From sequence record OR352947.1: DNA of 64,000 nucleotides. One strand, 5' to 3'. The DNA comes from Escherichia phage AV117. The notes under the pieces are model-generated. The model did not search any database. It worked only from the letters and a program-made list of their open reading frames with translations, and was not told the DNA's origin. The position numbers were made by a program, and so were the translations under genes. Of this stretch, positions 1 to 64,000 are shown piece after piece; positions within the stretch are counted from its first letter, which is position 1; each line of letters opens with the position of its first letter.

Positions 1-489
1 AGCTTCAAGTTCACTTAGTAAACCACTTCTTTGGCATCCACGGTCTTGAGTACCCTGTTCAGATAAAAAGGCGACGATGTATTTTTCATCGTCATACGGT
101 TTAGGCAGTTGAGCAAATGTTCCTTTACTTCCAAAAGGAGAGTTATGACGCCACATCACACCGTGAGGAGTTTCAACCTTCGTATATTCATGTGGGCCAT
201 TTTTCTTAGTTTCTTGATGTGGAACTTCGTAGACCTTAGTGTTAGGACATTCAATAAAATGCTCATCTAAATCGGTCGAGAATATTAAAGTAAAACAATG
301 CCTGAATTTACCAACACCTGCCTGATAAATTTTACCTTCAGAAGTTCTAATTTCACAAACCGAGCCGGCATCAGTAACTTCTAAAACTTCAAAAGGCTCG
401 ATAAGGTCATATGAGAACATGTTTTTAAGGCGTGGAGTAATATCCCCATTTTTAAAATTCATTTTATAAAAAGTATTAACTTTAAACAT
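1..489 (-). CDS. hypothetical protein, 3' end outside window (T4 gene 30.x-like region)
   Basis: Manual translation of minus strand from ATG at 489 (MFKVNTFYKMNFKNGDITPRL...) runs to window edge; GAGGAA RBS-like motif upstream. Confidence 0.5.
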   Translation of the reverse strand, partial: MFKVNTFYKMNFKNGDITPRLKNMFSYDLIEPFEVLEVTDAGSVCEIRTSEGKIYQAGVGKFRHCFTLIFSTDLDEHFIECPNTKVYEVPHQETKKNGPHEYTKVETPHGVMWRHNSPFGSKGTFAQLPKPYDDEKYIVAFLSEQGTQDRGCQRSGLLSELEA

Positions 490-501
490 AATTTCCTCAG
501 T

Positions 502-517
502 GGGAGCCGAAGCTCCC
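502..517 (-). terminator. UUCG-tetraloop hairpin (GGGAGC-UUCG-GCUCCC) between two minus-strand genes
   Basis: Perfect 6-bp GC-rich stem with UUCG loop on minus-strand RNA. Confidence 0.5.
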
Positions 518-524
518 AGTTAAA

Positions 525-890
525 TTAGATATCAAATTCGTTAAGAACTACATCAAAGATTGCTTCGAGATGTTCAGGTTTAGCTCGGTTACTCAGGATA
601 TGACGAATCCAAGTTTTAACCAGAAGTTTACGATTAACACCGTTCCAGCAAGGATGAGTACCTAAATCACGTTGACGGAAATCGTCATCTAATGCAATTT
701 TGAAGTTGGAACCTTCCATCGTGATTGAAACCGTGATACCATTTTCAAATCGCATATAAACGTAATTAGGAGTCATATACTGCTCAATTTCACATACTGA
801 ACCGTTATTATGCTTCCATAAGCAAATCGTATCAATAGAACCAGCAATACCGTTAGAAACATATTTACGTTCGAAGTTGATGTAGTTCAT
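525..890 (-). CDS. hypothetical protein (121 aa)
   Basis: ORF track; tightly packed in minus-strand early gene array. Confidence 0.6.
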   Translation of the reverse strand: MNYINFERKYVSNGIAGSIDTICLWKHNNGSVCEIEQYMTPNYVYMRFENGITVSITMEGSNFKIALDDDFRQRDLGTHPCWNGVNRKLLVKTWIRHILSNRAKPEHLEAIFDVVLNEFDI

Positions 891-964
891 TTTATTCTCC
901 AGATGTTTAAGTTGTTTGTTGGTACAGGACTATAATAACAAAACCTGTACCAAAGTAAACTGTT

Positions 965-1333
965 TTATGCAACTTTAATCCAATTGTCTAAATTTAAAAC
1001 ACCTTTGGCTTTCATTTTTTCGATCAGGTTATCTGCTGTAATGCGTCCATTTTGATACCATGTAACATCTTCAGAGTAACCAGTTTCTTCGTCAACATAT
1101 GTTTCTGAACGAATTTTACCGGTAATAATAGTTTTTAATTCGTATGTGTCACCTGTGAAAAAGTTTGCTAACACAATTTTCCAAGAGAAATCATCTGAAG
1201 GACCTTCAGGGGTCATACAACCTACGAACTCAAATTGCTCTTTGTATAACATCCACTGGAATTCTTTAATTTCGATAGCTTTATAACCGTCGTGGTCTTT
1301 ACATTTGATGTATGAGTTCAGATTGATTTTCAT
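965..1333 (-). CDS. hypothetical protein (122 aa)
   Basis: ORF track; promoter-like element upstream. Confidence 0.6.
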   Translation of the reverse strand: MKINLNSYIKCKDHDGYKAIEIKEFQWMLYKEQFEFVGCMTPEGPSDDFSWKIVLANFFTGDTYELKTIITGKIRSETYVDEETGYSEDVTWYQNGRITADNLIEKMKAKGVLNLDNWIKVA

Positions 1334-1374
1334 TTTATTCTCCGATTGTTTTATTGATTAGGTGGTACAAGTCT

Positions 1375-1403
1375 ATAGTAACACATCCTACAGGAGAGTA
1401 AAC
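1375..1403 (-). promoter_or_regulatory. T4 early-type promoter-like element (-35 GTTTAC, -10 TACTAT), approximate
   Basis: gtaaac on + strand at 1398-1403 with A/T hexamer about 17 nt away, directly upstream of minus-strand gene. Confidence 0.4.
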
Positions 1404-1442
1404 ATCTTTTTTTTAAACTTTTTCTGCCCTAAACGCACAAAA

Positions 1443-1460
1443 GGGAGACCGAAGTCTCCC
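1443..1460 (-). terminator. UUCG-tetraloop hairpin (GGGAGAC-UUCG-GUCUCCC)
   Basis: Perfect 7-bp stem with UUCG loop immediately after stop of small ORF 1469..1645. Confidence 0.6.
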
Positions 1461-1468
1461 TAAAATTA

Positions 1469-1645
1469 TGCAACAACCTTTCCAAAACGAGAAGCATCAT
1501 CTCGAAGAACTGCACGTGCTCTGCGCATGATCTTCTCAACTGTTTGATTAATACGAGAGTTCGACCCACGCTTGTATCCAGCGCGTTTAGAGGTACCATC
1601 AACTTTCTTTTCAACTGCTTTCTTTGCTTTAGCTTGTTTTGCCAT
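1469..1645 (-). CDS. small basic protein, 58 aa (MAKQAKAKKAVEKKVDGTSKRAGYKRGSN...), below ORF-track size cut-off
   Basis: Manual translation; stop abuts UUCG hairpin; coordinates hand-counted. Confidence 0.4.
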
Positions 1646-1808
1646 TATAAATTCTCTTTAAATGAAAATGCAGGACTTATTGACATTGCCTGCGCAAGCC
1701 CTCAAGGGGAACATAGGTTTTGGATATTTAACGACAGGATAACCATAAACCCGTCATCATACCTACCATGACTTACACAGCTAACATTTTGCTGACGCAT
1801 GATAGTAA

Positions 1809-2057
1809 TTATTTCAAAGTAATAACAAAATGACGAACTGCTTTACGTGCTGCAGAAGCCAGAGGCTTAGCATATTTCAATTCATCTTTAGCTTCCAGTT
1901 CAGAAGCCAGAGTAGCCTGAGCAGGATTCAGATGTTTGAAATATCGCAGGATTTCCAGTGCTTCGGCTTCAACATCAATAGATGCGCCGTAATTGTCATG
2001 GCCATTATTCCATGCATGGCGTTGCAGTTCAAGAGCGTGTTGTAATTGTTTAGTCAT
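1809..2057 (-). CDS. rIII: rIII lysis-inhibition accessory protein
   Basis: 82 aa, position next to gene 31, sequence matches recalled T4 rIII. Confidence 0.8.
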   Translation of the reverse strand: MTKQLQHALELQRHAWNNGHDNYGASIDVEAEALEILRYFKHLNPAQATLASELEAKDELKYAKPLASAARKAVRHFVITLK

Positions 2058-2173
2058 TTTAAATTCTCAATTCGAGATAATATTTAGTAGCCACGTTCGT
2101 CTGAATTTCACCTTCTTTCGACAAGTCTCTCAGTTGTAGGCTACCGCTTAGAAGAGTGTTCTCTTCATATAGT

Positions 2174-2181
2174 TATTTATA
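2174..2181 (-). promoter_or_regulatory. late promoter-like TATAAATA box upstream of rIII
   Basis: tatttata on + strand, about 115 nt upstream of rIII start on minus strand. Confidence 0.35.
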
Positions 2182-2514
2182 TCACTTATAAAGACACGGA
2201 ATAGCTTTATAGTGGCATGTTACGAATTTCTGTTTAATTTCTTTAGGTTGTTTAAGTCCCAAAGCCACAAATGGATGCGGAACATTTCGAATTTGTCCAA
2301 CTGGTAGTGGAGTCAAATCACCGACTTCAACAAAACCTTCAGGAACATCAGGACCTACAGAATGAACTACACATAGTTCAGGAACTTCACCTTGAACACG
2401 TTTACCAATCACAAGTCCTGATTCTGTAACTTCTTCATCACCTGCTTGTGCGGGTTCAGAAACCAGAATGACATATTCACCAACAGCACGAATTGGGAGT
2501 TGTACTTCAGACAT
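2182..2514 (-). CDS. 31: gp31 co-chaperonin (GroES-like) for capsid protein folding
   Basis: 110 aa; near-identical to recalled T4 gp31 (MSEVQ...[24 protein letters not shown]...). Confidence 0.9.
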
Positions 2515-2571
2515 CTTATTTCCTTGTTGTTTGACGATAGATTAATAATACCATACTATTCGTAAAGCATA

Positions 2572-2880
2572 TTACATAAGAAGCAAACGTTCTACCGGAG
2601 TGCCATCAACCGAAATTACTTTATCAAGGCGGAAAGAACGCCACTGACCTAACTTGGTATCGAATGCTCGAACTGATTCACGAGGTTCATAACGAACTTC
2701 TGTTGCTGGATTGTTATTTTCGTATTTGACTTCAAGTTCATCGCGCGAAGCAAACATAGTGCGTACCTCGCCGTTAGCCTTTTCAAATACAACACAATGA
2801 ACGCCTACAGACAGAATAGTTTTAATACGTTCACGAAGAACCATAGTTTCTTGTTCAGTTAAAATCATATTATTCACCAC
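2572..2880 (-). CDS. hypothetical protein (102 aa), T4 31.x-like position
   Basis: ORF track; synteny. Confidence 0.55.
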   Translation of the reverse strand: MVNNMILTEQETMVLRERIKTILSVGVHCVVFEKANGEVRTMFASRDELEVKYENNNPATEVRYEPRESVRAFDTKLGQWRSFRLDKVISVDGTPVERLLLM

Positions 2881-3451
2881 AAAAGTTTCGGATTTGTTCC
2901 CAATTCAGAGAACGAAGATTATTACGAGAGTACTGAATTACTTCAATACCAGCTTGTTTTAGAATGTCTGCCCAATTTTCAGGAGATCGGTCATATAATT
3001 CTGCATATACAACCTTTTTAATACCTGACTGTGTAATAGCTTTAGTGCAATCAGGACATGGAGAAAGTGTCGTATACAACGTAGCACCTTCAATAGAATT
3101 ACCTTTACGAGCTGCAAACAAAATTGCATTCAGTTCCGCATGGATTTCGTTATTAGCGGACCATGCACTATGAGCAGCCCGATGTTCTTTAGCCAAAACA
3201 AAATTATCGGCCCGTCCAAATGCTGTAGTGCCTTCTTTATGCCCAGCAACGATGACTGGGATTGGTTTATTCTTCAACCAACCATTTTCAGATGCATGTT
3301 CGCAACAGTTAACGCCACCTGCAGGTGAACCGTTATACCCAGTAGAAATAATGCGCCCATCTTTTTCAATGACTGCGCCAACTTTCCATGAACAACATTT
3401 TGATTCTTGAGAAATCAGATATGCAATCTGAAGGTATGTGCTAGCTTTCAT
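2870..3451 (-). CDS. cd: dCMP deaminase
   Basis: 193 aa; cytidine/dCMP deaminase zinc motifs (CAEH...PCPDC); T4 cd position. Confidence 0.9.
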   Translation of the reverse strand: MKASTYLQIAYLISQESKCCSWKVGAVIEKDGRIISTGYNGSPAGGVNCCEHASENGWLKNKPIPVIVAGHKEGTTAFGRADNFVLAKEHRAAHSAWSANNEIHAELNAILFAARKGNSIEGATLYTTLSPCPDCTKAITQSGIKKVVYAELYDRSPENWADILKQAGIEVIQYSRNNLRSLNWEQIRNFCGE

Positions 3452-4443
3452 TATTGAACCTTATTAATATAAGTTAACAGCTCTTTAGTTTGTTCCCAAC
3501 TGATGCACGCATCGGTAACGGAAACGCCATAGGACATATTATCAGAAATTTTTTGATTTCCTTCATGTAGGAATGATTCTATCATAATTCCTTTGACCAA
3601 ATCATTAGCTGCTAAATTTTTACCAATACCAATTTGATTGCTATAATGACCATCAGCGTTTGCATGGCTACAGTCAACCATTACATAATGATTCAGACCT
3701 ACTGCCCTTGCTTTGTTAGAAGCTTCTTGAATATCAGAAGAATGATAGTTCGGGCCGTTGGTCCCGCCACGCAATACGATATGCGTATTCTGATTACCTT
3801 CAGCTTCAACAATGCCTACAGTACCATCGACGTCCATACCCATATACCGATGAGGCCAGGCGGCACTATACATCGCGTCTGTAGCTACTTTAATAGAACC
3901 ATTGGTTGCGTTCTTGAAGCCTACGCACATCGGTAGACCTGAAGCAATTTCACGATGTGTCTGACTTTCAGTCGTACGGGCGCCAATAGCAACCCATGAG
4001 AAAATACCAGAAAGATACTTAATCGTGAATGGGTCTAATACTTCAGTTGCTAATGGAAGTCCCATACGTAGAAGTTTACGACACAATGTTCGTGCAACTA
4101 TAAGACCGTGGTTCATATCAAAACTTCCGTCAAGATATGGATCATTTACAAGACCTTTCCAACCTACGGTAGTTCGAGGCTTTTCAAAATAAACGCGCAT
4201 CACTAACAGAACATTAGGAAGACGAGTTTGAAGTTCAGCCAGACGTTTGCCGTATTCAACAGCAGCAATAGGGTCATGAATTGAACAAGGACCTACAACA
4301 ATAAGTTTGCGTGGGTCTTCACCGTTCATAATCGAATTAACTTGTTCGCGATGAGAAGCCACTTGTGATGCGTAAGCTTCCGACAAAGGAATAATCTCAG
4401 CCAGTTCTTTTGGAGAAATAAGTTTTCTGATGACAGGTAACAT
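3451..4443 (-). CDS. 3-deoxy-7-phosphoheptulonate (DAHP) synthase, class I AroG/AroF-like
   Basis: 330 aa; colinear similarity to E. coli AroG including VMRVYFEKPRTTVGWKGL, IGARTTESQ, GFKN, ILRGG, SHAN, ESxLxEGNQ motifs. Confidence 0.85.
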   Translation of the reverse strand: MLPVIRKLISPKELAEIIPLSEAYASQVASHREQVNSIMNGEDPRKLIVVGPCSIHDPIAAVEYGKRLAELQTRLPNVLLVMRVYFEKPRTTVGWKGLVNDPYLDGSFDMNHGLIVARTLCRKLLRMGLPLATEVLDPFTIKYLSGIFSWVAIGARTTESQTHREIASGLPMCVGFKNATNGSIKVATDAMYSAAWPHRYMGMDVDGTVGIVEAEGNQNTHIVLRGGTNGPNYHSSDIQEASNKARAVGLNHYVMVDCSHANADGHYSNQIGIGKNLAANDLVKGIMIESFLHEGNQKISDNMSYGVSVTDACISWEQTKELLTYINKVQ

Positions 4444-4563
4444 AACAATCCTTAGGAGATATAAACAGATTCTGATTCAACAATACCTTTAACCGGATTA
4501 GACAGGCTAAGTTAGTAGTGCTCAGATTTATGACCATTCTCGATAGTAATTAGATAACTCTCA

Positions 4564-4800
4564 TTATAGTGTTCCATATACTCGAGTTGCTTCAACGAGA
4601 CCATCACTGCCTAATTTAAGATTAGTAATTTGGTCACCATCTTTAGGATTAACGATTATGAGAAAAGAACGAGGAGATTCTTGAATAACTCGTAATGTTG
4701 CATCCTGGAAACGTTCAGACACTTTATTGATGAGTGTTTGAGCGAATTCTTTTACTTTAATCTGAAATTCGTGTACTGTAATTGGATTTTCACTTAGCAT
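4564..4800 (-). CDS. hypothetical protein (78 aa)
   Basis: ORF track; promoter-like element upstream. Confidence 0.5.
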   Translation of the reverse strand: MLSENPITVHEFQIKVKEFAQTLINKVSERFQDATLRVIQESPRSFLIIVNPKDGDQITNLKLGSDGLVEATRVYGTL

Positions 4801-4827
4801 TTCGATTTCCTCATTTTGGTAGAGTTA

Positions 4828-4857
4828 ATCATATCACAACTCTACTGTGTTGTAAAC
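4828..4857 (-). promoter_or_regulatory. early-type promoter-like element (-35 GTTTAC), approximate
   Basis: gtaaac at 4852-4857 on + strand upstream of minus-strand ORF; inverted repeat in spacer. Confidence 0.4.
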
Positions 4858-5133
4858 TTAAATTGCAAAACATTTAATTTCTTGTGAATCGAAATCAACT
4901 TCACATTGAATTACTAGATCAGCGTCAAGTCCAAACACAACAATCACATGAGCCGAACTTGGCAACAGTGTAACAGACACAGAATCCACTTGGTCTGGCA
5001 CCAGCGTATTCAAAACGTAGAGTAGTTCAGAGTGGATCTTAAGCTCGGTGGCCGTATCCGGCTTATCAAAGAAATGATTTGCGATAATCTGACTAAAAAC
5101 TACCTTTACAATTTCAGAATATTTAGGGAACAT
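4858..5133 (-). CDS. hypothetical protein (91 aa)
   Basis: ORF track. Confidence 0.5.
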   Translation of the reverse strand: MFPKYSEIVKVVFSQIIANHFFDKPDTATELKIHSELLYVLNTLVPDQVDSVSVTLLPSSAHVIVVFGLDADLVIQCEVDFDSQEIKCFAI

Positions 5134-5140
5134 AATTACC

Positions 5141-5365
5141 TCAGTGCACAGTATTTACTTTAACTCGAACAACAAATCGCTCGGTTGGTTCACCTACAGG
5201 AACAAACTCTACATGATATTCACCTTTGTAACGAGTATTCAGATCATTACGAATTCCTGCGAGTTTGTTGATTAATGTAGGACTCATATTAAGTCCCACT
5301 AGTTTACGAAGCATTTTGTATGCTTCATCTTCGATTTCATGATGTTTATCGTACATAGTTTTCAT
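5141..5365 (-). CDS. hypothetical protein (74 aa)
   Basis: ORF track. Confidence 0.5.
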   Translation of the reverse strand: MKTMYDKHHEIEDEAYKMLRKLVGLNMSPTLINKLAGIRNDLNTRYKGEYHVEFVPVGEPTERFVVRVKVNTVH

Positions 5366-5536
5366 TTAACCATTCAATTGCCTGGTCGACGTTATCAAAT
5401 ATACTGCCGTCCAACCATTCTTCATGTTCATAGTCCAGCACATCAATACCGAACCGTCCATTTACTAAAGGCCATACTACAAACAAATATTCTTTATGCT
5501 GTTCGATGGCCTCAATCACTTCATATAATCGTTTCA

Positions 5537-5537
<1 letters not shown>
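5346..5537 (-). CDS. hypothetical protein (63 aa)
   Basis: ORF track. Confidence 0.45.
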
Positions 5538-6623
<1,086 letters not shown>

Positions 6624-6624
<1 letters not shown>

Positions 6625-6923
6625 TATTTTATTCCTAAGAAAATTTCAAGAATACGAATGTTATGCTCGCGCCGGTCTTTATTAATTTCAGCAACGTTTT
6701 TATTAATTGACGTACTTCTAACGTTTGAAGAAATAAATTTAATCATATGACTTTTGAGTTGTTGCAAATCCAACCCTTTTTCTTTAGCAGCTTTACGAAG
6801 AGCTTTACCTGCTTCATCTAGTGCCTTTGCTGCATCTTTGTCATAATTGCCAAGTGACATTCCACGACAGATATCAATATACTCATCAGACCGTTTGATG
6901 TAATTCTCTAGTAATGTTTTCAT
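6624..6923 (-). CDS. hypothetical protein (99 aa)
   Basis: ORF track; promoter-like element upstream. Confidence 0.5.
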
Positions 6924-6951
6924 TTAGATTTCCTCAATTATCCATAGGAGC

Positions 6952-6981
6952 ATTATACTCTGCTCCTGAGAGTTTGTAAAC
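6952..6981 (-). promoter_or_regulatory. early-type promoter-like element (-35 GTTTAC, -10 TATAAT) with inverted repeat AGGAGCA/TGCTCCT bracketing -10
   Basis: gtaaac at 6976-6981; attata at 6952-6957; inverted repeat 6946-6967. Confidence 0.5.
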
Positions 6982-7205
6982 TATTTTACTAAAGATTCAA
7001 TATACTCGTGAAGAGCTTTAGTCGCTACTGCCCACTTATTCTGATATTCATTTTTCAGATTAGCACGAGACTGAACTAACAATCGGTCATTAGTCGGAGG
7101 CAAAGATTCTAATCGTTGAATCTGGCGCCCATAAATCATAGCCGCCATTTCAGATTCATAGATAAGCCCTTTAATGTATTCATGCTGTTCTTTAGTCATT
7201 GGCAT
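6981..7205 (-). CDS. hypothetical protein (74 aa)
   Basis: ORF track. Confidence 0.5.
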   Translation of the reverse strand: MPMTKEQHEYIKGLIYESEMAAMIYGRQIQRLESLPPTNDRLLVQSRANLKNEYQNKWAVATKALHEYIESLVK

Positions 7206-7486
7206 TTTTCCTCTTTTAAACCACTACGATAATAACATATCATAGTCTTCTGGTCATGTACATATCTTTTTACGTCGTTTAACCAGATACGAAATTCTTG
7301 AGAGTCTTCAAACGGCATTCCAACCCACGGATTACCATCAATAACCTTTACTTGCCATTTCTGGTTATATTCAACAATAGATTCAGGCCATGGCGGATGT
7401 AAAGTTTCTTTAGGGCTTAAGGGCACATCCTGGGCACATCCGGCCAAAATGCCAATAGATAATACAACTGCGGTTAATTTAATCAT
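7196..7486 (-). CDS. putative lipoprotein (96 aa; signal peptide with LAGC lipobox)
   Basis: N-terminus MIKLTAVVLSIGILAGCAQ. Confidence 0.55.
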   Translation of the reverse strand: MIKLTAVVLSIGILAGCAQDVPLSPKETLHPPWPESIVEYNQKWQVKVIDGNPWVGMPFEDSQEFRIWLNDVKRYVHDQKTMICYYRSGLKEEKCQ

Positions 7487-7839
7487 TCTGAGAGCTTCCT
7501 GAGGTCTTCTGCAAAGGAATCGAAGGACCTGTTGATTTGTTTTTCGACCAATCCTGGTTTACTTGCCACCACGTTCTTCTTCTTCGAATCCTTACGGAGC
7601 TTTTCATTTTCGGCCTTAAGTTGGTCAACTAAAACACGGTTCTTATAAGTCATTTCTTCGATTGACTGATATTGAACCTTGAAGTCGTCTAATACTTTAG
7701 CATTGTTTTTAGCGGTCTCTTTGACAGAAGCTAATTCAGTATTCAACGAATCAACTTTGTTGTTTAAGACAACTATTGTTGCCGTAGAAACTAGAGCAAA
7801 AGCTGTTACTATAGCATAAATCGGATTTACTTTAAGCAT
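7483..7839 (-). CDS. hypothetical membrane-anchored coiled-coil protein (118 aa)
   Basis: N-terminal hydrophobic segment followed by charged heptad-like region. Confidence 0.5.
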   Translation of the reverse strand: MLKVNPIYAIVTAFALVSTATIVVLNNKVDSLNTELASVKETAKNNAKVLDDFKVQYQSIEEMTYKNRVLVDQLKAENEKLRKDSKKKNVVASKPGLVEKQINRSFDSFAEDLRKLSE

Positions 7840-8327
7840 GTTTTAATAATCTCAATGATTTCATCTCGGGATAATCCATTGATAAGAACGGTTTTCGGAC
7901 CATCACACTGGATTTTGTACGATTCAAACAATACACACAACTCTTCTGCTGTATGATATGGACTTGAAATTCCGAGGCGGTTGAATTTGTCGGTAAGAGG
8001 GTCGCAAATAATGTAGAATTTTATACCTGAGATATGTACGTTTGGTTGACTAATATTAATGAACACATTAGCATCATATTTAGTCAAATTGTTTTGAAGA
8101 AATTCTACCATGGCATTAACTGCTTCTGGCATCGCTTCACGTTTCTCTTCGGTGTAACGTGTTGAATATTCCTTTTGCTTTAACTTCTTTTTAGCATTTT
8201 TCGCTAGAGTAGTACGAAGGTCCGTAAGATAACCAACGGCACGGCCTTTCTTAAAGACCCGGATTCCATCTGTAGAATCACCAAATGCTGCCACAACCAT
8301 ATCGTTAGTAATCAATTGCATATTCAT
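7827..8327 (-). CDS. alc: Alc, host transcription termination/unmodified-DNA transcription inhibitor
   Basis: Position between pseT.x and rnlA; start set to internal ATG (MNMQLI...) preceded by GAGGAG; ORF-track start at 8390 lacks RBS. Confidence 0.65.
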   Translation of the reverse strand: MNMQLITNDMVVAAFGDSTDGIRVFKKGRAVGYLTDLRTTLAKNAKKKLKQKEYSTRYTEEKREAMPEAVNAMVEFLQNNLTKYDANVFINISQPNVHISGIKFYIICDPLTDKFNRLGISSPYHTAEELCVLFESYKIQCDGPKTVLINGLSRDEIIEIIKTCLK

Positions 8328-8357
8328 AATTTTCTCCTCGTGATGTTGATAAAAGCC

Positions 8358-8387
8358 ATAGTAACACCTTCCTTGGTGTTTGTAAAC
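8358..8387 (-). promoter_or_regulatory. early-type promoter-like element (-35 GTTTAC) with CACC..GGTG inverted repeat in spacer
   Basis: gtaaac 8382-8387 between rnlA stop and alc start. Confidence 0.4.
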
Positions 8388-8389
8388 CA

Positions 8390-9523
<1,134 letters not shown>

Positions 9524-9540
9524 TCAGTTAGTTTTTTTAA

Positions 9541-9570
9541 ATTGTACCACAATCCTTGTGGCATGTAAAC
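9541..9570 (-). promoter_or_regulatory. early-type promoter-like element (-35 GTTTAC, -10 TACAAT) with CCACAA..TTGTGG inverted repeat
   Basis: gtaaac 9565-9570 upstream of rnlA. Confidence 0.4.
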
Positions 9571-9980
9571 TACTTTTTCTTATGTTGGATATTCCAAGGC
9601 GGGTTGAACTTTTTGATAAAAAGCGGTTCTTCAAGGTCCATTGTTGCGATGGTCATTGAACCAAGTTCATTGGTGACTGAAAGGTCAAAACATTGGCGGG
9701 CCCAGAATTCAACCTTTTTGCCTTGCATTAAGGCATCCAAAATCATAAGTGATTTTCTTGAATCTGAAGTCTGGTCTTTTCGATTTATGGCTGTTCGATA
9801 ATAGTTAATGCGTTTCTTTAAATTCTTGGTTTTACCAATATACACAAGCTCGTCATCTATAGCAATAGCGTATATGACATTTTTCTTATTAGGGACGTCA
9901 ACTGTTTTAATTGTTGCATCTTCTAATAGCTCCAATTCTGTATATTTAATAAAGGAATATTCGGCGGCAATATCTTTCAT
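9570..9980 (-). CDS. denA: endonuclease II (GIY-YIG-like nicking endonuclease for cytosine DNA)
   Basis: 136 aa; GIY-YIG-like segment (VIYAIAIDDELVYIGKTKNLKKRINYY); T4 position next to nrdB. Confidence 0.8.
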   Translation of the reverse strand: MKDIAAEYSFIKYTELELLEDATIKTVDVPNKKNVIYAIAIDDELVYIGKTKNLKKRINYYRTAINRKDQTSDSRKSLMILDALMQGKKVEFWARQCFDLSVTNELGSMTIATMDLEEPLFIKKFNPPWNIQHKKK

Positions 9981-9988
9981 AATAAAGT

Positions 9989-10002
9989 GGGACCGAAGTC
10001 CC
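9989..10002 (-). terminator. UUCG-tetraloop hairpin (GGGAC-UUCG-GUCCC) between nrdB and denA
   Basis: Perfect 5-bp stem with UUCG loop. Confidence 0.5.
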
Positions 10003-10006
10003 GTCC

Positions 10007-11185
10007 TTAGAAATATTTTTTGTATGAATTGATTACATTTTGGTCTACATCATTATCAATTTGTGCGACAAGATAAGAACTGATTTCAACTTCCTGAGGA
10101 GCTGATTGAACTAAATCAGAGTTCAGATATTCACGAATCCAAGGATACGGATGCTTGGTCGGAGCATCAGTGATTGGACATGGCAAACCGCACTGTTTCA
10201 TACGAGACACAGTCAAGTAATCAACAAAAGCACACATACTCTGCGTATTGATACCTGGACATGTACCATCTTTAAAGAGGTGTGCAGCCCATTCCTTCTC
10301 TTGTCTATTTACTTCCATAAAAATGTCAACTGCTTCTTGTTCACATTCTTTAGCAATTTGAACCCACTCATCACCATCAGTACCAGATTGAAGTTGACGG
10401 ATAATGTACTGAGTACCCTTAAGGTGGAGTTGTTCGTCACGAGCAATGAACTTCATAATCTTTGCATTACCTTCCATAATTTCCATATTTTTATGGAAGT
10501 TGAAAGTACATGCAAATGATACGTAAAAACGAATAGCTTCTAAGGCATTGATAACATGCAAACAGAGATAAAGAGACTTCATTAAATCACGCTTAGCAGC
10601 GGCTTCTTGCTTAATAGCACGTTCTAATTGAAGGTCTGCATTAATTGACGCTTTGGCTAGTTCCGTGAATTCTTTCTGGTTTTCCCAATGACGAGTCTTG
10701 ACTAGAACATCATCGTAATATTTACCTATTGATTCAGCTCGTTTCATGATTGCTTCGTCTAATACAATTTCATCAAATACCTTAGATGGGTCTGTATAAA
10801 GATTTCGCATAATATGTGTATACGAACGAGAGTGAATAGTTTCACTGAATGTCCATGTTGCAACCCACGTATCTAATGAAGGGTCAGAAATCAGTGCCAT
10901 AAGTACCGCAGATGGGGCCCTGCCTTGGATAGAATCTAATAATGATTGATACTTAAGATTGTTTGTAAAGATGTCCTGTTGGAACTGAGGAAGCTTATTG
11001 AACTGCGCAGAGTCCAACATCAAGTTTACCTCTTCTGGGCGCCAAAAAAATGATAATTGCTTTTCGGTCAAATCTTCAAAAACTTTATGGCGTTGAATAT
11101 CATAACGCGCAATACCAAGTCCAGAACCAAAGAACATCGGTTCATTCAAAACATCGACTTGTTGTGTGTTAAAAACTGTACTCAT
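10007..11185 (-). CDS. nrdB: ribonucleotide reductase small subunit (class Ia), uninterrupted
   Basis: 392 aa continuous ORF with di-iron/tyrosyl radical protein features; no intron-like interruption. Confidence 0.9.
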   Translation of the reverse strand: MSTVFNTQQVDVLNEPMFFGSGLGIARYDIQRHKVFEDLTEKQLSFFWRPEEVNLMLDSAQFNKLPQFQQDIFTNNLKYQSLLDSIQGRAPSAVLMALISDPSLDTWVATWTFSETIHSRSYTHIMRNLYTDPSKVFDEIVLDEAIMKRAESIGKYYDDVLVKTRHWENQKEFTELAKASINADLQLERAIKQEAAAKRDLMKSLYLCLHVINALEAIRFYVSFACTFNFHKNMEIMEGNAKIMKFIARDEQLHLKGTQYIIRQLQSGTDGDEWVQIAKECEQEAVDIFMEVNRQEKEWAAHLFKDGTCPGINTQSMCAFVDYLTVSRMKQCGLPCPITDAPTKHPYPWIREYLNSDLVQSAPQEVEISSYLVAQIDNDVDQNVINSYKKYF

Positions 11186-11238
11186 TATATTTTCTCACTT
11201 AGTTTAACTCATCCATGAGTAAATTATAATCAAAAGTC

Positions 11239-13494
11239 TTAAAGCTTACAAGCAGAACAATCTTCAGCTTTAGGTGTTTCTAATTCATAGTCATCTGTAC
11301 CTGACCCATCACGAGTGTTATGATAGTAGAGATTTTTTCCACCAAAGTACCAGAAGTAAAGCAGATCGTCAAGCATTACTGACATTGGCACTTTACCTTT
11401 CTCAAATACTGCAGGGTCATAGTAAGTATTAGCAGAAGCAGATTGGCACACCCATTTCAACATGATAGCAACTTGGGTCAAATAAGGTTTATTACCTTTC
11501 TTAGCAAGTTTCCACGCGTAGTCATAAAGACCCATGTTATGTTCTATATTAGGAACAACCTGACGGAAGTTGCCTTCTTTAGATTCTTTAATACTTACCG
11601 GACCGCGCGGGGGCTCAATCCCGTTTGTAGAGTTTGATACTTGACTGCTTGACTCACAAGGCATGAGTGCAGACAACGTTGAGTTACGAATTCCATGTTC
11701 TTTGAGTTCAGCTCGAAGTTCTTCCCAGTCACAGACGTAGTTCGGGGCTGCGATTTGGTCAATCTTTTTATTGTACCAGTCGATAGGTAATTCGCCTCTA
11801 GACCATTTAGTGTCTGAATAATACTCGCAACATCCTTTTTCTTTGGCGAGTTTGATTGAAGCTTTGATAAGGCCATATTGCAATCTCTCAAACAATTCAT
11901 GAGTCAAATCGTTAGCGTCTTCATATGAAGCAAAGTTGGAAGCTAACCATGCAGCATAGTTCGTAACACCAACACCAAGATTACGACGCTTTTTAGCTTT
12001 TAAAGCTTCTGGAACCGGATAATCTTGATAGTCTAACAGGTTATCAAGTGCACGTACTTGTACTTCGGCAAGTTCATTAATTTTGTCTTGGTCTTGCCAA
12101 TCAAATTTATCTAATACAAAAGCAGATAATGTGCATAAACCAATTTCAGCATCGGGACCATTCACATCATTAGTTGGAATAGCGATTTCACAACATAAGT
12201 TACTCTGACGAATTGGAGCTTTTTCACGAATAAATGGAGTATAGTTATTAGTGTTATCAACAAACTGTGGATAAATTCGAGCAGTACCAGAACGTTCAGT
12301 CATGAACAATTCAAAGAGTTCTAGTGCTTTGATTCTTTTCTTTCTGATTGTCGGGTCTTTTTCAGCTTTCTCATAAAGCTCACGGAATTTATCTTGATCT
12401 TCAAAGAACGAGTAGTATAGTTCGCCTGACATTTCGTGAGGGCTAAATAAAGTAATATAATCATTTTTACCAAGGCGTTCCATCATGAGGTCATTAATCT
12501 GAATTCCGTAGTCCATATGTCGAATACGGTTTTCATCCACGCCTTTGTTATTTTTCAGAACTAATAGGTTCTCTACTTCTAAGTGCCACATCGGATAATA
12601 CGCTGTAGCAGCACCACCACGAATACCACCTTGAGAACAAGATTTTACTGCAGTTTGGAAATGTTTCCAGAATGGAATAACACCTGTATGTCGAACTTCA
12701 CCCATACCGATCTTAGAACCTTCTGCACGAAGCATACCAACGTTGATACCGATACCAGCTCGTTTAGAAATATATTCAATAATTGATGCTGAAGTTTTGT
12801 TAATAGATTTTAACGAATCACCGGCTTCAATAACTACACAACTAGAGAACTGGCGAGTCGGAGTACGAGCACCTGCCATAATTGGGGTTGGCAATGAAAC
12901 TTGATGAGTAGAAACGGCATCATAAAAACGAATAATATGTTTCAAACGGTCATGAGTTTCGTCTTGGTGTAAGGCCATACCAATAGCCATGATAGCAAAC
13001 TGTGGAGTTTCATAAATCTTCCCAGTTGTTTTATCTTTAACTAGATATTTTTCTTTAAGCTGCATAGCACCAGCATAAGTCAGGTCAAAGTCTCGTTCAT
13101 GTTTAATCTGTGAATCGAGATAAATGATTTCTTCTGCTGAATATTGAGACAACAGCTCAGGGTCATATTTGCCTTCATTAACACAGTAAGAAATATGGTC
13201 GATAAAAGCAGGCGGTTCAAACTGCCCGTATACATCTTTACGAAGTGCAAACATTAATCCTTTAGCGGCGACATACTGATAATCAGGGTCTTCGACAGAA
13301 ATCAAGTTAGCTGCAACTTTAATACAAATCTTCTGAATATCTTTGGTGCTCATCCCATCGACAAGATGGGTCTTAATTTCTTCGTATAATTCATATGGGT
13401 CAATTTGTGTTCCTTCACATTGCCAAGTTAAAACTTGAATAATTTTCTGTGCATCAAAATTTTGAGATACACCACTGCTCTTAGTTACTTGCAT
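11239..13494 (-). CDS. nrdA: ribonucleotide reductase large subunit (class Ia)
   Basis: 751 aa; ATP-cone N-terminus and C-terminal redox cysteines; T4 NrdA-like. Confidence 0.95.
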   Translation of the reverse strand: MQVTKSSGVSQNFDAQKIIQVLTWQCEGTQIDPYELYEEIKTHLVDGMSTKDIQKICIKVAANLISVEDPDYQYVAAKGLMFALRKDVYGQFEPPAFIDHISYCVNEGKYDPELLSQYSAEEIIYLDSQIKHERDFDLTYAGAMQLKEKYLVKDKTTGKIYETPQFAIMAIGMALHQDETHDRLKHIIRFYDAVSTHQVSLPTPIMAGARTPTRQFSSCVVIEAGDSLKSINKTSASIIEYISKRAGIGINVGMLRAEGSKIGMGEVRHTGVIPFWKHFQTAVKSCSQGGIRGGAATAYYPMWHLEVENLLVLKNNKGVDENRIRHMDYGIQINDLMMERLGKNDYITLFSPHEMSGELYYSFFEDQDKFRELYEKAEKDPTIRKKRIKALELFELFMTERSGTARIYPQFVDNTNNYTPFIREKAPIRQSNLCCEIAIPTNDVNGPDAEIGLCTLSAFVLDKFDWQDQDKINELAEVQVRALDNLLDYQDYPVPEALKAKKRRNLGVGVTNYAAWLASNFASYEDANDLTHELFERLQYGLIKASIKLAKEKGCCEYYSDTKWSRGELPIDWYNKKIDQIAAPNYVCDWEELRAELKEHGIRNSTLSALMPCESSSQVSNSTNGIEPPRGPVSIKESKEGNFRQVVPNIEHNMGLYDYAWKLAKKGNKPYLTQVAIMLKWVCQSASANTYYDPAVFEKGKVPMSVMLDDLLYFWYFGGKNLYYHNTRDGSGTDDYELETPKAEDCSACKL

Positions 13495-13790
13495 ATGTCC
13501 TCTATATTAAATTCATCTTTAAAAAGTTTATTAACCACTAGAGCTATTATATCACCATGACAGGCTTTTGGTTTACATGTGCATCCTAATCGCATCCCAC
13601 GTAAAGGTTCAAGATGAGCTTTTGTGATTTCTCCGCTTCTAATTCTTTTAATAAAATCCTTTTTGAAAAGCTCAATAGCTTCTTCTCGAGAAGAGGCCTC
13701 CTTGCCTACATAATTTCCCCAGAATGTGCCACGATGAATATTAACATCAAAATCTGATTTGTATTTATTCACTACGCGGCATATTTTCAT
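13485..13790 (-). CDS. hypothetical protein (101 aa) with Cys/His cluster (GCTCKPKACHGD)
   Basis: ORF track. Confidence 0.5.
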   Translation of the reverse strand: MKICRVVNKYKSDFDVNIHRGTFWGNYVGKEASSREEAIELFKKDFIKRIRSGEITKAHLEPLRGMRLGCTCKPKACHGDIIALVVNKLFKDEFNIEDICK

Positions 13791-14008
13791 GTTACGTCAA
13801 CCTCAAACCAACAGTCATAAACATTATCCAAAAGATTATGCTTATTATATTCATACACCTTTGTAACAGAGAGAACTCTCTCTTCAAAGCCGTCGACATT
13901 AATTGTCTCAGTTTTAATAGGGAGCTCAAGAGGATTAGCATTATAAAGTTCAGCTAACACCTTTTTACTACCATGTCCTTTACGAACAATACGAATATTG
14001 ATACCCAT
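13787..14008 (-). CDS. hypothetical protein (73 aa)
   Basis: ORF track. Confidence 0.45.
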   Translation of the reverse strand: MGINIRIVRKGHGSKKVLAELYNANPLELPIKTETINVDGFEERVLSVTKVYEYNKHNLLDNVYDCWFEVDVT

Positions 14009-14256
14009 TAGTTATGTTCCAATTCTTCATATTCTTTAGGTGTCAAGACTGTGATATCAAAATAAACCAACGGTTCTTTTTCTATACCGTAACCACCACA
14101 AAATTCACGATATTCATAAATTCGTTCGTGTGAATAACAAATGAATCGTTCACCTTTAACTGTGATTTCACTATTCGGTGAAGGGATATCCAGTTCACTT
14201 GGATTTTTCATTTCAAAAATTGTGGTGCCATATGAATTAATAAAACGTAAAATCAT
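14008..14256 (-). CDS. hypothetical protein (82 aa)
   Basis: ORF track. Confidence 0.45.
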   Translation of the reverse strand: MILRFINSYGTTIFEMKNPSELDIPSPNSEITVKGERFICYSHERIYEYREFCGGYGIEKEPLVYFDITVLTPKEYEELEHN

Positions 14257-15952
<1,696 letters not shown>

Positions 15953-15986
15953 TTTATTCTCCTCTTCACTTTTATTTGATAGGACT

Positions 15987-16016
15987 ACTATAACATAGCC
16001 CTATCTTGTTGTAAAC
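15987..16016 (-). promoter_or_regulatory. early-type promoter-like element (-35 GTTTAC, -10 TATAGT) with GATAGG..CCTATC inverted repeat
   Basis: gtaaac 16011-16016. Confidence 0.45.
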
Positions 16017-16420
16017 TACTTTTTAAAAGTTTTTTGCAAAAGTTTGATGATTTCGTCGACGTTGGTTTCATCTACGATACAATGGATTTTTGTTACACCT
16101 AAAGTTATACCTTCGTTAGTAGGTTGAGGTTTTACTAAATCTACCTCAGTAAAGTACTCAATAAAGTATTTGAACTCGTCAGGATAAATCTCAAAATAAG
16201 TTTCAATTTCACCACCAGCGGAACATACAGTACCGTCTTCCATGGTTACACTTACTACGTTTGGCGTATCGCCATCATAATCAGGTTCCATTCCATTTAC
16301 AACAAAACTAGGTCCGTGGAGTTCAATCAATTTTAACATCTTAGCGTTATTGTGTGGTGCTTCTTGAACAAAGTCGTCTTTAAACAAAGGGTTAATGATA
16401 TAAGATTTTCCGATTTCCAT
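16016..16420 (-). CDS. hypothetical protein (134 aa)
   Basis: ORF track. Confidence 0.5.
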   Translation of the reverse strand: MEIGKSYIINPLFKDDFVQEAPHNNAKMLKLIELHGPSFVVNGMEPDYDGDTPNVVSVTMEDGTVCSAGGEIETYFEIYPDEFKYFIEYFTEVDLVKPQPTNEGITLGVTKIHCIVDETNVDEIIKLLQKTFKK

Positions 16421-16449
16421 TTTGATTTCCTCATGTTGTTGATAGAACT

Positions 16450-16478
16450 ATAATATCACATCTAGTGAAGAAGTAAAC
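16450..16478 (-). promoter_or_regulatory. early-type promoter-like element (-35 GTTTAC, 17-nt spacer, -10 TATTAT)
   Basis: gtaaac 16473-16478; ataata 16450-16455. Confidence 0.5.
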
Positions 16479-16509
16479 AACTTTTTTGGCAATTTACAGA
16501 TACTCAAAA

Positions 16510-16527
16510 GGGAGACCGAAGTCTCCC
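16510..16527 (-). terminator. UUCG-tetraloop hairpin terminator after gene 32
   Basis: GGGAGAC-UUCG-GUCUCCC directly after gp32 stop. Confidence 0.65.
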
Positions 16528-16533
16528 AATTTA

Positions 16534-17433
16534 TTATAGACCAGCTAACAGGTCATCGAGGTCGCCATCGTCAGAAGACGAGGAACTCATGAAGTCATCT
16601 TCAGTTTTTGCAGAACTAAAGGCTTCCATGTCTTTATCAAAATCGTCAAGGTCAGAAGCAACTTTATCTGCAACAGAAGCTGCTGCGGCTGCTGCACCAC
16701 CAAGAGCGGCAGTACCAAGAACTTGATTAAATTTAGTATTCAATTCTTCAAACGATTTGAACTTATCTTTAGAAGTCATTTCAGAAAGGTCAACCATTTG
16801 TTCGAACAATTCTTTCTGGAAAGATTCATCATCAATGTTTGGAATCGCAGATTGATTCAGGAATTTAGATTCGTCGTAGTTACTGAAACCAGAAACCTGT
16901 TTAACTTTCAGCACAAAGTTAGCACCTTCCCATGGGCAAGTTACATCAACAGGAGTTTCACCCATTTCAGTATCGACTGCAATCATTGCATTGATTTTGT
17001 CCCAAATCTTTTTACCAAAACGGTATTTGAATACTTTACCTTCGTTATCTGGAGCTTGTGGGTCTTTAACAACCAGGATATTAGCCCAATAAGAAGTTTT
17101 ACGTTTCAGTTGAGAATATTCTGTTTTGTTTGTATTGTACAGATCATTTTTACTAATGTACTGACATACTGGACAAGAGTCGTAATCGCCGTGTGTAGAT
17201 GAACAGGTTTCAATATACCATTTGCCGTTTTTCTTGAACCCGTGGTTAACAAGAATTGCAAACGGAAGTGCATCATCTGTTTTTGCCGGCAGGAAACGAA
17301 TTACCGCTTGACCATTACCGGATGCATCGAGTTTCAGCTTCCATTCACCTTTATCTTCTGAAGAGAAACCTTTGTTACCATTCAGTTTAGCCATCTGAGC
17401 TGCGAGGTCTGCGGTACTTTTACGTTTAAACAT
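16534..17433 (-). CDS. 32: single-stranded DNA-binding protein gp32
   Basis: 299 aa; matches recalled T4 gp32 incl. acidic C-terminal tail. Confidence 0.95.
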
Positions 17434-17521
17434 TTTATTTGCCTTTATTTAGATTATTAATTAAATTTTACAGTTGGTTGCTACGACACTTATACCTCGT
17501 AGCTGGTATGTTTTATTTATA
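17434..17521 (-). promoter_or_regulatory. gene 32 leader: AU-rich translational operator region, hairpin (GCTACGA..TCGTAGC) and late-promoter TATAAATA box
   Basis: tatttata at 17514-17521 (+); inverted repeat about 17481-17505; A/T-rich run immediately 5' of gp32 start. Confidence 0.4.
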
Positions 17522-17550
17522 CGGTAATTCTAACACAGATAAAATAAAGC

Positions 17551-18204
17551 TTAATACTTACATGATTTGATTGTTTCTATGAACAATTTCTTAGCGGCAT
17601 TTCCATCGATTTGAAGTATTTTTCGATATGCCTTTAATTTGGTAGAATAATTTTGCCAGACTAAGTTATCGGTGAGTTCGTCGTGCTTATCTATAATATT
17701 CAAAAATGAGTCCAACAATAAGAAAGTCTCAAATGAGATTATATTGCTTTGTAGCAATTTGAATATGTAGCTCGACTGAACGTTGTTATTATAATCAAAT
17801 ATCTCTTGAAGCGCACTAACTTCAACTTTCTTACTGAAATAGTAGATGTTACGTACGTCTTCAGCAAACGTCTCCTTGGCTTGTTTGAGACGTCCAATAT
17901 ATTCCCTATAGAAAACTAATGCATCAGCGTCTGATATCTCACCAATCCATGCGTCTTGGTTAGCAACTAAGTTGCTTATGAATATCAAGGTGAGTTCCTT
18001 CAATTTATATTTCTCTGCTAGTTTTTCAAAGAAATATTTATCTCGGCGTTTTTGATACGCATTATCCGAAACACGCATGCACCAGTTATATTTGATTACG
18101 TCATACCGACCATTAAAATGTTGTTTGCACATCAAGTATAGTTTGTATACCGATTTTCCGTTAATATAACGTTCTCCATCAGGAGGCATGCGTATTTTAA
18201 TCAT
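17551..18204 (-). CDS. 59: gp59 helicase loader
   Basis: 217 aa; T4 position between 32 and 33. Confidence 0.85.
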   Translation of the reverse strand: MIKIRMPPDGERYINGKSVYKLYLMCKQHFNGRYDVIKYNWCMRVSDNAYQKRRDKYFFEKLAEKYKLKELTLIFISNLVANQDAWIGEISDADALVFYREYIGRLKQAKETFAEDVRNIYYFSKKVEVSALQEIFDYNNNVQSSYIFKLLQSNIISFETFLLLDSFLNIIDKHDELTDNLVWQNYSTKLKAYRKILQIDGNAAKKLFIETIKSCKY

Positions 18205-18539
18205 AATAAGAAATCTAACGTATTAGTTTTTTCACCACGAGCAACTGATGGGCGAAGCATGTTTTCGTCAATTGCTTCGCTTGTAATTTTTTCAACAATT
18301 CCTGTAGGAATAAATTTAGCAAATTGTGTTTCTGGAATAGAATTTTCTTCCAAGAAAGCAGTTGTTGCTTCTAAATAAGACATACCAAATTGTTCAACCA
18401 TGGATTCGATAATGAATCCGTTTTCTTGTCGGTCAAGCAATTTAGCGATATCATCTTTATCGTGTTTTACTGCTAATTCTTGTTCAGATAAACCGGCCTC
18501 ATCAACCGGTTTAATATCACTTAGTGAAAACTGTGTCAT
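18201..18539 (-). CDS. 33: gp33 late transcription co-activator
   Basis: 112 aa; synteny. Confidence 0.8.
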   Translation of the reverse strand: MTQFSLSDIKPVDEAGLSEQELAVKHDKDDIAKLLDRQENGFIIESMVEQFGMSYLEATTAFLEENSIPETQFAKFIPTGIVEKITSEAIDENMLRPSVARGEKTNTLDFLL

Positions 18540-18804
18540 AAAGCTCGACTACCTCTTCGTTTTCAGCTTCAAATTGGTCACGAGCGTCTTTATGATAAAG
18601 AGCTAACAAACGATTAAACATTTTTCCATCGACGCCAAGCTCTTCTTTAGCACGAGTACGAATGTCTTTAATCAGTTCATTATAACCAGAAATTTTAAGT
18701 TTGTTATCGGAAGCTTCCTTGACTAGTTTAGCCAGTTCTTCACCATGCACATCTTGATTAAATTCAACTGCTTCTTTCTTAGCCATGTTTACCTCAGAAT
18801 TCAT
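18517..18804 (-). CDS. dsbA: DsbA double-stranded DNA-binding protein
   Basis: 95 aa; synteny between 33 and rnh. Confidence 0.7.
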   Translation of the reverse strand: MNSEVNMAKKEAVEFNQDVHGEELAKLVKEASDNKLKISGYNELIKDIRTRAKEELGVDGKMFNRLLALYHKDARDQFEAENEEVVELYDTVFTK

Positions 18805-19711
18805 TAATTACACTTGTTAATTTAGAAAGACCAGATTTTACAAAGTATGAATAAATCTTGCCTTTAGGTTGTGGTTTATATGAGTTATAATACTCTATAA
18901 TGGTTGAAGCAATATTATCAGGGATATAATCAAAATCAATGAGAACCAAATTTTCTTGATACCGTTTATATTCTTCTGCACTTAATAATACTTCAGCTTG
19001 AGAACGGTCATTGGCAATTGCTTCAATAATCGTTGTTTTCATGCTCGGAGTTCGTTCACCATCAACTCTGGTAAACCAGAAGTCGCCACGAACTCGAACA
19101 GATGCAACGCCATCTTTACGGTCGCCTTTAAGAATTTTAGTCATGCAATCAATTTCAGCAGAGCCGTTCTTAATTTTAACCCATTTTTTCTGTGGCGGCG
19201 ACCACTGTTTAACGTTAGGATATTTGTGTAATTGTGTAAAGTCACCATCTGATGCAACAATACATACCTTATGTCCAGCTAATGACAAATATTTAGTTAA
19301 TACACCGATATGGTCATCCGCTTCATATTTGTCAATATCCATTACAACGTATGGCATGTATTTCTTAATCTCATCAACAACTTGACGGAGCGCAGTAAAA
19401 TATCCTTCCCAATCCCACTTTGAAGCTTCACGATCGGTTTTACGATTTTTCTTGTAATAGTAAGCAAAGTCACGACGCCAATAACCTGAAGTAGCATTAT
19501 CCATACACAATACAAATTTTGTATAGCCTTGCTTACGGAACATCACTACGTTTTTACGAATTGAATTCAAGATTACATGGCGAACCATCGGAACAGTAAT
19601 TTTATCGCCGTCTTCAAAGTTGTTTAATGCAGCTGCTAATGCAATATTACTAAAGTCGGCAAGTGCAATACCTTCTTTGTAATCTTCATCCAACATCATT
19701 TCTAAATCCAT
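18794..19711 (-). CDS. rnh: RNase H (5'-3' exonuclease / flap endonuclease)
   Basis: 305 aa; FEN-type acidic residues; T4 position. Confidence 0.9.
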   Translation of the reverse strand: MDLEMMLDEDYKEGIALADFSNIALAAALNNFEDGDKITVPMVRHVILNSIRKNVVMFRKQGYTKFVLCMDNATSGYWRRDFAYYYKKNRKTDREASKWDWEGYFTALRQVVDEIKKYMPYVVMDIDKYEADDHIGVLTKYLSLAGHKVCIVASDGDFTQLHKYPNVKQWSPPQKKWVKIKNGSAEIDCMTKILKGDRKDGVASVRVRGDFWFTRVDGERTPSMKTTIIEAIANDRSQAEVLLSAEEYKRYQENLVLIDFDYIPDNIASTIIEYYNSYKPQPKGKIYSYFVKSGLSKLTSVINEF

Positions 19712-19776
19712 ATGAACCTCTTGTTCAGTTAGTCAACTTGACTATAGTAACATACTCATTTGAAAGCGTAAACTGG

Positions 19777-19784
19777 TATAAATA
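19777..19784 (+). promoter_or_regulatory. late promoter TATAAATA for gene 34
   Basis: Exact TATAAATA about 30 nt upstream of gp34 ATG. Confidence 0.6.
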
Positions 19785-19814
19785 AGTATTATTGAAACAA
19801 TAAAGGAAAAACGA

Positions 19815-22800
19815 ATGGCCGACATCAAACGTAAGTTCAGAGCCGAAGACGGTCTGGACGCCGGTGGCGACAAGATTGTTAACGTAGCATTAGCCGACCG
19901 TACAGTAGGTACTGATGGCGTAAACGTTGACTTCCTGGTACAAGAAAACACCGTTCAAGTATATGATTCTACGCGTGGATATAACAAAGGATTTGTTGTT
20001 CTTTATGACAACCGTTTATATCAAGCAATAAATGATATCGTGTCTCCTTCCGGGGCATTTAACCTTTTACAATGGCGTGCAGTTCGTACCGATGCACAAT
20101 GGATAACTGTCTCTTCTGGGACTTATCAACTTTCTTCAGGTGATTCTATTTCGGTTAACACTGGGGCCGGCAATGATATGGTTTTCACGTTGCCAAATGC
20201 GCCGGTTGATGGTGATACTGTTGTTTTGGCTGATATTGGTGGAAGAACCGGGACAGTTAAAGTACAGATTAACGCGTCTGTGCAGAGTATTTTAAACTTT
20301 AGAGGTGAACAAGTTCGTACAGTTTTAATGACGCGTCCACGTTCACAACTATTGTTTGTGTTTAGTAATCGTTTGTGGCAGATGTATATCATTGATTACG
20401 GTAAAGAATCAATCACTGTTACACCTGCGACACCATATCAAGCACAAGCAAATGATTTTATCGTTCGTCGTTTTACTAGTGCAGCACCAATCAACATTAC
20501 ACTTCCACGTAATGCTAACAATGGCGATATAATCAGCCTAGTCGATTTAGATAAATTAAACCCACTGTATCATACAATTGTTAAAACATTTGATGATACA
20601 ACGTCTATTGGTGAAGTCGGGACTCATATTGCCGAAGGCAGAAATGACTCTGACGCGTTTTTTGTTTTTGATGCTTCAAATAGTTTATGGCGTATATGGG
20701 AAGGCGACCAGAAATCGCGTCTTCGTATTATCCGTGCTGATTCAAATATTCGTCCAAATGAAGAAGTTCTTATTTTTGGCACAAATAACGCTACAACCGG
20801 AACTATTAATCTTACGCTGCCTACTGGAATTTTGAGTGGTGACACTGTTAAAATTTCAATGAACTACATGCGTAAAGGCCAAACAGTAAAAATTAAAGCT
20901 GCCGAAGGTGATACAATTGCTTCTTCTGTTGCGTTGCTTCAGTTCCCTAAACGTTCTGAATATCCACCTGATGCTCAATGGGTCTCTGTTACTGAACTAG
21001 AATTCAATGGCACTACTTCATATGTTCCTGTATTAGAATTATCGTATATCGAAGACACCGTTGCTGGTACACGTTATTGGGTTGTTCAACAAAACGTCCC
21101 AACTGTAGAACGTGTTGATGCTGGATCTGATGCCACACGAGCTCGTTTAGGTGTTATTGCTCTTGCTACTCAAGCGCAAGCAAATGTTGATTTAGAGAAT
21201 ACTCCAGCTAAAGAAGTTGCTATTACTCCTGAAACGTTGGCAAATCGTACAGCAACTGAAGCTCGACGTGGTATCGCTAAAATTGCTACAACAGCACAAG
21301 TTAACCAGAATTCCACAGCATCATTTGTGGACGATACTATTGTTACGCCTAAAAAACTAAATGAGCGTACAGCAACTGAAACTCGCCGCGGTCTTGCTGA
21401 AATTGCTACTCAGACTGAAACCGATGCTGGTCTTGATGACACAACGATTATTACACCTAAGAAATTGCAGGCACGTCAGGGCTCTGAAACGCTGTCTGGT
21501 ATAGTTAAATATGTATCGACTACTTCTGCTACTCCTGCTGAAACTCGTGGGGCCGCAGGCACTAACGTTTATAATAAAACCGTAAATAATTTAACTATTT
21601 CTCCTAAAGCCCTTGACCAATATAAAGCAACTTATGCTCAACAAGGTGCAGTAATTTTAGCTGTTGATAGTGAAGTAATTGCTGGTCAATCCCAAGCAGG
21701 TTATTCTCACGCTGTAGTAACTCCTGAAACACTACATAAGAAAACTTCTACTGATGGACGTATTGGTTTAATTGAAATTGCTACGCAAGCAGAAACTAAT
21801 GCTGGGACTGATTATACACGTGCAGTAACGCCTAAGACGTTAAATGATAGGAGAGCGACGGAAGGATTATCCGGCATAGCCGAAATTGCTACGCAAGTTG
21901 AATTTGATACTGGAACTGATGATACTCGTATCTCAACTCCACTGAAAATTAAAACTCATTTTGATTCTTCTGACCGTACCAGTGTTAATTCTGATTCCGG
22001 ACTTATTGAAGAAGGAACCTTGTGGAACCATTATACTCTTGATATTTCTAAAGCAAATGAAACACAACGTGGTACACTTCGCGTAGCGACACAGGCAGAA
22101 TCTAATGCAGGAACTTTAGATGATGTTCTTATTACTCCTAAAAAGCTTTTAGGGACTAAGTCCACTGAAACGTCTGAAGGTGTAATCAAGGTTGCTACTC
22201 AGGCTGAAACTGTAACAGGAACTTCTGCTAATACTGCTGTATCTCCTAAGAATTTAAAATGGATTGTGCAGAGTGAACCAGCATGGGCTGCTACTACAGC
22301 AATTCGCGGATTCGTTAAAACTTCATCCGGTTCTATTACATTCGTTGGTAATGATACGGTTGGTTCTACACAGAACTTAGAGCTATACGAGAAAAATAGC
22401 TATGCAGTATCACCATATGAATTAAACCGTGTACTTGCTAACTATTTGCCATTAAAAGCAAAAGCTGCTGACACGAATTTATTAGATGGTCTAGATTCAT
22501 CTCAGTTCATTCGTAGGGACATTGCACAGACGGTTAATGGTTCACTAACCTTAACTCAACAAACGAATCTGAGTGCCCCTCTTGTATCATCTAGTACGGC
22601 TACGTTTGGTGGTTCGGTATCTGCTAATAGTACATTAACTATTTCTAATACAGGTGCTTCAACTCGCTTAATATTTGAAAAAGGTCCACAAACTGGAAAC
22701 AACCCTGCTCAGGCGATGAATATCCGTGTATGGGGTAACCAATTCGCCGGCGGTTCTGATACATCTCGTGCTACGATATTTGAAGTTGGTGATGAAACAT

Positions 22801-23690
22801 CTAACCACTTTTATTCACAACGGGATAACCTTGGTAATATTACTTTCAGCATCAACGGTACAGTTCGGCCGATAAATGTCAATGCTTCGGGTTCTTTGAA
22901 CGCGAACGGCGTTGCAACATTTGGTAGTTCAGTTACTGCTAATGGTGAATTCATCAGCAAATCGTCGAATGCTTTTAGAGCTATTAGTGGTAATTACGGA
23001 TTCTTTATTCGTAATGATGGTGCTAATGTCTATTTTATGCTCACTGCATCCGGTGATCAGACTGGCGGATTTAATGGATTACGTCCTTTAGCTATTAATA
23101 ATGCATCTGGTCAAGTAACGATTGGTGAAGGGCTTGTTATTGCTAAAGGAGTCACTATTAACTCTGGCGGATTAACGGTTTATCCAGGAATTCGTTCACA
23201 AGGTTCTAAAACTGCTGACCTATACACCCGTGCACCAACATCTGATACTGTAGGATTCTGGTCAATTGATATTAACGATTCAGCCACTTATAACCAGTTC
23301 CCAGGTTATTTTAAAATGGTTGAAAAAACTAATGAGGTGACTGGACTTCCATACTTAGAACGTGGCGAAGAAGTTAAATCTCCTGGTACTTTGACTCAGT
23401 TTGGTAATACGCTTGATTCTCTTTACCAAGATTGGATTACTTATCCAACAACTCCAGAAGCACGTACAACCCGTTGGACACGTACATGGCAGAAAACTAA
23501 AAATTCTTGGTCGAGTTTTGTTCAGGTATTTGATGGTGGAAACCCTCCTCAACCTTCTGATATTGGCGCTTTACCTTCTGATAATGCAACAATAGGAAAC
23601 TTGACAATAAGAGATTTCTTAAGGATTGGTAACGTCCGCATTATTCCAGACCCTGTGAATAAATCTGTTAAATTCGAGTGGATTGAATAA
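19815..23690 (+). CDS. 34: long tail fiber proximal subunit gp34
   Basis: 1291 aa; T4 gp34-like with repeated beta-rich segments. Confidence 0.95.
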   Translation: MADIKRKFRAEDGLDAGGDKIVNVALADRTVGTDGVNVDFLVQENTVQVYDSTRGYNKGFVVLYDNRLYQAINDIVSPSGAFNLLQWRAVRTDAQWITVSSGTYQLSSGDSISVNTGAGNDMVFTLPNAPVDGDTVVLADIGGRTGTVKVQINASVQSILNFRGEQVRTVLMTRPRSQLLFVFSNRLWQMYIIDYGKESITVTPATPYQAQANDFIVRRFTSAAPINITLPRNANNGDIISLVDLDKLNPLYHTIVKTFDDTTSIGEVGTHIAEGRNDSDAFFVFDASNSLWRIWEGDQKSRLRIIRADSNIRPNEEVLIFGTNNATTGTINLTLPTGILSGDTVKISMNYMRKGQTVKIKAAEGDTIASSVALLQFPKRSEYPPDAQWVSVTELEFNGTTSYVPVLELSYIEDTVAGTRYWVVQQNVPTVERVDAGSDATRARLGVIALATQAQANVDLENTPAKEVAITPETLANRTATEARRGIAKIATTAQVNQNSTASFVDDTIVTPKKLNERTATETRRGLAEIATQTETDAGLDDTTIITPKKLQARQGSETLSGIVKYVSTTSATPAETRGAAGTNVYNKTVNNLTISPKALDQYKATYAQQGAVILAVDSEVIAGQSQAGYSHAVVTPETLHKKTSTDGRIGLIEIATQAETNAGTDYTRAVTPKTLNDRRATEGLSGIAEIATQVEFDTGTDDTRISTPLKIKTHFDSSDRTSVNSDSGLIEEGTLWNHYTLDISKANETQRGTLRVATQAESNAGTLDDVLITPKKLLGTKSTETSEGVIKVATQAETVTGTSANTAVSPKNLKWIVQSEPAWAATTAIRGFVKTSSGSITFVGNDTVGSTQNLELYEKNSYAVSPYELNRVLANYLPLKAKAADTNLLDGLDSSQFIRRDIAQTVNGSLTLTQQTNLSAPLVSSSTATFGGSVSANSTLTISNTGASTRLIFEKGPQTGNNPAQAMNIRVWGNQFAGGSDTSRATIFEVGDETSNHFYSQRDNLGNITFSINGTVRPINVNASGSLNANGVATFGSSVTANGEFISKSSNAFRAISGNYGFFIRNDGANVYFMLTASGDQTGGFNGLRPLAINNASGQVTIGEGLVIAKGVTINSGGLTVYPGIRSQGSKTADLYTRAPTSDTVGFWSIDINDSATYNQFPGYFKMVEKTNEVTGLPYLERGEEVKSPGTLTQFGNTLDSLYQDWITYPTTPEARTTRWTRTWQKTKNSWSSFVQVFDGGNPPQPSDIGALPSDNATIGNLTIRDFLRIGNVRIIPDPVNKSVKFEWIE

Positions 23691-23698
23691 GAGGTATT

Positions 23699-24826
23699 AT
23701 GGAAAAATTTATGGCTAAGTTTGGACAAGGATACGTCCAAACGCCATTTTTATCGGAAAGCAATTCAGTACGATTTAAATTAAGCATAGCGGGCTCTTGC
23801 CCGCTATCAACATCTCCTGCTTATATTAAGTTCCAAGATAATCCACTTGGGTCCCAGGTTTTTTCTGTTGGATTAAACGTTCGTGTAATAAATCCTACAA
23901 CAGGTGCAGTAGTTGAATCTAAGTCATATAATTTCTCTACTGAAAACGACGCCACGTCAAGTGCATTTGTTACTTACATGGACACATATGCACCAAATTT
24001 TATATTTGCTCTTGTTACTAACGCTAAAACAAACTTTCCGCCCGAAGTTCTTGCATGGTTTACTAAAGCCGGGAGTTCTGTTATTCCATTAGCTCAACAA
24101 GTTTTAAATATAGTGGACATTTCTTATTCGGCATTTTATATTTCTGGTAAGAATGCTATAGCACTAGAACATATTAAGTATAGTAATAAGAAAACTTCAA
24201 CCGACTATAGTACACCACTTGATGTTGTGTACGACACGATTGATGATATTGGTGCTACCGGCTTCCCTAGTCGTACGTACGAATCATCAGACACATTTTT
24301 ATCTGCTGTTGGAGGTACTAATAATGAAATTAAAAGGATGCCTACAACATCCCTTATTACACCTCTCGCTGGGTATAAATTGAAGGCTGGAGATTTCCTT
24401 TATATGAAATTCCAACTAATGGCTGATGCTGATTTGTTAGCACAAGGGACGACACGACTTTCTATTCGGTTCTTTAAATCTCCTTCTACTTCACCTATTT
24501 CATTTAAGGATATAAACTTTGATGGGGGTGCAGGTGAATGGAAGATATATGAAGACTACGTAGAAATTCCTGCTGGTGCTGACGGGTTCACGATTTATTG
24601 TTATCGTACAGCTCCAGTCGGGCAGGGTGGATTAAGAAACGTTATATTCACTGAAGTATCATGTAATGGAAGCGTTTCAAAACCTGCTGAGTTTGGTATA
24701 AATGGTATTCGTGTAAATTATGTTTCAGAATCTTTAAGTGCCCCAGACATAATGACATTACCTACTCAATCTTCAACTGATACTGGTAAGGTATTTGGAC
24801 AAGAATTTAAAGAAGCATCAGAATAA
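23699..24826 (+). CDS. 35: long tail fiber hinge protein gp35
   Basis: 375 aa; synteny. Confidence 0.9.
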   Translation: MEKFMAKFGQGYVQTPFLSESNSVRFKLSIAGSCPLSTSPAYIKFQDNPLGSQVFSVGLNVRVINPTTGAVVESKSYNFSTENDATSSAFVTYMDTYAPNFIFALVTNAKTNFPPEVLAWFTKAGSSVIPLAQQVLNIVDISYSAFYISGKNAIALEHIKYSNKKTSTDYSTPLDVVYDTIDDIGATGFPSRTYESSDTFLSAVGGTNNEIKRMPTTSLITPLAGYKLKAGDFLYMKFQLMADADLLAQGTTRLSIRFFKSPSTSPISFKDINFDGGAGEWKIYEDYVEIPAGADGFTIYCYRTAPVGQGGLRNVIFTEVSCNGSVSKPAEFGINGIRVNYVSESLSAPDIMTLPTQSSTDTGKVFGQEFKEASE

Positions 24827-24831
24827 ATTTA

Positions 24832-24849
24832 GGGAGACTTCGGTCTCCC
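24832..24849 (+). terminator. intrinsic terminator: GGGAGAC-UUCG-GUCUCCC followed by U-run
   Basis: Hairpin immediately after gp35 stop followed by ATTTTTG. Confidence 0.7.
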
Positions 24850-24856
24850 ATTTTTG

Positions 24857-24864
24857 TATAAATA
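24857..24864 (+). promoter_or_regulatory. late promoter TATAAATA for gene 36
   Basis: Exact TATAAATA about 25 nt upstream of gp36 ATG. Confidence 0.65.
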
Positions 24865-24888
24865 TGGTATACATATAAGGAGACAACT

Positions 24889-25551
24889 ATGGCCGATTTA
24901 AAAGCTGGTAGTACAACTGGTGGTGCCGTTATATGGCATCAAGGTAATTTCCCTTTAATGCCAGCAGGTGATGACGTCCTGTATAAAACGTTTAAACTCT
25001 ATTCAGAATATAATAAACCACAAGCGGCTGATAACGATTTCGTTTCTAAAGCTAATGGCGGTACTTACGCTGCAACTGTTCGATTTAATGGAGGCGTACA
25101 TGTTCCTACTGTAGGTAGTAGTCAACAATGTGGTGTTTATCCAGGTAACGGAGACGCATCTACTTTTGCTATGGCAAATATTGACATCGTTTCGTGGAAT
25201 GGTATTGGTTTTAAATCATCACAAGGTTCAGCAGACCGAACTGTTGTAATTAATGCACGTAATGGTGATATTAGTACAAAAGGCGTTGTGACAGCAGTAG
25301 GTCAAATAAGAAGTAATGCAGTTGCTCCAGTTGCAGCAAATGATCTCACAAGAAAAGATTATGTTGATGGACGAATAAATATTGTTACGGATAACGCAAA
25401 TTCCCGTGTATTGCGTTCTGGCGATACTATGGCTGGTACTTTAACAGCACCAAACTTTTTCTCACAGAATCCGGCATCTGAGGCTAATCATGTTCCTCGT
25501 TTCGACCAGATTGTAATTAAAGATTCTGTTCAAGATTTCGGCTATTATTAA
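24889..25551 (+). CDS. 36: long tail fiber distal connector gp36
   Basis: 220 aa; synteny. Confidence 0.9.
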
Positions 25552-25559
25552 GAGGACTT

Positions 25560-28500
25560 ATGGCTACATTAAAACAGATACAATTTAAAAGAAGCAAAGT
25601 GGCAGGAGTTAATCCTACTGCAGCACAATTAGCCGAAGGCGAATTAGCGATAAACTTAAAAGATCGAACTCTTTTTACTAAAGATGACCTCGGTAATATT
25701 ATTAGCCTAGGCTTTGCTAAGGGCGGGGATATTAACGGTAATGTAACTCAAAATGGAGATTATTTACAGAACGGTGCATATAATCTCAATGGAAACCAGT
25801 TTGTTTATGCAGGAAAGTATATTGAATTCTTGCCAAAAACTGCTGGAAATGGCGCTTGGGCTAACCAACACACAAATAAAGCCCCTATCTTTACAGATTT
25901 GAGTTCAACTACTTCAACTTCTGAATACCACCCTTTGATTAAGCAACGTTATAAAGACGGTACTTTTTCAGTAGGTACATTAGTAAGCGAAGGCTCATTT
26001 AGAGTTCATTATATTGATTCTACAGCTCCAGACAATTCTAAACACTGGGCCTTTAACCGTAATGGTAATTTTATTGTAGATTCTGGTAGTATTGAGGTCC
26101 GCGCAGGTAATATTTCTGCGTCAGGCAATATTAACTCCGCTAATGGTATAGTTTCTGCTCCACAAGTTAATACGAAAACCATTGTTTTAGACACAAAAGC
26201 ATTCGGACAATATGATTCACAATCATTAGTTCAATATGTTTATCCTGGAACAGGTGAAGAAAATGGTATAAACTATCTTCGTAAAGTTCGAGCTAAATCA
26301 GGCGGAACTATTTACCATGAAATCGCTTCAGCTCAAACTGGTAAGAATGATGAAATTTCTTGGTGGACCGGAAACTCACTTACCACTAAATTAATGGGTC
26401 TTCGTAATGATGGCGCAATGGTATTACGTCGTTCACTTGCTATTGGCACAATTACCACTGACGAAAATACTAACAACTACGGTTCTCCTACTCCAATGGG
26501 AGAAAGATATATTGCTTTGGGCGATGCTGCAACCGGTTTAAAATATATTAAGCAAGGTGTTTATGATTTAGTAGGTAATTGGAATTCTGTTGCTTCTATT
26601 ACTCCTGATAGTTTCCGTAGTACTCGTAAAGCATTATTTGGACGTTCAGAAGACCAAGGCGGAACCTGGACAATGCCTGGCACTAATGCCGCTTTCTTGT
26701 CTGTTCAAACACAAGCTGATAATAACAATGCTGGAGACGGCCGGACACATATTGGTTATAACTCCGGTGGAAAAATGTCGCACTATTTCCGTGGTACAGG
26801 TCAGATGAATATCAATACCCAACAAGGTATGGAAATTAACCCGGGTATTTTGAAATTGGTAACCGGTGCAAATAATGTGATGTTTTATGCTGATGGCGGT
26901 ATTACATCCACTAAGCAGCTTTCAATATATAATGGTGTATATTTAGCAGCTAATAATTCTACTGCTGGGCTAACATTCGCTCCAACTACTACAATTGATG
27001 GCACTAAGCAAATTTTGTGGGAAGGTGGTAAGCGCGCTGGACAGAATAAAAGCTATGTAACTGTTAAAGCGTGGGGTAATTCATTTAACGCATCTGGCGA
27101 TCGTAATCGCGAAACAGTTTTTGAAGTAGCTGACGGACAAGGTTATTATTTTTATTCCCAACGCGTAGCCCCAAGCGGCTCCGAAACTACTGGTCCTGTT
27201 GTAACCCAGTTTGCTGGAGCTGTTAATGCTAGAGGAAGTATTATTACTGACGGAAGTTTTAAAGTTAATGGATTAAGCACTTTAGTCGGTAATGTTACAA
27301 TGAGCAATGGTCTTAATTTAACTGGGGGTTCTTCTATTACAGGCCAAGTAAAAATTGGTGGAACTGCCGATGCATTAAGAATTTGGAATGCTGAATATGG
27401 TGCAATTTTCCGTCGTTCTGAAGATAAGCTTTATATTATTCCAACTCCGCAGAATGCTGGTGAAACAGGCGGTATTTCTAATTTACGTCCATTCTATATT
27501 GCATTAAGTAATGGTAAAGTCAGCATGGATCATGATGTTGATATCGGTGGTGGAAGATTTAAAGTAGAAACTAGTGGAACAACATCGGGGCAACGTATTA
27601 CAGTTAATACTGCCTCCGATGCTATTAGAATAAATGCTCCAACACAAGAGTCTTCTAACTTCATCCAAGGACGTAAAGCAGATGTCACAAAATGGTATTT
27701 GGGTATTGGCGATGGCGGCAACATCGTTCGTATGCACAGTTACACCTATTCCCATGGTATTGCATTAAACTCTGATACGGTTGATATAGCTAAACCTCTT
27801 AGAATAGGTTCAACCCAGATTGGAACCGATGGTAACATCACAGGTGGTTCTAGTAATTTTGCTAACCTGAACACAACTTTAGAACGTAGAGTTAAGGTCG
27901 GAACTTGGTCCGGTAGTTCAACTGCAGGATGGTATAAATTTGCTACTGTAACTATGCCACAATCAGTTTCTACCGTCCAATTTAAGATTATAGGTGGTAA
28001 TGGATATAATGCCAATTCACCAGAACAGGCTACAATTACTGAAGTAGTTCTTCGTACCAGTAATAACAATCCTAAAGGTATTAACGCCACTTTATGGGGG
28101 CGCACGGGTAATGGATTTACTAATATAGCAACAATTAATACCTCCGGTGATGATTATGACGTTTATCTGTATGCTGGGACTTATGCAGACAAACTTATAG
28201 TTGAATATGACGCCACAGAAAATACACGTTATATTTCGGTAATTGGTCTTAATGGTGGATATCAAACACCAGTAACAGAATTACCCGCTGGTCATCTCGT
28301 TGGTCAAGTGTATATGATGTATTCTGATGCTCAAATACCTTATCCGGTCGGTGCTCCGATTCCATGGCCAAGTGATTCAGTTCCTGACGGGTTTGCTTTA
28401 ATGGAAGGTCAGACTTTTGATAAGTCTGCATATCCTAAGCTCGCTATCGCATATCCTACAGGTACTATTCCTGATATGCGTGGACAAACTATCAAGGGTA

Positions 28501-29042
28501 AACCAAGTGGTCGTGCTGTTTTGAGCGCTGAGGCAGATGGTGTTAAGGCTCATAGTCATAGTGCAAGTGCATCAAGCACAGATTTAGGTACTAAAACCAC
28601 ATCAAGCTTTGACTATGGTACTAAGACGACAAGTAGTTTCGACTATGGTACTAAGACCAGTAATAATACTGGTGCTCATACGCATAGTTTGAGCGGTTCC
28701 ACAAACACCGCCGGTGCGCACAGCCACACAAGCGCTCTTTATGCGGGCGATAGAAACTCTCCTGGTGGTAGTTCTGCAAGAGGATCCGCCGGTGGTGGTA
28801 ATACGCTTGGAACTTCTTCTTCTGGGGCACATTCGCACTCTATATCTGGTACTGCTGCAAGCGCAGGCGCTCACGCACATACTGTTGGTATTGGTGCTCA
28901 TACCCATACAGTTGGTATTGGTGCTCACACCCATTCAGTAGCAATTGGTTCACATGGGCATACAATAACTGTAAATAGTACAGGTAATACAGAAAACACG
29001 GTTAAAAACATTGCTTTTAACTATATCGTTCGTTTAGCATAA
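25560..29042 (+). CDS. 37: long tail fiber distal subunit / receptor-recognising protein gp37
   Basis: 1160 aa; C-terminus ...[11 protein letters not shown] as in T4; His-x-His repeats near tip. Confidence 0.95.
28587..28657 (+). repeat. in-frame 30-nt tandem repeat (about 2.3 copies) encoding [10 protein letters not shown] within gp37 tip
   Basis: Direct nucleotide repeat read in sequence. Confidence 0.8.
28868..28960 (+). repeat. in-frame 27-nt tandem repeat (about 3.4 copies) encoding AHTHTVGIG His-x-His units within gp37 tip
   Basis: Direct nucleotide repeat read in sequence. Confidence 0.8.
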
Positions 29043-29047
29043 GGAGA

Positions 29048-29061
29048 GGGGCTTCGGCCCC
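29048..29061 (+). promoter_or_regulatory. UUCG hairpin (GGGGC-UUCG-GCCCC) between Shine-Dalgarno (AAGGAG) and AUG of gene 38
   Basis: SD at 29041-29046, hairpin, ATG at 29070. Confidence 0.6.
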
Positions 29062-29069
29062 TTCTAAAT

Positions 29070-29621
29070 ATGAAAATATATCATTATTATTTTGACACTA
29101 AAGAATTTTACAAAGAAGAAAATTACAAACTGGTTAAAGGTCTTGGTCTTCCCGCTCATTCAACAATTAAAAAACCTTTAGACCCTAAAGAAGGCTATGC
29201 TGTTGTATTTGATGAACGCGAACAAGAATGGGTATATGTTGAAGACCATCGTGGAAAAACAGTATGGACATATGATAAGCAAAAAATTGTTATTGACACT
29301 CCAGGTGCTCTTCAAAATGTTACTACAGAAGAACCTGGTGAATTTGACATTTGGACTGGCGACGGGTGGAAGGAAGATGAAGCATATAAACGCGTAGTTC
29401 AACGTGATAAGAAAATTCATGAACTCTATAAATTATTCAGTGTTTTAAGTTCTCTTATTGACGCAGAGGTTGCTAATAGAGAAGAAAAACGAAAATTTAA
29501 AGAGCTCAAAAAATTCTTTGCCCTTTTAGAAAAACATGAACATCTTGGCGGTGAATTCCCTAAATTCCCTGACCTTGAAAACAAATCTATTATCAAAGCG
29601 ATTATAAATATCTTTAAGTAA
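29070..29621 (+). CDS. 38: gp38 tail fiber assembly chaperone (T4-type)
   Basis: 183 aa; N-terminus MKIYHYYFDTKEFYKEENYK matches T4-type gp38. Confidence 0.9.
   Translation: MKIYHYYFDTKEFYKEENYKLVKGLGLPAHSTIKKPLDPKEGYAVVFDEREQEWVYVEDHRGKTVWTYDKQKIVIDTPGALQNVTTEEPGEFDIWTGDGWKEDEAYKRVVQRDKKIHELYKLFSVLSSLIDAEVANREEKRKFKELKKFFALLEKHEHLGGEFPKFPDLENKSIIKAIINIFK
29603..29610 (+). promoter_or_regulatory. late promoter TATAAATA for holin gene t
   Basis: TATAAATA about 20 nt upstream of t ATG, inside 3' end of gene 38. Confidence 0.5.
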
Positions 29622-29630
29622 GGAGGTATT

Positions 29631-30290
29631 ATGGCAACACCAAAAGTATCATTTTCACTTAGTGATATTCTATTTGGGTTGCTAGATCGTATTTTCAAAG
29701 ATAACGCTACTGGAAAGGTTTTAATGTCCCGAGTAGCGGTAATTGTTCTTTTGTTCCTAATGGCACTAATATGGTACAAAGGAAGTATTTTGCTGGATTA
29801 TTACGTAAGAGCTAAGTATGATACTTATACTGAAATAATCCAAAAAGAACGAGCTTTACGTTTTGAATCTGCGGCTCTAGAACAACTGCAAATAGTTCAT
29901 ATCTCATCTGGTGCAGATTTTAGTGCTGTGTATTCTTTCAGACCTAAAAACTTAAATTATTTTGTCGACCTTATAGCTTATGAAGGCAAACTACCTAGCA
30001 CAATTTCTGAAAAGTCCCTTGGCGGATTCCCGGTGGATAAAACGGCTAATGAATATATAATTCATTTAAGTGGCCGTCATTTCTCATCTAAATCAGAATT
30101 TGCATTTTTGCCTACAAAATCTAAGACTGCCGAACTTTCTTATATGTATAGTTGTCCATACTTTAATTTGGATAACATCTATGCCGGAACTGTGACGATG
30201 TATTGGTATAAGGGGAGTAATATACTTGAGGAAGACCGCTTAGCGGCTATATGCAACCAAGCGGTCCGAATACTAGGAAGGGCTAAATAA
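29631..30290 (+). CDS. t: holin T
   Basis: 219 aa; single N-terminal TM segment and large periplasmic domain; matches T4 T. Confidence 0.9.
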   Translation: MATPKVSFSLSDILFGLLDRIFKDNATGKVLMSRVAVIVLLFLMALIWYKGSILLDYYVRAKYDTYTEIIQKERALRFESAALEQLQIVHISSGADFSAVYSFRPKNLNYFVDLIAYEGKLPSTISEKSLGGFPVDKTANEYIIHLSGRHFSSKSEFAFLPTKSKTAELSYMYSCPYFNLDNIYAGTVTMYWYKGSNILEEDRLAAICNQAVRILGRAK

Positions 30291-30563
30291 TTAGTTGTTA
30301 GAATACATCGCTAAATGACGATAAATATTTTCAAAACCTTCATTGAATTCACTAATCAGTGTTTTCTTTTCTTCGGCAGTTAAATTTGTAATTAGTTTTC
30401 TAAACGAATTCTGATTTAGCTGCCGACCATCTTTTTTAATTCCAATCTCATTCAAGAATCCGATGAAACTTGCTCGGTCTTCAACAATATCTTCCCTAGA
30501 GAATTTAATCAAAATAGAAGCAATAGTAATAATTTCACGTACGATTTCAATGTCTTTATTCAT
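30291..30563 (-). CDS. asiA: anti-sigma-70 factor AsiA
   Basis: 90 aa; matches recalled T4 AsiA. Confidence 0.9.
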   Translation of the reverse strand: MNKDIEIVREIITIASILIKFSREDIVEDRASFIGFLNEIGIKKDGRQLNQNSFRKLITNLTAEEKKTLISEFNEGFENIYRHLAMYSNN

Positions 30564-30609
30564 ATCGTTTTATTCATTCCACTTAGTTGATATGGATATA
30601 GTACCAATA

Positions 30610-30825
30610 TCAGTGTTGATTGTAAACGGCTTTTTCTACGCTTTTAACGTAATTGGTATAGTCTTCCTGTTCGTACGAGTGTAAGGCCAAGAACTGAACT
30701 AATAGTTCATTATAGACTAAAGCCTCACGCTCACGTTCGGCCTCTACTACGTTCTGAAGATTATGACTCATATCGTTCCTTATAACTATCAATGTAGTCC
30801 TGTATGTCGAAGAATGACATTTCAT
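30610..30825 (-). CDS. hypothetical protein; start probably internal (about 30771)
   Basis: ORF track; overlaps next ORF unless shorter start used. Confidence 0.35.
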   Translation of the reverse strand: MKCHSSTYRTTLIVIRNDMSHNLQNVVEAEREREALVYNELLVQFLALHSYEQEDYTNYVKSVEKAVYNQH

Positions 30826-31060
30826 ATTCTAGGGCATTAAGAGCCCGTTCTTCAGTATAGTCAGAACCAAAGACGATAGTGATTTCACCAGGCTTCATGT
30901 GATTGAAATCAACACTAAAAGGAATACGAGAACATACTTCGTCTGCCATATCTGCAACAACACTACGATATACTTCTCGGTTAACCTGATAAAGCTCTGC
31001 GAGTTCTTCGCATAGAATAACAAGTTCAGTTGCAGGATTTTCTTTGATTTTAGTAAGCAT
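30761..31060 (-). CDS. hypothetical protein (99 aa), T4 arn-region position
   Basis: ORF track; synteny only. Confidence 0.5.
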   Translation of the reverse strand: MLTKIKENPATELVILCEELAELYQVNREVYRSVVADMADEVCSRIPFSVDFNHMKPGEITIVFGSDYTEERALNALEYEMSFFDIQDYIDSYKERYES

Positions 31061-31134
31061 AGTCTTTACCCTTATGTTTTTGTTTACGTTTAGATTGAAG
31101 TTCTGATTTCTTCTTGTCCTTATGAACAGAAGCC

Positions 31135-31362
31135 TTATTGAAATCGTGTTTTGCTACAAGATTGTTCATAATGATTTATAACCTCATTTAAACATTTATC
31201 GGTAAAAGAAAACTTTTTAGCCACAGAACATTCGATAATGTGCTCTTTCAAATCTTTAGAGTCAGTATATCCCATCTCAGTAATAAAGTGGCGAATTAAA
31301 GCTTTATTCTTATCATTAACAGAATTAAAATAATCTACTTTAGAATCAATTATTCTCATCAT
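31135..31362 (-). CDS. hypothetical protein (75 aa)
   Basis: ORF track. Confidence 0.5.
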   Translation of the reverse strand: MMRIIDSKVDYFNSVNDKNKALIRHFITEMGYTDSKDLKEHIIECSVAKKFSFTDKCLNEVINHYEQSCSKTRFQ

Positions 31363-31627
31363 CTAATTTCCTTAATTGATATTGCAACGAGCTAATAATT
31401 TCTTCGTTCATTTTAATATACATGTCACGCAAGAAAGGTTTTAACCCATCACGAATAATTGCTAACGTATCACCTTTACATAAATTAACCAAATAAGGAT
31501 GGTCTAAAGCGTCCCAACCAGGCTGATTAGCATACATACCATAGTTTTCTTCCATCATATGATTAAGACGTTTGATATCTTGGATACGTGATTCAATAGC
31601 ATCTTTCTGGAGTTGTTTAATATTCAT
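31346..31627 (-). CDS. hypothetical protein (93 aa)
   Basis: ORF track. Confidence 0.5.
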   Translation of the reverse strand: MNIKQLQKDAIESRIQDIKRLNHMMEENYGMYANQPGWDALDHPYLVNLCKGDTLAIIRDGLKPFLRDMYIKMNEEIISSLQYQLRKLDDENN

Positions 31628-32088
31628 TAATAAAGGTCCTCTGAATAAAGTTCTTTCTCACTTCCGCCACGTTCAATACGTACCTGTCCAGCATACGTTG
31701 CAATAATCATTGCTTCTTCACGAGTCCAGTAATTAGAGTATTGGTCGATAAAGCCTTGGTCGTCGCCACAAACTTGTTGCGAGACTAATTGAGGACCAAC
31801 TATATCAAGTACTTCAGCCATATCTTTAGAGTAATGACGAACTCCAGGAATAACCAGAGTTCCACCACTCTTCAATTTAAACCTATTAGCTGCACATACT
31901 ATAACACGTTGAACTTTTTGGTCATTATTCCAATAGCACGTTTGCCAACAGATTTCAGGAACTTCATTCATTATGTCATCAGCAGAATAATTATAACCGT
32001 AGGACTGGAATTTTTCTGCTAGACTTTCAGGAGTCTCACGAGACAAGGCCAAATCTAATAGCTCTAAACGTTCTTTAAATGATTTCAT
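31627..32088 (-). CDS. hypothetical protein (153 aa)
   Basis: ORF track. Confidence 0.55.
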
Positions 32089-32429
32089 TTAAACCATTCC
32101 TTAATACGTTGCCAAATAGATTTTTGTGCTTGTTTATTTACACCAATCGAACGAATAACAGGTTGTGACTGCTGATATTCTTTATAATCTTCTTTATAGA
32201 TTTCGTAAGCTGCATCAACAAATGAACTGATCGCTGCCATAAAGTTTTTACGTATACCGCCAGGAGCTACTCCATTAGGGAATTCAGAATTTTCGCGAAT
32301 AATTAAATATAACCCAGCTTTAACTTTAACTATAGTTCCAAGATAAGCCCCGTGGTACCAAATATCCCATCCTTCCTGAGTAGGTTCTGCACATTTACGA
32401 AGTTCGTTAATAATATTCAGCTTATTCAT
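32085..32429 (-). CDS. hypothetical protein (114 aa)
   Basis: ORF track. Confidence 0.55.
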
Positions 32430-32439
32430 TATGTATTCC

Positions 32440-33072
32440 TCACAGTACGTTAGTTACAAGGGTAATGATTTCTTTGGACACATTAGGGAAGTCAATGTAA
32501 GTATATTTACCACCGATCTTAATCTTAACATCATTTTCAAGAGAAGTAAACAGCTTTGATTCAGTTTCTGACATGTTGTATGCAAAGATTCTAAGAGAGC
32601 CATTTCGACGAATTTCAATCTGACGAATACCTAGAACTCGTTTTGCAAATCGAACTTCTAAGTTACTACGGTTTTCACCAATTTCTTTAACTTCAACTTT
32701 ATCTTTAATATTTTCAAAAACAAAGTTTGCTAATTCATGCATTTCAGGAGTAACTCCACGTGCTTTTCTAGTGTTACGTTTCTGAAGAAGTTCTGGAGCA
32801 TTTTCTTGGGCAAAGAGGTCTGCAGCTTTTTGGATAATATCCATTGCTTCGCCTGTTGCTATAAGTCCATCACCAGATTTTTCGACTAAACCTTTCTTAA
32901 TCAATACACCAATGTTAGAGTTAACAACCGATGCATTGTATTCCGCTTCCAGAGCTTCACGGACATTGGCAGCAGTGGCGAAGTTGTTCTTAATGATATA
33001 AACCATTATTGCAGCAGTTTTTTCATTCAGAGCGTTTTCGGAAGCTTTGATGATGTAAGCAACTTTAGACAT
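32440..33072 (-). CDS. motA: MotA middle-transcription activator
   Basis: 210 aa; T4 MotA-like N-terminus (MSKV.YIIKAS...NEKTA) and position next to 52. Confidence 0.85.
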   Translation of the reverse strand: MSKVAYIIKASENALNEKTAAIMVYIIKNNFATAANVREALEAEYNASVVNSNIGVLIKKGLVEKSGDGLIATGEAMDIIQKAADLFAQENAPELLQKRNTRKARGVTPEMHELANFVFENIKDKVEVKEIGENRSNLEVRFAKRVLGIRQIEIRRNGSLRIFAYNMSETESKLFTSLENDVKIKIGGKYTYIDFPNVSKEIITLVTNVL

Positions 33073-33109
33073 TTTATTTCTCCAAATTAGTATTTGTTTT
33101 GATAGGTCT

Positions 33110-33138
33110 ATAATATCATGTTTGAAGCAAAAGTAAAC
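33110..33138 (-). promoter_or_regulatory. early promoter (-35 GTTTAC, 17 nt, -10 TATTAT) upstream of motA; copy 1 of duplicated segment
   Basis: gtaaac 33133-33138; ataata 33110-33115. Confidence 0.55.
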
Positions 33139-33175
33139 TTTATTTTGGGCTCTTTTTCAAAAGCCCTGGTAAAAT

Positions 33176-33391
33176 TTACAAACTCATTTCTTTAATAAGG
33201 CTAATAAGTTTTGCCTTTTTAGAACGAAGCTTTTCTAAATGATGTCCATTTGAACCGCGAACCACTAAAGAATTGATTTCAACTTCTAAGAAATTTAATT
33301 CTTCAACGAGTGCTTTACGTGGAGCATTCATACCAGGTTTAACTTTACCGAAACGAGTAGTTGTGTTTTGGGTTAATTTCATTTTAGACAT
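33176..33391 (-). CDS. hypothetical protein (71 aa)
   Basis: ORF track; own promoter copy. Confidence 0.5.
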   Translation of the reverse strand: MSKMKLTQNTTTRFGKVKPGMNAPRKALVEELNFLEVEINSLVVRGSNGHHLEKLRSKKAKLISLIKEMSL

Positions 33392-33430
33392 TTTATTTCT
33401 CCAATTTGGTTGTTTTGTTTTGATAGGTCT

Positions 33431-33459
33431 ATAATATCATGTTTGAAGCACATGTAAAC
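33431..33459 (-). promoter_or_regulatory. early promoter (-35 GTTTAC, 17 nt, -10 TATTAT); copy 2 of duplicated segment
   Basis: gtaaac 33454-33459; ataata 33431-33436; about 50 nt near-identical to 33100-33138. Confidence 0.55.
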
Positions 33460-33484
33460 TGTTTTGTGAGAAAAATGCACAAAA

Positions 33485-33500
33485 GGGAGCCGAAGCTCCC
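33485..33500 (-). terminator. UUCG-tetraloop hairpin (GGGAGC-UUCG-GCUCCC) downstream of gene 52
   Basis: Perfect 6-bp stem. Confidence 0.5.
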
Positions 33501-33576
33501 TAATCATGTTTGTCCAACCAATACAGCCAAATCACTAGTGCAGCTATTGCACCGAGAAATCCTAAGGCTAGGGCAC

Positions 33577-34902
33577 TCAAAGTGCCTCCAAGTCTTTAGT
33601 GTACTCTGTCACAACATCAGTAGACTTCCAATACTCATTTTCTTCTTTCTTAGCTTTAGCTTCTTCTGCCAGTTTACGCGCTTCGTCGGAAGTGATATGG
33701 AAGATGTTAAGACCTACAAGTTTATCGACATGTTCTTTATACATTTCGATTTGTGCCAGCTCTTCAGTCAAAGCTTTACGAGTCTTGCCCTGAATCACAA
33801 TTTCACCTGTAATAACTTTTTTGATGAAGTGTGCCTTAGCAAAAGCCAGTTTAAATGCTTTTTCAGATTCAAGGATTTTGTTGTCAATACGTTTCTGAAC
33901 GTAAGTCTTACGGACTTCAACAAAATCTTTGATTAAGTCCACTACGTTATCGTAGACAGCTAATTTACCCTTTTCATTAATCACTGTGATGTTTTGCGAA
34001 CGACGTTCGATGAGACTAAAATCTTTCATGATTTTTTCATGACGTAGCTCTTCATCATCAGGAAGCGAGTACTCTTTACGGAACTTCACCTTAAACCCAA
34101 AGCCGTGTTCACCGCAATCATCTTCCCATGAGATTAGACCTTTGTCTTCCAACGGGTCAAGAACCTTACTCACATACGTTTCACGGTCGAATTTATATGG
34201 GATTTCAGTTATCTGCATTTGAGTGCGAGATGTGAACTTATATGTTCCGTGAATCTCATAACGCCCATCAACTTCATGTACTTCACCACGGAATTCCGGA
34301 AATTCAACTTTTGGCTTAGTGACATTTTTACCTTGAAGAGCTTGTAATACAGCCTTTTTGACTGATTTAAAACTATGAGGCAGAATATTTGTTGCGTAAC
34401 CGGTTGCAATACCAGAGACGCCATTCAAAAGAACTGTCGGAATAATAGGAAGATAGAATTTTGGTGGAATGTGTTCTTTATCTTCATGAGCCGGAGCATA
34501 TTCAGTATCTTTATATACGTTATAGAAATTTTTACTTACACGAGCAAAAATATAACGAGATGCTGCAGCTTTTTGGACTGTTCGAGAACCAAAGTTGCCT
34601 TGGCCATCTAACAGTGGATAGTTGTTGTTCCATGTGTTAGCCATCAATGCACCTGCATCTTGTGCAGAAGATTCACCATGGTGATAACCTAAATCTGCAA
34701 CACCGCCTGCAATTGACGCAAGTTTATGAAATTTTTCTTTATTACCACGAGCCAAATCTAACGCACGATGAACCACAAAACGTTGAACCGGCTTAAATCC
34801 ATCAATCATGTTTGGGATTGCACGGTTTTCAACGGTGTACATCGCATATGCTAAGGCTTCGTTATCAATAATACTTTTTAGATTACGAGAATTCAATTGC
34901 AT
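33577..34902 (-). CDS. 52: DNA topoisomerase II medium subunit gp52
   Basis: 441 aa; GyrA-like N-terminal domain with active-site Tyr region; matches T4 gp52. Confidence 0.95.
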   Translation of the reverse strand: MQLNSRNLKSIIDNEALAYAMYTVENRAIPNMIDGFKPVQRFVVHRALDLARGNKEKFHKLASIAGGVADLGYHHGESSAQDAGALMANTWNNNYPLLDGQGNFGSRTVQKAAASRYIFARVSKNFYNVYKDTEYAPAHEDKEHIPPKFYLPIIPTVLLNGVSGIATGYATNILPHSFKSVKKAVLQALQGKNVTKPKVEFPEFRGEVHEVDGRYEIHGTYKFTSRTQMQITEIPYKFDRETYVSKVLDPLEDKGLISWEDDCGEHGFGFKVKFRKEYSLPDDEELRHEKIMKDFSLIERRSQNITVINEKGKLAVYDNVVDLIKDFVEVRKTYVQKRIDNKILESEKAFKLAFAKAHFIKKVITGEIVIQGKTRKALTEELAQIEMYKEHVDKLVGLNIFHITSDEARKLAEEAKAKKEENEYWKSTDVVTEYTKDLEAL

Positions 34903-34906
34903 ATTT

Positions 34907-35047
34907 TCACCATATTAATGAACGAATAACCATTATAACATCTGAAATGAAAAGCACTACTTGGACTAGCCCAAACATCACACCGTAGTACAGAACCGTA
35001 AGCAACAACAAGAGCCCGAAGGCTCCTGCTAAGATTTTCTTAATCAT
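34907..35047 (-). CDS. small hydrophobic membrane protein, 46 aa (MIKKILAGAFGLLLLLTVLYYGV...)
   Basis: Manual translation; below ORF-track cut-off; hand-counted coordinates. Confidence 0.4.
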   Translation of the reverse strand: MIKKILAGAFGLLLLLTVLYYGVMFGLVQVVLFISDVIMVIRSLIW

Positions 35048-35193
35048 TGCTCGCCTTTTAATACGTTAAGAAGAGCTAAGACCGCTAAGGTACCTTGTGA
35101 CACAGCCTGTTGAAATACTGTTGTTTCGCCTGTAACTAAAGTGTTAACGAATAAAAACGACCAACATAGCAATGCAATAATCCATGCTACCAT
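35044..35193 (-). CDS. small hydrophobic membrane protein, 49 aa (MVAWIIALLCWSFLFVNTLVTGE...)
   Basis: Manual translation; GAGGT RBS; stop overlaps next start (ATGA). Confidence 0.4.
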   Translation of the reverse strand: MVAWIIALLCWSFLFVNTLVTGETTVFQQAVSQGTLAVLALLNVLKGEQ

Positions 35194-35245
35194 TTTAATT
35201 ACCTCAAAAATAAATTAAAGGCCTAGCTTAATAGGCCCGTATAAA

Positions 35246-35692
35246 TTAGTAACTCTGCAGAATGAATTTGAAATTATCTGCCAGAAGACGGTTCATTTCA
35301 GTGAGTGTTTGATATTCTGATGTATGATTGCGAGTGAATGCCAGAGCCAATTGCCCTTTACCATAACCTGTAGTCAGGGGTTTCATGTTCTTAGCTGCAA
35401 CAAAGATTACATCATATTCAATATTGTTAGTGCCCATAGTACGGGCTAGTTGCGAACGGCCTTGACGAATGTGAGAAAGAATTGCGTCCAACCCTTGTTT
35501 AGAACGTTGACGTCCTACAAAGAATCGTGCTGCTACTTGTCGCCAATCAGATGAACCTTTAACAAAGAAGTAAAAACCTTCACGAGAACGAAACTCTTTA
35601 GAAACTTCAGAACCGTATTCGCCATTACGAACTACTGCAACAACTTCACCACCAACTGCCAGAAGGTCTTTACGAGTTAAATATTTGGACAT
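35246..35692 (-). CDS. ndd: Ndd nucleoid disruption protein
   Basis: 148 aa; conserved block RFYVGNQRSKQG..LSHIRQ.RSQLART...[37 protein letters not shown] matches recalled T4 Ndd. Confidence 0.85.
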
Positions 35693-35736
35693 GCTAATTT
35701 CCTCAATTGATTAATGTTTTTGTAATCCATGAGAGC

Positions 35737-35766
35737 ATTATACTCTGCTCTCAAGAGTTTGTACAA
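35737..35766 (-). promoter_or_regulatory. early-type promoter-like element (variant -35 TTGTAC, -10 TATAAT) with GAGAGCA/TGCTCTC inverted repeat
   Basis: Near-duplicate of element at 6946-6981. Confidence 0.4.
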
Positions 35767-35768
35767 TT

Positions 35769-35969
35769 TTATTCGGTTATATCAGAACGTTCAAAAAGCT
35801 CTTCAACAGTTAAACATTCTGTGTCATCCTCAATAAAGAATCGGGTCCAACACGTTGGGGCGATACAGTTATGAGTTTGTCCGGCGATAGAAGCTACACG
35901 AATAAGCTGCTGACCATTATTCAGAACAAATTTTTCACCAATTTCAACATCTTTAAAAAGCTTAGCCAT
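35769..35969 (-). CDS. hypothetical protein (66 aa)
   Basis: ORF track. Confidence 0.45.
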   Translation of the reverse strand: MAKLFKDVEIGEKFVLNNGQQLIRVASIAGQTHNCIAPTCWTRFFIEDDTECLTVEELFERSDITE

Positions 35970-35979
35970 TGATAGGACT

Positions 35980-36009
35980 ACTATACCATAATCCTACCTT
36001 GATGTAAAC
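35980..36009 (-). promoter_or_regulatory. early-type promoter-like element (-35 GTTTAC, -10 TATAGT)
   Basis: gtaaac 36004-36009. Confidence 0.45.
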
Positions 36010-36198
36010 AATTAAATTACATTAAAATATGTTAAAGCCAACCATGTTCCAGTGAACGAACATGCGATGTAAAAACCCGTATCACAAATTGTTCTTAGTA
36101 CAATAAGTGCATTTTTCATAAGTACCTCAATGCAATTGAAAATATTATACAAATCATAGGGATACTAAGCAACCATATTCCGATCCACATTTTAGAGC

Positions 36199-36462
36199 TC
36201 ATATCTCAACTTCCGCGAGTTCCATATATCCTTTGTTGATAACCTCTTTAAGGTCTTTAGAAAGAATAACACTAAAATGGTCGTTCATGTGTCCATTAAC
36301 CAGACGAGTTATTTCGGCTTCAGATGACATATAAGGCACGTCTGAGTCCCAATGAGATAGACCCAAATGGGTATAAATCATCCCTTCGTCATCTGCAGTG
36401 TTGTACATTGAAACAAATTCGCCTGTTACTTTATGTTTTGCGTAGAAAAATTTAAATTTCAT
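36199..36462 (-). CDS. hypothetical protein (87 aa)
   Basis: ORF track. Confidence 0.5.
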   Translation of the reverse strand: MKFKFFYAKHKVTGEFVSMYNTADDEGMIYTHLGLSHWDSDVPYMSSEAEITRLVNGHMNDHFSVILSKDLKEVINKGYMELAEVEI

Positions 36463-36488
36463 GATGTTATCCTCTTTTAGATAGGACT

Positions 36489-36518
36489 ACTATATCATAG
36501 TCCTACTTAGTTGTAAAC
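36489..36518 (-). promoter_or_regulatory. early-type promoter-like element (-35 GTTTAC, -10 TATAGT) with TAGGACTA/TAGTCCTA inverted repeat bracketing -10
   Basis: gtaaac 36513-36518. Confidence 0.5.
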
Positions 36519-36530
36519 ACTTTTATGAAA

Positions 36531-37088
36531 TTAAAGTTGAAGATACCACCCGTTGTAGTTGCTCTTGCGGACGATTTTCTTTAGGTCTTCATGGTCTCCC
36601 ACGAACTTTATAGAATAAGAGAAGACGTCAGGTGAGGTTTCTTTGACATCTAATATAATAATGCAATCTGCGACTCTATGGTTCAAGAAGGGCCCTATAT
36701 TGATTCCATTACCACCCGGATAATCACCGCTGTATCCTGTGGTAACCGAAATCCATTTAGAATCTATCTGGTGTGTCTTGACTTCTACACGAATTCCACA
36801 ATACTTGGGGTGGGCCAACACGTCCCATGCATACGTGTACGGGTCTTCTACGTCTTCAATACCTTTATTAACATACCCGTCTAGCCAATTTGCTACTACA
36901 TACTCTGCAAAGACCGCAACCTTACAACGTCGAACTACATCTTCTTTGTTTTGGCCAGGATTTTGGCTCAGGGAATACCGAGCAGTGTCAGCAATCTTCA
37001 CCTTCATTTCACTAGTCAAAAACTCATTCGACAGGATAAATGTCGGAAGATTCTTCAGTCTCAACAGTCCCAAGTTCGTCTTTACCAT
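36531..37088 (-). CDS. denB: endonuclease IV-like (DenB), start chosen at internal ATG with GAGGT RBS
   Basis: Synteny (adjacent to rIIB) and 185-aa length from ATG at 37088; ORF-track start 37151 lacks RBS. Confidence 0.55.
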   Translation of the reverse strand: MVKTNLGLLRLKNLPTFILSNEFLTSEMKVKIADTARYSLSQNPGQNKEDVVRRCKVAVFAEYVVANWLDGYVNKGIEDVEDPYTYAWDVLAHPKYCGIRVEVKTHQIDSKWISVTTGYSGDYPGGNGINIGPFLNHRVADCIIILDVKETSPDVFSYSIKFVGDHEDLKKIVRKSNYNGWYLQL

Positions 37089-37311
37089 AGATACCTCTGA
37101 TGTGTAGTTCGCCAAAATAAATGCGGTCACCTTCTTCAAGATATTCTGCATCTACCGGTGGGATTTCAATAACAACTTCGTCGCATTCTAACCAGCCGTA
37201 GTGTGCATCACCAGGATGTTTTACCAATTTAGCGCAATAAACTGATTTACACTTATGATGACCACGAAGATTAGCAATTTTGGATTCTGATACGTCAAAT
37301 GGATGAATCAT
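37024..37311 (-). CDS. hypothetical protein (about 95 aa from ATG at 37311), 3' end overlaps denB 5' end
   Basis: ORF track 37024..37362 would overlap rIIB and the hairpin; shorter start follows hairpin. Confidence 0.4.
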   Translation of the reverse strand: MIHPFDVSESKIANLRGHHKCKSVYCAKLVKHPGDAHYGWLECDEVVIEIPPVDAEYLEEGDRIYFGELHIRGIYGKDELGTVETEESSDIYPVE

Positions 37312-37330
37312 AATTACCCCTAAAGAAAAA

Positions 37331-37346
37331 GGGGACCGAAGTCCCC
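37331..37346 (-). terminator. UUCG-tetraloop hairpin (GGGGAC-UUCG-GUCCCC) after rIIB
   Basis: Perfect 6-bp stem 6 nt after rIIB stop. Confidence 0.55.
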
Positions 37347-37351
37347 AATTA

Positions 37352-38299
37352 TTATTCTGCAAATAATTCAGTAACGTCTGAAATTACTTCATAACGACAA
37401 GTACGCATCTTAGCATCACCGTAGTCAACTGGGATAGATACAACATCACGTGGATGAACTTTAACCTTAACAACTTTATCTGAGCTAGAACCAAAGTAAC
37501 GAATATATGATTTAGCACAAACATGTAGACCACGGGAGCAGGTTTGAGTATCATCATCGTTAACACGAGTACGAGGCATTGAAACAACTTTACCAGGCGA
37601 GTTATCAAATGTGCCGCTATAGCAATCTAAATAGTCCTTACGAACTACTTTCCACGCATAGAAATGCCCATCTTCAGTGATTTCAATATCGTTTGCAACC
37701 AAGAAGTCGAATAAACGTTGTACAGCTTTTTCGCTTGGGTTTTCTAACAGGTTTTCAAGGAATGGCAGATAGAATTTAAAGTCTTCGCCTTTTTCCATGG
37801 AATCAATAATACGGTTAACCAGTCCTGAACGAATTTCTATACCTTGATAAAATAAACTACCACCTTCAATAGTAACATTACCGTCAACAAACTTACTAAT
37901 AGCTTTCTTGATGTTAATAAGTTCGACAGCTTTACTAAGGTTTCCTGCGACCAAATTAGCTTTAATTTCTTCAAAATTTGCATGACTTGATGGGGTCGCA
38001 TTGTATGCTACGCGTCCTTCAATAATTGAAATAAATTTAGATGACGCGTTCCATACGATTTCTGGACGATGACCGCCGATAATAGGTTCATCATTTTCTG
38101 GAACTTCTTCGATTACATAAGAGGCATCGTTTGCTTCAGGGACAACGCCTTCTGCTTTAAAATTCTTAACAATCTTACGAAGAGTATCTGTTGAAATGTC
38201 GAAGTAATCGGCAATTTCTTTACGAGTCCATTTGCCCGATTCAACCAGGCCATAAGCTTCTAACTGTTCTTCTTGGGACAAGCATTTAATATTGTACAT
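37352..38299 (-). CDS. rIIB: rIIB membrane-associated protein
   Basis: 315 aa; long C-terminal block identical to recalled T4 rIIB (LFDFLVANDIEITEDG.FYAWKVVR...). Confidence 0.9.
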   Translation of the reverse strand: MYNIKCLSQEEQLEAYGLVESGKWTRKEIADYFDISTDTLRKIVKNFKAEGVVPEANDASYVIEEVPENDEPIIGGHRPEIVWNASSKFISIIEGRVAYNATPSSHANFEEIKANLVAGNLSKAVELINIKKAISKFVDGNVTIEGGSLFYQGIEIRSGLVNRIIDSMEKGEDFKFYLPFLENLLENPSEKAVQRLFDFLVANDIEITEDGHFYAWKVVRKDYLDCYSGTFDNSPGKVVSMPRTRVNDDDTQTCSRGLHVCAKSYIRYFGSSSDKVVKVKVHPRDVVSIPVDYGDAKMRTCRYEVISDVTELFAE

Positions 38300-38308
38300 A
38301 ATGTTTCC

Positions 38309-40522
38309 TTATTTGGCCGCTTCCACGGCCTTCATGAATTTAACGATTTGAGCGACCTGTTCTTTGGAAAGAGTACCACGTCGTCCCATGTATTCCGACA
38401 CAATATGATAATTGGTTTCGAATTCAATAACCATTTTATCATCATTATCGTAAGCATTATCTTTAAGCTTATCGAAAATTTTAGCACACAGTTCTAACTT
38501 CTTATTCAGATCTCTGTTAGTAGCACCTGAGAATCGATTCCATCCCCATCGATTATTTACTGTTGAAAGTTTTGCAAAATCTTTACTGATTTCTTTGTTC
38601 TTAGAGCTAAAATACTTACTAAGGAAGTTAAGCTCTTCATTACGAGTAATATGATTCAAATAAGGCTGTGCTCTACGACTTGGTGATACATACTCATCAT
38701 AATCTACTTTATCGATTAGCATAATATAGTCATTAATTGATTTTTCGAACAAGCATTCTACTTCACCAAGTTTACGAACTTTCTTAGCAATCTGTGGACG
38801 GACTACAGTGAACTCTTTAATACCTGACAAATCAGCAATACGGGTCAAGAAATTGGAGTCATAGTTCAACCAACCTTTATCTGCGTCAAGACATTCAGCA
38901 TTAGAACGATTACGAACTATAGCATAACCTTGGATTTCATCAGCTTCACTCGCCGGAATAAAGAGATCTTCTGATACCCAAACATCGTTTTCATTCTTAA
39001 AGAACCGATGAGCACTTGGGGATTTAGGACGAGGCCCATTAGAACGAGTCTTGACTTCAATCCATGGCTTAACGATTTGTAAAAGCTCTGAAGTCTTGTA
39101 CATGTTAATGTTGTCGCCATCAAAGATAACTTTAAGGCGTTCCAGAAGTTTCATTGCATCTTCGTCTGTAGGGTCAACGAATAGTACGCTTTTACCAAAA
39201 CCGCGTGGAACTTTACCTGTTAATTTAACCTCGTCTTTAGACATTTCAATTGAATTAAGAGCTCGCATTAATGGAACACGTCCCTTAACGTCGTCAATAA
39301 CAATTTCAACATTTTTAATGTTAATGCCAATCAGACTGTTAATTGAAATAGTTGACGATGAGCTACCACTTTCACGAATACGACGAAGACGAGGGTCTTC
39401 AATGATATCGTATACGACGCCTAGATTACACCATTCAGGTCCCATTTTAAAACGTTTGTACAACTCAGAATAAGTTAGTTGTTCTTTAGAATATTTCAGT
39501 GATTCAATATTAGAACCAGCTTTTTCCATGTATTTACGAGCTGTATAGCCAAGAGAATCGATTTCACGGAATACATGACGTGGATATTCACAATCAATCC
39601 ATTTCTTAGAATCTTCAGCAAATAATTTTGCATCGATTTCTGCAACACGTTTATGGATATTTGCTACTGTACGTTTATCAAATGACAATGCTTCACGAGA
39701 CGGGGCTACATCTAGTTCACCCATAGGGAATTTAATATAAGCTGTAGTGCATCGCGTCATCATCCATGTTTGTTCTTTAATAACACTTCCAATTGGATAT
39801 ACAATACCACCATAAACAGCCATGATATTACCACGTTCACCCCATGGAGCTTCCTTGGCCAAATATACATCATCGAATTCCGGGAAGTATTTGATATCTT
39901 TAACACCACGAACTTCTGCAATATCGCCGAGAGGACGCATAACATAAGCAATTTCGGATGCGAACTTTTCAAAATCTTCTGGGTTAACAGGCACAACTAC
40001 TTCAACGCCGGTCCGGTCATCAGGGCCCATCTTATCTACGAAGGTTGGCTTAATTTGTGGGCCTGTGTCATCTTGGTAGATTACGTAACCACGAACTTCA
40101 CCATTGTGATAAGACGTAAGGTTAAACGTATCAGTATATGCTAATGGAGCTTTAGAACCGAGTCCGAATCCACCGATGAAATCGTTACTCGATGTTTTAG
40201 TTGAAGCAAAATATGAGTTATAGATTCCTGGCTCTTCATCATTACCTCGAATGGTGAAATCACTCATACCAGGACCAAAGTCTCGAACTACAAAACGTGG
40301 GTCTAAACGACCTGGAGCCTGAACAATAAACTTATCAGTGCAACCATTAAGAATTTGTCCATCGATACAGTTTGTGATTAATTCACGTACACAAGCCAAT
40401 TCTTTGTTTGTATAAAGGTCATTAGACAAAATCTTATAAACTTTACTATTGCCTTGAATAGTAAATGCTGTGCTCTTACCGCCTGAACCAATAATTGTTT
40501 CTTTAGCCGTTTCAATAATCAT
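38309..40522 (-). CDS. rIIA: rIIA protein
   Basis: 737 aa; N-terminal region matches recalled T4 rIIA (MII.T.KETI.G.G.KS.AF.I....KV.KILS.DLYTNK). Confidence 0.9.
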   Translation of the reverse strand: MIIETAKETIIGSGGKSTAFTIQGNSKVYKILSNDLYTNKELACVRELITNCIDGQILNGCTDKFIVQAPGRLDPRFVVRDFGPGMSDFTIRGNDEEPGIYNSYFASTKTSSNDFIGGFGLGSKAPLAYTDTFNLTSYHNGEVRGYVIYQDDTGPQIKPTFVDKMGPDDRTGVEVVVPVNPEDFEKFASEIAYVMRPLGDIAEVRGVKDIKYFPEFDDVYLAKEAPWGERGNIMAVYGGIVYPIGSVIKEQTWMMTRCTTAYIKFPMGELDVAPSREALSFDKRTVANIHKRVAEIDAKLFAEDSKKWIDCEYPRHVFREIDSLGYTARKYMEKAGSNIESLKYSKEQLTYSELYKRFKMGPEWCNLGVVYDIIEDPRLRRIRESGSSSSTISINSLIGINIKNVEIVIDDVKGRVPLMRALNSIEMSKDEVKLTGKVPRGFGKSVLFVDPTDEDAMKLLERLKVIFDGDNINMYKTSELLQIVKPWIEVKTRSNGPRPKSPSAHRFFKNENDVWVSEDLFIPASEADEIQGYAIVRNRSNAECLDADKGWLNYDSNFLTRIADLSGIKEFTVVRPQIAKKVRKLGEVECLFEKSINDYIMLIDKVDYDEYVSPSRRAQPYLNHITRNEELNFLSKYFSSKNKEISKDFAKLSTVNNRWGWNRFSGATNRDLNKKLELCAKIFDKLKDNAYDNDDKMVIEFETNYHIVSEYMGRRGTLSKEQVAQIVKFMKAVEAAK

Positions 40523-40534
40523 ATTTTTCTCTCA

Positions 40535-40735
40535 TCACAAGTTACGTTTAAAAATTTCTGCTACTTCAAGAAGTTCTTCTTTAGTAGCTGTATCGGTTTG
40601 TATTTTATATCGAATTTCCTTAAAGCGTTCTTTAAAGGCTTCGGCTGATTCGATATCAAAAAATCTTTGGATAAGCCGGAATTCCCGGAGCACTGCTTTA
40701 TCAAAAAGTTCCAAGTCCACGTTATATGTTCTCAT
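40535..40735 (-). CDS. hypothetical protein (66 aa), rIIA.1-like position
   Basis: ORF track; synteny. Confidence 0.5.
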   Translation of the reverse strand: MRTYNVDLELFDKAVLREFRLIQRFFDIESAEAFKERFKEIRYKIQTDTATKEELLEVAEIFKRNL

Positions 40736-40827
40736 AATATTCTCTTCAGTAGATTCCTAGGGCACTATTACTAAAGACCATATAATCTATCATCTTATGT
40801 GTAATAGTGCCTCAGGCTATTCAGGAT

Positions 40828-41928
40828 TTACGCTGCGAAGATTTTATCCCACATCGCAACAACTGCATCTCGATTATACTTCTTCCATACTGCTTCAGCA
40901 CGTTTAACTCGAGCTTCGTATGTGTCAGTGAATTCTAATACAGCTTTTGTGTAAAGCGCAACTACTTCTTTCTTAGGAGTAGAGGAATCAATTTCTACAC
41001 GCACAGTATCTGGGTCGTATTCGAATGTCGCATGAGGATAATCCTTAAAAACTAACTGGATTACAGGGACACCTTTAGAGATAGCTTCAATAGAACTATT
41101 CTCTACTGTACCCGTGTCAGGACACGTATTAATAAGTGCTTTAGCTGTTTTAAGACGTTCCATGATTTCACTGTGTGGAGCATCAATAATAACAGGATAT
41201 TTAGCTGGTGGTGCCCATTTGCTTGGACAGTATCCTGCGCCATTTTCGCCTAGTGCTTTAATCGCTTCAAGAGCAACATCAGTACGACGCATTTTAGTGT
41301 CATAACGTTGTGCACTAATAATCAGATCAGTCGCCGGAAGAACTTCAGGTTTCTCATTCAAACAAATAACCGGATAATCTTCGGCTTCAAACAACGGATT
41401 TGCTCGCCAATAATCATAATCAATTTTGTCAGTCAGACCTGAAGTCATATAACAATATTTGCGTTCAAATTCACGGAAGGCTTTAGTAGGAGCATAACTC
41501 TTACCACCATTCTTATGAATTTGAATAGTCTGGTCCCAAATTTGAACAATGCCACGAGATACCGGTTCAAATGGTGTTGCCATAAAATTCTTATGAACTT
41601 TAGAGAGACCTGCGTCTTTAATTGCCTGAACGGTTAGTTTAGTCGGTTCCATAGTAACAACAAAATCGTATTCATGGATGCCGGCTAGTTCAACAATCTT
41701 ACGAGCCATAGTATAACTCATACCTAGACTGAATTTAGTCAGATGACCAACAGGATGGTGTGTAACTTTCCAGTCACCAAACGTGTCATTGTCAAAGCCG
41801 ATATAATCAATATCAGCACCGATGGACACAAGATATTTCAACACATTTAAATGTACTGCTTCAAGACCACCTTGTACACGGTCAGGATTAAATGGGACTG
41901 CACGAGATGGGATAAACATAACTTTCAT
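40828..41928 (-). CDS. GT-B fold glycosyltransferase-like protein (GT4-like E-x7-E region), candidate DNA or other sugar transferase
   Basis: 366 aa; segment DTGTVENSSIEAISKGVPVI resembles GT4 donor-binding motif; sits between rIIA.1 and gene 39. Confidence 0.6.
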   Translation of the reverse strand: MKVMFIPSRAVPFNPDRVQGGLEAVHLNVLKYLVSIGADIDYIGFDNDTFGDWKVTHHPVGHLTKFSLGMSYTMARKIVELAGIHEYDFVVTMEPTKLTVQAIKDAGLSKVHKNFMATPFEPVSRGIVQIWDQTIQIHKNGGKSYAPTKAFREFERKYCYMTSGLTDKIDYDYWRANPLFEAEDYPVICLNEKPEVLPATDLIISAQRYDTKMRRTDVALEAIKALGENGAGYCPSKWAPPAKYPVIIDAPHSEIMERLKTAKALINTCPDTGTVENSSIEAISKGVPVIQLVFKDYPHATFEYDPDTVRVEIDSSTPKKEVVALYTKAVLEFTDTYEARVKRAEAVWKKYNRDAVVAMWDKIFAA

Positions 41929-41954
41929 AATTAAGCCTTATTAAAATTAAAATG

Positions 41955-41972
41955 AAGCTCCCGAAGGAGCTT
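41955..41972 (-). terminator. UUCG-tetraloop hairpin (AAGCUCC-UUCG-GGAGCUU) overlapping gene 39 stop
   Basis: Perfect 7-bp stem. Confidence 0.5.
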
Positions 41973-43788
41973 AGGACATCCATTCTTTACGAAGTTCTGA
42001 ATCATCACCCAACAACATTTCAAAGAGTTCTTTCCAATTTTCAGGAAGTTTAACTACGTCGTACACAGGGTTTTGAATCATTTCACGATATTCTGACTTT
42101 TCAAGTGAGCCCAATCCCTTGATGTATCGAATACTATGCTTAGGCAGTGTATCTTTAGCTTCTTCATACTCAGCTACAGTATAAAACCATTTTTGAGTTT
42201 TGCCAATTTGTGCAATAATTACAGGCGTTTTAACAAAGCGAATACGTCCTTGTTCAAACAATTCAGGCCAATTACTAAAGAAAGCAAGCAAAGCCGGATA
42301 AATACTTCCAAGACCGTCATGATCGGCATCGGTCATAATTGCAATATTACGATAGTTCGTATTCTCTGCCTTTTCACCAAGAATAAGACCTGTGATAGCA
42401 CAGATATCAAAGAGCTCTTTGTTCTTCATCATATCAGCATATGACATACCCCAGCTATTCATCACCTTACCACGTAATGGGAATCCACCGTGTAGTTCAC
42501 GGTCACGAACATCAATGAGATAACCAATTGCCGAATCACCTTCTGTTAAAAACAATGTCGTATCCGCATCTTTACCGCATTGGTTAGCTTTAATATGCTT
42601 ATGAACCTTAGCTTTAGTTGCCTTTTTAGCTGCTTTAGTTTCTGCAGCCTTTTCTGCTGCCAATTTACGAGCTAATGCTGCTTCAACAATAGGCATAATC
42701 AAGGCTTCGTTTTTAAGAAGTGCCTGAGCAATTTTCTTAGCATCTAATTGGATATGATTACGAATATCACCATACGTTGACGTTAAACGTTCTTTAGTCT
42801 GAGAATCAAAACGCATGTTGCTCATGTCTCTAATAAACATCAACATTGTGAGACATTCTTTAACACGAGCTTTAGTGACTTCAATACCCTTATATTTCTT
42901 TTTAATACCCGGCAAAAGATGTTCGCAGATATCATCCATTACACATTCAACATGATGACCACCATTTTTAGTATGGATGTTATTCACATAAGTTAAATGA
43001 CGGAAGCCGTCTGGTGATGTTGTGAATGCTATAGAGACTTTATCATTTTCTTGAATGATGTTATCTTCACCAAATTGTTTAGCAAATCGTTTAAAATTAC
43101 CATCAACCTTTTTACCATTAAATGTGAACTTGATATCAGGATAAACGACTGCCAATGTTTGAAGCCGGTCTAAAGTAATATCTAAATAAATTTGAGATAA
43201 ATTATGTTCTTCAAATGAAGAGAAATCAGGAGTGAAGATTACTTTAGTGCCTTTACCTTTAGATTTCTTAGAAGACCATGATTTGTTTTCCATCCCGTTT
43301 GAACAGTTAACAGTGATTTCATTTTCGCCATCTGACGTTATGCCTGTAAACAACGTAGAGAAGATATTAGTTAAACTACTCCCGACGCCGTTCATACCAC
43401 CGGTCTTACGTTCAGAGTCATCGCCAAAGTTACCACCAGCCTTTGGAATAGTCCAGGCTGCTACAGGCCCAGGAATTTGTTCACCTGTTTGGTCGGTAAC
43501 TAAACCTTGAGGAATACCACGTCCGTTATCTTCCACCGAAACTTGATTATTTTTAATTTGCACATCAATTTTATTTGCAAACTTAAATGATGTACGAATA
43601 GCTTCATCAACCGAGTTGTCAATAATCTCATCGATTAATTTAACCAGACCAGGAACATATTCAACTTGTTGATATTTACCAAACAAAAAACGTTCGTGGG
43701 CTTCTTTGGCCGAAGAACCAATATACATGCCACTTCGTTTCTTAATATGTTCTACATCTGACAATACCTTAATTTCATTTTTAATCAT
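41971..43788 (-). CDS. 39: DNA topoisomerase II large (ATPase) subunit, single uninterrupted ORF (equivalent to T4 gp39 + gp60)
   Basis: 605 aa; GHKL ATPase N-terminus and Toprim region (LFLTEGDSA) in one ORF. Confidence 0.95.
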   Translation of the reverse strand: MIKNEIKVLSDVEHIKKRSGMYIGSSAKEAHERFLFGKYQQVEYVPGLVKLIDEIIDNSVDEAIRTSFKFANKIDVQIKNNQVSVEDNGRGIPQGLVTDQTGEQIPGPVAAWTIPKAGGNFGDDSERKTGGMNGVGSSLTNIFSTLFTGITSDGENEITVNCSNGMENKSWSSKKSKGKGTKVIFTPDFSSFEEHNLSQIYLDITLDRLQTLAVVYPDIKFTFNGKKVDGNFKRFAKQFGEDNIIQENDKVSIAFTTSPDGFRHLTYVNNIHTKNGGHHVECVMDDICEHLLPGIKKKYKGIEVTKARVKECLTMLMFIRDMSNMRFDSQTKERLTSTYGDIRNHIQLDAKKIAQALLKNEALIMPIVEAALARKLAAEKAAETKAAKKATKAKVHKHIKANQCGKDADTTLFLTEGDSAIGYLIDVRDRELHGGFPLRGKVMNSWGMSYADMMKNKELFDICAITGLILGEKAENTNYRNIAIMTDADHDGLGSIYPALLAFFSNWPELFEQGRIRFVKTPVIIAQIGKTQKWFYTVAEYEEAKDTLPKHSIRYIKGLGSLEKSEYREMIQNPVYDVVKLPENWKELFEMLLGDDSELRKEWMS

Positions 43789-43839
43789 GTTGTCTCCTCG
43801 TTATGAAGGTATTCTATCATCCTAAATCTAAAGCAAAAA

Positions 43840-43851
43840 GGGCCGAAGCCC
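43840..43851 (-). terminator. UUCG-tetraloop hairpin (GGGC-UUCG-GCCC) immediately after upstream gene stop
   Basis: 4-bp GC stem with UUCG loop. Confidence 0.4.
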
Positions 43852-44277
43852 TTATTTAAATTTAATTTTCTGAAGTGCATCAATTGCAGCCAAACGCCCT
43901 TGTTCACTTTTAACTGTAATAACCACATCACCTGATACGATCACCGAACCATCAACAAATTCTACAGAGCCTTTTTTGAAATCGACAGCTGTATCTGGTT
44001 CCGGAACTTCTTCAAAGAATTTAAATTCTGCACCATAAAGCAGAATATCACCTTGCATACTATGAATAGTTCGGCCATAATCGCCTACGGCTTCTACGGC
44101 AATAACCGAAACGCCGTAACCAATCATCTCTTCCACAATAAAATCTTTGGACAATAAAGTAGTATGCAGATTAGTATTAAGACGTTTACCAGTCGTATTA
44201 AGAATTCTCAAGAAATTATCTTCTTGACCTTTGATAATACGATATTTCTTACCAACTTCAAAACCTTTAAAAGCCAT
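43852..44277 (-). CDS. hypothetical protein (141 aa)
   Basis: ORF track. Confidence 0.55.
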   Translation of the reverse strand: MAFKGFEVGKKYRIIKGQEDNFLRILNTTGKRLNTNLHTTLLSKDFIVEEMIGYGVSVIAVEAVGDYGRTIHSMQGDILLYGAEFKFFEEVPEPDTAVDFKKGSVEFVDGSVIVSGDVVITVKSEQGRLAAIDALQKIKFK

Positions 44278-44279
44278 AA

Positions 44280-44459
44280 TTAACCCTTCTTAAGTAAGTC
44301 GTAAAAGCCGCCGTTCACATGTTTAGGAGCAGAAACCCGGCGAGTAGACAGACGATGACATTCAGGGCAAACATCGTTTTCTCGTTCAGAAATCCTTTTA
44401 ATTTTTTCATATTCATGGCCACAATCTTCAGATTGACATTTATAGTCGTATAACGGCAT
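44280..44459 (-). CDS. small zinc-ribbon protein, 59 aa (CxxC...CxxC; FmdB-like), below ORF-track cut-off
   Basis: Manual translation MPLYDYKCQSEDCGHEYEKIKRISERENDVCPECHRLSTRRV... Confidence 0.5.
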   Translation of the reverse strand: MPLYDYKCQSEDCGHEYEKIKRISERENDVCPECHRLSTRRVSAPKHVNGGFYDLLKKG

Positions 44460-44461
44460 TA

Positions 44462-44890
44462 TTATTCCTTAAAATGTGCTTTCAACATTTGATACAAAGA
44501 CCATGCCTGGTCGTTATTTTCGATAGTAATCGTCATCACCGGAAATTCAGACAATTCGTCAAGTTCACCAGAATCTTGCTCTTCGGACGCTTGATATGGA
44601 TTTTCAACTTCGTCAAAGAACTCTGCTTCATTCGTGGAGAGCCAGATAAAGTTTTCATCAAGGATATCACCGCCTGTTGCGTATCCAACCGTGCCAGTAG
44701 ATGTCACAATTTTAGTAGGACGTCCGAGATGGTCAACATCTAAAATTTTAAATGGCTCCATGCCAAGACGTCGTGCATAAATCCCATTATCAGTGTGGTT
44801 TTTAATAAACTCTTCTTGGGCACGTTTATCTTTAAATTGGTACCATGAGTTAACGCGGAATTTATTAGCCATTAGTAAGTTTCCTTCCAA
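44462..44890 (-). CDS. hypothetical protein (start possibly at 44872)
   Basis: ORF track. Confidence 0.5.
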
Positions 44891-45144
44891 TAAGTTGTAC
44901 CATTTTCAGTGATTTCACGGAAGATGCCATAGATAGGCATTTCGTCACCGAGTTTTTCGTAAACGTAAACCACTTCGGTGTAGCATAAAAATTCGGTCCA
45001 GTTTTTCTGTACAACAACTAAATCAGGATTAAACAGAACATCTTCAAACTCATCGATGTTTGAATCAGTAGTTACGTTTTTAATGATTTGACGTTTCATA
45101 ATATTCTCCTCTTGTTTTGATAGGTCTATAGTATCATAGACCAT
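44872..45144 (-). CDS. hypothetical protein (90 aa)
   Basis: ORF track. Confidence 0.5.
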
Positions 45145-45157
45145 AGTTGTTGTACAT
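45128..45157 (-). promoter_or_regulatory. early-type promoter-like element with GGTCTAT/ATAGACC inverted repeat
   Basis: variant -35 on minus strand; -10 TACTAT. Confidence 0.35.
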
Positions 45158-45681
45158 CATTTTAGCAAAATAAAATCAACTTGTTCTGACAATGAACGTC
45201 TAAACATTAATTGACAACTTCCGAGGATGAAATCAGGTGCTTCATAGACCGCGATGTAGTATCCTTTAGCTTTCAAGAGTTCAACATCCACCTGGTCATC
45301 AAACCATGCATAAACCGCGTCAACACTTTCAAATCCAAAATATAACCCTTTAGCCCAATCTTCACTCAATTCAAATGAGTGGTCAATTCTATAGTATCTT
45401 AAGATATTTTGTTCAAGGAGTTTGTCTTCATTTACTGTAGGACGATTAGGGACATTATAGTTGTCGCCGTGATGGTAGAAGTTACCTGAGAGTATTCCAT
45501 GCTTATCAAGGAACTCCCATGTTTCTTCAGAGTTGTCGGTGCCCGACCAACCGTATGGCGAACGAGGTTCTTTATTCCAAGAGGTTTCCCAAATTCTGAC
45601 GGCTTTACCATCTTCGATAGCAATTCCTGGTAATGATTCACGTTGAGTACAAAAACTACGTTCTACGCGGTAAACTAACAT
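45157..45681 (-). CDS. hypothetical protein (174 aa)
   Basis: ORF track. Confidence 0.55.
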   Translation of the reverse strand: MLVYRVERSFCTQRESLPGIAIEDGKAVRIWETSWNKEPRSPYGWSGTDNSEETWEFLDKHGILSGNFYHHGDNYNVPNRPTVNEDKLLEQNILRYYRIDHSFELSEDWAKGLYFGFESVDAVYAWFDDQVDVELLKAKGYYIAVYEAPDFILGSCQLMFRRSLSEQVDFILLK

Positions 45682-45707
45682 ATTATTCTCCTCTGGTTGA
45701 TATGGTT

Positions 45708-45736
45708 ATAATATCAAAACCAGAGGAGAAGTAAAC
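45708..45736 (-). promoter_or_regulatory. early promoter (-35 GTTTAC, 17 nt, -10 TATTAT); spacer carries reverse complement of downstream SD region
   Basis: gtaaac 45731-45736; ataata 45708-45713; inverted repeat 45684-45696 / 45717-45729. Confidence 0.55.
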
Positions 45737-45740
45737 AACT

Positions 45741-46160
45741 TTATGCAAAAGATGCTGGACAATATTTTTTGATTTGGAACTCAGGAACTACCATGAACTG
45801 TCCAGCGAAAACGATGTTATAAAGCTTAACACCATCTTCTACCCATTGGTCCGAAATAAAACCAGCAACTTGATTCGTTGTCCATGGAGACCCGTCAGTT
45901 GCAGAAGCAATAGTAAATTCATGGTCTTTTACAACTAAAACAGACCTGCACAGTTTCCATTTGAACGCACGTTCTTCTGGTTCAATGAATTGGCTTTTAA
46001 CATAACCAATGTTACCATCGGCGTCACGAACTTTAACTTCGTTACGTCCAAAAACCGGATCACTCACGTAAAGAACTTCAACCAACTTCCCGGCAACTTT
46101 AGAGCGAGAAGCAACAGATACATATACGTAATCACCTGTAGAGAGATTTACAATATTCAT
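45741..46160 (-). CDS. hypothetical protein, paralog family member 1 (139 aa)
   Basis: Shares DQWVEDG.KLYNIVF.G.F.VV and VS.ASRSK.AG.LVEV blocks with 46170..46688. Confidence 0.6.
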   Translation of the reverse strand: MNIVNLSTGDYVYVSVASRSKVAGKLVEVLYVSDPVFGRNEVKVRDADGNIGYVKSQFIEPEERAFKWKLCRSVLVVKDHEFTIASATDGSPWTTNQVAGFISDQWVEDGVKLYNIVFAGQFMVVPEFQIKKYCPASFA

Positions 46161-46169
46161 AATAATTCC

Positions 46170-46688
46170 TTAAGCTTTAAGAGGAGACACATAGCGAGTG
46201 ATTTCAGATTCTTTAACAACTCGGAAGTCACCTAAGAATACGATATTGTATAGCTTTTCACCATCTTCAACCCATTGGTCGCTAATGAAGCCACACATGA
46301 TATCAGTTGTGCTTGGATAACCGTATTCGTCGATGTAATCAAATTCTTTATCGGTTATAAATTCAACGCCTTTGCAAAGAGCCCATTTGAACTGTACATT
46401 AGGTTCAGTAGAAGCAAAATGAGCGCTCACACGAGTTTCCAGGAATTTAGGACTTACGTAAGCGTACTGAGTATCCTGACGTCCAAAACTAGGAATGATT
46501 CGAACTTTAACTTCTTTAATGCGTCCCATGCCATTTGTGCGAAGTCCGACAACTTCAACCAGACGACCTGCGGCTTTAGACCGGGATGCAGTTGATACAC
46601 GCTTAATTTCACCAATAGTAATCATAATTTCTCTCTCTTTGTTTAAATTGAATTCACTATACTCCATCCATCCTTGGATGTACAACAT
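46170..46688 (-). CDS. hypothetical protein, paralog family member 2 (start possibly internal)
   Basis: Paralog similarity. Confidence 0.6.
   Translation of the reverse strand: MLYIQGWMEYSEFNLNKEREIMITIGEIKRVSTASRSKAAGRLVEVVGLRTNGMGRIKEVKVRIIPSFGRQDTQYAYVSPKFLETRVSAHFASTEPNVQFKWALCKGVEFITDKEFDYIDEYGYPSTTDIMCGFISDQWVEDGEKLYNIVFLGDFRVVKESEITRYVSPLKA
46656..46685 (-). promoter_or_regulatory. early-type promoter-like element with CATCC/GGATG inverted repeat
   Basis: variant -35 TTGTAC; -10 TATAGT. Confidence 0.35.
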
Positions 46689-47224
46689 TAATTAAGGATA
46701 TTAACTACTGCACTACGTGGAACCACACTAAAATCACCGGCATGAACAACGTTCAGAAGTTCAACACCGTCTTCAATCCATTGGTCAGTTACCCATCCAT
46801 TTACTGGACCATCGAATGGGCGTCGAATTGAAACATATTTACACAATAAATCAGTAGGCTCAATAGGCTTAATCAGAGTACCGTACATACAAACGATATC
46901 CATATCAAAGTGGAGACCATCTTTAACAGGTGCTTCTTCAATCAAGAGTTCAAAGTCGGTGCTTGGAAGGGCGGTAGTAGAAATTGTACCGTATAAATTT
47001 TTAATTTCTAAGAATAACCAAGGGCCTTCAACTTGTTTAATGAAGTTAACAATAGTGAAACTATTACCTTGAGTGGCGCCTAAAATTTCACAAAACTTTT
47101 CGTAAGCTCGCACTGAAGCACCGTACCAATTGATTTGTTTTTCGTCTTTCAGGATGTAAGTAGCCGTAGTATTGATATTCATAATGTTTTCCCGTTTGGT
47201 TAAGATAGAAAGATTATACTCCAA
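46688..47224 (-). CDS. hypothetical protein, paralog family member 3 (178 aa)
   Basis: C-terminal DQWIEDGVELLNVVHAGDFSVV block. Confidence 0.6.
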   Translation of the reverse strand: MEYNLSILTKRENIMNINTTATYILKDEKQINWYGASVRAYEKFCEILGATQGNSFTIVNFIKQVEGPWLFLEIKNLYGTISTTALPSTDFELLIEEAPVKDGLHFDMDIVCMYGTLIKPIEPTDLLCKYVSIRRPFDGPVNGWVTDQWIEDGVELLNVVHAGDFSVVPRSAVVNILN

Positions 47225-47242
47225 CCGTCCTTGGTTGTAAAC
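47213..47242 (-). promoter_or_regulatory. early-type promoter-like element (-35 GTTTAC, -10 TATAAT) with CAACC/GGTTG inverted repeat
   Basis: gtaaac 47237-47242. Confidence 0.45.
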
Positions 47243-47246
47243 TGTT

Positions 47247-47939
47247 TTATCGCTGTTTTACACTTAACGGGTCAGGATTCTCAGGGACATCTTCAAGGCC
47301 AAGCGCATAACGCTGAGCATATTTTAACATCAAAATATCTTTAGCACAATCATGAATACTATCATGGGCAACGAATCCTTTTAGCGTACCCATCGGTAAT
47401 GGACACATACTTAATCCTCGTGTCAACGAGTAAGCTTCGATTGCCGTACGAATATCGCGTTGAGCCCAGAATTTAACCGGTTCTAATTTATCAGTATCAA
47501 TATCCGGTTCAAGAACACCTTCATCACGATAGAGGTCACGAATCAAATCGACCAAGATCGGGAAGTCAAAGCTCATACCACGGCACCACATCTGTGATTT
47601 CCATTGGTCAACTTTATTAGCTCGGCAATAGTCTAAAAAGATTTTAATGCCTTCAAGCGTAGTGACATCGTCTTCAGACGGAGCCAAGTTTTTACGTGCT
47701 TCAGCCGATTGTTCTTTCCACCATTTCATAGTGGATTTAGCAAAAACTCGCTTCCCTTTCTGAGAAGCCAAATTAAATTTAATTCGCTTACCTCGTTGAA
47801 CAAGTTCTTCAAATGATTCAACAACTTCAGGGTCGGAATTATATGCAATAACCGCAAGGTCAATAACAGCCGCTTTTGATGTATTGCCGAATGTTTCAAA
47901 ATCTATAATAACATCAGTGCTCATAATTTTCTCTCTCAA
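47247..47939 (-). CDS. dexA: exonuclease A (DEDD-type 3'-5' exonuclease)
   Basis: 230 aa; N-terminal IIDFETFG acidic motif; position upstream of dda. Confidence 0.7.
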   Translation of the reverse strand: MREKIMSTDVIIDFETFGNTSKAAVIDLAVIAYNSDPEVVESFEELVQRGKRIKFNLASQKGKRVFAKSTMKWWKEQSAEARKNLAPSEDDVTTLEGIKIFLDYCRANKVDQWKSQMWCRGMSFDFPILVDLIRDLYRDEGVLEPDIDTDKLEPVKFWAQRDIRTAIEAYSLTRGLSMCPLPMGTLKGFVAHDSIHDCAKDILMLKYAQRYALGLEDVPENPDPLSVKQR

Positions 47940-49249
47940 ATAAAATGGACGTCAAACCGACCACGAGTTGTGCCGACATACAATAACTGTTTAGCTAATT
48001 CTGAATCGGCATAATGGATACACGGTGTATAAACAAAGGCCGTGTCAACAGACATACCCTGGGCCTTATGGAAGGTTGATACTGGTAGTGCCTTCACCTT
48101 AGTGAACATACGTTTAGCATCCCAGAATTCGCTCCATGGAGCTTTACCACCTTTATTCCAAAATTTGTATGTTTCTGCGGTCTTAGCCAAAAACAAATTG
48201 AATTTATAAAGCTCTTCTTCAGAAGAAATAACCTTTATATCTTCGCGGATGTATTCTTCATCATCCCCATATGTTTCTACTGTAAGATTCCAGTATCGTA
48301 TCATATATTCGCCTGAAACACCACGTGCTTTAACGAATGTAGACGTTTCTACAGCATCTCGAATACGAACGAATTGGCCGTTATTGAAAAGCATTTCGGT
48401 CATATTTTTACCATCTAGCTTATATGTCTTAGTAAATGGCTCCTGTAGAACAATGACTTCGTCTTTAATAAATGGTTTTTCTGTTTCAAGAAGTTTTCGG
48501 CGAATAATTGAATTTAGCTTGTCCACCGACTTATTTGTGAATGCCATCATTCGATTTTCGAAAAGGTCTTCAGGAGTTTTAACGACGTTAAAATAGTTCA
48601 TCATATACGATTTAAGGTCTGTATATCCATGAACACCGTGCCCATCAACTACTTTATCGTAAATCCATTTGCCGTTACGAATATCAGTCGCAACATCAAT
48701 AATTGGTGCATTGCTACGTTTAACTTCCGTAAGGTTGCATTGCACGAAGTCTTTGTGAGTGAAGAAAGGACTTAGATACGCAGTTGATTCGCCTGGGTCT
48801 ACCGGACGAATCTGGCATCGGTCGCCGATGCCAATTACTGTACACCATTTAGGGATACTAGCTAACATTATTTTAAACAGAGAACGGTCGCACATTGACG
48901 CTTCATCAAATAACAGTACACGGCACAAGGCTAAGTCGGGGACCTTTTTCTGTTCAAACAATACGTTTTCTTCGTATGTAGTTGGGTTGATTTTAAGAAT
49001 GCTATGAATAGTCGATGCTTCTTGACCTGCAAGTTTGCTTAGAACCTTTTTAGCGGCATGTGTAGGGGCTGCTAAAATAATACCTGATTCTCCAGAAGAA
49101 ATAAGGGCTTCAACGATGAATCTAGTAAGGGTTGTTTTACCTGTACCAGCAGGCCCATTAATAGTTACATGATGTTTCTTTTCTTTAATAGCGTTCATAA
49201 CAACGTTGAAGGCGTTTTTCTGGCCTTCAGTCAAATCATCAAATGTCAT
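47936..49249 (-). CDS. dda: Dda DNA helicase (SF1B)
   Basis: 437 aa; Walker A GPAGTGKTT; matches recalled T4 Dda. Confidence 0.9.
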   Translation of the reverse strand: MTFDDLTEGQKNAFNVVMNAIKEKKHHVTINGPAGTGKTTLTRFIVEALISSGESGIILAAPTHAAKKVLSKLAGQEASTIHSILKINPTTYEENVLFEQKKVPDLALCRVLLFDEASMCDRSLFKIMLASIPKWCTVIGIGDRCQIRPVDPGESTAYLSPFFTHKDFVQCNLTEVKRSNAPIIDVATDIRNGKWIYDKVVDGHGVHGYTDLKSYMMNYFNVVKTPEDLFENRMMAFTNKSVDKLNSIIRRKLLETEKPFIKDEVIVLQEPFTKTYKLDGKNMTEMLFNNGQFVRIRDAVETSTFVKARGVSGEYMIRYWNLTVETYGDDEEYIREDIKVISSEEELYKFNLFLAKTAETYKFWNKGGKAPWSEFWDAKRMFTKVKALPVSTFHKAQGMSVDTAFVYTPCIHYADSELAKQLLYVGTTRGRFDVHFI

Positions 49250-49557
49250 CGTAAAGTCCCTGCAATTGGAATACTAACAATACGGCCTGTGTCCAGGATT
49301 CGTTGATACAATTTTTGCGTCTCCGCATCTAGTTTAATGTGTTTCATTTCAAGCTTATTAAACCAGAACTTACGCGGAGTTTCGACCATTCTTAGAACTC
49401 CCATTTTTAAATCTGTTTTATACTGTGTTTTCAAAGTATCAAAAACTTTATCTGCAATATCCTTTCTAAAAAATACTGCAGGACGATGCTCATCAAGTGG
49501 AACCGGGACAGTAAATCCTTCCATATCTCGATAAACTATTGCATATACATAAACCAT
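49246..49557 (-). CDS. hypothetical protein (103 aa), dda.1-like
   Basis: ORF track; synteny. Confidence 0.5.
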   Translation of the reverse strand: MVYVYAIVYRDMEGFTVPVPLDEHRPAVFFRKDIADKVFDTLKTQYKTDLKMGVLRMVETPRKFWFNKLEMKHIKLDAETQKLYQRILDTGRIVSIPIAGTLR

Positions 49558-49559
49558 AA

Positions 49560-50306
49560 TTAACCTTTAATCAGTTGGAATAATGATGCGCTAAGTGGTA
49601 AGCCACGTTTCAATTTTAATTTACCAATGAAACCAATCTTTTCAAAACGTTGCAGACCTTGGATAACTTTATCATATGTATCGAAAAGCGATTCAGCGTC
49701 AGTTAATTTAGTTTTAGTTTTCCAGTCAGAGCCTTTAAGAAGAACGTTGAGTTTAGTAAGTTCATGGCCTTCTGCTTGATGTGAGCCATTAATGCGTGCT
49801 TTCAAAGCAACAATTCTAAGTTTAGATTCGTTAGATAAAGGTTGATTTTTCATCATGTTCGCCATATGCTTAACACGATTTTCACGTTTTGCTCGGATTT
49901 TTAAAATAGTACCATAAACCTTTTTAATTTGGGCCCATTTCTTCTCGTCGAGATTAAGTTTCTCTACTTTACGGGCAGAAGGATTAGCGATACGTCTTGC
50001 AATGGCATCACGTTTCTCAATAAGTTCTTCTAATGTTAAATCAGAACGAGCCGTGTTATATTTTTTCTTAACTGGGATAACATTACCTTTAATGTAGCCG
50101 ATATCGTTATTAAAACGTTCTAAGGATAATTTCTCACCTTCAACAGAGTTATTGAAAGATTCACCTGAGTAAGCGCAGACCTTTTGATCAAGAATGTTTT
50201 TAAGGTAATTAAAATCTAAGTTAAAATCCTTAGAGCGTCTCTTCGCAGAAGCTCTGGTGTGGTCAAGACGACGATTGATTTTGTTAATTTTATTATTTGA
50301 TAACAT
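49560..50306 (-). CDS. srd: Srd-like protein (putative anti-sigma / sigma-mimic)
   Basis: 248 aa; assigned by synteny between dda.1 and modA only. Confidence 0.5.
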   Translation of the reverse strand: MLSNNKINKINRRLDHTRASAKRRSKDFNLDFNYLKNILDQKVCAYSGESFNNSVEGEKLSLERFNNDIGYIKGNVIPVKKKYNTARSDLTLEELIEKRDAIARRIANPSARKVEKLNLDEKKWAQIKKVYGTILKIRAKRENRVKHMANMMKNQPLSNESKLRIVALKARINGSHQAEGHELTKLNVLLKGSDWKTKTKLTDAESLFDTYDKVIQGLQRFEKIGFIGKLKLKRGLPLSASLFQLIKG

Positions 50307-50355
50307 AATATTTTCCTCTGTCTTACGGACGTTAGGTCATTTAGCTGATAGGTCT

Positions 50356-50384
50356 ATAATATCATGCCCTCAGGTAGTGTACAC
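50356..50384 (-). promoter_or_regulatory. early-type promoter-like element (-35 GTGTAC, 17 nt, -10 TATTAT)
   Basis: Shares GATAGGTCTATAATATCATG block with motA promoters. Confidence 0.45.
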
Positions 50385-50458
50385 TCTTTTTTCGTAAAAT
50401 GCTTTAATTTTTTATGTGTTATAATGGTTCTGAGTTCCATCTGGTTATTCCAATCCAG

Positions 50459-51067
50459 TCAGTAACTGACAATAGACAGATTCCAGATTGTATAACGTCC
50501 GTCTTGAATAATAGAATCTACACGCAGTGTAGTCCCTATAGGGAGCATAAATTCACATTCGTCAGATATAAGTCTAGCATTAGACCGTCTTGTCGCTTCA
50601 GGGAAAGCTCCATTGAACTCGCAAGATGGTGCAGCCAGAATCATATTAAGCATATGTTCACGGAAGTTGAAAGCAAATGGTGCATCTTTGATGCAGAACA
50701 TATTAAATGTTCCATAAAAATTATATGAAGCAAAGTTACGTGCCACACCAAACACTGGACTAAAGCTCATTACTCTGTCAAATTTAATAATACTACCAAC
50801 GCCTTTATCATCGAGTGTGGCCATAGTTTTCTTAGAGATTCCACGATACATTGTCTCAGGAACTGAAGAAGACCAATTTCTACGAACAATTGCACTTAAA
50901 TCTTGTTGGATGCTGTCTGGCTTGTTTTCCATACACTGCCACAGTACACTTTGTTCAATGTCACTGAATTGCTCATCGATTTTGTACTGAAGCATATCTT
51001 GATAATCCGGGCATTGAGCACGACGAACCATTTCTTCAATTTCACACTCGTTATACGGCATAAACAT
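50459..51067 (-). CDS. modA: ADP-ribosyltransferase ModA-like
   Basis: 202 aa; R (YRG) - S-x-S - E-x-E (DECEF) ART motif spacing; synteny. Confidence 0.7.
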   Translation of the reverse strand: MFMPYNECEIEEMVRRAQCPDYQDMLQYKIDEQFSDIEQSVLWQCMENKPDSIQQDLSAIVRRNWSSSVPETMYRGISKKTMATLDDKGVGSIIKFDRVMSFSPVFGVARNFASYNFYGTFNMFCIKDAPFAFNFREHMLNMILAAPSCEFNGAFPEATRRSNARLISDECEFMLPIGTTLRVDSIIQDGRYTIWNLSIVSY

Positions 51068-51095
51068 TTAGGTTTCTCCTGTGGTTGATAAAGGT

Positions 51096-51125
51096 ATAGT
51101 ATCATCATCGGAAGAGTTTGTACAC
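51096..51125 (-). promoter_or_regulatory. early-type promoter-like element
   Basis: variant -35 GTGTAC; -10 TACTAT. Confidence 0.35.
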
Positions 51126-51706
51126 TAAAAATTCAACATTTTCAAATGAATGATTTTGTATAATCGAGATAAAGGGTCATATTCTAAGTCTTCAATTTCC
51201 ACAATCTCAAATCTAGAGATACCTGAGACCATGTACTCTTGTTCAGATTCAATCATATCTAGGACATCGATACGAGTTTCTTCCATAACATGCTTAGGGT
51301 TTTTTCCGGCAAGTACAATGTTAATCATGTTTTGGTAGTAATCAAAAATGAATGGAGCATTCCTGAGACTAAGAATAGTGTACGTCTGATATTCCCAGCT
51401 CCCGGAGAATTGACGAGCTGTACTGAAATCAGTTGTGAACGATGTTACTCGTCCAGGAGACCAATGACATCCAACAGAAAGAAGGGAAAGTCGTTCTACT
51501 TCTTCCGGAGTTACACCGCGGTAGAGTTCTACTGGTACTGTAGAAGTCATATGCTTACGAACAAGATGGTCTAATTCATAGTGGAAATCCGGGTCTTCCT
51601 TAGAATCGGTGCAAGCCCAGAGAATATTTTGTTCTTGGCGGGTGAATTTGCTATCAATCAGATTTGTTAGGTATTCACGTTCTTGAAGTTCAGATTGACA
51701 TGTCAT
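51125..51706 (-). CDS. modB: ADP-ribosyltransferase ModB-like
   Basis: 193 aa; YRG ... SFTT ... E-x-E motifs; paralog of adjacent modA. Confidence 0.65.
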   Translation of the reverse strand: MTCQSELQEREYLTNLIDSKFTRQEQNILWACTDSKEDPDFHYELDHLVRKHMTSTVPVELYRGVTPEEVERLSLLSVGCHWSPGRVTSFTTDFSTARQFSGSWEYQTYTILSLRNAPFIFDYYQNMINIVLAGKNPKHVMEETRIDVLDMIESEQEYMVSGISRFEIVEIEDLEYDPLSRLYKIIHLKMLNF

Positions 51707-51733
51707 GATAGACCTCCATTTAAAGATAAGCCT

Positions 51734-51762
51734 ATCATAACACGAGAGGAGGGAATGTAAAC
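51734..51762 (-). promoter_or_regulatory. early-type promoter-like element (-35 GTTTAC)
   Basis: gtaaac 51757-51762. Confidence 0.4.
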
Positions 51763-51922
51763 TACTTTTTAAGCTTTCCTACTAAAGGTCCATCAGGTCC
51801 AGGTTGTTCTAACATGAATAAGGATGCTTTAAAAAGCAATGTCAACCCTTTCACCATTCGATACCATATCTCAAAGTCTTTTTCCTTGATTTCTAGTAAG
51901 AATTTCTCTTTAAATTTCTCTT

Positions 51923-52111
51923 TCATTTCCAAGGACTCCATGGTGGAGGGTCGTCATAATAAGAGGCAAGGTCTTTCAGGGCTTCAACAGGTAAACTAAA
52001 GCCGTGACGTTGTATAATACTATCTAGTTCATCAACAAGTTCACTACGATGCACTTTAGGAGCCTCAACTTCGGGCTCATCAAACATACTCATCAAGTCC
52101 ATATTATTCAC
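51923..52111 (-). CDS. hypothetical protein (62 aa)
   Basis: ORF track. Confidence 0.4.
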   Translation of the reverse strand: MNNMDLMSMFDEPEVEAPKVHRSELVDELDSIIQRHGFSLPVEALKDLASYYDDPPPWSPWK

Positions 52112-52568
52112 CGAGATAAAAACTAGCAGGTTCAGAGAATGTTTCTAGCGCTACACCTTTTGTCTTAAAAAATTTCCAAATAGCTCGTTGCAAATGGGTT
52201 AAATCTGCTAATGATGTAATAAAGTATTTTTTAGCAAAATACTTATGGTCTCGCTTTTCAAACAAGTCTAAACGCTTTTCAGGATTCACATAAACTGCAT
52301 TTTCCGTAGATTCATAACCTAAGTCCTTTATGCCTTCTTCAAGACTAAACGGAGAATTTTTAGAACGAGTAATAGCTCCAACTCGCTCTACACGAATTTT
52401 GTAACCTTTAGGAATCTGCAATTTACAGAATTCTTCTACGATATATTGCGGATTATTTAGACTTTTGTTAATGAGAATAGCTATTTCTAGTGGAGTCTTA
52501 TCTTCTACTGGTATATGTTTAAACGACTTGGCTTCAAGCAAATACATTTTAAATAACATAGCATCCAT
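52104..52568 (-). CDS. hypothetical protein (154 aa)
   Basis: ORF track. Confidence 0.55.
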   Translation of the reverse strand: MDAMLFKMYLLEAKSFKHIPVEDKTPLEIAILINKSLNNPQYIVEEFCKLQIPKGYKIRVERVGAITRSKNSPFSLEEGIKDLGYESTENAVYVNPEKRLDLFEKRDHKYFAKKYFITSLADLTHLQRAIWKFFKTKGVALETFSEPASFYLGE

Positions 52569-52774
52569 TATAATTTCCTCGATGGTTCACCCATATAAAG
52601 TTTTACAATACGTTCGCCTTCATCTTCGATGAGCTTCTCTTCGTGTTTCTGGAATTCTTTAGCCATATTCTCTTCAAGAACATCCAGCCAATCTTCTGGA
52701 CCGACACCATCGTCCCAGCTTTTAAACCATTTTACTATTCTGTTCATTCGCAGCTCCCTGAGCTTGAACCACAA
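52568..52774 (-). CDS. hypothetical protein (68 aa)
   Basis: ORF track. Confidence 0.45.
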   Translation of the reverse strand: MWFKLRELRMNRIVKWFKSWDDGVGPEDWLDVLEENMAKEFQKHEEKLIEDEGERIVKLYMGEPSRKL

Positions 52775-53067
52775 TCAGAATAACTTGACCCAGAATCACC
52801 AGGCCAAGACGATACGTATGAATGATTATAATCGGAAGAGCTTGAAGCATTAACCTGTTTTGTTTTTGGACGAACAACTTCTTCCATCATTCCGTCGCCG
52901 ATATATTCCCAACTTTTTTCGTGTGTATCAGGAATAGGCATCATACCTTCGCCTGGTTTAACAGCAAACAACTTCTTCAGCATCGTAAGCATTAATTGTT
53001 CCTCGAACAAAACGAACACCACCATCGTCCCAACGAATTTCGGCATTAAATTTGACGTCTTCACCAT
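52744..53067 (-). CDS. hypothetical Ser-rich protein (start uncertain, possibly near 52992)
   Basis: ORF track; overlaps neighbour unless internal start used. Confidence 0.4.
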   Translation of the reverse strand: MVKTSNLMPKFVGTMVVFVLFEEQLMLTMLKKLFAVKPGEGMMPIPDTHEKSWEYIGDGMMEEVVRPKTKQVNASSSSDYNHSYVSSWPGDSGSSYSDCGSSSGSCE

Positions 53068-53224
53068 CCATCATGAATGAGTGTACGACTACATCATCAT
53101 AATATCCAAGACCGTATTTCAACGAAACTTCTTGAGCAATCAAAGCACCTAATGTGTTATTAGGTTTAATCCAGCGATTTAACATATTGTTCTCCTCTTG
53201 AGTAAGTAAAGAATATCTTAACAC
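52958..53224 (-). CDS. hypothetical protein (88 aa)
   Basis: ORF track. Confidence 0.5.
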   Translation of the reverse strand: MLRYSLLTQEENNMLNRWIKPNNTLGALIAQEVSLKYGLGYYDDVVVHSFMMDGEDVKFNAEIRWDDGGVRFVRGTINAYDAEEVVCC

Positions 53225-53267
53225 AGTTTTTAGTGGTTGTAAACTGTAGGTAGAAACAAAAAAAAAA

Positions 53268-53285
53268 GGAATCCCGAAGGATTCC
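53268..53285 (-). terminator. intrinsic terminator after soc: GGAAUCC-UUCG-GGAUUCC followed by U9
   Basis: Hairpin plus poly-A on + strand (poly-U on transcript). Confidence 0.75.
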
Positions 53286-53294
53286 TTAAATTAT

Positions 53295-53531
53295 TTAACC
53301 GCTTACTGGTGTAGGGGTAAACATTGCGGCATTCTTAGTTTTCCAATCAGCTGCGTCAGAAACTACAGTAGAATATGCTGCCTTTTCTGATGGAAAGATT
53401 TGGTAATGAGAATCCGCAATCCGATGTTCGTTTGAATAAATCTCAAACGGTACAGAAACTTCCATACCTTTAACTTCTTTGCCTTCACCCGCTGGATGAG
53501 TAAAGGTCTTGATGTTAACGAAACCACCCAT
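53295..53531 (-). CDS. soc: small outer capsid protein Soc
   Basis: 78 aa; block HYQ.FPSEKAAYSTV matches recalled T4 Soc. Confidence 0.85.
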   Translation of the reverse strand: MGGFVNIKTFTHPAGEGKEVKGMEVSVPFEIYSNEHRIADSHYQIFPSEKAAYSTVVSDAADWKTKNAAMFTPTPVSG

Positions 53532-53562
53532 AATTAACTCCTTTGTTGTTTAATTACAGGTG

Positions 53563-53570
53563 TATTTATA
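53563..53570 (-). promoter_or_regulatory. late promoter TATAAATA for soc
   Basis: tatttata on + strand about 30 nt upstream of soc start. Confidence 0.55.
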
Positions 53571-53577
53571 TCAGTAA

Positions 53578-54099
53578 TCAGTAACCATTATCCTGGCGTT
53601 CAAAGTTGTGTTGGTTTTTCAAGTAGTAAAGTTTAAAGATTTCTTCAGCGGAAAGACCAAGACCTTGGAACATATTCAGAACAAAGTGCAGAATATCAAT
53701 CATCTCGAATTTAATTTCGAGCTGGTCTTCAGGAGACAGTTCATCGATACGACGATTTCGATATTCAGCATGTTGAGCTTTCCAAGGCTTCCATACAGAG
53801 CTAGCGGCTTTTTCACCATTGCTCATACCACCGAGTGAAGTCAACAGTTCACGGAATTCATCATCAATATAATCTTTCTGATTACGCAGCCAATCAACAA
53901 CATCGCCAGCAGTGGCCAATTCGTCAGGATGTTTGTTATGTTCAGGCTTATCATTTGCCAGACGAATCTGTAAAGATTTCTGCATATCAAGCATTACCTG
54001 CAGAGGGTCTTTATCTTCATGAATCAGAGCATTAAAATAAGCTTCTTCTGCTTTATCAACACCAGAAATAAGTTGTGAACATTCGTTAAAGTGCGCCAT
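53578..54099 (-). CDS. 56: dCTP pyrophosphatase (gp56-like, MazG-type)
   Basis: Synteny next to soc; start set to ATG with AGGA RBS (MAHFNE...). Confidence 0.6.
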   Translation of the reverse strand: MAHFNECSQLISGVDKAEEAYFNALIHEDKDPLQVMLDMQKSLQIRLANDKPEHNKHPDELATAGDVVDWLRNQKDYIDDEFRELLTSLGGMSNGEKAASSVWKPWKAQHAEYRNRRIDELSPEDQLEIKFEMIDILHFVLNMFQGLGLSAEEIFKLYYLKNQHNFERQDNGY

Positions 54100-54189
54100 T
54101 ATTTTTCCTTTCAATTCAGTATAAGAGAGTTTAATTCTAACATTAATTTTATAAAGCGTAATAAATAATAAGGTAACTAAGGAGATATT

Positions 54190-54387
54190 ATGTTTAAACT
54201 TCCATCGTTAATCAACGCTATTAAAGGCAATAAAAAGAAAACTGCTATCGCTGCAATAGTTGTAGGTGGCATTATTTCATGGAACTTCGGGATTGCGCCA
54301 TTGTTAGTTGCCCATGGTGTTATGGTTCCTTCTGTTCCATTGGATACTGTAGTTGATTTAGCCTTTGCTATTATAGGGCTTGTCTAA
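54190..54387 (+). CDS. small membrane protein (65 aa) on + strand inside minus-strand early region
   Basis: Strong RBS AAGGAGATATT-ATG; hydrophobic segments. Confidence 0.55.
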   Translation: MFKLPSLINAIKGNKKKTAIAAIVVGGIISWNFGIAPLLVAHGVMVPSVPLDTVVDLAFAIIGLV

Positions 54388-55406
54388 ATCTTAGAATAAT
54401 GAGATAATCTCATTTTAGCATGCAACCCACTTGAAATATTCTGTTTCATATATTCTAAAATTTCTTGTGGTGTTGCATTTTCTTTCATTACCATATCATT
54501 CACATCCTTTGATCTCCACGGAGCTCGGTCCCAGAACATGACACGTTCGCCTGCATCAACTAATCGCTTCATGCGAGCTATAGTATCCGGATGCCTAGGT
54601 TCATTATCCATTACCCATACCCGACGTTCTTTAAATGGTACCACATCTAAATCTATTGAGCCGCCTGTAATAGCGATTGCATTGGGTATGAATAAACTAT
54701 CAATAGGGCCTTCCATCACCCAGACGTCTCCTTCCTTAACACGTTCAACACCATAAATTTTTGTTGCAGACTCAAACGCTTTAATAGTGATATATTTCTG
54801 AGGAGCATCTTTACGAAGTGCACGTCCTTGGAATGACTCAGCCTTCCCATCTTTATTAAAAATAGGAATCACTAAACGTGGTTCGGGAATCTCTTTCTTA
54901 TACGTACCAGGTTGAATCTTGTTGACCAATTTAGGCCATTCTAATGTGAACCATAATCTGTCCCATGATTCTTTAGGAATGCATCGAGACTTAACATATT
55001 TCACAATAGGATGCTCTTCAGGCAGCTTGTCCAGACGAGAACAAGACGGCAAAGAATTTATAGTCTTTTTCTCCGGTTCTGGTTTATGTTCAGGAACCTT
55101 TTCAATCTTTGGTTCCATTCTAGCTTTTTCTTTACGAACTTCCATTAGATATTCGCGGTAAAGCTCTTCATCATACTCTTTTAAGTATCCGGAAATTGTA
55201 TTGTGGTATTGACAATTATAGCAATGTACATTACCAGGAGTACCGCCATAATACCATCCGCGAGCTTTCATTGCATCTGTCTGGGAGTCGCCACAAACCG
55301 GACAACGAAATGTTAATTTAAATGTACTTGAATTATTGATTTGTCTAAAACGAGGGAGGTGAGAAAACGCACGATAAGCAAATTCATTATCTATCCATTC
55401 AGCCAT
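54384..55406 (-). CDS. 61: DNA primase gp61
   Basis: 340 aa; zinc-ribbon CPVCGD...CYNC and Toprim-like core. Confidence 0.9.
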   Translation of the reverse strand: MAEWIDNEFAYRAFSHLPRFRQINNSSTFKLTFRCPVCGDSQTDAMKARGWYYGGTPGNVHCYNCQYHNTISGYLKEYDEELYREYLMEVRKEKARMEPKIEKVPEHKPEPEKKTINSLPSCSRLDKLPEEHPIVKYVKSRCIPKESWDRLWFTLEWPKLVNKIQPGTYKKEIPEPRLVIPIFNKDGKAESFQGRALRKDAPQKYITIKAFESATKIYGVERVKEGDVWVMEGPIDSLFIPNAIAITGGSIDLDVVPFKERRVWVMDNEPRHPDTIARMKRLVDAGERVMFWDRAPWRSKDVNDMVMKENATPQEILEYMKQNISSGLHAKMRLSHYSKI

Positions 55407-55445
55407 AGTATTCTCCAGAGGCCTTAAATTAATAAGGCCATCATA

Positions 55446-55940
55446 TCACAACTTATTAATATTTACTTTAATTCGCTTTCTTTTCTTGGAAGGAATTTGT
55501 TCTGGACCTTTATTTACGACTGCACCTGTAGTTGTTCCTGATGCAATAGCTTGAGGACTACCGCCTGAATCACCAGCAACCATATCCTCAAATAAAGGGA
55601 GTTCTTTAAATATTTCTTTCTGTTGTTCTTCCGTAATGTTATAGCGTGAAGCTACAGCACTCCAGGCAGACATCATTGAGGCCATTCCATTAAGACCTGG
55701 AACAGTGCTCATCATTCGCTTCATTGAACGAACTGAAGCATGAAAAGGTGTATACGCAGCTTTCTCTTCGGGAGTAGAAGGACGTTTAAGAACACTTCCA
55801 CGTTCATCGATGATTTTGGCTTCGTATGCTTTCCATTCGGTAAAAGGTTTTTGCATTAGTCGAATAAACTTATATGCGTAAACAGAATCTATTGCAGTGT
55901 TAATAATACCCATAGGTACCTCCTGAGTATATTTAATCAA
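55446..55940 (-). CDS. hypothetical protein (164 aa)
   Basis: ORF track. Confidence 0.55.
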   Translation of the reverse strand: MIKYTQEVPMGIINTAIDSVYAYKFIRLMQKPFTEWKAYEAKIIDERGSVLKRPSTPEEKAAYTPFHASVRSMKRMMSTVPGLNGMASMMSAWSAVASRYNITEEQQKEIFKELPLFEDMVAGDSGGSPQAIASGTTTGAVVNKGPEQIPSKKRKRIKVNINKL

Positions 55941-56130
55941 TTACAAAGATTGCTTTGTCACCATTTATATCTGTGACTTCATATGTAGTGCCTTCATACT
56001 GTGGAATATTCCAAATTACACCATCATTAGCTTTTACGCTAATATGGTATTGGTGTTTTGAAACAACTTCATAATCTTCAAAACTTGTAAAAACACTAAT
56101 TTTAGAACCAGTGCAAATTGCAGTAGTCAT
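55933..56130 (-). CDS. hypothetical protein (65 aa)
   Basis: ORF track. Confidence 0.45.
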   Translation of the reverse strand: MTTAICTGSKISVFTSFEDYEVVSKHQYHISVKANDGVIWNIPQYEGTTYEVTDINGDKAIFVID

Positions 56131-56131
56131 T

Positions 56132-56791
56132 TTAACCTCGATTCATAAATGCATTAAATATTTGGTCATCAACAGAAATTTCTAATTCGACTTCAATTGC
56201 TTCAGCCTTTTCTTCAGGTGGTAATTCGTATCCACACACTACAATTTTTTCATCAATATCAAAATATACGGAAGCAATATGATTAATGTTATTTTCGGTT
56301 AAGTCTAAATCAACATCAACATCTTTTTGACCTACACTTAAAGGATAACTAATACGGGTTATTTTATTATCTTTAACAAAGAGACCACCGACATACTCTG
56401 TACTACGTTTGAAGTTTACACGTTTCCGAAATGAAAGATATGATGCATCTTTACCGTGAGCTCGGCTCATAGGACATAATGAATAGCTAGAATAAGAGAT
56501 GTCAAATCCTACACCTTCAATATGAGCCAACGCGTCATGATTAAACCAATTATAATCATATGCCAAATCCATTATATTGTAATATGTGAAAGGCACCGGA
56601 TTAACATCATACGTTGTACCTTTAAAATCTGCCCAGGCAACGATTTCGTTATCTTTAACAATTACAAAAATTACACCAATATGGTATCCGTTATTATTTT
56701 CGTTCGGCGTTATATTATAACATTGTGCATTAGGAAATTTACCATATTTAAATGGCGCATTTTTGTGCATATAATAAATCATATTATTCAC
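56132..56791 (-). CDS. hypothetical protein (219 aa)
   Basis: ORF track. Confidence 0.55.
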   Translation of the reverse strand: MNNMIYYMHKNAPFKYGKFPNAQCYNITPNENNNGYHIGVIFVIVKDNEIVAWADFKGTTYDVNPVPFTYYNIMDLAYDYNWFNHDALAHIEGVGFDISYSSYSLCPMSRAHGKDASYLSFRKRVNFKRSTEYVGGLFVKDNKITRISYPLSVGQKDVDVDLDLTENNINHIASVYFDIDEKIVVCGYELPPEEKAEAIEVELEISVDDQIFNAFMNRG

Positions 56792-57077
56792 CTGTGATTT
56801 CGGTTACGATATCTTTGTTATCGAAATTAGGGTCACAATACAAAACATAATTGTACTGCATGATGCCGCCAGTCTTAAGTTGTTCAACAACTTTATTAAC
56901 CATATTAGGACGGTCTCGTTTAGTGATGTTCATGATATCAGAGAAGATTTGTTGTTCAACATCTTCTTGATTTGCAGTCATTGACCACTCACAGAGGTCT
57001 TTATCATAACCTGCTGTAACTGGAGCCGGTGCACATGATACTGCAAGTAAGATTGCTGCCAATGATAACTTTTTCAT
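56784..57077 (-). CDS. secreted/periplasmic protein with signal peptide (Sp/spackle-like position)
   Basis: 97 aa; N-terminus MKKLSLAAILLAVSCAPAPVTA. Confidence 0.5.
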   Translation of the reverse strand: MKKLSLAAILLAVSCAPAPVTAGYDKDLCEWSMTANQEDVEQQIFSDIMNITKRDRPNMVNKVVEQLKTGGIMQYNYVLYCDPNFDNKDIVTEITGE

Positions 57078-57106
57078 TTTAACTCCTTAGTTGATTTGAT
57101 AGGACT

Positions 57107-57136
57107 ACTATACTATAGTCCATCTATAATGTAAAC
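57107..57136 (-). promoter_or_regulatory. early-type promoter-like element (-35 GTTTAC) with GGACTA/TAGTCC inverted repeat
   Basis: gtaaac 57131-57136. Confidence 0.45.
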
Positions 57137-57140
57137 AAGT

Positions 57141-57389
57141 TTATTCTTTTTCGCGAATAATAATTACTTGTTGAGTCTGCTGAGCAGATTTCTTTTCGGC
57201 AACGATAGACCAAATTAAAGTTCCAATCCAACCAACCATCGTCCAGTTAAAGAGTAAAGATACAAAGAAGATTGCTGTTGTGCTTTTTGTGCCACGAATA
57301 AGTGCGATTACCCAAGGCAACATGTAAATGATGATTGAACCAATACCTGCGATTAAAACTGCTACTGAACTAGCTACGAATAATTCCAT
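57141..57389 (-). CDS. small integral membrane protein (82 aa, 2 predicted TM)
   Basis: Hydrophobic segments. Confidence 0.5.
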   Translation of the reverse strand: MELFVASSVAVLIAGIGSIIIYMLPWVIALIRGTKSTTAIFFVSLLFNWTMVGWIGTLIWSIVAEKKSAQQTQQVIIIREKE

Positions 57390-57417
57390 GTTAATTTCCT
57401 CTTGATTTGTTATGTTT

Positions 57418-57447
57418 ATAATATCTTGTTTTGACTTTGGCGTAAAC
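57418..57447 (-). promoter_or_regulatory. early-type promoter-like element (-35 GTTTAC, -10 TATTAT)
   Basis: gtaaac 57442-57447. Confidence 0.45.
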
Positions 57448-57450
57448 CAA

Positions 57451-57819
57451 TTAATTAAATTTGTTTAAACGTTCAATACACTGGACGTAGTTATTTGCGA
57501 TTTGTTTCTGGGTAGGCTCTTTACCGGTTGTTTCAACATAGCGAATGAATGCTATTTCAGTAGCCTGTAGACAATGTTCTTTAACGCGTTGTTCTTTTGG
57601 CAATGCTACAGTATCAGAGTCACGATAACGTTGAGCATGGGCATCAGCTTGAATCATTCGATTACCTACAGTAACCGGGTCTTCCACTTCAACTTTAGGT
57701 TGGTCATACTGTTTAACATTCGGATTGTAAATCAGTTGGCCAACGTTATTAGGGATAAAGCCATGGGCACCACATCCGGTTAATCCAAATACCATTGCTA
57801 AAGCGATTAATTTTTTCAT
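57451..57819 (-). CDS. putative lipoprotein (122 aa; LTGC lipobox)
   Basis: N-terminus MKKLIALAMVFGLTGCGA. Confidence 0.55.
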   Translation of the reverse strand: MKKLIALAMVFGLTGCGAHGFIPNNVGQLIYNPNVKQYDQPKVEVEDPVTVGNRMIQADAHAQRYRDSDTVALPKEQRVKEHCLQATEIAFIRYVETTGKEPTQKQIANNYVQCIERLNKFN

Positions 57820-57837
57820 TTCAATTTCCTCTGTAGT

Positions 57838-57867
57838 TGATAGAAAGATAGTAACACAGTATGCGAT
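57838..57867 (-). promoter_or_regulatory. early-type promoter-like element (-35 GTTTAC, -10 TACTAT)
   Basis: gtaaac 57862-57867. Confidence 0.45.
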
Positions 57868-57879
57868 GCTTGTAAACAG

Positions 57880-58092
57880 CTATTTTAAACTTTTGCGAAA
57901 TTTGCGTTTTTCTTGACGAATCTGTCGTTTAGTCGGACGTACAGCAAATTTAACGAAGTCCACTTTGCCATGTGGAAACTTTTCAGATGCTTCACAGTCC
58001 ATCATTAGTTCCCATCCTTCCAGAATAAGAGCTTTCCATTGCGTAGTTGATGCAAATTCGTATGTTGATGGTTTAAACACAGTTGAATACAT
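57880..58092 (-). CDS. hypothetical protein (70 aa)
   Basis: ORF track. Confidence 0.45.
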   Translation of the reverse strand: MYSTVFKPSTYEFASTTQWKALILEGWELMMDCEASEKFPHGKVDFVKFAVRPTKRQIRQEKRKFRKSLK

Positions 58093-58093
58093 A

Positions 58094-58306
58094 TTATCCT
58101 CTTAAATCAGCTTCAAAAACTTTCTCGTCATTAACAAATGCTTTAACTAATGCGTTGTTCACTTCAGCAAGTTGTACAGCAACCCACTCAATTTCTTCAC
58201 GGTCACCTGATAACATGATATCTTTAGTGAACATCTCACCGCTTTTAAACCAACCAATAAAAGTAACTTTAGTTAATTTGCTCATATTTCCTCGCAAAAT
58301 GCCCAT
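58094..58306 (-). CDS. hypothetical protein (70 aa)
   Basis: ORF track. Confidence 0.45.
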   Translation of the reverse strand: MGILRGNMSKLTKVTFIGWFKSGEMFTKDIMLSGDREEIEWVAVQLAEVNNALVKAFVNDEKVFEADLRG

Positions 58307-58599
58307 TCAGCGTGATAAACTGTAGCACCTTTAGTATCATTCATTTGAACTACATCTACCGGAGAAATTACTCGATAGAGACGTGGTTCACCTCCATAAG
58401 AGCGTGCTGCTCGTCCTGCATAAATCTTTGCTAAACCGATATCTTCAGTAAAGAATACCCGATCCAAGTTTTTCTTACGTCCTGTTTCAGACAGAACTCC
58501 TGTTTCTTCAGGAGGACAAAGCATGTTTTCGATGTTAGCTGAACTACTTGAACCGTGATAAAAAATCTTAAATTCTGCTTTACAATCGATGGTTTTCAT
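58282..58599 (-). CDS. hypothetical protein (105 aa)
   Basis: ORF track. Confidence 0.5.
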   Translation of the reverse strand: MKTIDCKAEFKIFYHGSSSSANIENMLCPPEETGVLSETGRKKNLDRVFFTEDIGLAKIYAGRAARSYGGEPRLYRVISPVDVVQMNDTKGATVYHAEWAFCEEI

Positions 58600-58625
58600 T
58601 TTGTTCTCCAGTAGTTGATAGGTCT

Positions 58626-58654
58626 ATAATAACACAACTACTGGAGAAGTAAAC
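58626..58654 (-). promoter_or_regulatory. early promoter (-35 GTTTAC, 17 nt, -10 TATTAT); spacer carries reverse complement of downstream SD region
   Basis: gtaaac 58649-58654; ataata 58626-58631; inverted repeat 58606-58617 / 58635-58648. Confidence 0.55.
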
Positions 58655-59029
58655 TTAAAAACGTAATTTAGATACATCTGCGTTGATTTCGCTTTGGTTT
58701 GCGTCGTATGCAATTAAACGAACAGCTTTAGATGGGTCATTCAATGCATAGAAATGATGGAACATTGCTCGAACGATATCACCATTTACGAGTTCTACCT
58801 GGATAGGAGAACCTTTTTCGAGTTGGAAATGTTCATAAGCTTTGATGGTTCGCAGATAATCAAGTTTTTGATTTCCGGCTCCAACAATTTGTACAATACG
58901 TTTGCCCATGTTTTCCATACGAGATACAATAGTTTTAGGAGCAAGAATAACGTAGGTTGCCAGCGGAGAAACTACTTCAACAGTTGTGTTTTCGGTGATT
59001 GCAGTAAAAATTGCTTGAGACATATTCAT
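58655..59029 (-). CDS. hypothetical protein (124 aa)
   Basis: ORF track. Confidence 0.5.
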   Translation of the reverse strand: MNMSQAIFTAITENTTVEVVSPLATYVILAPKTIVSRMENMGKRIVQIVGAGNQKLDYLRTIKAYEHFQLEKGSPIQVELVNGDIVRAMFHHFYALNDPSKAVRLIAYDANQSEINADVSKLRF

Positions 59030-59058
59030 AATGTTTTCCTCTTGGTTTGTGTAAGTAC

Positions 59059-59088
59059 ATCATATCATGCCTAGAGGAAGATGTAAAC
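59059..59088 (-). promoter_or_regulatory. early-type promoter-like element (-35 GTTTAC) directly downstream of gp41 terminator hairpin
   Basis: gtaaac 59083-59088. Confidence 0.4.
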
Positions 59089-59094
59089 CCCGAA

Positions 59095-59112
59095 AGGAGA
59101 CCGAAGTCTCCT
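59095..59112 (-). terminator. UUCG-tetraloop hairpin terminator after gene 41 (AGGAGAC-UUCG-GUCUCCU)
   Basis: 7-bp stem; T-run follows on + strand side. Confidence 0.55.
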
Positions 59113-59117
59113 TTTTG

Positions 59118-60560
59118 TTAAAATTTTAACTCATTGGCTAAGCTATCTAGGTCAGCACGTGTTGCTTTGGCTTTACCTACGCGTTCCGTACGATTCACCT
59201 CTGCCTGACGCATCTGAGCACCTGCGTTTTCATTTACTGTGTTAGGTGTGTTCATGCCTTCTTGCTCAATCTCAACCCATTTCTGGTTGCCTTTACGTAC
59301 ACCCATCAGGAATTTATTCCACTTATTCTTATCACCATATCGTGATTTGATCTGTTTGATAAGTTGTTGTTCAGCTTGTGCAAGTTCTTCGGTTTCAATT
59401 ACGGCCAACATGAAATCTGCTGTTGCTGGTAAACCTGCTGATTCTGCAATATCACTCATGTTCATATCCGAAGCATCCCATGCTGCACGTCCTACTTGAG
59501 CTGCAGTCCATAGAACTGTTTCAGATTCTACTGCTAATGCACGAAGTTCTTCTGCGATAGCTTTAACTAATGTGTAGCTATTTTCAGTGTAAACTCTGAT
59601 ACGACAAGACCCACAAATACCTAAGTAATCAACCATGATTACAGATGGCACAAAGTTCTTCTTGAGTTTCAATTCATTAAGCAATGCACGGAATGTATTA
59701 GCATTAGCTCCGCCAGTAGGATACTGTTTAACTACTAAACGTCCTAATGTTGTTTTTGAACGCCATTTTTCCATCTTGGCTTTATATTCAGCATAAGATA
59801 CGTTACCATCATCAATATCATCAAGTGATACGTCAAGCATGTTTGCATCTATACGCTTAGCGCAAACTTCTTCGGCCATTTCCATGGAAATATAAAGAAC
59901 ATTATGACCTGTTTGAAGATAATCTGCAGCAAGTGAACAAAGGCCTAAAGATTTACCAACGTTAACACCAGCCATTAAAACATTCAGCGTACCGGTTTCA
60001 GCACCACCTTTAGTGATTTTATTCAGAACGTTTAATTTGAACGGGACCTTACGTGCTTTATTTAGATAAGAAAGCCAGCGTGCTTCATAGTCTTCCATCC
60101 AGTCATGTCCAACATAACTATCAAACGAAATTGAAAGTGCTTGACGCATAATATCAGGAATAGCTCCTACGTCAGGCATTTTCTTGTTACGTTGTTCTGG
60201 AGGTAGTTCAGCATTAGACTGAATCTCAATGATTTTGGACGTAGCGTTATACATCGCTTTTTGCTGGACGTATTTCTCAGTTTCTTTAACCAACCATTCG
60301 TGGTCTTCAGGAGTATCAGCCAATTTTTCAATTAGGTCTGAAGTTCCTTTATATTCAGCTTCAGTTAAAGAACTGTTATCTAAAGCCACCTTTAATGCAT
60401 TTATAGACGGCATTGCATTATATTCGTTAACGTGGCTCTTTATAATTTTAAAGACATTTTTTGCCGGTCCACGCTCAAAATACTCAGAATCCATATAAGG
60501 CCAGACCTTAGAAAAATAAGCCTGGTCATATACTAGATGAGACAAAATAATTTCTACCAC
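59118..60560 (-). CDS. 41: replicative DNA helicase gp41 (DnaB-like)
   Basis: 480 aa; Walker A GVNVGKS; matches recalled T4 gp41. Confidence 0.95.
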   Translation of the reverse strand: MVEIILSHLVYDQAYFSKVWPYMDSEYFERGPAKNVFKIIKSHVNEYNAMPSINALKVALDNSSLTEAEYKGTSDLIEKLADTPEDHEWLVKETEKYVQQKAMYNATSKIIEIQSNAELPPEQRNKKMPDVGAIPDIMRQALSISFDSYVGHDWMEDYEARWLSYLNKARKVPFKLNVLNKITKGGAETGTLNVLMAGVNVGKSLGLCSLAADYLQTGHNVLYISMEMAEEVCAKRIDANMLDVSLDDIDDGNVSYAEYKAKMEKWRSKTTLGRLVVKQYPTGGANANTFRALLNELKLKKNFVPSVIMVDYLGICGSCRIRVYTENSYTLVKAIAEELRALAVESETVLWTAAQVGRAAWDASDMNMSDIAESAGLPATADFMLAVIETEELAQAEQQLIKQIKSRYGDKNKWNKFLMGVRKGNQKWVEIEQEGMNTPNTVNENAGAQMRQAEVNRTERVGKAKATRADLDSLANELKF

Positions 60561-60569
60561 GATAACTCC

Positions 60570-60932
60570 TTAAAAGAATTTAAATTTTTTCTTGGTCCGT
60601 TCATTAAAAGCTTGTTGTACTTGCATTGTAACACATTTTTCAACATGCGGTGCAAGTTCTGCTTTTCTGTCCTGGTCAAGAACTGCAAAGTCCATTACGA
60701 TTTTACCATCAACCCAGTCTAGTTTTGTAATATAGACTATATGATGAGAACCATCTTCAAGTGTAATCAGAATCTCTTGAATGACATTTTCCATTGCTGA
60801 ACGGATAATTTTAAGAGATTCATTAAACACTCGTTCTTTGCGAATGTCTTCCCCTTCCGAAGAAGGGGATTCATCAACGATTTCTAGATTTAAATCATCG
60901 AGATTATTCATCGAAATCTTCCATTTCGTCAA
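60570..60932 (-). CDS. 40: gp40-like head assembly accessory protein
   Basis: 120 aa; synteny between uvsX and 41. Confidence 0.6.
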   Translation of the reverse strand: MTKWKISMNNLDDLNLEIVDESPSSEGEDIRKERVFNESLKIIRSAMENVIQEILITLEDGSHHIVYITKLDWVDGKIVMDFAVLDQDRKAELAPHVEKCVTMQVQQAFNERTKKKFKFF

Positions 60933-62076
60933 GGTCGTTTTCTATATCTGCTGCAGACGGAGCATCAGAAGTTTTAACCGGAACTTTAGTTGTGGCTTTG
61001 CAATTAATAAGGTCATTAACAGCGTCATCAACTTCTTTAATAGAAGAGATAGCACCTAGTTTATATTTAGTTTCAATTGCATCTCGGAAAGGTTTGTGTT
61101 TAAACAAAGGTCCCCAGAATTCTACACAATCAGTAGCTTTAGCACGCCATGATTTTTCTTCACGAATCATTTCGCCAGTTTCTTCGTCAAGGAATTCACG
61201 AGCATACCAACCAGCTTTAGGCTTAACTACAAAACCAATTTCAGTTGCCATTTCTAACAAGCCACTGAATGGGTCGATACCACCATCAAAATTAACAGTG
61301 ATTGGGAAAGTAGATTTTTCTTTAACGGTGCGAGATTTTTCTGCTTTCAACGTGAAGTCATAACCGGTCAATTCTGTACCTTCTTTAACCTGACGTTTAG
61401 AGATAAAAAATACCGTGTTGGCAGAATAAAGAATACCTGTACCACCACCCATAATCTCTTTAGGATACAATCCGCCGATTTCCATTGCTGTATGGTTGAT
61501 TGCAACACATGGAATATCTTTAATAGTCAGATAAGGAGTCACAATGCGGAACAGAGATTTAAGTGCCTTAGCACGAGACATATCACCTACAACTTTCTCG
61601 TTCAATGCATCTTCAGTTTCTTTCTTAGATGCAGTATTACCGATTGAATCGATAAAGATAATAACTTTATCACCGCGTTCAATCGCGTCAAGCTGATTAG
61701 TCATATCAACTTTAAGTTGTTCGACAGATTGAATCGGAGTATGAACTACACGGTCTAAATCAACACCCATTGAACGAAAATAAGATTCTGAAGCACCAAA
61801 TTCCGAATCATAGAACAAACAAATTGCATCTTTATATTTCTTCATATATGCTGCAACCATGGTCAGCCCAAACAACGTTTTAAAGTGTTTAGAAGGAGCA
61901 GCAAAAATAGTTAAGCCTGATTGCAACCCGGCATTCAGTGCACCACCTAATGCAATATTCAACATCGGAATACGAGTAGGGACTTCATCGCGATTATTAA
62001 ACAACTTAGACTTAGTCAAGTCTGCAGTCATTTTAGAAGTAGAAGCTTTAATCAGACGAGATTTTAAATCAGACAT
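60904..62076 (-). CDS. uvsX: UvsX recombinase (RecA-like)
   Basis: 390 aa; matches recalled T4 UvsX (MSDLKSRLIKASTSK...). Confidence 0.95.
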   Translation of the reverse strand: MSDLKSRLIKASTSKMTADLTKSKLFNNRDEVPTRIPMLNIALGGALNAGLQSGLTIFAAPSKHFKTLFGLTMVAAYMKKYKDAICLFYDSEFGASESYFRSMGVDLDRVVHTPIQSVEQLKVDMTNQLDAIERGDKVIIFIDSIGNTASKKETEDALNEKVVGDMSRAKALKSLFRIVTPYLTIKDIPCVAINHTAMEIGGLYPKEIMGGGTGILYSANTVFFISKRQVKEGTELTGYDFTLKAEKSRTVKEKSTFPITVNFDGGIDPFSGLLEMATEIGFVVKPKAGWYAREFLDEETGEMIREEKSWRAKATDCVEFWGPLFKHKPFRDAIETKYKLGAISSIKEVDDAVNDLINCKATTKVPVKTSDAPSAADIENDLDEMEDFDE

Positions 62077-62175
62077 TGTATTTTTCCATAGGCATCATTA
62101 TATTTTACTCATGTTTAAAAGATAAGACGATTATATACTAACGGTTATACAGCATTTAAAACTTTAAACAGGCTC

Positions 62176-62724
62176 TTAACGAGCCCATTTGATAATTTCT
62201 GTAATCAAATTATTACGTTCGCTTGCATTAAATCCTATAACTTTGTTAGCACCATCATGATTAAGTAATTGATACGTTTGGATTTTGTTATGAATTGCAA
62301 ACTCTTCAAAATATGAAATGACTGTATTAAAACCGAATGAAGACAAAGTAATAAGGTCGTCTTCAAAACTTTCAGTCATTTCGTTACGTGTTAAAATAAT
62401 TGTGAACACATCATGGTTTTGGCAAAGACGAACATAATCCTGTTCATAAACGTCAAGAACCGAGTCCACATCTTGTCGAATACGTCCATAAACCCAGTTA
62501 CTAATATATCCACGGTCTAACAGATAAATCTTAGTAGGGTCTAAATAATTCAACATCGTTTCGAAACAGCCAACTTCATTTCGAGACTTAACATCGAAAC
62601 GTCCATCAACTGTTCGTTTAGGGAAATCAATCTTTACATATCTTTCACTAATTTCCATTATGTCATTAATGAAAGTTGTTTTACCAGCATTATCCGGGCC
62701 ATCTACTAAAATAATTTTAGCCAT
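62176..62724 (-). CDS. P-loop nucleoside/nucleotide kinase-like protein (thymidylate-kinase-like fold signature)
   Basis: 182 aa; Walker A VDGPDNAGKTT and DRGYISNWVYG resembling the DRY..S..AYQ lid region of dNMP kinases. Confidence 0.6.
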   Translation of the reverse strand: MAKIILVDGPDNAGKTTFINDIMEISERYVKIDFPKRTVDGRFDVKSRNEVGCFETMLNYLDPTKIYLLDRGYISNWVYGRIRQDVDSVLDVYEQDYVRLCQNHDVFTIILTRNEMTESFEDDLITLSSFGFNTVISYFEEFAIHNKIQTYQLLNHDGANKVIGFNASERNNLITEIIKWAR

Positions 62725-62725
62725 T

Positions 62726-63625
62726 TTATTCCTCGATTACGACATCTTCATATTTAGGTATATTATACGGCGAAGAAATTAAAGCATTAAAGTAGATGAA
62801 CTCGCCAAGACCTGGATGGAATACTTCTTCAGGATTTTCGAAGTATTGAATCTTCGGACGTCCTTTAAGAATTTGATAGTACTCAGTTTTAGTTGGTTTA
62901 AAAATTCGAATCAGCGCTTCTTCAGGATACTTATTTCTGTCGAAGCTATTATTTGGATCGGTTATATAAAGCGGTTGACCTAATTGAATTGCACATTCAA
63001 CCACTTGTTCAAAACGATAGCACGGGTCACTAATTCGAAATGGATGAAAAATACCATCTAGATGAATAGGAGCCAAATCACCTACAAGACGCTGCATGAT
63101 GGAAGGACGTATAACTTTCTGCGTTACGATAATCTTATTACCATCTGCACCTGCGTTAACCAGCACTTCTTTTTGACGTTCATTCAACACAGTAGTTTGA
63201 AGTGAACGATTAACAGACAACATGTCGGTTTTTAAGAATTCGTCAATATAAAAACGTGGTTTATTAGGGTCTGCAGTGATATTGAAATTGAATTCTACGT
63301 CAAAAGTGCCGTCATATCCAGTGATATCTGTGATTAGAAAATCACAATCATAATAATCAATTAATGAATCAACCACAAATTCATTTTCAGACCAGAAATA
63401 TTTACGAGTGTTATATGCGTTATCTTTATACCATAATGGAACAAACTTAAATTCTGGGAAAAGTCGTTCACATTCTTTAATATCAGATGCATTACGTGGA
63501 TATGTAATCACATCACCCGGATTAGCACGGTGCAAATGAAGTTGGAAGTTGCCATCCTTAAGGATAGCATACTGTCCAGTTTCATAAGACCGCATACTCA
63601 AGATAGGTACGCGGAAAATAGCCAT
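62726..63625 (-). CDS. hypothetical protein (299 aa), no recognisable motif
   Basis: ORF track; abuts kinase-like ORF (stop 62726, next start 62724). Confidence 0.6.
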   Translation of the reverse strand: MAIFRVPILSMRSYETGQYAILKDGNFQLHLHRANPGDVITYPRNASDIKECERLFPEFKFVPLWYKDNAYNTRKYFWSENEFVVDSLIDYYDCDFLITDITGYDGTFDVEFNFNITADPNKPRFYIDEFLKTDMLSVNRSLQTTVLNERQKEVLVNAGADGNKIIVTQKVIRPSIMQRLVGDLAPIHLDGIFHPFRISDPCYRFEQVVECAIQLGQPLYITDPNNSFDRNKYPEEALIRIFKPTKTEYYQILKGRPKIQYFENPEEVFHPGLGEFIYFNALISSPYNIPKYEDVVIEE

Positions 63626-64000
63626 TAGTCAAGGAATCCTTTAACATAATCAAAATCACGTTCAAACACATGGGCACTTACCATGGTATGAGTATAATCA
63701 CCAACTTCTACACCACATTCTTTAGCGATATAATGAAGTAATTTTCCTTGGAGATAAAAATCCAACTGCATAACAACAGCACAGTTCTGAGAACGCATAT
63801 GGCAGTGGGTATAAAGCTTACCATCACGAATATAATAAGTCACTGAGTCAGTACATGGATATTCAAGTGTTTCGTCCGAATCAAGCAAAGCCTGATCTGA
63901 ACTTTCAAGAATTTGAAACACAACTCTTCGAGAGTTAGGTTTTTCTTTAAGTTCTTTTAGAAGAGTTGGTAACTGGGCCGCAATGCGAGGACCGTAGAAA
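63625..64000 (-). CDS. thymidylate-synthase-family pyrimidine hydroxymethylase (gene 42-like), C-terminal part; 5' end outside window
   Basis: Open frame continues past the GTG reported by ORF track to the window edge; motifs P.SRR, catalytic PCTD, YYIRD, MRSQN align with the TS/dCMP-hydroxymethylase fold. Confidence 0.6.
   Translation of the reverse strand, partial: FYGPRIAAQLPTLLKELKEKPNSRRVVFQILESSDQALLDSDETLEYPCTDSVTYYIRDGKLYTHCHMRSQNCAVVMQLDFYLQGKLLHYIAKECGVEVGDYTHTMVSAHVFERDFDYVKGFLD

Follow-up and report, generated by a model that had tools for sequence, protein, structure and literature searches.

The receptor-binding tip of T4-type long tail fibers is a homotrimer, in which the chain goes from the collar to the head and back again, so that three hairpins form a six-stranded stem, and this stem is held by metal ions on HxH motifs, with octahedral Fe and six histidines at each site. 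In fibers of the T2/T6 type, gp37 is capped by a gp38 adhesin of ~260 aa with glycine-rich motifs, and its C-terminus is without a His-box needle. The T4 gp37 tip was reportedly described by Bartual et al. in 2010 (PDB 2XGF), and the idea of 'His box' shuffling is said to come from Tetart and Krisch. Small-domain duplications in the gp37 adhesin, reportedly bounded by His boxes, are also said to be able to expand the host range of T4 (Tetart, Repoila, Monod and Krisch 1996, J Mol Biol 258:726). In T4, the stem has been delimited to residues 882-931 on the ascending strand and 960-1009 on the descending strand, on either side of a tip subdomain (932-959) to which the LPS and OmpC contacts were mapped (Islam 2019, PMC6957217), and the T4 limits of the D10/collar domain were taken from the same paper. 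Recombination between conserved adhesin motifs has been described by Tetart and Krisch (PMC3157838), and needle lengths were found to vary in the Bas63 cryo-EM paper.

The window analyzed here is a stretch of 64,000 nucleotides from Escherichia phage AV117 (OR352947.1). It contains a T-even distal tail-fiber cluster, in which gp35 (23699-24826) and gp36 (24889-25551) are followed by gp37 (25560..29042, plus strand, ORF call), the distal subunit of the long tail fiber, then by gp38 (29070..29621, plus strand) and, directly after it, holin t (29631-30290). The phage backbone (36-56 kb of the window) is 98% identical to the Mosigvirus phages AV112 and AV113. The Pfam families matched by gp37 were Collar, gp37_trimer, Gp34_trimer and Phage_fiber. 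With 1160 aa, gp37 exceeds T4 gp37 by 134 residues, so a preliminary description of this DNA was correct in calling it longer. The 183-aa gp38 showed 69% identity to T4 gp38 over 179 aa (E=9e-93) and matched Pfam Caudo_TAP and phrog_105 (tail fiber assembly), which indicated that it is a T4-type tail-fiber assembly chaperone and, as had been proposed, not a T2-type adhesin. The locus therefore does not belong to the T2/T6 type, as gp38 is of 183 aa and T4-like, and the end of gp37 is a His-box needle.

Two side observations were made in the cluster. Residues 58-128 of the gp35 hinge protein matched Pfam PF15711 (ILEI, interleukin-like EMT inducer; E=3e-7), a family whose name is surprising in a phage fiber protein. 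An SD-like GGAGAGG (29043-29049) and the ATG of gp38 (29070) flank a hairpin, GGGGC-UUCG-GCCCC (29048-29061), and the stretch that holds it (29043-29072) is 100% conserved relative to T4. This hairpin presumably resembles the T4 gene 38 case, in which a CUUCGG hairpin draws the Shine-Dalgarno sequence near the start codon.

Judged by sequence, the C-terminal part of gp37 is a T4-type receptor-binding tip with collar, HxH needle and head. In a phmmer search, aa 922-1160 matched PDB 2XGF (T4 gp37 tip, chain residues 23-242) with E=1.7e-88, which bears out the earlier placement of the repeats within the HxH needle of such a tip. All parts of the tip lie on the plus strand. The collar domain (D10, N-terminal part), located by Pfam and the 2XGF alignment, covers aa 926-996, corresponding to T4 811-881 (28335..28547), with Pfam PF07484 Collar on aa 931-978 (E=4.5e-11) preceding the stem. 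The 2XGF alignment placed the ascending stem strand with HxH motifs 1-3 at aa 997-1056 (28548..28727), 60 aa compared with 50 aa in T4 (882-931), and the descending strand with motifs 4-8 at aa 1085-1143 (28812..28988), 59 aa compared with 50 aa in T4 (960-1009). Between them is the head, or tip subdomain, at aa 1057-1084 (28728..28811; T4 932-959), the presumed receptor-contact region. A C-terminal strand returning to the collar occupies, with the stop codon, 28989..29042; it is 100% identical to T4 and holds several invariant columns of tip alignment A1 (E224-N229, N233).

Of the eight HxH motifs (first residues at aa 998, 1040, 1054, 1091, 1105, 1114, 1123 and 1132), three are on the ascending and five on the descending strand, with spacings of 42 and 14 residues, a head gap of 37, and then 14, 9, 9 and 9. 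Six are of the GAHxH type, in agreement with the multiple G-A-H-x-H motifs mentioned before, and there is one KAHSH and one GSHGH. An AlphaFold2 model of the tip monomer (46-sequence alignment; pLDDT 61.9, pTM 0.30) was moderately confident in the collar and the distal hairpin alone. The strand limits of this low-confidence monomer (110-129/170-189 and 104-106/193-195) were symmetric around the head, in line with the T4-derived register described below, and its nearest solved structure was 2xgf_A (Foldseek against the PDB, E=2.7e-16).

Two tandem arrays, both in frame within the 3' end of gp37, were detected by Tandem Repeats Finder. The first one (28587..28659, plus strand) has a period of 30 nt, with 2.4 copies, 81% matches and a score of 97, and encodes a 10-aa FDY unit in two full copies (28587-28616 and 28617-28646) and a partial third. 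The second one (28869..28976, plus strand) is a 27-nt His-box repeat, in which three AHTHTVGIG-like copies are followed by a degenerate SHGHTITVN; the program reported 28869-28949 with a period of 27, 2.6-3.0 copies, 83-86% matches and scores of 85-100. The previous counts of ~2.3 x 30 nt and ~3.4 x 27 nt were thus a fair account of the arrays. Between the two full FDY copies there are 7 differences in 30 nt, all of them synonymous (e.g. Ser TCA vs AGT), leaving the peptide the same; chance falls far short of explaining such a perfect tandem duplication of a 10-residue peptide. Among themselves, the three good His-box units showed 74-85% pairwise nt identity, and to the degenerate fourth 48-52%. 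In Shigella phage SHBML-50-1 (L193), the first two His-box units encode one peptide, AHTHTVGIG. An antisense ORF of 110 aa on the minus strand (28602-28934) lies wholly within the repeat region; it was dismissed as a gene, the repeat composition being its most likely cause.

The excess length of gp37 had been tied to these repeats. When the tip was aligned with 2XGF, a check that the preliminary description had itself proposed, the stem differed only by two gaps in T4, one of 10 aa (an FDY unit) and one of 9 aa (an AHTHTVGIG unit). The extra repeat units make up just 19 of the 134 surplus residues, so the link between total length and repeats fails. A full-length alignment with T4 assigned most of the remaining surplus to a 143-aa shaft block, aa 777-919 (27888..28316, plus strand), which falls in an alignment gap of T4, upstream of the collar and outside the repeats. 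By alignment the block is missing from GiZh and ECO07P2 as well as from T4. In tblastn its identity was 100% to moha and 56% to T2 gp37, and no other part of the locus resembles T2 gp37. Searches of the block against Pfam and the PDB gave no match, and the PHROGs matched had unknown or tail-fiber function only. A word-indexed search of 5.8 billion proteins returned one partial match, and the block was considered as a rare sequence; this was rejected, as 298 phage records matched it in tblastn.

The repeat copies have a history of their own in other phages. FDY copy 1 is identical to the single unit of T4, both copies are base-for-base the same in F2, and copy 2 is also found in GiZh, where copy 1 is one base off. 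This copy-specific identity, together with the synonymous differences between the copies, indicated that the copies are old. Among 17 phages, the FDY copies within each genome shared 67-90% identity, and the nt identity of orthologous and paralogous units was similar (~82% vs ~79%), so that copy orthology across distant phages is unproven and some gene conversion may have occurred. In one sampled phage, the first two His-box units were 100% identical in nucleotides, which hints at occasional gene conversion.

The HxH layout 42,14/14,9,9,9 (ascending/descending) was present in 16 of 18 phage tips, drawn from Tequatrovirus, Mosigvirus, Karamvirus, Moonvirus and Lambdavirus, and T4 and Moon alone had the seven-motif form, which makes T4 the short variant. 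The eight-HxH needle is the ordinary majority form of an already known receptor-binding tip, and the moha record is already annotated with a repeat_region at the matching place. Related phages therefore do carry the same repeats, the repeat part of the observation that the preliminary description had named as speaking against its own reading. Its claim that the repeats lengthen the needle stood in that the AV117 stem is one unit longer than that of T4 (8 vs 7 HxH), but not as an expansion particular to AV117.

The two arrays had also been taken to be independent of each other. From the T4 limits given above and the T4 stem contacts G921-F970 and H929-G964 (Islam 2019, PMC6957217), an antiparallel register of i+j ~1891.5 was obtained, and in this register the T4 FDY unit (895-904) lies opposite 988-997, 'GAHTHTVAIG', a His-box unit. 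From these published residue limits and two contacts, and not from coordinates, we infer that the FDY unit faces a His-box unit across the hairpin. The ascending stretch with the FDY units is histidine-free, and by this estimate its histidines are supplied by the facing descending strand.

The numbers of units were then compared in tips from three sources, namely 120 proteins from a large protein search, 80 viral loci from a search in which the entire tip was the query, and 103 genome and viral loci collected via the collar domain alone, a selection blind to stem length. In 166 of 170 unique tips, the length of the first ascending gap (22, 32, 42 or 52 residues) went with the number of nine-residue descending gaps (1, 2, 3 or 4, respectively); the tips are related sequences, so that shared descent could explain part of the co-variation. 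Two of the four misfits had merely lost a His, and their lengths were still balanced. When the gaps were permuted, 0 of 10,000 permutations rose above 94 tips on the diagonal. Both strands had the same number of 14-residue units in 169 of the 170, and in the collar-only sample the pairing rule was followed by 63 of 66 unique tips. These results, with the register estimate, argued against independent arrays. Head sequences were numerous in each length class, with 23 different ones among 28 tips in the class of AV117, which may be over-represented as the samples were drawn with the AV117 tip as query; heads are evidently exchanged between the repeats of both strands without unbalancing the stem.

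Truly unbalanced tips were found in 3 of 170 cases, with layouts of 42,14/14,9,9 (L110, identical to L038), 32/9,9,9 (L146) and 42/9 (L169), and this showed that the balance is not absolute, or that those genes are defective. One possibility is that they are defective prophage genes, another that the head region absorbs the slack. The head gap of L110 is long, at 55 residues. That ascending and descending units should be paired in this way is a natural consequence of the known fold, and no statement of the pairing rule was found in the literature searched; the rule is the sole point of some interest here.

By sequence comparison, gp37 is a mosaic of segments found in other phages. Residues 625-924 showed 86-100% identity to moha and residues 965-1160 showed 91-100% identity to F2 and ECO07P2, and the DNA identity profile was 100% moha-like up to ~28355 and F2-like (100%) from ~28416. 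Further switches were seen inside the tip, where the head DNA (28716-28799) matched ECO07P2 at 98-100% and F2 at only 87-92%, while in the His-box array (28899-28958) this order was reversed, with 98% for F2 and only 83% for ECO07P2. Such a fine mosaic fits recombination between conserved adhesin motifs (PMC3157838). The gp38 and holin genes match both moha and F2 at ~100% and T4 at just 43-88%. For the whole gp37 gene there was no close full-length match in the phage collection, the best one having 94% coverage and 88% identity. The head is the part of the tip most different from T4, with 39-59% identity to T4 vs 95-100% to ECO07P2, and a different head, of 50 residues, is carried by AV112, the closest backbone relative, and by moha, the shaft relative. 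The repeats had been suggested to alter receptor specificity; the head between HxH motifs 3 and 4, diverged from T4 and nearly identical to ECO07P2, is more plausibly the determinant than the stem repeats.

We consider it probable that the two repeats are two sides of one structural module in the T4-type needle, and that they represent a common ancient form with no recent expansion. An FDY unit on the ascending strand and an AHxHxVxIG unit opposite it on the descending strand would make up one 'rung' with one HxH site, and the AV117 stem would have three rungs vs two in T4. The third rung would bring the predicted metal sites to 8 vs 7, the eighth presumably binding metal too, and would add ~10 residues (roughly 3 nm) to the stem relative to that of T4. 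Selection on the hairpin register would keep the ascending and descending unit numbers equal, and receptor choice would be made mainly by the head between His boxes 3 and 4, which may have been swapped by recombination, the AV117 head being of the ECO07P2/F2/GiZh type. A stricter form of this reading, to which we give about an even chance, is that the T4/lambda-type stem is a strictly modular ladder in which selection forbids unbalanced unit numbers. In such a ladder, a rung may consist of 10 residues up, 9 down and one metal site, and the distal module may consist of 14 residues per strand with two sites.

Other readings of the repeats were weighed against the paired module. It is very improbable that they are a recent slippage-type, in-frame expansion peculiar to AV117 that lengthened the needle and changed receptor specificity, even though AV117 has one copy more of each unit than T4, and the title of Tetart et al. 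1996 says that duplications in the gp37 adhesin can broaden the host range of T4. Slippage-prone repeats have near-identical DNA copies, and these copies have diverged, as shown by the 7 of 30 nt in the FDY units, the 74-85% identity of the good His-box units and the 81-86% matches in Tandem Repeats Finder. Slippage-prone repeats also vary in copy number among close relatives, whereas here 16 of 18 phages have equal copy numbers, F2, GiZh and ECO07P2 have the same units, and the copy-specific sequences recur in F2 and, bar one base in copy 1, in GiZh. Moreover, both arrays co-vary as a pair and not independently, and the greatest difference from T4 is in the head, not the stem. An assembly or sequencing artefact, with the repeat collapsed or duplicated, is scarcely conceivable: short tandem repeats are prone to mis-assembly, but these copies can be told apart, the frame is intact to the conserved C-terminus, and identical arrangements occur in many independently sequenced genomes, which speaks against an artefact of assembly.

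Two further proposals concern what the repeats are for. The His-box and FDY repeats might be chiefly homology patches for head-swapping recombination, their number being incidental, a possibility that we think doubtful although it is compatible with the structural explanation. The fine-scale mosaicism in the gp37 tip, with its moha/F2/ECO07P2 switches, and the many heads found on one stem class speak for it. Recombination alone, however, does not explain the matched ascending and descending unit numbers, and the FDY peptide was kept through seven synonymous changes; both facts point to a structural constraint. Less likely again is an adaptive needle length, in which rung number tunes the reach of the head through LPS/O-antigen and the three-rung form was selected on certain hosts. 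Stems do fall into discrete length classes, which have between 1 and 4 rungs and may or may not contain 14-residue units, and the Bas63 paper speculates that motif number goes with needle length, but in a single class the hosts of isolation range over E. coli K-12, O157, O111, Shigella, Yersinia pestis, Citrobacter koseri and E. fergusonii, so that no link between length and host is visible.

T4, which serves as the structural reference, is the short variant, and a gp37 tip that differs from it in length should not for that reason be taken for an expanded one. In aligning, modelling and engineering fibers, the repeats of both strands are best treated as one paired unit, and the head domain, with its recombination history, should be the focus of host-range prediction. 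The discovery value of the AV117 repeats is little, since they are the usual 8-His-box form of a well-studied tip, present in most T-even and lambda-like relatives. If the ladder is true, the sequence would reveal stem length, which could then be engineered one rung at a time, and this could guide the design of fibers of set length and a test of LPS reach vs host range.

Among known systems, the AV117 tip shares its general plan with that of T4. Both have a collar, an HxH stem on either side of a small head, a conserved C-terminus and a T4-type gp38 downstream, and the identity, 69% for the tip as a whole, rises to 95-100% in the His-box portion and next to the collar. Unlike AV117, T4 has one FDY unit and one His-box unit fewer, with 7 HxH motifs vs 8; the head has diverged, and the AV117 shaft carries the added 143-aa block. 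The T4 mutants of Tetart 1996 reportedly also have tandem in-frame duplications in the gp37 adhesin domain, but those were new, selected events, whereas the extra units of AV117 are old, diverged and common to most relatives. Among Tequatrovirus phages, ECO07P2, F2 and GiZh share the layout 42,14/14,9,9,9 and the head family of AV117; over the stretch between the first His box and the C-terminus, ECO07P2 departs from it at 2 residues, and F2, whose gp37 has 1204 aa, shows 97% DNA identity over 28263-29100. Their shafts are different, that of AV117 being moha-like. The lambdoid Stf C-terminal domains, with hundreds of prophage homologues of 1-4 rungs, have the same plan of collar, HxH stem and head, and HK629 has the 8-HxH layout of AV117, although these proteins are siphovirus side fibers with other N-terminal shafts, other heads and a Tfa-type chaperone.

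Follow-up and report, generated by a model that had tools for sequence, protein, structure and literature searches.

The RB69 gp3 orthologue of Escherichia phage AV117, a putative DNA arabinosyltransferase of the GT-B fold

Gene content and order at the locus

The analyzed window, a stretch of 64,000 nt from Escherichia phage AV117 (OR352947.1), is DNA of a Mosigvirus, that is, an RB69-like phage. Its features of interest are collected in Table 1. An ORF of exactly 366 aa, as claimed in the earlier note, lies between rIIA.1 and the gene for the topoisomerase large subunit. It starts with ATG, and a Shine-Dalgarno-like AAGG is located approximately 9 nt 5' of this codon. Compared with the RB69 gene, 22 codons differ synonymously and 3 non-synonymously, and residues 1–365 of the 366 match PHROG 8302, an unnamed family (E = 4.5e-222). 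Together with the solved structure of a near-identical protein (see below), the PHROG match and the codon differences identify the ORF as a real gene.

The slot named in the earlier note is borne out by the neighboring genes and by the gene order of T4, in which the corresponding interval holds genes 60, 60.1 and mobA. The same gene was found at the same position in the RB69-like genomes RB69, HX01 and HY126, and the order rIIA.1, transferase, topoisomerase large subunit is identical in these phages and in the AV117 window. The CUUCGG hairpin upstream of the transferase gene resembles a terminator, its fold by itself being without significance (z = -0.8). A promoter scan revealed sites no commoner than in shuffled sequence; hence, we make no claim of a dedicated promoter.

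Table 1. Positions of the genes and features discussed, numbered from the first nucleotide of the window
Feature	Position	Strand	Remarks
rIIA, beyond rIIA.1	38309..40522		
rIIA.1, 66 aa, downstream neighbor	40535..40735	-	98.5% identity to RB69p002; PHROG 1683 match
366-aa ORF, putative GT-B DNA arabinosyltransferase	40828..41928	-	orthologue of RB69 ORF003c/gp3 (HY126 glycosyltransferase)
Putative nucleotide-sugar binding loop and helix, residues 271–290	41059..41118	-	invariant E276, E281
CUUCGG-tetraloop hairpin, 7-bp stem, terminator-like match	41955..41972	-	overlaps gene 39 stop codon; 26 nt 5' of transferase start codon
Topoisomerase II large subunit, gp39 and gp60 fused, 605 aa, upstream neighbor	41971..43788	-	matches both the gp39 and gp60 PHROG families: PHROG 543, and PHROG 7229 over residues 452–605; 96% identity to RB69 gp39
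gp56 dCTPase, supplies dCMP to modification pathway	53581..54099	-	96.5% identity to RB69p028; pathway dCTPase in PMC13326640 Table 1
Thymidylate-kinase-like nucleotide kinase, 182 aa, RB69 gp45 homologue	62176..62724	-	97.8% identity to RB69p045; PHROG 761 (thymidylate kinase)
First (base-proximal) putative arabinosyltransferase, 299 aa, RB69 gp46:47 / DLP3 gp79 homologue	62726..63625	-	role proposed in PMC13326640
5-hydroxy-dCMP synthase, thymidylate-synthase family, C-terminal part, RB69 gp48 homologue	63625..64000	-	cut by window end

Identity, fold and conserved residues of the 366-aa protein

The AV117 protein is identical to RB69p003 (NP_861693.1, ORF003c/gp3) at 363 of 366 positions (99.2%), both proteins being 366 aa long; T56N, T327I and A365T are the only differences. 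Over its full length it shares 361 of 366 residues with the protein of PDB entries 9IQZ and 9IR0, from which it differs by five substitutions (Y160H, G164A, A231V, S315F, A365T). According to their titles, 9IQZ (apo) is the "phage HY126 glycosyltransferase" and 9IR0 the same protein with UDP; both were released on 2025-07-16. ORF003c was first proposed as a DNA arabinosyltransferase by Thomas et al. 2018 (PMC6024577), who assigned it to the last step in the formation of arabinosyl-cytosine. More recently RB69p003 was named "beta-arabinosyltransferase 2", its role being proposed rather than confirmed (Lee et al., NAR 2026; PMC13326640). The gene is thus already known: it is the orthologue of RB69 ORF003c/gp3, which has been a candidate arabinosyltransferase since 2018, and a crystal structure exists for the HY126 orthologue. 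Since it encodes an already described RB69-like enzyme, the earlier finding was right in outline, but not new. Database records name the gene differently. The orthologue is annotated as "DNA alpha-glucosyltransferase" in the HX01 RefSeq record, as a GDP-mannose-dependent phosphatidylinositol mannosyltransferase in OR062945.1 and as "putative hmC-arabinosyltransferase" in the Bas47 record.

An AlphaFold2 model of the protein had a mean pLDDT of 61.7, with residues 109–188 below 50, and was used for fold-level matching alone. Strands and helices alternate in both halves of the model, the confidence being low in residues 109–188. A Foldseek search of the PDB with the model yielded 223 matches at E ≤ 0.001, and the best 50 of the 223 are all glycosyltransferases. 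9IR0 and 9IQZ ranked first, followed by the GT4-type GT-B enzymes WaaG, PimA and BshA (E ~1e-9, probability 1.0). Fold recognition therefore agrees with the assignment made in the earlier note: although the model is of low confidence, its Foldseek matches and the solved orthologue 9IQZ place the protein in the two-Rossmann-domain GT-B class with a GT4-like fold. At the sequence level, no Pfam family matched at E ≤ 10, including Glycos_transf_1 (PF00534) and Glyco_trans_4, nor did any NCBIfam model. Distant family members gave sub-threshold traces only (PF20706, E = 0.0028; PF13692, E = 0.013). Sequence searches of the PDB, with the single sequence and then with a family profile, returned the HY126 entry only and no sequence bridge to other glycosyltransferases. 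The gp3 family is very small. A search of 5.8 billion proteins gave 5 clusters, and HMMER, run exhaustively over 1.84 billion representatives, found 11 family proteins. These were too few for a deep alignment, which accounts for the poor AlphaFold2 model.

The donor-binding segment quoted in the earlier note, DTGTVENSSIEAISKGVPVI, was located in the C-terminal half of the protein (Table 1). Ten family members at 35–43% identity share G273, T274, E276, S279, E281, A282, I283, G286, P288 and V289 as invariant residues. Glu-281 has been aligned to Glu-311 of T4 alpha-glucosyltransferase (a-gt), the ribose-binding Glu of GT-B enzymes (Thomas 2018; PMC6024577). When the EX7E motif is read off the sequence alone, E281 is invariant and the residue 8 positions upstream is the invariant G273, with D271 and E276 as the closest acidic positions. 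Akin to the bacterial GT4 enzymes WaaG (2iv7), PimA (2gej/4nc9) and BshA (3mbo), the phage protein has the two-Rossmann GT-B fold; by this reading of the sequence it would keep the C-terminal-domain Glu (E281) and have Gly where the first EX7E Glu is expected. Identity to these enzymes is only 10–15%, and a sugar carried by duplex DNA is proposed as acceptor instead of a lipid or small molecule.

The dissimilarity to T4 a-gt and to T4 beta-glucosyltransferase (b-gt) stated in the earlier note holds at the level of sequence and of shallow profiles. Hhalign comparison of the shallow family profile with either enzyme gave a probability of 0.2% each, and tblastn with both enzymes against the whole 64,000-nt window gave nothing with E < 1. 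HHpred had linked ORF003c to 1XV5 (E = 1.9e-24), a remote similarity only, at approximately 10% identity (Thomas 2018; PMC6024577). The T4 proteins are GT-B enzymes that depend on a UDP-sugar and act after replication on a modified cytosine of the phage DNA, a mode of action proposed for gp3 as well. However, they use glucose and the hydroxymethyl group of hmC as acceptor, whereas for gp3 arabinofuranose and a sugar on 5-hydroxycytosine are proposed, and their genomic slot is a different one.

The modification cluster and the order of the two transferases

The earlier note had taken the uvsX–42 interval to lack a transferase. This does not hold, as the interval contains the 182-aa kinase-like gene and a 299-aa glycosyltransferase homologue of the gp46:47 type. 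The product of the latter can be aligned along its whole length with RB69p047 and p046 together, is encoded by a single intact ORF in AV117 and shows 45.9% identity to DLP3 gp79; its gene adjoins the "42" homologue, which is the slot of b-gt. The acceptor hmC assumed in the earlier note has likewise to be replaced. The "42" homologue (PF00303, E = 3.2e-16) is 98.4% identical to RB69p048 and 27.6% identical to T4 gp42. It reads ...HMRSQN..., with the Asn codon of RSQN at 63784..63786 as an Asp-to-Asn signature. E. coli ThyA has RSCD where the phage synthase has RSQN. The corresponding substitution, D169N, is the signature of 5-hydroxy-dCMP synthase (PMC13326640). In RB69 the genes for UDP-arabinose synthesis (isomerase, bifunctional kinase/uridylyltransferase, HAD phosphatase) are gp51–55, beyond the point that corresponds to the window end, and such genes are found in the relatives RB69 and DLP3.

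The sugar in RB69 DNA is arabinose, not glucose (PMC6024577), and the bases are mono- and di-arabinosylated 5-hydroxy-dC, not hmC derivatives (PMC13326640). The modification has been defined as beta-D-Araf-(1->3)-alpha-D-Araf-5-hydroxy-dC, the linkage by NMR (PMC13326640). The related Mosigviruses NP, Bas46 and Bas47 are likewise di-arabinosylated. A pathway that uses arabinose (PMC6024577, PMC13326640) fits the non-glucose specificity which the earlier note had held possible. That gp3 might instead be an alpha-glucosyltransferase acting on hmC in DNA, or a mannosyltransferase acting on lipid or LPS, is what the HX01 and OR062945.1 annotations imply, and PimA is among the Foldseek matches; yet neither the sugar nor the base of RB69 DNA agrees with glucosylated hmC, the protein bears no similarity to a-gt or b-gt in the above comparisons, and its orthologue was crystallized with UDP rather than GDP. 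Homologues of gp3, moreover, lie inside DNA-arabinosylation clusters, and DNA is the substrate of two such homologues. We regard such an activity as highly improbable.

The two transferases differ in their distribution. The first transferase was found in 348 phage records from many genera, including Dhakavirus and phages of Klebsiella, Enterobacter, Serratia, Yersinia, Proteus and Shewanella. The gp3 family was found in 211 records, with one copy in Mosigvirus-type coliphages and two places per record in Acinetobacter phages, where both genes lie inside the arabinosylation cluster beside the kinase and the first transferase. One of the 211 records is named Tegunavirus and is known by name alone. 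Many genera have the full arabinosylation cluster, including the gp46:47-type transferase, without a gp3 homologue, and it is the gp46:47-type gene, not gp3, that adjoins the 5-hydroxy-dCMP synthase gene in every lineage examined. Thanatos DNA is reported to be mono-arabinosylated, with just one transferase, a gp46:47-type enzyme, in this phage (PMC13326640); in the gp3-family search of phage records Thanatos gave no match. TH1_065 of Thanatos (378 aa) comes after the kinase-like gene, at the place taken by a gp3-family gene in the Acinetobacter phages. It was considered as a hidden gp3 homologue and rejected, as BLASTP revealed no similarity to gp3.

In vitro data are available for the Acinetobacter phage DLP3. 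Its gp77 and gp76 are homologous to the AV117 protein over the full length, at 42.6% and 40.5% identity, respectively, and share with it the invariant residues G20-G21, Q207-R208, R214 and T274-E276...E281. Together, gp76 and gp77 add arabinose from UDP-Araf to RB69 DNA, each being inactive alone, and they do not act on 5hoC DNA without sugars (PMC13326640). The inactivity on sugar-free 5hoC DNA, the persistence of the cluster without gp3 and the mono-arabinosylated DNA of Thanatos all speak against gp3 as the base-proximal enzyme that would join the first sugar straight to the modified cytosine, as does the position of the gp46:47-type gene next to the synthase gene. The 2018 assignment of ORF003c to the final arabinosyl-cytosine step (PMC6024577) and the Bas47 annotation would fit this order of events. 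On the evidence as a whole gp3 is probably not base-proximal, and we rate this reading as unlikely. The suggestion of the earlier note that the 366-aa protein is the best candidate for the DNA sugar transferase of the phage stands in so far as a role in the DNA-sugar pathway is concerned. However, gp3 is not the sole such transferase, the gene of the conserved first one lying in the window, too.

Whether gp3 acts alone is a separate matter. Since the DLP3 homologues are active only as a pair, solo action of the single-copy gp3 is an assumption. An enzyme that needs a second protein, either the first transferase or further copies of itself in an obligate oligomer, would be in keeping with the DLP3 pair and with the chain labelled H in 9IQZ, which means that the crystal may hold several protein copies. 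Yet Mosigviruses with one gp3-family gene still make the disaccharide, gp3 and the first transferase share no sequence similarity, and their genes lie approximately 21 kb apart in the window. The DLP3 system also differs in itself: its two paralogues (57.5% mutual identity) are in the cluster, require each other and give a trisaccharide, whereas AV117 carries a single copy at a distance of 21 kb from the cluster, and the product in its relatives is a disaccharide. A strict dependence of gp3 on a complex appears improbable.

Proposed role and implications for phage DNA modification

Taken together, the AV117 protein is the Mosigvirus gp3 orthologue and most likely acts as a soluble two-domain GT-B enzyme that adds the second D-Araf from UDP-Araf to phage DNA. 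That gp3 itself performs this addition, with the linkage given below and on its own, we infer from the combined data. In the proposed pathway, the thymidylate-synthase homologue of the phage would produce 5-hydroxy-dCMP, and 5-hydroxy-dC would be built into DNA in place of cytosine. The first transferase would then place alpha-D-arabinofuranose on the 5-hydroxyl. With the UDP-sugar bound in the cleft that its two Rossmann-like domains enclose, gp3 would move a second D-arabinofuranose from UDP-arabinofuranose to O3 of the first sugar, giving beta-D-Araf-(1->3)-alpha-D-Araf-5-hydroxy-dC in double-stranded phage DNA.

The number of gp3-family copies runs parallel to the number of arabinoses, albeit in three chemotypes only: none and one sugar in Thanatos, one and two in RB69, two and three in DLP3. 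The family might accordingly be a dedicated "glycan-extending" class that reads a DNA-attached sugar, with 0, 1 or 2 copies setting a chain of 1, 2 or 3 arabinoses, and it may also form a beta linkage by means of a GT4-like scaffold devoid of the first EX7E Glu. We put this forward as a tentative idea, more doubtful than the role of gp3 proposed above. If the beta linkage is indeed made on such a scaffold, the catalytic arrangement would be unlike that of classical retaining GT4 enzymes. Published papers have partly addressed both the glycan-extending class and the loss of EX7E.

The value of these results is corrective, concerning a known gene, misleading annotations and an overlooked first transferase in the b-gt slot. 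The database entries "DNA alpha-glucosyltransferase", "phosphatidylinositol mannosyltransferase" and "hypothetical protein" are all misleading. Arabinosylated 5-hydroxycytosine is described as the means by which RB69-like phages evade restriction enzymes and DNA-targeting CRISPR, and this protection appears to be adjusted by sugar-chain length (PMC13326640; Mahler 2025, as cited in PMC13216743 and PMC12923530). A step-by-step assignment of the transferases matters for phage engineering, phage therapy and the sequencing of such genomes. In the phage itself, the second sugar would make the glycan layer of the major groove thicker and widen protection against host nucleases.

The transferase gene and its surroundings

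The 366-codon ORF that an earlier note had picked from the raw sequence as a DNA sugar transferase was found at exactly the position assigned to it, and an AAGG ribosome-binding motif lies 5' of its start codon. PHROG 8302, the family of RB69 gp3 (ORF003c, RB69p003, NP_861693.1), matched the transferase over its full length (E = 4.5e-222), and the codon differences from RB69 comprise 22 synonymous and only 3 non-synonymous changes. Judged by this match and by the pattern of codon changes, the ORF is clearly a genuine gene. The topoisomerase ORF next to it spans the gp39 and gp60 families, indicating that two T4 genes are fused in the window. Since T4 carries genes 60, 60.1 and mobA between rIIA.1 and 39, the description of the slot as the gene 60/mobA position was also correct.

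Upstream of the transferase start lies a C(UUCG)G tetraloop hairpin, a type typical of T4-type intercistronic regions. A second, long hairpin lies between the transferase gene and rIIA.1; its core stem is 11 bp (GGCACUAUUAC / GUAAUAGUGCC), and its folding energy of -28.6 kcal/mol corresponds to z = -4.4 relative to shuffled sequence. RB69, HX01 and HY126 keep it with one varying pair, for which the window has A-U, HY126 has G.U and RB69 a mismatched A.C. It may act in RNA processing or stability, or as a terminator. In phage HX01, an HNH homing-endonuclease gene (9385..10068) lies directly upstream of gene 39, with an 8-nt overlap at the start of the latter; the window is without this endonuclease gene and has a gap of 63 nt (~43789..43851) between gene 39 and a 141-aa ORF upstream.

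Positions of the transferase gene, its neighbours and the uvsX-42 interval in the window
Feature	Position	Strand	Remark
rIIA	38309..40522	-	downstream of the transferase gene, beyond rIIA.1
rIIA.1	40535..40735	-	downstream of the transferase gene
Intergenic hairpin	40756..40816	-
Transferase ORF	40828..41928	-	ATG start, 366 codons
Segment DTGTVENSSIEAISKGVPVI	residues 271-290 of the transferase	-	quoted in the earlier note
C(UUCG)G tetraloop hairpin (CUUCGG loop)	41955..41972	-	overlaps gene 39 stop codon; 26 nt before transferase start
Topoisomerase II large subunit, 605 aa	41971..43788	-	upstream neighbour; PHROG gp39 and gp60 families both covered
uvsX	60904..62076
Kinase-like gene, 182 aa	62176..62724	-
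First (putative) arabinosyltransferase, 299 aa	62726..63625	-	single intact ORF; aligns end to end with RB69p047 and p046
Thymidylate-synthase homologue	63625..64000	-	C-terminal 124 codons; cut by window end

Relatives and fold of the transferase

By megablast, the window belongs to the genus Mosigvirus, the RB69-like T-even phages. Over a 2-kb region it shares 99.0% identity with HX01 and 95-99% with ~145 further records; over a 24-kb stretch it shares 96-98% with ST0, AV112 and others. At the protein level, 363 of 366 residues are shared with RB69p003, 364/366 with HX01 gp192, 361/366 with the chain of PDB entries 9iqz and 9ir0, and 359/366 with the HY126 GenBank protein. The window protein is essentially an allele within the group of RB69 gp3 and the HY126 glycosyltransferase. 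The two PDB entries, released on 2025-07-16, are titled 'phage HY126 glycosyltransferase' and 'phage HY126 glycosyltransferase with UDP', so that a UDP complex of an orthologue exists. At residues 288-289 the HY126 GenBank protein (PP658200.1) reads Leu-Gly, probably a genome-record error, whereas the HY126 protein that was crystallised has Pro-Val, and both residues are invariant throughout the family. Shigella phage JK45 (MK962757.1, 1501..3104), classed as Tequatrovirus despite its Mosigvirus transferase gene, carries a complete copy followed by a 411-nt ORF repeating its 3' part, which reflects either partial duplication in tandem or faulty assembly. Public naming of the gene is inconsistent: besides the commonest, 'hypothetical protein', it is called 'DNA alpha-glucosyltransferase', 'GDP-mannose-dependent alpha-(1-2)-phosphatidylinositol mannosyltransferase' and 'putative hmC-arabinosyltransferase'.

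Pfam (E<=10) and NCBIfam scans of the transferase returned no model matches. The gp3 family is tiny: 5.8 billion proteins yielded 5 clusters, and exhaustive HMMER scanning of 1.84 billion yielded 11 representatives. Because the family alignment is so shallow, confidence in the AlphaFold2 model is low, with a mean pLDDT of 61.7 and values below 50 at residues 109-188. Fold recognition, a check proposed in the earlier note, was run against the PDB with this low-confidence model as Foldseek query. The top PDB matches were 9ir0 and 9iqz (E~4e-53), followed by the GT4-type GT-B enzymes WaaG, PimA, BshA and tetrahydrobiopterin glucosyltransferases (E~1e-9, probability 1.0), bearing out the GT-B-like fold. 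This outcome reproduces the published comparisons of RB69 gp3 with PimA (2gej) and sucrose-phosphate synthase (6kih) (PMC13326640) and is in line with what Thomas et al. 2018 (PMC6024577) obtained from HHpred and Phyre2. The protein shares the GT-B fold with GT4 but falls outside it by Pfam and CAZy-type sequence models; it likewise lies outside the T4 alpha- and beta-glucosyltransferase families (a-gt, b-gt), whose kind of task it would nevertheless share.

In an alignment of ten family members (35-43% identity), the invariant residues are G20-G21 (N-terminal Gly loop), E94, R125, Q207-R208, D210, R214, N267-T268-C269, G273-T274, E276, S279, E281 and a block from H299 to P306. E281 is the counterpart of the GT-B ribose-binding Glu (PMC6024577). 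Eight residues before it, at the GT4 site of the first EX7E Glu, the family appears from its sequences to have an invariant Gly.

The uvsX-42 interval

The order in T4 is uvsX, segA, b-gt, 42, which puts the 299-aa first transferase of the window in the b-gt position. The earlier note had taken this interval to be without a transferase and the gp3-type protein to be the only one; both premises were wrong, while its statement that b-gt is absent held, as tblastn found no b-gt or a-gt homologue anywhere in the 64-kb window. For the first transferase, Pfam and NCBIfam gave no matches and a PDB sequence search found no solved relative. The RB69 reference record divides it into p046 and p047, a split published as a sequencing error, and the intact window ORF agrees with that remark. 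The adjoining synthase fragment shares only 27.6% identity with T4 gp42 and contains ...HMRSQN..., with RSQN at a site where E. coli ThyA has RSCD. RSQN is the Asp169-to-Asn signature described for 5-hydroxy-dCMP synthases (PMC13326640).

Chemistry, distribution and the likely reaction

Thomas et al. 2018 (PMC6024577) reported that the RB69 DNA sugar is arabinose, not glucose, and picked out ORF003c (366 residues, GT-B fold) as the probable arabinosyltransferase. A revised chemistry came from Lee et al. (NAR 2026, PMC13326640), in which a flavin-dependent thymidylate-synthase homologue supplies the base, 5-hydroxycytosine, as 5-hydroxy-dCMP. Cytosines of RB69 carry one or two arabinoses, and the disaccharide form is beta-D-Araf-(1->3)-alpha-D-Araf-5-hydroxy-dC (Araf, arabinofuranose). 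The hmC acceptor of the earlier note is thereby replaced, whereas its non-glucose DNA sugar transferase deserves credit. The glucosyl- or mannosyltransferase function given in some record annotations is extremely improbable.

In the work of Lee et al., gp46:47 of the polymerase-uvsX cluster is the proposed first, alpha-linking enzyme and gp3 is named 'beta-arabinosyltransferase 2'. Direct biochemistry concerns only Acinetobacter phage DLP3, whose gp76 and gp77 (40.5% and 42.6% full-length identity to the window protein) jointly, neither singly, transferred a third arabinose from UDP-arabinofuranose onto RB69 DNA (PMC13326640); homologues thus act on already arabinosylated DNA. A comparable need for a partner protein is unlikely for the window transferase. 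It is equally unlikely that the latter is itself the first-sugar enzyme. The gp3-type protein and the first transferase show no similarity.

A tblastn survey of 50,697 phage records found the first transferase in 348: Mosigvirus, Dhakavirus (JS98, Bp7), Klebsiella, Enterobacter, Edwardsiella, Yersinia, Pectobacterium, Serratia, Proteus and Acinetobacter phages and Shewanella Thanatos-1. The gp3 family occurred in 211, namely ~155 of Mosigvirus type (>=95% identity, one place each), 55 from Acinetobacter (~42% identity, two places each) and one 'Tegunavirus'-named record (<60% identity), which would be the exception to an otherwise Mosigvirus and Acinetobacter distribution. Yersinia TG1-type phages among the first-transferase matches had no gp3 homologue. 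In DLP1 and DLP3, both gp3-family genes directly adjoin the kinase, first-transferase, synthase and UDP-arabinose genes. The reported sugar count follows gp3-family copy number: Thanatos has one sugar, its sole reported arabinosyltransferase being of gp46:47 type (PMC13326640); one copy goes with two sugars in RB69, NP, Bas46 and Bas47 (the last two reported as doubly arabinosylated), and two copies go with three sugars in DLP3. Deletion of an arabinosyltransferase named 'Aat' reportedly sensitises Bas46 to a plasmid-borne defence.

The best-supported reading is that the transferase would be a UDP-arabinofuranose-dependent GT-B enzyme acting on replicated phage DNA. The first transferase would make alpha-arabinofuranosyl-5-hydroxycytosine, and the gp3-type enzyme, probably acting alone, would then add a second arabinofuranose to that sugar in beta-(1->3) linkage. 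None of this is new: the 2018 study already proposed the protein as the DNA arabinosyltransferase, the NAR paper of 2026 moved it to the second step, and with the HY126 orthologue already crystallised and its entries released in 2025, the gene is one already known.

Follow-up and report, generated by a model that had tools for sequence, protein, structure and literature searches.

The window, 64,000 nucleotides of Escherichia phage AV117 (OR352947.1), belongs to an RB69/JS09-like Mosigvirus, and the genes of concern here all lie on its minus strand. Over 3 kb around the motB.2 site it shows 95 to 98% identity to Mosigvirus genomes (RB69, JS09, ST0, and relatives), and the minus-strand gene set near that site comprises goF, cef, motB.2, a motB-like gene, motB, motB.1, and dexA. 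Because these genes are encoded on the minus strand, the inverted repeats described below must be read on that strand.

Ahead of motB.2, a -35 hexamer begins 4 nt past the stop codon (45741-45743) of the motB-like ORF, and the elements then follow in the minus-strand order GTTTAC, TTCTCCTCTGGTT, ttga, TATTAT, aaccatatc, AACCAGAGGAGAA, taat, ATG. A preliminary description of this DNA had proposed that an arm in the promoter spacer pairs with the Shine-Dalgarno (SD) region of motB.2, at 45684-45729; we find the repeat at 45686-45730, where it is perfect over 13 bp and links the spacer to the GAGGAG SD. The helix extends to 18 bp if inner UGAUAU/AUAUCA pairs are counted. The second site described there, at 58606-58648 with 12 of 14 pairs quoted, is likewise a perfect repeat, of 14 bp at 58604-58648. 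It precedes a 105-aa ORF, its -35 hexamer directly adjoins the stop codon (58655-58657) of an upstream 124-aa ORF, and its minus-strand order is GTTTAC, TTCTCCAGTAGTTG, tgt, TATTAT, agacctat, CAACTACTGGAGAA, caaa, ATG. A third site, absent from the preliminary description, lies at 51699-51744, where the -10 region of a promoter pairs with both the SD and the AUG of a modB-like gene; this helix has 16 to 17 bp, including four G-U pairs, and a free energy of -22.5 kcal/mol. The features of all three sites are listed in Table 1.

Table 1. Promoter, stem, and gene coordinates at the three sites (minus-strand features; parentheses give positions of motifs within a feature)
Site	Feature	Coordinates	Strand	Basis
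motB.2	-35 hexamer GTTTAC of early promoter	45731..45736	-	read from sequence
motB.2	5' arm TTCTCCTCTGGTT (anti-SD), fills promoter spacer	45718..45730	-	inverted repeat, folding
motB.2	-10 hexamer TATTAT, in apical part of hairpin; TG before it (45716-45715)	45708..45713	-	sequence
motB.2	3' arm AACCAGAGGAGAA in 5' UTR, holds SD GAGGAG (45693-45688)	45686..45698	-	repeat, folding
motB.2	motB.2, 174 aa, gene with predicted sequestered TIR; ATG (45681-45679)	45157..45681	-	ORF
105-aa ORF	-35 hexamer GTTTAC	58649..58654	-	sequence
105-aa ORF	5' arm TTCTCCAGTAGTTG in promoter spacer	58635..58648	-	repeat, folding
105-aa ORF	-10 hexamer TATTAT, in hairpin loop	58626..58631	-	sequence
105-aa ORF	3' arm CAACTACTGGAGAA with SD GGAG (58609-58606)	58604..58617	-	repeat, folding
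105-aa ORF	105-aa ORF (phrog_2110); ATG (58599-58597)	58282..58599	-	ORF
modB-like	-35 GTTTAC	51762-51757	-	sequence
modB-like	5' arm (C)GTGTTATGATAGGCTT: spacer end, -10 TATGAT (51739-51734), and 6 nt more	51728..51744	-	folding
modB-like	3' arm AGGTCTATCATGACAT(G): part of SD GGAGG (51717-51713) and start codon (51706-51704)	51699..51715	-	folding, alignment
modB-like	ModB-like ADP-ribosyltransferase gene, 193 aa	51125..51706	-	ORF

The promoters of motB.2 and the 105-aa ORF combine a perfect GTTTAC -35 hexamer, a 17-bp spacer, TGn, and TATTAT, and are predicted to be strong promoters of the T4 early type; 26 nt separate TATTAT from the ATG in both cassettes, and the intergenic regions measure 55 to 59 nt. 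At all three sites the upstream stop codon lies 0 to 4 nt before the -35 hexamer or overlaps it, and no terminator was found between the upstream co-oriented ORF and the embedded promoter, so RNA polymerase arriving from upstream should read through. No Pfam match was obtained for MotB.2, the 105-aa ORF, the 124-aa ORF, or the ModB-like protein.

Downstream, the 105-aa ORF and dmd share 4 nt, the last of the former and the first of the latter. The dmd antitoxin gene (58094-58285) has no promoter of its own in the window; Dmd expression may depend on the hairpin-gated 105-aa ORF, in contrast to T4, in which gene 41 immediately precedes dmd.

Folding and accessibility of the translation start sites

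Perfect inverted repeats with loops of 3 to 40 nt were collected over the 64 kb, with 60 first-order Markov simulations as the null model. The repeats at motB.2 and the 105-aa ORF are the two longest, and they are the two observed with arms of at least 13 bp, against 0.017 expected. Free energies of the three hairpins range from -21.5 to -23.9 kcal/mol and z-scores from -4.2 to -5.4; the values are -23.9 kcal/mol (z = -5.4) for motB.2 and -21.5 kcal/mol (z = -5.2) for the 105-aa ORF, and none of 200 shuffles folded as well at either site. The duplex of spacer and SD was computed at -22.3 kcal/mol for motB.2 and -22.6 kcal/mol for the 105-aa ORF, values reached by none of 2,000 spacer shuffles in each case (p<=0.0005), and cognate spacer-SD pairs were stronger than permuted pairs (p=1.5e-4). 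The modB stem is far more stable in the sense strand than in the antisense strand (-18.7 vs -8.1 kcal/mol), which points to RNA and not DNA as the molecule that folds. Across all window promoters no asymmetry between sense and antisense folding was detected (p=0.75), and clearly sense-specific stems were limited to modB and two class-B stems.

The preliminary description further held that read-through transcripts would contain both arms and hide the SD, and that transcripts initiated at the promoter itself would lack the 5' arm and leave the SD free. Both expectations agree with the folding results. In read-through RNA, with 60 or 120 nt of upstream sequence included, the SD core has P(unpaired)=0.00. 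The 5' arms of all three sites, whether located in the spacer or in the -10 region, precede every plausible +1 (the +1 positions being predictions), and the 27-nt own leaders, starting after the -10 hexamer, fold at 0 kcal/mol; extended by 40 nt of coding sequence, the leaders adopt weak structures only (-3.8 to -7.5 kcal/mol).

TIR accessibility was expressed as the energetic cost of opening positions -14 to +3, computed for 75 minus-strand genes in their read-through context. The three highest values are those of motB.2 (20.5 kcal/mol), the 105-aa ORF (18.8 kcal/mol), and the modB-like gene (17.0 kcal/mol), all of them promoter-proximal, and on the genes' own transcripts all three drop to 3 to 5 kcal/mol, the background level. 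Promoter-proximal genes do not in general have occluded TIRs: as a class they are not more occluded than the others (medians of 4.1 vs 4.8 kcal/mol, p=0.68). Hairpins are predicted to occlude the downstream TIR at 3 of 23 promoters in the window. The promoter of the 124-aa ORF (59029-59088) looks like a weaker form of the same device, in which the spacer TTCCTCT pairs with the SD AGAGGAA over 7 bp across a 30-nt loop; its spacer:SD duplex has -12.8 kcal/mol, and opening costs 7.2 kcal/mol in read-through RNA vs 2.6 kcal/mol in its own transcript. A terminator-like stem, GGAGACttcgGTCTCC, is found just upstream of this cassette.

As a positive control, the same metric was applied to the first 50 kb of T4 with GenBank gene coordinates. 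The established T4 cases gave 15.6 (gene 49), 12.9 (I-TevII), and 8.8 (soc) kcal/mol, and T4 motB.2 and T4 modB gave 14.7 and 13.8 kcal/mol. The two T4 orthologues are thus in the range of the established cases, and their predicted occlusion is as strong as that of genes silenced experimentally. In its own transcript, T4 motB.2 still has an opening energy of 9.6 kcal/mol.

Hairpins that gate translational coupling are classical and known from systems such as MS2 and E. coli operons, and the proximity of the upstream stop codons to the -35 hexamers would suit such an arrangement: the hairpin would shut the downstream SD until it is opened by a ribosome completing translation of the upstream ORF, and downstream output would be proportional to upstream output. 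When the stop codon occupies the A site, the ribosome melts only approximately 6 to 9 nt of mRNA beyond the stop. The 5' arms, however, start 10 nt (motB.2), 6 nt (105-aa ORF), and ∼18 nt (modB-like) past the stop codon, and a terminating ribosome would open at most ∼3 of the 14 bp at the 105-aa ORF and none at the other two sites. Since the arms begin 6 to 18 nt past the stop, outside the reach of the terminating ribosome, we judge coupling to be highly improbable.

A helix of 14 to 18 bp at a cistron boundary might also take part in RNA processing or stability, either by providing a site for cleavage of the RNase III type or as a 3' stabilizer of the upstream cistron after cleavage. Boundary hairpins stabilize upstream mRNA in many systems, and the motB.2 helix with its inner pairs reaches 18 bp. 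It nevertheless stays below the approximately two helical turns typical of RNase III substrates, a search of the entire window at Rfam gathering thresholds returned zero family matches, and a processing signal leaves unexplained why the 3' arm coincides, conservedly, with the SD or AUG. A role of this kind appears to us very improbable indeed. Three further candidates were rejected: an intrinsic terminator, because the loops are 17 to 19 nt long (7 nt with inner pairs), the tails contain at most 4 U in 8 nt, and the terminator scan made no call; a DNA cruciform, because inter-arm spacers of 17 to 19 nt disfavor extrusion and the G-U-tolerant changes would point to RNA; and a palindromic protein operator, because arm sequences vary, and covary, from one promoter to the next.

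Covariation and age of the stems

An IMG/VR search with the single proteins MotB.2 and ModB led to three loci each, and GenBank phage records were used instead. The 13-bp motB.2 stem, TTCTCCTCTGGTT/AACCAGAGGAGAA, is common to Mosigviruses. Its counterpart in the Dhakaviruses WG01 and UGJNEcP3, TTCTCCTCATG/CATGAGGAGAA, is perfect over 11 bp and differs in the distal half, and in T4 and other Tequatroviruses the arms are TCCTCGGT(T)AG/CTACTGAGGA, so that the stem covaries across three genera including T4; at the motB.2 site of Pectobacterium phage PM2 no such pairing was seen. In an alignment of seven motB.2 sequences, 87% of the cells pair and four pairs are altered on both sides, with a covariation score that 1 of 500 shuffles and none of the slid registers attained. 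The helix between the -10 region and the TIR of modB is present in six genera (Mosigvirus, Tequatrovirus with T4, Dhakavirus-like contigs, Kanagawavirus, Winklervirus, and Moonvirus), and the spacer between SD and AUG covaries with the bases that follow the -10 hexamer; RNAalifold assigned 17 pairs to this alignment, 5 of them with compensatory double changes.

Within Mosigvirus the stems are polymorphic. At the 105-aa ORF, phage ST0 carries a U-to-C change in the 3' arm that creates an A.C mismatch (-17.0 kcal/mol), and O157 typing phage 6 has this change together with A-to-G at the exact partner position, which restores a G-C pair (-23.2 kcal/mol). At motB.2, AV109 and NHEP11 have C-to-U changes opposite G, giving U.G wobbles in the sense RNA. 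A stem variant in p000y and ZQ3 contains one uncompensated mismatch, and the hairpin still folds at -19.2 kcal/mol. Covariation and compensatory substitution, as read from these sequences, show that the pairing is selected.

The same comparisons bear on whether the palindromes are a nonfunctional by-product of template-switch (quasipalindrome) mutation or of cassette recombination that is simply tolerated. Such an origin would suit the perfection of the motB.2 and 105-aa ORF stems, the recent appearance of the latter (L013 and L017 have the 3' arm without the 5' arm), and the recombination-prone nature of the cassettes. It does not account for the compensatory A-U to G-C change, of which the intermediate was also observed, for the wobble-preserving substitutions, or for the covariation of the motB.2 and modB stems across genera, and the chance expectation is 0.017 per window. 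We find a by-product scarcely credible.

The stem at the 105-aa ORF is young: it occurs only among close Mosigvirus relatives, and the 3' arm was already there in relatives without the 5' arm; L013 and L017 keep the exact 3' arm in this form. In T4-like phages, 45 distinct sequence contexts upstream of the 105-aa ORF were compared, and strong occlusion was computed only for the type found in the window (19.1 vs 2.6 to 9.2 kcal/mol). In many relatives the promoter is immediately preceded by a canonical terminator, such as GGAGCttcgGCTCC with T6 after it; these terminator-bearing relatives show just (A/T)TCTCC/GGAGA(A/T) complementarity, with 0 to 7 bp of spacer-SD pairing. SQ17, which lacks the upstream 124-aa ORF, has the order terminator, promoter, ORF and a 7-bp complement, with the junction inside the SD. 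The 14-bp stem was found only where an ORF abuts the promoter, an association read from the sequences, as the crude detector used for the 45-context comparison of terminators and hairpins missed terminators with TTTCGGGG tails. The restriction of the long stem to contexts in which read-through is unavoidable fits a function aimed at read-through RNA.

Promoter hairpins in general and the PeSL cassettes

Judged by their sequences, the motB.2, 105-aa ORF, and modB elements are structurally PeSL (promoter-early stem-loop) cassettes. This identity had escaped the preliminary description, as had the older modB case and the fact that most promoter-spanning hairpins do not touch the SD. With PeSLs the elements share an intergenic early promoter, a stem-loop overlapping that promoter, and an SD and ATG at the 3' end, as well as many copies per genome and a link to ORF indels between close relatives. 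PeSL stems have been proposed as terminators or attenuators and as recombination sites (Arbiol et al. 2010; Comeau et al. 2014; PMC2839356, PMC4122927). The five published stem positions lie upstream of or just before the start site, none with an SD (PMC2839356), and in the T4/PST pair the stems are drawn upstream of the promoter (PMC4122927). A further difference is that the function published for those elements is termination or attenuation, whereas the stems described here are without an intrinsic-terminator signature.

The window contains 17 early promoters with a strict consensus, and in 10 of them the spacer is significantly complementary to the sequence from the -10 hexamer onward. For the 13 promoters other than those with SD pairing, the summed energy is -114 kcal/mol, compared with -60 kcal/mol for shuffles (p<0.001). 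In seven or eight such promoters the 3' arm extends no further than about +10, with TIR and SD left open; examples of these nonoccluding arms are TAGGACTA/TAGTCCTA, GTAGAGTT/AACTCTAC, and TTGGTACAGG/CCTGTACCAA.

A generic PeSL function is therefore a possible reading for motB.2 and the 105-aa ORF: the stem-loop would be the terminator or attenuator half of a composite cassette and a stretch of homology for shuffling, and its overlap with the SD would be incidental to a short 5' UTR. Published T4-type PeSL stems lie between or overlap the -35 and -10 hexamers (PMC2839356, PMC4122927), and one RB49/phi1 stem-loop cut lacZ expression as strongly as rrnB T1 did (PMC2839356). The prevalence of spacer complementarity (10 of the 17 strict promoters) favors this reading, as do the seven or eight hairpins that leave the SD free, which bear on the two spacer cases, and the indels that map to these cassettes, phi25-307 being without motB.2 and SQ17 without the 124-aa ORF. 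One GenBank record, moreover, labels the motB.2 site "terminator." Against it, no U-tract follows any of the stems, the tails being UAAUAUGU, CAAAAUGA, and coding sequence, and the terminator scan passed over all three stems yet called canonical terminators nearby. Involvement of the TIR has been kept in three genera at motB.2 and in six at modB despite covarying sequence, which an attenuator indifferent to position does not predict, and relatives that need a terminator at the 105-aa ORF site have a separate canonical one upstream of the promoter. A role in recombination is compatible with TIR sequestration and is no rival to it. On balance we think it unlikely that the SD overlap is incidental.

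A second class of hairpins, which leave the SD unoccluded and in which the spacer pairs with the -10 hexamer and the initial transcribed region, occurs on the minus strand at promoters with -35 hexamers at 960, 4857, 6981, 16016, 36009, 36518, and 57136, and at the cef promoter (45100-45156). Relative to shuffles they are enriched (p<0.001), their arms covary between promoters, some contain sense-strand G-U pairs, no U-tract follows the stem, and they match the published PeSL stems. Depositors annotated a "terminator" at or near promoter hairpins in GenBank OL960576.1 (7371-7428) and MK373774.1, which shows that such stems are routinely read as terminators.

Indels at the level of whole cassettes fall exactly at these promoters in Shigella phage phi25-307 (L061 310-372) and in SQ17 (L076 150-241), and the crossovers fall within promoter or SD sequence, in keeping with the PeSL mini-circle model. 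In phi25-307, motB.2 has been lost between two cassettes, and the resulting chimeric promoter still pairs TTCTCCTCT with AGAGGAGAA. Two near-identical promoter/5'-UTR cassettes, GTTTAC..GCTTCAAACATGA TATTAT AGACCTATCAAAACAAA..TTGGAGAAATAAAATGTCT, are located 320 bp apart at 33138 and 33459 (minus strand); the ORFs behind them begin with identical codons, as would be expected after tandem duplication of the cassette. At 40761-40811, between a 366-aa ORF and a 66-aa ORF (minus strand), GGCACTATTAC...GTAATAGTGCC form a perfect inverted repeat of 11 bp around a loop of 29 nt; it has no GTTTAC, and its 3' arm ends ∼24 nt before the ATG.

Proposed mechanism and relation to known systems

T4 early regions contain many tandem promoters and few terminators, and most early genes are consequently carried on several overlapping transcripts. 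We propose that at the three sites a sigma-70-type early promoter is placed inside an RNA hairpin. The 5' strand of the hairpin is promoter DNA upstream of the predicted start site, namely the spacer at motB.2 and the 105-aa ORF and the -10 region at modB, and the 3' strand is the TIR of the next gene. RNA reading through from upstream would fold into a helix of 14 to 18 bp (-21.5 to -24 kcal/mol) that buries the SD, and at modB the AUG too, and 30S subunits would be unable to bind it. RNA from the embedded promoter would start ∼7 nt past the -10 hexamer, without the 5' strand, and its SD would be free. Early promoters of this kind, set in SD-hiding hairpins so that the gene is translated from its own promoter and not from read-through RNA, constitute the explanation we favor, and we consider it reasonably probable.

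The likely benefit would be translational insulation of dose and timing, which would matter most for ModB-type enzymes: protein output would track one promoter that is shut off within minutes, and not the sum of longer-lasting delayed-early and middle read-through. A secondary effect might be Rho-dependent termination of the read-through RNA along its untranslated cistron. The SDs of motB.2 and the 105-aa ORF contain GGAG, the motif cleaved by RegB, which would be accessible in the short transcripts only.

The preliminary description likened the arrangement to the control of T4 e and soc, and the likeness holds for the logic of the hairpin and fails for its timing, which is inverted, as the promoters here are of the early sigma-70 type and not late. 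In T4 e, soc, 49, I-TevI/II/III, and segB, and in Aeh1 mobE, the SD and/or AUG is held in a helix on upstream transcripts, and a promoter within the 5'-strand region yields a shorter, translatable mRNA (PMC3014915, PMC2988022). According to a 2010 review, all known examples of TIR hairpins with an embedded promoter were late genes (PMC2988022). The two arrangements have in common an SD that is paired on upstream RNA, an own transcript without the 5' strand, and opening energies in the same range. They differ in the promoter, which is a late gp55 promoter (TATAAATA) in the e/soc type and a sigma-70 early promoter here, and in that the 5' arm here is the promoter spacer or the -10 hexamer itself. 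There the hairpin delays translation until late; here it would confine translation to the immediate-early pulse. Silencing was proven experimentally for the e/soc type, whereas the early version is computed from sequence.

A bacterial analogue is provided by the CT-rich anti-SD insulators of E. coli sigma-54 promoters, in which a pyrimidine-rich motif within the promoter base-pairs with the SD that follows, and read-through RNA is translationally silenced (Levy et al. 2017, bioRxiv 10.1101/086108). As in those insulators, the 5' arms at motB.2 and the 105-aa ORF start with TTCTCC, which pairs with GGAGAA at the base of the stem. The promoter class (here T4-type sigma-70 early) and the organism are different, and the sigma-54 motifs comprise 3 to 5 nt within 25 nt of the SD, whereas the arms described here are gene-specific, 13 to 16 nt long, and form long helices. 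Our literature search found no paper on TIR sequestration with an embedded early promoter, though the older subscription literature may hold one, and no T4 TSS or Term-seq data set. The hairpin logic and the PeSL anatomy were already known; what would be new, with computational support, is the early-promoter version of the T4 late-gene device.

A wider proposal, which seems to us evenly poised between right and wrong, is that T-even-type phages use immediate-early promoters as translational insulators, with the spacer or -10 region selected to pair with the TIR. ModB, MotB.2, and the pre-Dmd ORF would then be made only from promoter-proximal mRNA in the first minutes of infection, and never from the abundant delayed-early and middle read-through RNA. 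At modB this would be an ancient device (at least six genera, including T4), and it would still be arising anew, as in the 14-bp stem formed upon insertion of an ORF cassette upstream; it would mirror, in the early phase, the late switch of e and soc, and would have been missed in T4 itself. Dosing of individual proteins and immediate-early shut-off in T4 are only partly understood, and a TIR lock encoded in the promoter would offer a gene-by-gene answer; if real, it would also explain in part why stem-loops are welded to early promoters in PeSLs. One prediction is that RNA-seq abundance overestimates motB.2 and modB expression after early-promoter shut-off. Since both genes have T4 orthologues, the proposal is directly testable in the best-studied phage. 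With promoter, insulator, and RBS combined in 55 to 59 nt, the cassette is compact and might be reused in synthetic operons.

The T4 control also brought out genes other than those discussed above. Gene 55, which encodes the late sigma factor (start at 40157), has, at 15.7 kcal/mol, the highest predicted TIR opening energy of the 50 kb examined, with no early or late promoter consensus nearby, and genes 39.1 and 62 likewise exceed 12 kcal/mol.

Follow-up and report, generated by a model that had tools for sequence, protein, structure and literature searches.

Three small open reading frames lie side by side next to dexA in Escherichia phage AV117, and a first-pass annotation took them for a tandem triplication of one early gene, each copy with its own promoter, under diversifying selection and possibly serving host takeover or anti-defence. 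Is this locus indeed an early gene multiplied in an arms race, or something more ordinary? We addressed this question in a 64,000-nucleotide stretch of the phage genome (record OR352947.1; hereafter the window). The phage is T4-like and falls in the RB69 group (Mosigvirus). Over positions 45100-47300, the window shares 98.4% identity with Escherichia phages AV112 and AV113 and 96.3% with JS09.

Gene order and family membership

The three adjoining reading frames (hereafter c1, c2 and c3) are present where they had been placed, and every gene here, neighbours included, lies on the minus strand. Their position upstream of dexA holds in plus-strand coordinates only; by the direction of transcription they are downstream of it, the order being dda, dexA, motB.1 (c3), motB (c2), motB-like (c1), a motB.2 homologue, cef and goF (Table 1). 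The limits first given for c1 stand, whereas those for c2 (up to 46688) and c3 (up to 47224) are those of the longest reading frames and span promoter sequence. Both genes start at an ATG with a ribosome-binding site, at 46625 and 47182, respectively, and, with lengths of 456 and 495 nt, agree with the genes as annotated in JS09 and RB69.

Table 1. The motB region of the window in order of transcription; genes are assigned by sequence similarity
Feature	Position	Strand	Remarks
dda	47936-49249	-	first in transcription order
dexA	47247-47939	-	after dda, before c3
c3 early sigma-70-type promoter	47213-47241	-	TTTACA-17-TATAAT, 11/12 matches; promoter scan
c3, motB.1 orthologue, 164 aa	46688-47182	-	matches phrog_2333, Pfam motB and T4 MotB.1
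Shared C-terminal core of c3	46715-46804	-	residues 127-156, VNGWVTDQWIEDGVELLNVVHAGDFSVVPR; dN/dS 0.06
c2-c1 early promoter	46656-46684	-	TGTACA-17-TATAGT; promoter scan; overlaps the end of c3
c2, motB orthologue, 151 aa	46170-46625	-	matches PF17613, phrog_1671 and T4 MotB
Counterpart of the N-terminal block in c2	46551-46598	-	no counterpart in c3
Shared C-terminal core of c2	46209-46298	-	residues 110-139; dN/dS 0.11
c2-c1 junction	46161-46172	-	GCTTAAGGAATTATTATG
c1, second motB copy ("MotB-like", RB69ORF010c), 139 aa	45741-46160	-	matches Pfam motB and phrog_1671
N-terminal block of c1 (KOW-like domain)	46071-46121	-	VSVASRSKVAGKLVEVL
Shared C-terminal core of c1	45780-45869	-	residues 98-127, VAGFISDQWVEDGVKLYNIVFAGQFMVVPE; dN/dS 0.10
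motB.2 homologue, 174 aa	45157-45681	-	after c1; then cef and goF

Annotations of JS09, RB69, Shf125875, phiE142, WFbE185 and mar005P1 show the same gene order, and the names motB.1, motB, "MotB-like / RB69ORF010c" and motB.2 are in use in JS09, RB69, Shf125875 and others. Tequatrovirus phages ime09 and GiZh carry motB.1, motB and motB-like in the same order as the window, but their motB.2 comes immediately behind dexA and not behind motB-like; this is also its place in T4 and other Tequatrovirus phages, between dexA and motB.1. The 174-aa neighbour of c1 is 35% identical to T4 MotB.2, a protein unrelated to c1, c2 and c3, and no further member of the MotB family was found in the 64-kb window. 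Gene order and T4-type early promoters mark these as early genes of the dexA-cef region, as is the case for MotB proper in the Tevenvirinae.

All three proteins scored above the curated gathering cut-off of the Pfam family motB (PF17613; 25 bits, whole-protein score), with 78.1 bits for c1, 130.5 for c2 and 34.6 for c3. The match spans residues 1-149 of c2 (positions 2-160 of the 162 in the profile) and residues 88-159 of c3 (profile positions 82-153). Both c2 (E 1.9e-63) and c1 (E 3e-51, profile positions 2-166) match phrog_1671, a family described as 'MotB-like transcriptional regulator', from end to end. The characters that define MotB.1 were found in c3, namely a full-length match to phrog_2333 (residues 1-164, E 1e-80) and homology to T4 MotB.1 (37% identity over 134 aa, E 9e-26). 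T4 MotB aligns end to end with c2 (47% identity, E 1.9e-43) and nearly so with c1 (38.5% identity), and the annotated motB products of RB69 and JS09 are 93-94% identical to c2. RB69 motB (RB69p011) and RB69ORF010c (RB69p010) are direct orthologues of the pair, with 93% protein identity to c2 and 88% to c1, and have the order and the 9-bp junction of the window without substantial difference. Sequence searches of Pfam, PHROG and the PDB returned no relatives of the three proteins outside the MotB/MotB.1 family, the PDB search with c2 giving no match (best E 0.87). On these similarities we assign c2 as the MotB orthologue, c1 as the MotB-like RB69ORF010c and c3 as the MotB.1 orthologue.

How far the three proteins resemble one another depends on the pair. 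Paralogy extends over the full length of c1 and c2 (45% identity across 145 aa, E 6e-33), whereas BLASTP aligned c3 in the C-terminal block only, over 29 aa with c1 (62% identity, E 3e-11) and over 36 aa with c2 (44% identity, E 3e-10). T4 MotB aligns with c3 at 32% identity over 94 aa (E 2e-11), and profile matching widens the region common to the three proteins to about 70-90 aa. Two blocks had been reported as common to all three. The C-terminal one (DQW[VI]EDG..L.N[IV]V..G.F.VV) is indeed found in each, whereas the N-terminal one (VS.ASRSK.AG.LVEV) is present in c1 and c2 and absent from c3. The two-domain architecture of MotB proper is accordingly that of c1 and c2 and not of c3, in which the N-terminal block is missing. 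T4 MotB shares both blocks with c1 and c2 (S-RSK-AG-LVEV and DQWVEDG-KLYN-VF), and the S-RS-..G..VE columns of the N-terminal block are invariant across 52 MotB-family sequences. Pairwise alignment bore out the C-terminal similarity as genuine and not confined to low-complexity sequence. A low-complexity origin was rejected, the core being compositionally ordinary and the E values (1e-10 to 1e-11) coming from composition-adjusted BLASTP.

The shared core occurs in several architectures: at least four N-terminal types precede it, in proteins of about 143-145, 164-169, 176-183 and 241-252 aa; the c3-type core is almost invariant in 46 homologues with four different N-terminal domains, and remains 72-89% identical to that of c3 even in proteins that are otherwise unrelated. 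MotB and MotB.1 have been described as proteins with a common conserved C-terminal domain and different N-terminal domains, one protein having possibly arisen by duplication of the other (Patterson-West et al., 2021; PMC7827196). The supposed triplication thus resolves into an old duplicate, c2/c1, and a domain chimera, c3, with an unrelated N-terminal domain, and the three are paralogues of the early region at the level of domains.

The AF2 model of c3 (pLDDT near 85 for each of its two beta domains, falling below 50 between residues 86 and 108) consists of an N-terminal small beta-barrel (residues 1-85, approximately), a disordered linker (86-108) and a MotB-type C-terminal domain (109-164). 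Its N-terminal part, with five strands and one helix, is like the published models of the MotB.1 family, and T4 MotB.1 has a matching barrel in front of a MotB-type C-terminal domain. In the PDB the model matched Tudor, KOW and PWWP (SH3-like) barrels, and in BFVD Foldseek matched it only to MotB.1, MotB and KOW-type phage proteins. Kim et al. (2025; PMC12152347) assign the N-terminal domain of MotB.1 to a family with an LSm-like fold that also includes GoF and Frd.2. GoF was absent from the BFVD match list of the c3 model, and hhalign comparisons of the c3 N-terminal domain with GoF/ORF005c, using shallow alignments built from the loci, gave only a weak link (probability 15-36%, with values down to 0.3%). 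For the C-terminal domain of T4 MotB, HHpred has predicted an OB-fold (PMC7827196); no OB-fold protein was among the best 60 matches in either of our structure lists, which do not show the aligned residues.

The SH3-like (KOW/Tudor) N-terminal fold expected of MotB proper was found. The layout of c2 is a KOW-like N-terminal domain followed by the MotB C-terminal domain, and c1 (AF2 pLDDT 86.9, pTM 0.71) follows the same two-domain plan with shorter loops and without net positive charge. T4 MotB, with 162 aa, has a pI of 9.2 and a net charge of +5 in its N-terminal domain, compared with 7.7 and +7 for c2, 5.8 (acidic to neutral) and 0 for c1, and 4.6 and -4 for c3. Given the pI of c1 and the zero net charge of its N-terminal domain, DNA binding by this protein is uncertain.

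Promoters and the c2-c1 junction

The proposal that each copy has its own promoter held for c3 and c2, and failed for c1. The c1 ATG lies 9 bp past the c2 stop, and the TAA of c2 is embedded in the c1 ribosome-binding site. No promoter-like site was found by the scan on the minus strand from 46160 to 46650, and the junction is identical in all 11 loci compared, which came from Mosigvirus, Tequatrovirus and Carettavirus. Since the junction leaves no room for a promoter, c1 is co-transcribed with c2, to which it is probably also translationally coupled. The c3 promoter is kept in all aligned RB69-like loci and the c2 promoter in the Mosigvirus loci, while Tequatrovirus loci have GTTTACA...TATAAT at the same place as the latter. 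Overall, the promoter scan was not enriched relative to shuffled sequences (10 sites found, 9.4 expected), so the promoter calls rest on position and conservation. T4 motB is likewise preceded by an early promoter and located in the interval from dexA to cef, although as one copy rather than two in tandem.

Beyond c1, the promoter of the motB.2 homologue sits within a strong hairpin (45686-45730, -23.9 kcal/mol, z -6.2), the 3' arm of which holds the ribosome-binding site of that gene. T4 retains a hairpin of equal strength but different sequence.

Selection, recombination and distribution

We estimated dN/dS and dS by the Nei-Gojobori method in the RB69-like set. For c1, c2 and c3, dN/dS was 0.17, 0.23 and 0.14, respectively (mean dS 0.31, 0.43 and 0.18), compared with 0.012 for dda (mean dS 0.13), 0.023 for dexA (0.07) and 0.045 for cef (0.15). 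By domain it ranged from 0.06-0.11 in the shared core up to 0.43-0.49 in the linkers. The three genes are therefore under purifying selection, which is strongest on the shared core and relaxed relative to the enzymes, and the diversifying selection that had been proposed finds no support in values of 0.14-0.23 per gene and 0.06-0.49 in every domain. Tandem amplification under such selection would make all copies full-length paralogues with omega >1, and neither was found.

An arms race, in which a tandemly amplified early gene diversifies under selection (an anti-defence protein keeping pace with a variable target in the host would be one case), would nevertheless account for some features of the locus. 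Within RB69-like phages protein identity is 83-96% for c1, 74-94% for c2 and 91-98% for c3, and in Mosigvirus the three are far more variable than their neighbours (74-97% compared with 99-100% for the dda, dexA, cef and gp39.2 proteins). Their dN/dS exceeds that of dda and dexA by a factor of 5-20, and the region is early and non-essential. However, dN/dS is well under 1 in all genes and domains, and dS is up in parallel with dN, so that the additional divergence is attributable to recombination or an older coalescence and not to proteins changing faster. The paralogues are old, c1 and c2 being separated by a saturated dS of 1.77, c3 is a domain chimera rather than a copy, and the literature that we found on the MotB family reports no anti-defence activity. 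We consider an arms race very unlikely.

Relative to dda and dexA, dS of c1 and c2 is raised 3-6 fold. Against Tequatrovirus ime09 and GiZh, dS is 0.68 for c1 and 0.41-0.43 for c2, compared with >2 for dexA and saturation for cef. As the c2-c1 pair is more alike between genera than the genes that flank it, it behaves as a cassette moved by recombination, and its raised dS and cross-genus similarity together point to mosaic recombination.

To describe the distribution of the second copy, we defined close c1 orthologues by at least 80% identity and counted them in GenBank phage records. They occurred in 207 of the 777 phage records matching c1, in three genera, and included those of Tequatrovirus ime09, GiZh, RB68 and PP01; no record had a match at 60-80% identity, and the other 570 matched only below 60%. 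GenBank served as the source because a scan of IMG/VR with c1 gave only 2 close loci. RB69 itself has been described as carrying two motB copies, one motB.1 and one 29-aa peptide, and was named as the one phage with two copies of motB (PMC7827196). In a midpoint-rooted NJ tree, c1 formed its own clade, nearer to the T4-type MotB clade than c2 is, which is weak evidence.

Could c1 then be a redundant duplicate on its way to becoming a pseudogene? At 139 aa against the 151 aa of c2 it has lost loops as well as its net positive charge, and neither T4 nor the majority of T4-like phages carries the gene. Yet its reading frame is intact in 11 of 11 loci, its AF2 model is confident, its orthologues of at least 80% identity are spread over the 207 records in three genera, and its dN/dS (0.17 overall, 0.10 in the core) largely refutes decay, which we regard as extremely improbable.

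Taken together, we are confident that what lies here is the motB module of an RB69-type phage, set in the non-essential early stretch from dda through dexA to cef, with a bicistronic c2/c1, a chimeric c3, purifying selection and a mosaic cassette. The cluster is real and ordinary, and has already been described in print.

Proposed roles and the reference MotB.1

In this module, c2 and c1 are an old tandem duplicate of a KOW/Tudor-like small beta-barrel joined to the MotB C-terminal domain, expressed as a bicistronic unit from a single early promoter. In c3 the MotB C-terminal domain follows another N-terminal barrel, and the gene has an early promoter of its own. The host-takeover function suggested at first sight agrees with what is known of the characterised member of the family, T4 MotB, which is a host-takeover protein. 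It binds DNA non-specifically and alters H-NS binding (PMC7827196); the evidence includes DNA binding, co-purification with H-NS/StpA and an altered H-NS footprint, together with 75 up-regulated host genes and a 2-fold effect on burst (PMC6070864, PMC7827196). By homology, c2 would be an abundant, nucleoid-binding protein made within minutes of infection, which would bind the DNA of the host and the modified DNA of the phage regardless of sequence and shift H-NS/StpA occupancy, such that H-NS-silenced genes are de-repressed and burst size rises modestly. This role is carried over from T4 MotB, to which c2 is only 47% identical, and c2 is much the less basic of the two. Small early proteins that lift H-NS-type silencing include T7 gp5.5, T4 Arn and Mip of Pseudomonas phage LUZ24; their resemblance to the proposed role of MotB is a functional analogy only. 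MotB acts via DNA binding, not via the H-NS oligomerisation or DNA-binding domain. More tentatively, the shared C-terminal domain probably brings c1 and c3 to the same target or partner as c2, with their differing N-terminal domains or charge providing a different second contact.

A further reading makes c1 and c3 partners or modulators of MotB, the core serving as an oligomerisation surface for mixed complexes in which the non-basic c1 tempers the toxicity or DNA affinity of MotB and c3 adds a barrel of RNA-binding type. It draws on the core being the most conserved part in paralogues and orthologues alike and its fusion to several N-terminal domains, on the co-transcription of c1 with c2 through the invariant 9-bp junction, and on the N-terminal domain of c1 being without the positive charge found in that of c2. 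T4 MotB is moreover toxic in E. coli (PMC6070864), and T4 MotB.1 and GoF ran partly as dimers (PMC12152347). On the other hand, AlphaFold3 returned no confident MotB.1 homomultimers (PMC12152347), and the 570 of 777 matching records without a close c1 orthologue indicate that MotB does not need c1. We find this reading rather unlikely. A more elaborate form, quite unlikely in our estimation, would have the core act as a docking or oligomerisation module in mixed MotB/MotB-like/MotB.1 complexes that join DNA-binding KOW barrels and LSm-like barrels of RNA-binding type on the nucleoid, with the coupled second copy setting MotB activity or toxicity and the cassette being exchanged between genera.

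At 164 aa c3 is complete, whereas the T4 reference MotB.1 protein has 119 aa and that of re-sequenced T4 has 143 aa. The T4 reference motB.1 contains one extra G, which makes it end in ...DQWIGRWR*; with this G removed, IEDGVELLNVVHAGEYSVVPRSAVVAILN* is restored, within DNA annotated as intergenic. The extra G occurs only in AF158101.6 and NC_000866.4 and is missing from 13 other records of T4, T4T, RB55 and RB59, which annotate a 143-aa MotB.1. A programmed frameshift was rejected as the cause of the truncation, the extra G being restricted to the reference record. In the RB69 reference, motB.1 is split over three frames, and the 29-aa 'Category 3' peptide is the C-terminus of MotB.1. T4 motB.1 deletion and amber mutants grew normally, and MotB.1 had no effect in a reporter assay (PMC12152347). 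That study cites its T4 sequences from NC_000866.4, used commercially synthesised constructs and gives MotB.1 as a 13.8-kDa protein (Kim et al., 2025; PMC12152347); its MotB.1 probably lacked most of the shared core.

As a discovery the locus has little value, since a Pfam entry exists and both the domain shared by MotB and MotB.1 and the two copies in RB69 have been published. It does show that the second motB copy is not an oddity of RB69, as roughly one in four of the phage records matching c1 contains it, and that this copy always follows motB via the invariant 9-bp junction, with genera sharing the pair as a recombining cassette. The T4 reference MotB.1 is truncated inside the core, and assays built on that reference may therefore have used an incomplete protein. 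For the family as a whole, purifying selection that is strongest on the core speaks for a common target that is conserved, and against an arms race.

Interrupted motB.1 genes in the reference genomes

In the T4 reference, motB.1 (119 aa, UniProt P39415) is cut short by a single extra G within the DQWIEDG-containing C-terminal core common to MotB, MotB-like and MotB.1, and its other 29 codons are preserved in the next frame beyond that G. The extra G is confined to AF158101.6 and NC_000866.4, being absent from 13 other records of T4, T4T, RB55 and RB59, and a 143-aa MotB.1 is annotated in both G-less records examined (MT984581.1 and T4T HM137666.1). The published MotB.1 experiments giving a 13.8-kDa product and citing the reference sequence (Kim et al., 2025) were thus probably done with the shortened, 119-aa form.

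The RB69 reference motB.1 is also split: three reading frames share it, corresponding to residues 1–123, 123–139 and 140–164 of the intact protein, which is present as a 164-aa product in every other RB69-like locus examined. The annotated RB69p012 (29 aa), the 'Category 3 peptide' of Patterson-West et al. (2021), is the detached C-terminus of MotB.1.

Features in and around the motB cluster
Feature	Sequence	Position	Strand	Details
T4 motB.1 truncation region	NC_000866.4	3222-3310	minus	counterpart in window: 46688-46790
Split RB69 motB.1	NC_004928.1	4377-4873	minus	frame comparison with intact protein
Strong hairpin	window	45686-45730	minus	just upstream of motB.2 homologue (45157-45681); -23.9 kcal/mol, z -6.2
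goF	window	43852-44277	minus	matches PHROG 622
RB69ORF005c gene	window	44462-44872	minus	matches PHROG 622

Mosaicism and related neighbours

Between Mosigvirus and some Tequatrovirus phages (ime09 and GiZh), motB and the motB-like gene (window 45741-46625) differ by a dS of 0.4–0.7, with protein identities of 78–92%, whereas for the flanking dexA and cef dS exceeds 2 and identity is 65–67%. On these sequence comparisons, the pair is clearly a local mosaic or recombination patch.

Since both match PHROG 622, goF and RB69ORF005c are paralogues; the gp39.2 zinc-ribbon gene stands between them. ORF005c also matched the MotB.1 family profile phrog_2333 weakly (E 0.0013). Taken together, the paralogy and this weak match yield three candidates for an LSm-like N-terminal barrel, which may thus be common to three proteins within 3.4 kb. 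The MotB C-terminal domain is likewise common to three proteins in the same 3.4 kb.

Position of motB.2 and its upstream hairpin

Comparison of window 45157-47182 with T4, ime09 and GiZh showed that motB.2 directly follows dexA in those three phages, whereas the window and every RB69-like phage have it behind the motB-like gene, accompanied by its own promoter and hairpin. T4 motB.2 is also preceded by a hairpin, equally strong (-23.7 kcal/mol) but different in sequence; a hairpin is hence found before both genes despite their different cluster positions. In the window, a TTTACT-16-TATTAT promoter has its -10 element in and around the hairpin loop, and the GAGGAG ribosome-binding site of the motB.2 homologue lies within the 3' arm. 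In the proposed model, this ribosome-binding site would be sequestered in read-through transcripts and free in transcripts from the gene's own promoter.
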